A stretch of DNA of 64,000 nt from Candidatus Saccharimonadota bacterium (GTDB taxonomy: Bacteria; Patescibacteriota; Saccharimonadia; Saccharimonadales; UBA10212). Each line of letters begins with the position of its first letter. The stretch's first letter is position 1. The stretch is from NCBI GenBank assembly GCA_013815775.1, contig JACDFN010000002.1, positions 192,717 through 256,716 of the forward strand, in the 5' to 3' direction. A model generated the notes under the pieces. The model was given only the letters and a program-made list of their open reading frames with translations. It had not been told where the DNA came from and made no database searches. The position numbers and the translations under genes are program-made. This document shows, piece after piece, positions 1 through 64,000 of this stretch.

Positions 1-55746: not shown

Positions 55747-55775
55747 ACTTTATACCCAGGTGGAAAAGCTGTCAA
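55747..55775 (-). promoter_or_regulatory. sigma-70-type promoter (TTGACA-17-TAAAGT) driving the leader and DUF378 gene
   Basis: On the minus strand, TTGACA at 55775-55770, an exact 17-nt spacer, then TAAAGT at 55752-55747. Confidence 0.45.
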
Positions 55776-55792
55776 TGGTTGTTAGTCGAAAT

Positions 55793-55825
55793 TGTGGATA
55801 AAACTGTGTAAAAGGTGGTGGATAA
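55793..55825. promoter_or_regulatory. two DnaA-box-like 9-mers (TGTGGATAA perfect, GGTGGATAA with 1 mismatch)
   Basis: Located at 55793-55801 and 55817-55825, in the same orientation, 18-50 bp upstream of the -35 above. Confidence 0.3.
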
Positions 55826-55847
55826 GTAAAGGTTCAACCCCTAAAAT

Positions 55848-56342
55848 TTAAACTATTTTATTGTCAAATATTTTTCTTAGAACATCTCTTGAATAAGGGT
55901 CTATCATATTAACTGTTAAGGTCCCGTTGTATGTGACCCCAGGCCCCGATTCATCAAATACTAAGTGTTCAAGTTTACTGCTATCTTTTAGACTATGAAC
56001 CAATGTCGGGAAATGAAATTGTTCTCCTAAGTTTGTCAATTGCTGAAATCTGAAGTATTGCTGAGCACCAAACTGAGACTTATTTGCATCTCTAAAGGTT
56101 TTTGCTAAGTCCGTTGCAATCGACAGTGCCTCGTCATGGCTGGTAAAACTTATTATGTCAAAGGAGTTTCGAGCTTTAAAAACTCGGCTATGCTCCATTA
56201 TATTAAGCGCCACAGCACCTAAGTGAACTGCTCGCCAGTATGGATAATCTTCTACAACCTTTTCAGGCACCGGTTTGAGTATCTGTCCTTCAAGCTCTTT
56301 TATGCGCTTAATATACAGTTCGCTGGAAATTTCGTTGTTCAT
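55848..56342 (-). CDS. hypothetical cytosolic protein (164 aa)
   Basis: An ORF with AAGGG 8 nt upstream of the ATG. I recognise no family. Confidence 0.5.
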   Translation of the reverse strand: MNNEISSELYIKRIKELEGQILKPVPEKVVEDYPYWRAVHLGAVALNIMEHSRVFKARNSFDIISFTSHDEALSIATDLAKTFRDANKSQFGAQQYFRFQQLTNLGEQFHFPTLVHSLKDSSKLEHLVFDESGPGVTYNGTLTVNMIDPYSRDVLRKIFDNKIV

Positions 56343-56392
56343 TATTGCCCTTTTATAACTCTAGGTTGTTGGTGAAGAAAAATAAAGTTTAT

Positions 56393-56422
56393 GCTTGGGA
56401 CCGCGCCTGCGCGGTCCCAAGC
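56393..56422. repeat. 13-bp perfect GC-rich inverted repeat (GCTTGGGACCGCG-cctg-CGCGGTCCCAAGC)
   Basis: Read directly from the sequence. It lies in the intergenic region between two minus-strand ORFs, and only a distal U-rich stretch follows on the minus strand. Confidence 0.5.
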
Positions 56423-56552
56423 GGTGTGGGGGCTAAAAAAGTCGAGGGGCCAGAGCCGCAAGGGCTACAACAACCAAGACAAATAATAGCCCAACCGTGA
56501 CATCCTTCCTAGCCCAATTGGGTACTAGAACCTCCTTCACCTTGATCATTAG

Positions 56553-57035
56553 CTACATTGTCGACTCAACGATCTTTCGGTCACCGGCGAAGTGGATGAC
56601 GAATTTAATGCTTGCATCATCTTGGTCCGGTGGTATGGCTCTTACTCGAAGAGTCCAGGTCTTGGACCTGCGCAGAGCATTACTAAGCGTTGGCGCTGTC
56701 CGAGGGTTTACGGAAGACCAGAATTTTTCATCTGCAGCCACGACACCCCTGAAGGTCTCGGTACCTGCAACAACGGTCCATCTCAACCGGTAACCATTAG
56801 TCGCGCTACCGGTGAAAGTGAACCACGATGAGGCAGTAACGCTACAGTCAAGACTGAGGCCTCCATTACTGATTTCCTGGCGCTCGCAAGCCAAAGCAAC
56901 GCTGCTGGGCGAAGCCGCGTTGGCTTCCTGACTAAACGCCAGGTACAGAACAGCTACCCCCAGAACAATTGCTCCGCAAATAAAAACGAAGCGAACGATG
57001 CGAAGAACGTCATAACCACGAACATTGTCAGACAT
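56553..57035 (-). CDS. hypothetical exported or anchored protein (160 aa), visibly GC-richer than its surroundings
   Basis: It has an N-terminal TM (FVFICGAIVLGVAVLYLAF) and a beta-rich ectodomain with 2 Cys. AAGGA lies 8 nt upstream of the ATG. Confidence 0.55.
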   Translation of the reverse strand: MSDNVRGYDVLRIVRFVFICGAIVLGVAVLYLAFSQEANAASPSSVALACERQEISNGGLSLDCSVTASSWFTFTGSATNGYRLRWTVVAGTETFRGVVAADEKFWSSVNPRTAPTLSNALRRSKTWTLRVRAIPPDQDDASIKFVIHFAGDRKIVESTM

Positions 57036-57449
57036 TGCTCTGTCCTTTCGGTCGCAGTATTAAGGTATGTCAAGAATCTCGAGAGTTCACTGAAAATCAG
57101 CGAAACCTTAGGTTAGCTTTTAGACTTACCCTAGTCACTCTCGTGAGTCATATTATAACACTTTAATAAACCATAAGCAATTGGGCTATGCAGATAGGAT
57201 TATGGGTCAGACGAAATTGAATTTTTACTTTAAGTTTGCCAATTTAGATCTCAATTAGATTAGTGGGTATTTTTAAACCGTTTAACTAATTTATATAGCT
57301 GCCAAATTATTATAACTCTACCTAACATATAATCTCCGTTTATTCTTAGCACTATAGAAGCCTAGGAGTCAGATGTATGTGAAATTTTTATTTTAACTCC
57401 CGGTAAGTTCAACCCTTCGCTTTAAGACTTAACTGTATAATACGAAATC

Positions 57450-57782
57450 ATGGAAGCTAACAATATTTTTGAAGCCGGGGAAATTACAGGAGATAACCCC
57501 GGTAATAGCGACCTACTTTTTGGGCCGGCAGGCGAGCATTTCACTAATAGGGCAGAAGCCTTCAAGGCAACCTTGGCGGAAGGCCATGAAGTATCAACTA
57601 TTATTGATGGACGGGCAGTATCAACAGAATTATTAAGCTTGCGTGCTAAGCATGCCTCTAGAACATATACTGCCAGATTTACAGAGGGAATAGGCGAACA
57701 TAAGAGAGAAATAGTAATTGGACTTACCGTTGCCGGAGTTCTATTGGCTGCTAATCAGCTGCGTATTAAAAGAAAAAAGTAA
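57450..57782 (+). CDS. hypothetical tail-anchored protein (110 aa)
   Basis: A soluble acidic N-terminal part with a single C-terminal TM (IVIGLTVAGVLLAANQL) followed by RIKRKK. Confidence 0.45.
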   Translation: MEANNIFEAGEITGDNPGNSDLLFGPAGEHFTNRAEAFKATLAEGHEVSTIIDGRAVSTELLSLRAKHASRTYTARFTEGIGEHKREIVIGLTVAGVLLAANQLRIKRKK

Positions 57783-57785
57783 CTA

Positions 57786-58439
57786 TTAGAGCTGGTTGGC
57801 ATTAGCGGCCATGAAGATTCCGTTGATTTTACTGTCTCCATCAAAGTTAAACGAAACTAGGTAATTGTTGGCGGATTTGCCCACAAAGGCGGTAGCTGGA
57901 AAGTATTGTTTGTAGTCACCGGCACGGTAATCACTCAGGGTTGCCTCGGGAAGAGAGAAGTCCCAAGGGTCAGTGCCTGTGTCGAGATACTTTATGTCCG
58001 TCACTGCCTGCGCTGCGGTACGTTCACCAACCCCCCCGCTAGCAGCAATGATTACATTTACCTTTGTGGCCATATAGCCCTGCAGTGCGGCATAGTTGCC
58101 GGATTTGACAGCCGCCTCAATGTTGTCCAATGTTGCCAAGGCGGGAGCCTTAGGTTCTGCGGCTTCGTCCTGCGCTACTTCGTTTTTTGCGTCTGCAACT
58201 GCTCTACGAAGATCACTTACGCGTTGCTCAAGCGCAGCTATCTCGGATTGCTGGCGCTTAGTAATGGTGTTAGCTTCTTTGTCCCGCCAGTAATATGTTC
58301 CATAGGCCGCCGCCACTATTAATAGTAAAGCCGTTAGTAGCTTCAACATTCTCCTAGGCTTTTTTTTGTTGGGTTCATGCAATTGATGGTTATATGAAAC
58401 CTCCTGTCTTGGTTCGCTGGGGTGTCGTTGATAATCCAT
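57786..58439 (-). CDS. hypothetical bitopic membrane protein with a coiled coil and a ~110-aa ectodomain
   Basis: 217 aa with a basic N-terminus, a TM (LLTALLLIVAAAYGTYYW), the coiled coil QQSEIAALEQRVSDLRRAVADAKNE, and a C-terminal domain. Confidence 0.55.
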   Translation of the reverse strand: MDYQRHPSEPRQEVSYNHQLHEPNKKKPRRMLKLLTALLLIVAAAYGTYYWRDKEANTITKRQQSEIAALEQRVSDLRRAVADAKNEVAQDEAAEPKAPALATLDNIEAAVKSGNYAALQGYMATKVNVIIAASGGVGERTAAQAVTDIKYLDTGTDPWDFSLPEATLSDYRAGDYKQYFPATAFVGKSANNYLVSFNFDGDSKINGIFMAANANQL

Positions 58440-58530
58440 ATTTCCCTCTCTTTACGTTATTTAAATTGTAGACCTGTTCCGGCTAACTTTCAAAAAGATT
58501 TTGAGTTAACTAAACTTCGCACCCGGCGAC

Positions 58531-58989
58531 CTATCCCTCAGGCTGCTGATTTGACTCATCACCACCGAGCAAAGGGGAGAACGCCTTGTCTAAGTCCTCA
58601 ATAATTAAGTCCGGAGCTGCTTTTTCTCTGATTGCTTGTGCTAACTTTAGAGCCTTGCTCCCTAGCGCATAGCGATAGACTATGTCGTTGTTCATAAACG
58701 GAGGGGTTGCACTCTCTTGGGCAATTTCAATTATGGATTCATCTGTGCGTTGATGAAAGTCTTCGAACTTTTCTGCAAAGTCTTCTGCATCAATAATCTT
58801 AGCTGAGCGCTGCTCGCCTTCTTCCCAGCTTGCTAAATAACGATCAAAGCCAGAGATTGATCCAGTATTACCCTTCCTGGCTAATTGAAATATTTCTTCC
58901 TTAAATACCGCCGCTACTACTTCTACCTCGTCTTCATCAAATGTAAGTTTATAGGGGTGGTCGGCGTCTCCAGTTTTCTCAAGATTCAT
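58531..58989 (-). CDS. hypothetical acidic cytosolic protein (152 aa)
   Basis: A D/E-rich ORF with no TM and no family I recognise. Confidence 0.5.
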   Translation of the reverse strand: MNLEKTGDADHPYKLTFDEDEVEVVAAVFKEEIFQLARKGNTGSISGFDRYLASWEEGEQRSAKIIDAEDFAEKFEDFHQRTDESIIEIAQESATPPFMNNDIVYRYALGSKALKLAQAIREKAAPDLIIEDLDKAFSPLLGGDESNQQPEG

Positions 58990-59019
58990 TGCTACTATTT
59001 TTACCCTTACTGCTTGGTT

Positions 59020-59406
59020 TTACAACCCTTGCCCCCACTTTAGTAGAGCTTCATATACATAATCACGCAGGATTCTTTCTGCTTCACTGCGGTTATCTAC
59101 GGGTTCCATATTCAAATGAACAGGACCGTCTCCGAGCTCTTCAATGGCAGGACCGTAAACTTGATAACCGTCCAGGTCGTTGCCTTCTATATATCCTCTT
59201 TGCACGCCAGCTGCGTAAAAATCGACAATCACCCCCGACTCCATATCGCTGGGCCCGTCAAAATTACGCAATATCCAGACCGGTGTGCCACTTTTTACCA
59301 GAGTAATCCTCTCGCTCAAATACTCAGCCCTTAGCTTAGGGCTAGCAATTGCATCTTCCTCAGTAATTTTTAATCCTGACTCACCGCTAGGTAACATCTC
59401 ACTCAT
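59020..59406 (-). CDS. hypothetical acidic cytosolic protein (~128 aa)
   Basis: I took the ATG at 59406 as the start; the ORF track starts at a TTG at 59415. I recognise no family. Confidence 0.5.
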   Translation of the reverse strand: MSEMLPSGESGLKITEEDAIASPKLRAEYLSERITLVKSGTPVWILRNFDGPSDMESGVIVDFYAAGVQRGYIEGNDLDGYQVYGPAIEELGDGPVHLNMEPVDNRSEAERILRDYVYEALLKWGQGL

Positions 59407-59680
59407 ATAACCCAACTTACACGCCGCACCTACTCAAAGCAAGCAAAAGCTTTTACAATAACCTTCACTAAATTTAATGTTGTTAGAAACAAGACAAAAC
59501 CTTGACCCTTTAGTTTAATGCTTTAAAGTAGACGGGTGCCTTAGTGAGAGGCGGTAAGGAGTTAGAATTAGTGAAGCAATTATTAAGTTTGATTAAACGT
59601 GATTATAGGCCCCATAAATTTCTTCGGGAAACCAAACCAAAACCAAAACTCTGGAATGAAATGTTAAAAGAGATTAAAGA

Positions 59681-60040
59681 CTAATAGGGGTTGGGTGCGA
59701 TGCAAGGTTCTTTGACACAGTCGTACTCGTAGCACACTCTTTCGCTATCATATGGCCTCCGTCCACAATTTGGAGGGGGGTCATGCGGATATAGGATGTC
59801 ATCTTCCGTGTTTATTGGTGTAGACGGGGGTGGTTGGGGTGGTGGATTGACTACCGGTTGACGGTTGGGCACGTGAGTACTGCCTGACTTTAAGGTTTGT
59901 TGGAGGACCTGGTTATTTTTAAGCTGACCGGCTGGTTCAGTCTCTGTTCGAACCACTACTATCCAAACGACACTAGCCGCTACTAATACTACTGGGACTA
60001 GCACTCTGGGTAGCAGGAGTATTGTAAGCTTTCGCTTCAT
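59681..60040 (-). CDS. hypothetical secreted Pro-rich protein with a 4-Cys C-terminal module
   Basis: 119 aa with a signal/anchor LTILLLPRVLVPVVLVAASVVWIVVV, the Pro-rich stretch PVVNPPPQPPPSTP, and CGRRPYDSERVCYEYDCVKEPC. Confidence 0.5.
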   Translation of the reverse strand: MKRKLTILLLPRVLVPVVLVAASVVWIVVVRTETEPAGQLKNNQVLQQTLKSGSTHVPNRQPVVNPPPQPPPSTPINTEDDILYPHDPPPNCGRRPYDSERVCYEYDCVKEPCIAPNPY

Positions 60041-60109
60041 AGAAATATTTTATAGTTTTAAGACTAGCAAAGCAAAGACACGGAGGGTGTTAATGATACT
60101 ATATATTTA

Positions 60110-60295
60110 GTGAAATATATTGCCCACGCTGGTGAAGAACATGAAGCCGTTAATGATGGGGCTTCTCATGCTGCTGCCGAAATCGCTAAAAATTCTGACT
60201 CCGGAGTTATTATAATAATAGTTATATTTCTAGTATTGGCTACCGTGGCAACTTTTTACTTCAACCGTTCAGGGCCAACAAACAATGAAAGCTAA
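60110..60295 (+). CDS. doubtful small membrane protein (61 aa)
   Basis: It has a GTG start without an SD and one TM (VIIIIVIFLVLATVATFYF). Confidence 0.3.
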   Translation: MKYIAHAGEEHEAVNDGASHAAAEIAKNSDSGVIIIIVIFLVLATVATFYFNRSGPTNNES

Positions 60296-60312
60296 GCAGG
60301 AAATATAAATCT

Positions 60313-60558
60313 ATGGACAAGCAAGCAAACATTAACCTTAATTACACTGTCCCAGTGGTTACTACTGACGGTAATGTGGTGATAGTTAGTGACCAAGGCG
60401 TTCCAACGGTGCTTTTTTTTCAAGGCCGTAATCAAGAGGGCAACAATCTTCAAGCCGATGTGGTTGCAGCTGTGCGGCTAAACAGCTTGGATGATTTAAA
60501 AAGTCTGCAAAAAGCCATTGGCGACACTGTCAAACAGCACTCTACCCGTGAGCCATAG
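60313..60558 (+). CDS. small protein, possibly DUF3467-like
   Basis: 81 aa. The overall pattern INLNYT...VIVSDQGVPTVLFFQ...VVAAVRLNSLDDLKSLQKAI resembles DUF3467 as I recall it; this is unverified. Confidence 0.4.
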   Translation: MDKQANINLNYTVPVVTTDGNVVIVSDQGVPTVLFFQGRNQEGNNLQADVVAAVRLNSLDDLKSLQKAIGDTVKQHSTREP

Positions 60559-60608
60559 TTATTATATCCCCCTTGTGTAATTTACTAATATGTTGTTATA
60601 TATAACAT

Positions 60609-60950
60609 ATGTTAGCTGCTTTAAAAGATATAAGAGAAACCGTAAGACAAGAGTTAAAAGACAAACAACCAAAAACTTATGAGTCTAAAATTAATGAAGC
60701 CAACTATCGACTACGTTTGGCGCAGACTTTGGGTATCGGTGCTGTATTGGAGCTGGGTTTGGCGACGCACTCTGAAATACAAAACAAACCGGCAGCCTCT
60801 TTACTGGCCTTAGCTATTGGTGGTGTCTGTCTCAGCGGTGCGTCTTATAACGTAGATAAAGCTGGTCTCAACCAAGAGCAGGCCAATCAAATTCAACTGG
60901 TTGCTCAGTTCAATTCCGTTCCAAATGTTGCCCCAAAACTTGGTTCTTGA
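60609..60950 (+). CDS. hypothetical protein with two hydrophobic segments (113 aa)
   Basis: The ORF is preceded by an AT-rich palindrome. The hydrophobic segments are LGIGAVLELGLA and LLALAIGGVCLSGA. Confidence 0.45.
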   Translation: MLAALKDIRETVRQELKDKQPKTYESKINEANYRLRLAQTLGIGAVLELGLATHSEIQNKPAASLLALAIGGVCLSGASYNVDKAGLNQEQANQIQLVAQFNSVPNVAPKLGS

Positions 60951-61021
60951 TATTGCAAATAATTCCCTAATACTAAGTCTATTTGCTTATGTTTTTGATT
61001 TGTTGTAATATAGTATTTTTA

Positions 61022-61051
61022 TTGACTACTGGCCCACGGCAGGACTATCCT
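61022..61051 (+). promoter_or_regulatory. candidate promoter (TTGACT-18-TATCCT) with an A/T-rich upstream element
   Basis: TTGACT at 61022-61027 and TATCCT at 61046-61051. The upstream sequence gtttttgatttgttgtaatatagtattttta is UP-element-like. Confidence 0.4.
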
Positions 61052-61057
61052 ATATTT

Positions 61058-61376
61058 GACACCGGTGAGGTGCCCGGCAAGGGAGAACCGTCATTTCGGA
61101 ACAATCTTGCTGTTTGTACGTTGCAGAAAAGAGGTAATTCCATAAAAGATGCGCACTTCTAGAGTGCAACTCCGCTGTGGGTTACAGATGTCTTCCTGAC
61201 AAGGCAAACTATTTGGGCCGCAAGGCCTAACTAAGCCTCCGCTGAGGAAAAAGGGAGACCGGTTATGCAAGCGTCGGCCTGACGTTAAAACCCGAATGAT
61301 ATCTTACGGAGCATAGTCGAATATGCAATCAGCGCTAAAAGTTCATTGTTTAGGCAACAATGAACTTTTTTGTTTG
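61058..61376 (+). ncRNA. unclassified ~320-nt candidate structured RNA with its own promoter and strong terminator
   Basis: There is no ORF of 60 aa or more on either strand. Multiple local hairpins are present: CCC-GGCAA-GGG, GCACT-tctag-AGTGC, uuGGGCC-GCAA-GGCCuaa, CCTC-cgct-GAGG, CGTC-ggcct-GACG and GCATA-gtcgaa-TATGC. The region ends in a 14-bp stem, AAAAGTTCATTGTT-taggc-AACAATGAACTTTT, followed by TTTGTTT. Confidence 0.4.
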
Positions 61377-61430
61377 CCAGAAAAAATATTTAGGGGCTGT
61401 AAGGCTTTGGCACATTGGTCTGACCATAAC

Positions 61431-64000: not shown

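Follow-up and report, generated by a model that had tools for sequence, protein, structure and literature searches.

Layout of a sparse interval

Is the loosely packed interval at 55848-61430 an imported island, a decaying region, a set of effector genes or a native part of a saccharimonadal genome? It lies in a 64,000-nucleotide stretch of contig JACDFN010000002.1 from a Candidatus Saccharimonadota bacterium, here called the window. Ten ORFs of 61-217 aa (B to K) occupy 55848-60950, as the initial annotation had described. All ten are hypothetical proteins in the NCBI annotation (MBA3757831-40), and none, B164 included, had a significant match to any curated family in Pfam, NCBIfam, PHROGs or PADLOC. 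The change of style after the packed genes was borne out by the numbers. Coding density is 66.6% in 55167-61430 and 70.7% in 55848-61430 versus 96.6% in 684-55166. The non-coding share is at most 7.9% in every other 6.26-kb stretch of the window, and the median ORF length is 119 aa versus 325 aa elsewhere in the window. The interval and its left boundary comprise:

55360..55632, minus strand: A, small membrane protein of the DUF378 family, marks the left boundary and is conserved in L163
55848..56342, minus strand: B164, cytosolic 164-aa protein with no assigned fold, fast-evolving
56393..56422, minus strand: putative C160 terminator, perfect inverted repeat (14 bp) and T-rich tail
56553..57035, minus strand: C160, predicted secreted or anchored protein, hydrophobic segment 16-34, then ANA-AS
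57450..57782, plus strand: D110, tail-anchored protein of 110 aa, transmembrane segment 88-106, then RIKRKK
57786..58439, minus strand: E217, predicted single-transmembrane protein, hydrophobic segment 31-49
58531..58989, minus strand: F152, acidic cytosolic protein, pI 4.37, fast-evolving
59020..59406, minus strand: G128, acidic cytosolic protein, pI 4.34, fast-evolving
59571..59684, plus strand: candidate unannotated basic ORF of 37 aa, GTG start, AAGGAG 9 nt upstream
59681..60040, minus strand: H119, N-terminal signal or anchor (hydrophobic segment 13-31), Pro-rich linker (20 Pro), C-terminal 4-Cys motif
60110..60295, plus strand: I61, predicted single-pass membrane peptide of 61 aa, hydrophobic segment 33-51
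60313..60558, plus strand: J81, cytosolic protein of 81 aa, highly conserved, predicted fold of three strands and a helix
60609..60950, plus strand: K113, small membrane protein, one hydrophobic segment 62-80

The six ORFs to which a signal, anchor or tail-anchor had been ascribed (C, D, E, H, I and K) each have one hydrophobic segment, with a 19-residue Kyte-Doolittle mean of 1.6-3.0. Several products are probably envelope proteins. The two proteins described as acidic carry net charges of -17 (F152) and -12 (G128). The patchy composition seen by eye was also confirmed. C160 (52.0% GC) and B164 (38.4%) are the extremes among all window genes (mean 44.3%, sd 2.6), and the 414-bp gap at 57036-57449 has 34% GC. 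Strand switches had been called frequent; counted by hand from the corrected gene list, there are 4 in 11 genes here versus about 15 in 52 elsewhere, and the rate per gene is about equal.

Gaps longer than 150 bp are located as follows:

55167-55359, just upstream
55633-55847, just upstream
56343-56552, inside the interval
57036-57449, inside the interval
59416-59680, inside the interval
60951-61430, inside the interval

The two upstream gaps are as first described, but the interval holds four rather than five. Two further gaps of this length occur elsewhere in the window, at 2723-2876 and 10657-10908. The gaps had been described as structured, which applies to only some of them. Folding z-scores are -2.7/-3.7 for 55633-55847 and about -3.1 for 56343-56552; both contain terminator hairpins. 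In the latter, the fully (100%) complementary repeat at 56393..56422 would terminate C160. The 480-bp gap scores -1.95, and neither 57036-57449 (+1.4) nor 59416-59680 (-0.3) is structured. This last gap, of 265 bp, contains the candidate 37-aa ORF, for which we know of no homologue. The enclosing 46-codon ORF (59544-59684) has a codon score of 0.26, and the part from 59574 has 0.22; 268 non-genic small ORFs gave a 99th percentile of 0.241 and a 95th of 0.145. Several TATAAT boxes lie 4-10 nt ahead of start codons. The one 8 nt ahead of the D110 ATG suggests a leaderless transcript. The genes may mostly be transcribed singly, from their own promoters to their own hairpin terminators, and this would explain the majority of the long gaps. 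The homologous interval in L163 is likewise about 60% coding (computed by hand from gene coordinates), so the sparse style is conserved.

Gene turnover between conserved flanks

The left conserved block encodes Pyr_redox_2, NAD_binding_1, ApbE, FMN_bind, a DEAD-box helicase and DUF378; the right block is an RND/MMPL-type transporter. The DUF378 protein A matches PF04070 when called as 74 aa, and its true start is probably the ATG at 55584, which gives this length. It shares 58% identity with its L163 counterpart. L163 is syntenic on both flanks; the only genes between them are B-, G-, F- and J-like, together with an ORF of 73 aa. In L082, 31 bp separate J81 from the stop of the RND gene, and STAS-domain genes, among others, lie upstream. 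In L166, 8.5 kb of unrelated genes separate the helicase from J81. The proposed synteny comparison thus revealed a helicase-RND interval of variable gene content.

Large protein databases were searched with E217 and J81 only; relatives of B, C, D, F, G, H, I and K were sought in 183 fetched loci. B164 has an orthologue of 167 aa at the same position beside DUF378 in L163 (41% identity, E=2e-35). F152 (35%, E=2e-16) and G128 (32%, E=3e-14) also have orthologues there, in swapped order. F and G share no sequence similarity, which rules them out as paralogues. The K113 orthologue directly follows J81 in L172 (42%, E=1e-15); K113 was absent from L082 and L163. These identities are well below those of the flanking housekeeping proteins (58-78% to L163) and of J81 (85% to L163, 81% to L172), so B, F, G and K evolve fast. 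D110 is convergent with E217, 3 bp apart. A 114-aa tail-anchored ORF is likewise convergent with the E217 homologue in L169 and L171, and its alignment with D110 is colinear (pairwise E=0.13); by arrangement and predicted topology it is the positional counterpart of D110. No relative of C160, H119 or I61 was detected in the 183 loci, a weak indication that they have none. A STAS gene stands at the H119 position in relatives.

The interval had been read as a lineage-specific accessory locus of proteins in no recognisable family. The content between the flanks does vary, and the absence of families holds for curated libraries, but E217 and J81 belong to large, widespread, uncharacterised families and B, F, G and K have relatives. 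A block of orphan genes does not fit these orthologues at 32-42% identity, nor the recurrence of the D/E pair beside the same helicase/FMN_bind/ApbE block in L169.

Two widespread protein families

The E217 family has 423 full-length representatives at E<=1e-3 and 93 at <=1e-30. Its members are found among housekeeping genes of various kinds, as in L168, where glycosyltransferase and LexA genes are the neighbours. In the AF2 model (pLDDT 89), a short basic N-tail precedes a long helix (29-89), which may be read as a transmembrane segment plus coiled-coil stalk, and an NTF2-like (DUF4783-like) domain. The C-terminal 110 residues have the predicted alpha+beta cone fold of DUF4783/NTF2-like (SnoaL, ketosteroid-isomerase-like) proteins. 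Top Foldseek matches were the DUF4783 structures 4ouq, 4orl and 4q53 from Bacteroides and SnoaL/KSI (E=2e-4 to 1e-3, target-normalised TM 0.54-0.65). The Pfam DUF4783 match, at residues 105-146 in the same region, is weak, with 17.4 bits against a cutoff of 24.1. Unlike the DUF4783 structures, E217 adds the N-terminal transmembrane helix and about 40 residues of stalk. The protein would be membrane-anchored, with the NTF2-like head outside the cell on its stalk. We know of no function for DUF4783 itself.

J81 has at least 73 clusters in Saccharimonadales, with 57-95% identity and 15 invariant columns. The L082 protein is 95% identical in amino acids and 78% in nucleotides. By this conservation, J81 is the anchor gene of the locus. 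A tentative likeness to DUF3467 was unsupported: the window protein had no match, and 1 of 74 family members matched at E=0.13. The AF2 model (pLDDT 78.6) has three antiparallel strands and then a long helix. In the PDB, it best matches the beta-beta-beta-alpha modules of Borrelia Pur-alpha (3nm7) and PC4/Sub1 (E=0.28-0.7, TM 0.36-0.43). RNA binding by J81 is a guess because this resemblance is not significant (E=0.28).

A predicted structured RNA gene in the largest gap

The largest gap, 60951-61430, had been listed simply as a stretch without an ORF. This 480-bp gap is predicted to hold an RNA gene of about 320 nt that is conserved, structured and unannotated, and which the initial annotation missed:

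61022..61051, plus strand: RNA promoter, TTGACT, 18 nt, TATCCT (consensus scan)
about 61058..61375, plus strand: RNA gene, 5' end placed by the promoter and 3' end by the terminator
61337..61369, plus strand: RNA terminator, 3' hairpin with a 14-pair stem and a T-run

The RNA is 77% identical to its L172 counterpart over 287 nt, with 1-nt indels, while the adjoining K113 protein shares only 42%. Covariance models matched in the window, L172, L166, L180 and L177-179 only, which makes five lineages. The promoter hexamers are conserved in all five, and the spacer sequence varies. The alignment, which was fitted to the model, comprises only five distinct sequences, of which three are closely similar; 91.5% of its cells are paired. 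Changes on both sides affect 14 pairs, whereas shuffles gave 6.2+/-1.7 and slid controls 0-5. The minimum free energy has a z of -3.1. The terminator stem co-varies, most of its positions having changed on both sides, and UUAGGCA in the loop is invariant. This hairpin may also terminate the convergent RND gene.

It is improbable that 61058-61375 instead encodes a small protein or acts in cis as a leader or 3'UTR. A minus-strand ORF of 59 aa (61091-61270) has a partly similar counterpart in L172, but start, stop and many residues differ between the two closest copies, its codon score is -0.13 and single-base indels occur inside conserved blocks. G-U to A-U/G-C substitutions fit the plus strand only, and covariation is seen in 14 pairs. 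A leader-like placement is found in L177-179, where J81 follows the element directly and on the same strand. Against a leader stand the element's own conserved promoter hexamers and terminator, and in the window and L166 the next gene downstream is convergent, which leaves nothing to regulate in cis.

OLE, raiA, ROOL, GOLLD and HEARO are long structured bacterial non-coding RNA classes of unassigned function, found by comparative genomics. The putative free-standing RNA is likewise long, multi-helix, conserved and covarying; it also has its own promoter and terminator, is restricted to a lineage and is tied to one protein gene. A similar link ties OLE RNA to the genes of its partner proteins. 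Unlike these classes, the RNA described here has no family in Rfam 15 even at E<=10, has so far been found only in Saccharimonadales and is known from sequence alone, and its candidate partner is a cytosolic protein of 81 aa.

That partner is J81. The RNA always lies within 2 kb (0.1-2 kb) of J81 and on its strand, in three different arrangements; of about 9 distinct lineages anchored on J81, 5 gave a match. It was not found near J81 in L163, L164, L165 and L174, which have several kb of flank. The RNA had no match in the Patescibacteria loci anchored on the helicase or RND gene, 2.3 Mb in all. Sixteen neighbouring genes from L177, L166 and L180 were compared with the window, and none had a match there. 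Since the pair keeps its adjacency and shared orientation while all other neighbours change, RNA and J81 would work together, probably as a ribonucleoprotein.

Native, imported or decaying?

A horizontally acquired island, prophage remnant or other mobile element with accessory cargo is disfavoured and very unlikely. Gene content does differ among relatives, C160 has the top GC of the window and atypical codon positions (GC flat across GC1-3), and small ORFs of no assigned function with AT-rich gaps are typical of islands. However, PHROG, PADLOC and Pfam searches gave no integrase, transposase, phage family or other mobility gene, the interval has no tRNA and no flanking direct or inverted repeats, and tblastn against 50,697 phage records gave no match. 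Codon usage is native in eight of the ORFs B-K, with scores of 0.19 (B164) to 0.31 (F152, I61) versus 0.219+/-0.073 in 50 reference genes. Vertically related counterparts of B, F, G, J, E, D and K occupy the same or nearby positions in Saccharimonadales. Composition does not single the block out as foreign; codon usage leaves the native range only in C160 (codon score 0.10) and H119 (-0.03, the weakest coding statistics of the ten). These two could be recent acquisitions or not translated.

The same two scores, the low coding density, the lack of detected relatives for C, H and I and a 90% clustering that leaves all ten proteins except J81 as singletons would suit a decaying, largely non-coding region with many spurious ORFs. 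We regard this as quite unlikely. For seven of the ten there are homologues or positional counterparts that are evidently constrained, and all ten score best in their own annotated frame; for H119, it is still the best of six. Anchors, AXA sites, Shine-Dalgarno or leaderless promoters and terminators are placed as real genes need them. The locus is carried by two independent assemblies.

A probable native mosaic with a possibly variable surface

Host interaction or inter-strain conflict had been suggested for the locus. A dedicated effector locus, with F and G as cognate immunity or chaperone partners, would agree with six of ten proteins predicted in the envelope or secreted, with fast evolution and content turnover between relatives and with two adjacent acidic cytosolic proteins. 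It remains an unlikely reading. As noted initially, no enzyme, toxin or mobility gene is recognisable; the four libraries revealed no secretion-system, defence or immunity family either. The broad E217 family with its housekeeping contexts is more in keeping with general envelope biology than with a strain-specific weapon, and J81 and the RNA are conserved cytosolic components.

The interval resembles plasticity zones, the flexible segments of streamlined genomes, in its conserved flanks, varying content, lineage-restricted small genes, low density and faster evolution. Unlike these zones, it has borders without mobility genes, tRNA or repeats, and it holds two strongly conserved elements, J81 and the RNA.

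Conservation, predicted folds, variable gene content and RNA covariation are counted here as established. On this basis, the interval is rather likely a native, low-density, fast-evolving Saccharimonadales mosaic between conserved blocks, including the proposed RNA-J81 partnership. The mosaic would combine E217 and J81 as widely conserved uncharacterised families; the fast-evolving B, F, G and K with counterparts in relatives, plus D paired with E; C, H and I without detected relatives, all predicted envelope or secreted proteins; and, in the largest gap, the structured RNA gene, about 320 nt long. Read solely from predicted topology, its anchored proteins may form part of a fast-turning-over cell-surface repertoire.

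Gene density, composition and expression signals of the interval

The ten small ORFs (61-217 aa) proposed in the initial annotation were found at 55848-60950. They are named by a letter in map order and by their length in amino acids: B164, C160, D110, E217, F152, G128, H119, I61, J81 and K113. L-numbers denote contig loci from relatives. The following features are central:

55848-61430, interval with the ten ORFs, between a DEAD-box helicase gene (left) and an RND pump gene (right)
57786-58439 (-), E217
60313-60558 (+), J81
60609-60950 (+), K113
61058-61375 (+), candidate RNA gene of about 320 nt, inside the 480-bp gap 60951-61430

Coding density is 66.6% in 55167-61430 versus 96.6% in the preceding 54 kb, and the non-coding share is at most 7.9% in every other 6.26-kb window. 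The median ORF has 119 aa in the interval versus 325 aa elsewhere. The interval lies 7-12 kb away from a contig end, and the same ten proteins are present on two contig records, JAITZQ011301733.1 (GCA_020064125.1) and one tagged H0X09_03130-03175. ARAGORN found no tRNA or tmRNA gene in the window, and Rfam at gathering thresholds gave no match anywhere in it.

Several details of the first description had to be corrected. Four gaps of more than 150 bp, not five, lie inside the interval, and two more (2723-2876 and 10657-10908) exist outside the island and its upstream edge, where none had been reported. Strand switches had been called frequent; their rate per gene is not above that of the rest of the window. 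Patchy base composition is real, though modest: the window has 44.2% GC, its genes average 44.3% (sd 2.6), and C160 (52.0%) and B164 (38.4%) are the extremes of all window genes. Folding against shuffled sequences supported structure in three gaps: 55633-55847 (z=-2.7/-3.7) and 56343-56552 (z=-3.1), each containing a terminator hairpin, and 60951-61430 (z=-1.95). The claim failed for two gaps that do not beat shuffled sequence: the 414-bp one rich in AT (z=+1.4) and 59416-59680 (z=-0.3).

Under a log-likelihood model of codon use, with the window's long genes as training set, 50 reference genes scored 0.219+/-0.073. The annotated frame was the best of six for all ten ORFs. As a check for foreign composition, the score appeared native in eight ORFs (0.19-0.31); C160 (0.10) and H119 (-0.03) deviate. 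D110, H119, I61 and K113 have a TATAAT-like box 4-10 nt ahead of the start codon. The same spacing without a Shine-Dalgarno sequence occurs at many window genes, housekeeping genes among them; examples are the starts at 17549, 22893, 46869, 48021, 51238, 57450, 60040, 60110 and 60609. Because the boxes are so near to starts that have no Shine-Dalgarno sequence, they suggest leaderless, individually promoted transcripts, which appear to be common in this genome. Most of the long gaps are probably promoters and terminators of singly transcribed genes.

Terminators and an additional ORF in and beside the interval
55662-55690, hairpin terminator after B164, conserved in L163
56393-56422, predicted hairpin terminator after C160, perfect 14-bp palindrome
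59571-59684 (+), unannotated basic 37-aa ORF, GTG start, AAGGAG Shine-Dalgarno 9 nt upstream

The 37-aa candidate (MKQLLSLIKRDYRPHKFLRETKPKPKLWNEMLKEIKD) is convergent with H119 and overlaps its stop by 4 nt. The ORF that encloses it has a codon score of 0.26; for small ORFs outside genes the 99th percentile is 0.241. The region upstream of the helicase gene (55167-55280; start 55166, minus strand) is 71-73% identical at the nucleotide level over about 100-115 nt to distant Saccharibacteria loci (L166, L001, L102 and L151; shorter in L009), where the gene neighbourhood lacks synteny. The stretch may be a conserved 5' leader or regulatory element belonging to the helicase gene.

A candidate RNA gene in the largest gap

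The largest gap appears to contain an unannotated structured RNA gene of no known family. Positions 60980-61261 align with the end of L172 along 287 nt (77% identical nucleotides, single-base indels), against just 42% amino acid identity for the adjacent K113. A covariance model of these two sequences detected the element again in L166, L180 and L177-179. A five-sequence model then turned up nothing more, either in viral contigs or in 2.3 Mb of other Patescibacteria loci. All copies share the promoter hexamers TTGAC(T/G) and TAT(C/T)(C/A)T, separated by a variable spacer of 17-18 nt, and conserved single-stranded motifs, e.g., UUCUAGA, CGUUAAAAYCC and AAUGCAAUCAGCGC. Each has a 3' hairpin with a T-run, in which the stem co-varies and the loop UUAGGCA is invariant.

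In the alignment of five sequences, pairing covers 91.5% of cells, a value somewhat inflated by fitting the alignment to the model. Fourteen pairs changed on both sides, compared with 6.2+/-1.7 in shuffles and 0-5 with slid partners. An independent MAFFT/RNAalifold analysis of four full-length copies yielded 87 pairs, 19 with changes on both sides. G-U intermediates are consistent with the plus strand, and the RNA sequence of the window folds with z=-3.1. The region thus combines conservation above that of the neighbouring coding sequence, indels of a non-coding type and compensatory pair changes, a pattern that fits a self-standing structured non-coding RNA gene.

Size and motif resemblance by eye had raised RNase P RNA, SRP RNA, tmRNA and 6S RNA as candidates; they were ruled out by Rfam, ARAGORN and the order of motifs. 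Rfam 15 gave no match to 61058-61375 at gathering thresholds; relaxing the cutoff to E<=1 or E<=10 brought up nothing but unrelated noise for the copies of the window, L172 and L179. A minus-strand ORF of 59 aa was rejected as a gene: start, stop and residues are not conserved, and the codon score is -0.13. A literature search for non-coding RNAs of Saccharibacteria returned nothing relevant.

The invariant loop UUAGGCA (61351-61357) finds a complement in an unpaired internal stretch at 61226-61236. By eye, the window has GCCUAA/CUAA as the partner, and the four remaining lineages have UGCCUG. The loop could form a tertiary contact with the internal loop or a pseudoknot.

Linkage of the RNA and J81

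The RNA and J81 are encoded on the same strand in every lineage with the RNA, in three arrangements.

Arrangement of the RNA and J81
L177-179, RNA directly upstream of J81, ~0.1 kb from J81
Window and L172, J81, then K113 or its counterpart, then RNA, ~0.5 kb from J81
L180 and L166, RNA upstream of J81, separated by other genes, 0.8-2 kb from J81

Sixteen neighbour genes from L177, L166 and L180 had no match in the window. No RNA lies nearby in L163, L164, L165 and L174, four loci where J81 has several kb of flanking sequence. From the gene maps, we infer a putative functional pairing of J81 and the RNA. A further-reaching reading is that both form a new ribonucleoprotein conserved across Saccharimonadales, with the RNA retained in genomes that are among the smallest of any bacteria and the island incidental to it; we regard this as possible though rather unlikely.

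A conserved 84-aa ORF divergently adjoins the RNA in L166 (7441-7695), L177 (4097-4351) and L180 (2442-2696). It has a faint similarity to EF-Tu domain 2 and no counterpart in the window.

Protein families and predicted folds

The initial annotation had placed the ORFs in no recognisable family, save for a tentative DUF3467 likeness of one. This was true for curated collections, with no significant match in Pfam, PHROGs, NCBIfam or PADLOC. It did not hold for E217 and J81, which, when searched individually, proved to belong to large uncurated families. None of the ten proteins matched a PADLOC protein model of any anti-phage defence system. PDB sequence comparisons of B164, C160, F152 and G128 gave noise only. 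Simple hydropathy predicted a single hydrophobic stretch for every one of the six ORFs described as carrying a signal or anchor. The two acidic proteins, F152 (pI 4.37) and G128 (pI 4.34), were likewise as described. Their interpretation as paralogues was dropped since they have no mutual similarity. A similarity of H119 to a Cys-rich secreted ORF at the equivalent position of L174 was not significant.

For E217, an exhaustive HMMER search retrieved 423 representatives at E<=1e-3, 93 of them at E<=1e-30. The relatives are full-length matches with 33-50% identity. The AlphaFold/AF2 model, based on a 63-sequence alignment, has a pLDDT of 89 overall and block means of 92-98 in the C-terminal domain. 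It consists of a disordered basic N-terminal tail, a single long helix (residues 29-89) and a C-terminal alpha+beta domain. The helix may be read as a transmembrane segment and stalk. Foldseek against the PDB retrieved DUF4783 structures (4ouq, 4orl and 4q53) and NTF2-like proteins of the SnoaL/ketosteroid-isomerase type (E=2e-4 to 1e-3), and nearly all of the top 50 matches were NTF2-like (best E=2e-4). The C-terminal domain is thus predicted to have the alpha+beta cone of the NTF2-like superfamily. This agrees with a match of residues 105-146 to Pfam DUF4783 (PF16022; 17.4 bits, E=0.0047) below the gathering score of 24.1 bits.

J81 was the sole non-singleton among the ten proteins in clustering at 90% identity. 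As a single query it retrieved 73 clusters with 57-95% identity, all of about 80 aa; all clusters bearing organism names belong to Saccharimonadales. The alignment has 15 invariant columns. The J81 model (pLDDT 78.6) has three strands and a long helix; the PDB entries closest to it, Borrelia Pur-alpha and PC4, were not significant matches (E=0.28 or worse). The suggested likeness to DUF3467 was not upheld. Pfam PF11950 had no match to J81 at E<=1 and matched only one of 74 family members, at E=0.13. The assignment was dropped; a literature search on DUF3467 yielded nothing relevant.

Synteny and origin of the segment

Useful synteny came from contigs with homologues of J81 or E217. A comparison of GTDB genomes anchored on the helicase (best relative 62%) was uninformative on the island because even the flank genes were not syntenic. 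RND-anchored metagenome loci, with pumps 46-60% identical, had no island protein near the pump.

L163 has housekeeping genes 58-78% identical to those of the window and keeps both flanks: Pyr_redox_2, NAD_binding_1, ApbE and FMN_bind, then the DUF378 gene that forms the left boundary, and the RND pump opposite. Between them are only a B164-like gene (41%), a G128-like gene (32%), an F152-like gene (35%), a 73-aa ORF and J81 (85%). Relative to the window, F and G have traded places. The helicase, C160, D110, E217, H119, I61 and K113 are absent. The coding share of this interval, computed by hand from gene coordinates, is likewise only ~60%; the sparse style therefore belongs to the locus. In L082 (RND pump 83%, J81 95% identical), 31 bp separate J81 from the RND stop; there is neither K113 nor the 480-bp gap, and upstream comes a STAS-domain gene. 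L172 has J81 (81%) followed by a K113-like ORF (42%); a weakly STAS-like gene (STAS_2, E=0.09) precedes J81. In L166, unrelated genes fill the 8.5 kb that separate the helicase (67% identical) and J81. L169 and L171 encode an E217 homologue (48%) and a convergent tail-anchored ORF of 114 aa that resembles D110 in length, topology and position (pairwise E=0.13); in L169 this pair adjoins the helicase, FMN_bind and ApbE. Only C160, H119 and I61 had no counterpart among the material examined. Judged by these loci, the segment is variable in gene content and probably composed largely of vertically inherited, fast-evolving Saccharimonadales genes.

The variable neighbourhood of L169 (around 6679-7287) includes defence-like genes, which the window lacks. 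The E217 homologue is two genes away from a ThsB-like TIR protein (Thoeris-type) and a NOV_C-domain gene. Beyond the RND pump, past window position 64000 on the same contig (L081 1-3700), three genes (193, 566 and 374 aa) without Pfam match fill the remaining sequence up to its end; the 'dark' region thus continues past the edge of the window.

Searches for a mobile origin were negative. Pfam, PHROGs and NCBIfam revealed no integrase, transposase or phage structural gene. Neither a tRNA insertion site nor att-type direct repeats were present, only short repeats at chance level. A phage origin was rejected: tblastn against 50,697 phage genomes gave no match. A 14-mer of the RNA had chance-level matches in viral contigs, none upheld by the covariance model, and the specific two-block RNA pattern had no match there. 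The proposal of a lineage-specific accessory locus was half right. Variable content supports it; the native, broadly conserved genes that are included do not. By gene content and, for eight ORFs, codon use, the interval appears to be a native, sparse and rapidly evolving segment, not a mobile element. In it, Saccharimonadales genes of broad conservation would stand beside lineage-restricted ones that evolve fast and three possible orphans.

Implications

Variable segments that encode small, lineage-restricted envelope proteins abound in Saccharibacteria genomes. As an island, the interval is ordinary for this phylum. Its native, partly conserved and non-mobile status takes away the case for an imported weapon locus. 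Among the supposed orphans, two define large families open to study: a membrane-tethered, NTF2-like predicted surface protein with hundreds of relatives and J81, conserved at 57-95% identity. The earlier observation was largely right, and the putative RNA with the linked 81-aa protein is the part worth pursuing. Long structured RNAs without known function are rare. Since this one is retained in so small a genome, it is likely important, and J81 provides a direct experimental handle.

What the first reader, a model, noticed from the sequence alone, without database searches (positions are those of the whole stretch)
61022..61376. Unclassified ~320-nt candidate structured RNA with its own promoter and terminator
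Seen: a 480-bp gap with no ORF of 60 aa or more on either strand. An A/T-rich UP-like tract precedes TTGACT-18-TATCCT. Downstream lie at least six local hairpins, including uuGGGCC-GCAA-GGCCuaa (a GNRA loop). A possible long-range pairing links TCATTTCGG (61091-61099) with CCGAATGA (61291-61298). The region closes with a 14-bp stem terminator and a U-tract (61337-61376). No downstream plus-strand gene exists, since the next gene is convergent, so this is not a 5' leader. I compared it by eye with conserved blocks of RNase P RNA (GAGGAAAGUCC / ACAGAACCCGGCUUA), tmRNA (GGGG...UUCGA...CCACCA, Ala-resume tag), SRP RNA (GGAAGCAGC helix 8) and 5S, and found no convincing match.
Basis: seen in the sequence. 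Interest (0 to 1): 0.55.

Follow-up and report, generated by a model that had tools for sequence, protein, structure and literature searches.

The report
Conserved orphan RNA gene in Saccharibacteria
The 480-base gap in this Saccharibacteria genome is a conserved, non-protein-coding unit with its own promoter and terminator, most likely a new ~320-base RNA gene that travels with one small orphan membrane-protein gene, but it is seen in only two or three genomes and its function is unknown.

Summary
The window is a Candidatus Saccharibacteria contig. The gap 60951-61430 lies between a 113-aa orphan gene (p113) and a convergent RND efflux gene. Rfam 15 and ARAGORN find nothing, and no frame shows coding signal.

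Most close relatives have the upstream gene p81 directly next to the RND gene, so p113 plus the gap form an accessory cassette of about 870 bp. One Logan contig (L089) carries the same cassette:
- p113 is 34% identical in protein and 48% in DNA.
- The non-coding body 61058-61263 is 80% identical, more than the conserved p81 gene (74%).
- The -35 (TTGACT) and -10 (TATCCT/TATTCT) hexamers are kept, while the 17-18-nt spacer has randomised (33%).
- Indels are not in frame, and substitutions show no period of three.

Evidence for conserved structure is suggestive only. The consensus fold has 47 pairs, none broken, one compensatory. The least conserved segment keeps a strong hairpin in both genomes. 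An unbiased test is not significant.

RNase P RNA, c-di-GMP-I riboswitch, tmRNA and an antisense antitoxin were tested and rejected. Function is unknown. This is a rare new RNA family of modest interest.

The parts
60609..60950 (+). p113: a 113-aa orphan gene (predicted membrane protein) that is the partner of the RNA in the accessory cassette. It is probably expressed from TGTTGTTATATA (60591-60602), which ends 7 nt before the ATG, so the mRNA would be leaderless.
   Evidence: Dicodon score is positive in frame. No Pfam, PHROG, PADLOC or NCBIfam match. Only 3 family members among about 15 billion proteins. The L089 homolog is 34% identical.
60980..61021 (+). Conserved A/T-rich block upstream of the -35, UP-element-like and possibly a regulator site. 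It contains TGTTGTAATAT, which nearly repeats the 11-mer in front of p113.
   Evidence: 60980-61027 is 84% identical to L089, while 60951-60979 just upstream cannot be aligned (28%). The 11-mer occurs exactly only at 60591 and 61001 in the window.
61022..61051 (+). Sigma-70-type promoter: -35 TTGACT (61022-61027), 18-nt spacer, -10 TATCCT (61046-61051).
   Evidence: Found by the scan. In L089 the -35 is identical, the -10 is TATTCT and the spacer is 17 nt with 33% identity.
61058..61376 (+). Predicted RNA of about 319 nt. The start is inferred 7 nt after the -10 and the end at the U tract of the terminator.
   Evidence: Inferred from promoter and terminator. The body 61058-61263 is 80% identical to L089. 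No coding signal. No Rfam family.
61065..61124 (+). Domain 1: a long irregular hairpin. Helices are 61065-61073:61116-61124, 61075-61081:61106-61112 and 61088-61090:61097-61099. It overlaps the 25-nt invariant block CTTGCTGTTTGTACGTTGCAGAAAA (61106-61130).
   Evidence: RNAalifold consensus: all pairs are kept in both sequences, with two one-sided changes. 61058-61130 is 89% identical.
61134..61185 (+). Domain 2: outer helix 61134-61140:61179-61185 and an inner hairpin 61153-61158:61162-61167 with an invariant loop containing the palindrome UCUAGA.
   Evidence: One compensatory change, 61155:61165 A-U to G-C, and two one-sided changes. Present in the independent MFE folds of both sequences.
61190..61259 (+). 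Domain 3: an invariant closing helix GUCUUCCU:AGGGAGAC (61190-61197:61252-61259), a hairpin of variable sequence (61210-61233, GGGCC-GCAA-GGCC here) and a hairpin CCUC-CGCU-GAGG (61236-61247).
   Evidence: The variable segment is only 56% identical, yet it forms a strong hairpin in both genomes (z = -3.7 and -3.4; 0.3% of shuffles do as well).
61260..61336 (+). 3' region, not comparable with any homolog. It has two short hairpins (CGUC-GGCCU-GACG and GCAUA-GUCGAA-UAUGC) and a 5-codon ORF, AUG CAA GCG UCG GCC UGA (61266-61283), 7 nt after the GGGAG of the closing helix.
   Evidence: Sequence and single-sequence fold only. L089 ends at the position equivalent to 61263.
61337..61376 (+). Intrinsic terminator: a 14-bp stem, 5-nt loop, then UUUUUUGUUUG. 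It is formally bidirectional, but the U tract is better on the + strand. It probably also ends the convergent RND transcript.
   Evidence: It has the longest stem of the 27 terminator-like sites in 44001-64000.

Best explanation
The gap holds a stand-alone gene for a non-coding RNA of about 320 nt on the + strand. A sigma-70-type promoter (TTGACT-18-TATCCT, with a conserved A/T-rich upstream block) starts it near 61058. The strong intrinsic terminator at 61337-61376 ends it.

The RNA folds into three local domains: two with conserved sequence, and one whose closing helix is invariant and which contains a hairpin of variable sequence.

With the upstream orphan gene p113 it forms an accessory cassette of about 870 bp. 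The cassette sits between p81 and the RND pump gene in a few Saccharimonadales lineages and is missing from their close relatives. The RNA is the slowly evolving part of the cassette and p113 the fast-evolving part.

Shown: non-coding nature, purifying selection, promoter-like conservation pattern, no match in Rfam 15 or ARAGORN, patchy distribution.

Inferred: transcription, the ends of the RNA, the fold.

Guessed: it acts in trans as a riboregulator or protein-binding RNA functionally tied to p113, not by antisense pairing to p113 mRNA.
For: Context:
- No ORF over 59 aa and no gene called in the gap.
- Dicodon coding score is at or below zero in all six frames, while p81 and p113 score positive.

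Conservation in L089:
- L089 carries p81, a p113 homolog and then 287 nt that are 77% identical to 60980-61261 (E = 2e-54).
- Identity by feature: RNA body 80%, p81 gene 74%, p113 gene 48%.
- Identity by segment: upstream block plus -35 84%, promoter spacer 33%, -10 region 83%, 61058-61130 89%. Neutral sites are therefore saturated and the rest is under selection.

Not coding:
- 1-nt indels, substitution phases 12:12:16, and stops in all frames of L089.

Structure:
- The consensus fold has 47 pairs, none broken: 6 wobble-compatible changes and 1 compensatory change.
- Consensus fold energy is z = -3.2 against column shuffles, with 0 of 300 shuffles as good.
- Both single sequences fold with z of about -2.
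- The least conserved segment keeps a strong hairpin in both genomes.
- Many G-U pairs favour the + strand.
- The terminator is the strongest in 20 kb.
Against: - Only two sequences can be compared, and L089 stops at 61263. The 3' third and the terminator are therefore unverified.
- An unbiased test, using the fold predicted from the window alone and then scoring the L089 changes, is not significant: 14 pairs broken against 15.4 expected, P = 0.34.
- The count of structure pairs cannot tell the structure from its shuffles with n = 2.
- The minus strand folds almost as well (z = -2.9).
- The window sequence without the terminator gives z of about -0.9.
- The promoter alone is a chance-level match.
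- The element is absent at this locus from L084, L087 and L088. L081-L083 and L122 show different sequence at one flank of the site.
- It was not found in 0.89 Mb of Saccharibacteria loci with a covariance model.
- One 18-mer scan of JGI metagenomes found nothing homologous.
- No expression data exist.
Confidence: 0.6

Rival explanations
1. The conserved stretch is the long 3' UTR of p113, possibly processed into a 3'UTR-derived small RNA. Transcription from the p113 promoter would run through to the only terminator, at 61337-61376.
For: No terminator-like hairpin lies between the p113 stop (60950) and 61337. p113 and the element always occur together and on the same strand.
Against: The 29 nt directly after the p113 stop cannot be aligned (28% identity). 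Conservation resumes in a pattern of -35, random spacer and -10, which points to a separate promoter. Read-through and an own promoter do not exclude each other.
Confidence: 0.13
2. It is a cis-regulatory leader (riboswitch-like or leader-peptide attenuator) that has lost its downstream gene, or that controls only the 5-codon ORF at 61266-61283. The invariant helix GUCUUCCU:AGGGAGAC would hide a Shine-Dalgarno-like GGGAG 7 nt before an AUG, and a terminator follows.
For: Both strands of the closing helix are invariant blocks. An SD-like sequence with 7-nt spacing to an AUG is visible in the sequence. There is a weak resemblance to the c-di-GMP-I aptamer (15.5 bits).
Against: No + strand gene follows; the next gene is convergent. 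The ORF has only 5 codons and its conservation cannot be checked. The c-di-GMP-I score is far below the gathering score of 35, and the matched GGCAAAC becomes GACAAAG in L089. No Rfam riboswitch or leader family matches.
Confidence: 0.1
3. The conservation acts at the DNA level: a recombination or attachment site, or protein-binding sites, of a small mobile cassette that targets the p81-RND junction.
For: The cassette is patchy among close relatives, and the same junction holds a different insert in L123.
Against: No integrase, transposase, terminal inverted repeats or target duplications were seen around the cassette. More than 200 nt of continuous conservation with pair-preserving changes, a hairpin kept despite sequence drift, and a promoter-terminator frame fit an RNA better.
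Confidence: 0.07
4. It is a highly diverged RNase P RNA. Some CPR bacteria have RNase P RNAs that fall below Rfam thresholds (PMC8172020).
For: The length is right. By eye there are loose, collinear resemblances to CR-I, L15 and CR-V, and a P4-like long-range helix with a bulged U. Published precedent: 10 of 35 circular CPR genomes needed lowered thresholds.
Against: No RNase P model reaches E <= 10 even when only 296 nt are searched. CR-I GAGGAAAGUCC is absent: the best in-region match has 2 mismatches and is not conserved in L089. The P4-like 5' strand carries an indel and a substitution in L089. An essential RNA would not sit in a cassette that is missing at this locus from the closest relatives and tied to an orphan gene.
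Confidence: 0.02
5. It is a non-functional spacer or decayed gene remnant whose similarity to L089 reflects recent transfer and not selection.
For: Rare and patchy distribution. There is no thermodynamic signal without the terminator.
Against: The adjacent p113 gene (48% nt), the promoter spacer (33%) and the sequence after the p113 stop (28%) have diverged to saturation in the same pair of genomes. The cassette copies are therefore old, and 80-89% identity needs selection.
Confidence: 0.05

Closest known systems
Stand-alone bacterial non-coding RNA genes of unknown function found by comparative genomics of long intergenic regions (for example the Breaker-lab sets, PMC8632094, PMC2864571; large classes such as OLE, GOLLD, HEARO, ROOL, raiA)
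   Same: An unusually long intergenic region in a compact genome. It has its own promoter and intrinsic terminator, multi-domain local hairpins, conserved sequence blocks interrupted by a variable stem, and no coding potential.
   Different: It matches none of those families in Rfam 15. It is known from only 2-3 genomes, so covariation cannot be established. It is tied to one orphan protein gene in a present-or-absent cassette.
Bacterial RNase P RNA, including the diverged CPR forms (PMC8172020)
   Same: Size of about 320 nt, CPR host, and below-threshold behaviour would have precedent. A P4-like long-range helix can be drawn.
   Different: No covariance-model hit at E <= 10. The universal CR-I nucleotides are absent and the resemblances are not conserved in L089. 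The accessory, patchy distribution does not fit an essential gene.
c-di-GMP-I (GEMM-I) riboswitch, RF01051
   Same: The best, though weak, Rfam similarity is at 61193-61263: GGCAAAC ... CGCAA ... GCC and a GNRA hairpin.
   Different: 15.5 bits against a gathering score of 35. Many model pairs are non-canonical. The key motifs are not conserved in L089. No downstream gene exists to regulate.
Type I toxin-antitoxin pairs with a separately encoded antitoxin sRNA (tisB/istR-1, zorO/orzO type)
   Same: A small hydrophobic protein gene sits next to an independently promoted RNA gene. The distribution is patchy and accessory, and the protein evolves fast.
   Different: No complementarity between the RNA and p113 or p115 mRNA beyond shuffled controls in either genome. 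p113 (113 aa) is larger than typical type I toxins, and the RNA is much longer than typical antitoxins.

Membership tests
Rfam 15 families (all 4227) | Covariance-model score at or above the family's gathering score | tested here: not met
   0 matches in the whole window. With E <= 10 on 601 nt and on 296 nt there is only sub-threshold noise, the best being c-di-GMP-I at 15.5 bits against 35. L089 has no match either.
Bacterial RNase P RNA | Universally conserved CR-I (GAGGAAAGUCC) and CR-V nucleotides forming P4 | tested here: not met
   No match with 0-1 mismatch in the window. In-region matches have 2-3 mismatches, within chance (103 found, 143 expected), and are not kept in L089.
Bacterial RNase P RNA | Detectable by RF00010/RF00011, at least at lowered thresholds as for diverged CPR forms | tested here: not met
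   No RNase P model at E <= 10 in a 296-nt search. Scores between the 5 bits used in PMC8172020 and the E <= 10 reporting limit used here could not be inspected.
Bacterial RNase P RNA | Essential, single-copy gene present in all relatives | tested here: inconclusive
   The element is absent from this locus in L084, L087 and L088 and in 80 other Saccharibacteria RND loci. The rest of those genomes could not be searched.
tmRNA / tRNA | tRNA-like domain and tag reading frame recognised by ARAGORN | tested here: not met
   No tRNA or tmRNA in the window.
c-di-GMP-I riboswitch | Aptamer consensus conserved among homologs, and a regulated gene downstream | tested here: not met
   15.5 bits against 35. 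GGCAAAC and the GNRA hairpin differ in L089. The next gene is convergent.
Type I toxin-antitoxin (RNA antitoxin) | Extended complementarity between the antitoxin RNA and the toxin mRNA | tested here: not met
   The best helices are 10-11 nt, no better than shuffled RNA (74% and 39% of shuffles do at least as well) in the window and in L089.
Independent bacterial ncRNA gene (generic kind) | Own promoter | tested here: met
   -35 and -10 are conserved, spacer length is kept (18 and 17 nt) and spacer sequence is randomised. Promoter activity itself was not tested.
Independent bacterial ncRNA gene (generic kind) | Intrinsic terminator at the 3' end | tested here: met
   A 14-bp stem plus U tract, the strongest in 20 kb. 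Its conservation cannot be tested because L089 ends earlier.
Independent bacterial ncRNA gene (generic kind) | Non-coding yet under purifying selection | tested here: met
Independent bacterial ncRNA gene (generic kind) | Conserved secondary structure supported by covariation | tested here: inconclusive
   For: 47 of 47 consensus pairs kept, 1 compensatory change, z = -3.2, and a hairpin kept in the divergent segment. Against: the window-only fold test is not significant and n = 2.
Independent bacterial ncRNA gene (generic kind) | A discrete transcript is made | not testable with these tools
   No expression data are available.

The most novel reading that the evidence does not exclude
The RNA is the conserved core of a previously undescribed RNA-plus-membrane-protein accessory module of CPR bacteria, for example a new RNA-based toxin/immunity, defence or host-interaction system. 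The module would be gained and lost at a hot spot next to an RND pump gene. In another lineage (L123) the same hot spot carries a different cassette with a hammerhead-like ribozyme.
Probability: 0.15. Interest if true: 0.6.

Novelty: new member of a known kind. Interest (0 to 1): 0.38.

Why it matters
Almost nothing is known about regulatory or structural RNAs in Saccharibacteria and other CPR bacteria beyond the housekeeping set. This is a concrete candidate with defined ends and a defined promoter. It evolves more slowly than the conserved protein gene next to it, while its partner gene evolves extremely fast. That combination suggests the RNA is the functional core of an accessory module. 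If more carriers are found, the element could be added to Rfam and tested by RNA-seq. On present evidence it is a rare, lineage-restricted RNA of unknown function, so the payoff is modest.

Tried and rejected
Searches for homologs that found nothing:
1. blastn, nhmmer and tblastx of the gap against 85 Saccharibacteria RND loci.
3. Second metagenome scan, with the invariant 18-mer: 32 hits, about what a rough estimate of chance gives. None extends beyond 27 nt. L096 and L109 share 27 nt next to an unrelated terminator and were judged coincidence.
4. Two viral-contig scans with conserved blocks: only chance hits.
5. Distant blastn against phages and plasmids, and tblastn of p113 against both: nothing.
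6. Covariance model R1 over 0.89 Mb of held loci: only the two training sequences.

Other tests:
7. Pfam on the four longest ORFs in the gap: nothing.
8. RNase P hypothesis, raised from my own by-eye resemblances and from PMC8172020: rejected.
9. Antisense antitoxin or target pairing with p113 mRNA or the RND 3' end: chance level. A duplexfold screen against translation start regions of window genes gave unrealistic long-loop duplexes and was dropped.
10. CsrB-like GGA sponge: by eye in alignment A1, only one of the GGA/SD-like motifs is conserved in L089.
11. Upstream block as a regulon motif: no other copies in the window beyond chance.

Dead ends:
12. Two look-ups of p113 by exact sequence returned nothing.
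14. Two Python runs timed out (the second with partial output).

Full report
**What the window is.** The convergent gene at 61431-63944 is an AcrB/RND efflux permease (Pfam ACR_tran, E = 1.9e-80). Its relatives are almost all Candidatus Saccharibacteria / Saccharimonadales MAGs. The identical protein is annotated in NCBI as from a Candidatus Saccharibacteria bacterium, on a 261-kb contig. The window is therefore part of a small CPR genome, where a 480-bp non-coding gap is unusual.

**Checking the observation.**
- The gap 60951-61430 has no ORF above 59 aa, and gene callers placed no gene there.
- TTGACT-18-TATCCT is at 61022-61051, the GGGCC-GCAA-GGCC hairpin at 61215-61228, and the 14-bp terminator stem plus U tract at 61337-61376. 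All are as described.
- On this sequence alone the case is weak. The promoter match is at chance level (2 found, 2.4 expected).
- Fold energy gives z = -1.9 with the terminator and about -0.9 without it.
- The terminator itself stands out as the longest stem among 27 terminator-like sites in 20 kb.

**Known families.** Rfam 15 gives nothing at gathering score in the whole window. At E <= 10 on the region it gives only noise, the best being c-di-GMP-I at 15.5 bits against a gathering score of 35. ARAGORN finds no tRNA or tmRNA.

**Coding potential.**
- A dicodon log-odds profile trained on the window's long genes is positive for p81 (60313-60558) and p113 (60609-60950). It is at or below zero in all six frames across the gap.
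- The gap ORFs have no Pfam match.

**Synteny.**
- The closest RND relatives (81, 76, 74 and 67% identity; L081-L085) have a convergent gene 0-17 bp after the RND stop, with no gap.
- L084 is collinear with window 53.2-60.5 kb. It has the p81 homolog directly next to the RND gene.
- The same p81-RND adjacency holds in L087 (p81 95% identical) and L088 (85%).
- p113 plus the gap is therefore an insert of about 870 bp relative to these genomes.
- p113 is an orphan. A word-indexed search of 5.8 billion clusters finds only itself. A full HMMER scan of 1.84 billion representatives finds one other cluster (P0195, E = 4.5e-10). That cluster has two members, each on a short Logan contig.

**The homolog.** L089 is a Logan contig of 1715 bp whose p81 is 81% identical.
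- It carries p81, a 115-aa homolog of p113 (34% identity, pairwise E = 5e-19), and then 287 nt that align to window 60980-61261 at 77% (E = 2e-54) before the contig ends.
- Nucleotide identity by feature: p81 gene 74%, p113 gene 48%, promoter region 75%, RNA body 61058-61263 80%.
- Nucleotide identity by segment: just after the p113 stop 28%; 60980-61027 (upstream block plus -35) 84%; promoter spacer 33%; -10 and discriminator 83%; 61058-61130 89%, including a 25-nt invariant block at 61106-61130; 61131-61200 79%; 61201-61240 56%; 61241-61264 83%.
- Unconstrained positions have therefore randomised, and the conserved blocks must be under purifying selection.
- Conserved hexamers at a fixed distance around a randomised spacer are what a functional sigma-70-type promoter looks like.
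- There are 1-nt indels at 61064 and 61091. Substitutions show no period of three (12:12:16). Every frame of L089 has stops. The constraint is therefore not on a protein.

**Structure.**
- RNAalifold on the shared 210 nt gives three domains with 47 pairs. None is broken in either sequence. Six have wobble-compatible one-sided changes and one has a compensatory change (61155:61165, A-U to G-C).
- The consensus energy gives z = -3.2 against conservation-class-preserving column shuffles (0 of 300 as good). The minus strand gives z = -2.9.
- The many G-U pairs, the promoter and the better U tract all point to the + strand.
- Each sequence alone folds with z of about -2.
- The least conserved segment (56%) forms a strong hairpin at the same place in both genomes: 9 bp with a GCAA loop here, 11 bp with a GCCUUA loop in L089. 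The z-scores are -3.7 and -3.4, and 0.3% of shuffles do as well. This is the best single argument for selection on structure.
- Against this, an unbiased test is not significant. Taking the fold of the window sequence alone and scoring the L089 changes gives 14 broken pairs against 15.4 expected, P = 0.34. Ten of the 14 lie in the poorly alignable hairpin.
- With two sequences the pair-count controls carry no power.
Its 5' strand has changed in L089, and the partner cannot be seen.
- I call the structure suggestive, not shown.

**Search for more members.** The following found nothing beyond chance:
- a covariance model over 0.89 Mb of Saccharibacteria loci;
- two metagenome pattern scans;
- two viral scans;
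- phage and plasmid BLAST.

The cassette is also patchy at short distances. L087 (p81 95% to the window) lacks it. L122 (p81 94% to L089) has a different sequence after p81. L123 has a different insert at the same junction.

**Alternatives considered.**
- *RNase P RNA.* This was worth testing because CPR bacteria have forms that escape default thresholds (PMC8172020) and because I saw loose collinear resemblances. No RNase P model reaches E <= 10 on 296 nt. CR-I is absent. The resemblances are not conserved in L089. The accessory distribution does not fit an essential gene.
- *c-di-GMP-I riboswitch.* It fails on score, on conservation and on the lack of a downstream gene.
- *Antisense antitoxin for p113.* Complementarity is at chance level in both genomes.
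- *Leader or mini-ORF.* The invariant helix hides GGGAG 7 nt before a 5-codon ORF. This cannot be excluded, but no gene follows.
- *Long p113 3' UTR.* This remains possible alongside an own promoter.

**Verdict.**
- It is most likely a new, rare, lineage-restricted non-coding RNA gene (predicted 61058-61376, + strand). It forms an accessory two-gene cassette with the fast-evolving orphan p113.
- Transcription, the 3' end and the fold are inferred. Function is unknown.
- My best guess is a trans-acting or protein-binding RNA tied to p113, held with low confidence.

Noticed in passing
L123 1449-1506 (+); Logan SRR6877398 contig, a Saccharimonadales relative: At the same p81-RND junction this relative carries a different insert: a 196-aa orphan ORF (728-1318) followed by a type III hammerhead ribozyme-like sequence. 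The sequence has the full CUGAUGA...GAAA core and scores 34.5 bits on RF00008, E = 1.3e-4, below the gathering score of 48.5. The 196-aa protein has no Pfam, NCBIfam or PADLOC match.
   Followed up: partly
window 53230-61430 compared with L084 5857-8856, L087, L088, L089, L122, L123: The stretch between the ApbE/FMN_bind genes and the RND gene is 7.3 kb here but 3 kb in L084. The extra DNA is small orphan genes without family matches. The p81-RND junction holds nothing, the p113+RNA cassette or another cassette in different close relatives, so it looks like a hot spot for gain and loss.
   Followed up: partly
window 60591-60609 and 61001-61011: TGTTGTTATATA ends 7 nt before the p113 ATG (the same arrangement is seen in L089), which suggests an extended -10 promoter and a leaderless p113 mRNA. 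A near-identical 11-mer (TGTTGTAATAT) sits in the conserved block upstream of the RNA promoter. These are the only two exact matches to TGTTGTWATAT in the window.
   Followed up: partly
window 61266-61283: A 5-codon ORF (AUG CAA GCG UCG GCC UGA) starts 7 nt after the invariant GGGAGAC that pairs with GUCUUCCU. Its conservation cannot be checked because L089 ends at 61263.
   Followed up: no
window 61157-61163: The loop of the domain 2 hairpin contains the palindrome UCUAGA and is invariant, while its stem carries the compensatory change. A self-complementary loop could support kissing-loop dimerisation.
   Followed up: no
L096 879-905 and L109 2398-2424 (JGI metagenome contigs): A 27-nt near-identical copy of the invariant block (CTGTTTGTACGTTGCAGAAAAAGAGG) sits about 80 nt after a gene end and just before a strong terminator in an unrelated contig. 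There is no other similarity and no Rfam match, so it is probably coincidence.
   Followed up: partly
window 55167-55847: This apparent 681-bp gap folds with z = -3.2 on the minus strand, but it is not empty. It holds a small DUF378-type gene conserved in L084 and L088 that falls below the 100-aa ORF cut-off.
   Followed up: partly
window 61431-64000 and beyond: The RND gene runs off the window. The database protein is 946 aa, and its start lies about 270 nt past position 64000. The 837-aa ORF in the mechanical list is truncated at an internal GTG.
   Followed up: yes
source record: The NCBI copy of this contig is JAITZQ011301733.1 in assembly GCA_020064125.1. That contig number is above 1.3 million, so the Saccharibacteria contig sits inside a very large assembly (a metagenome or a host genome with associated bacteria). 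The same proteins also appear in a MAG with locus tags H0X09_.
   Followed up: no
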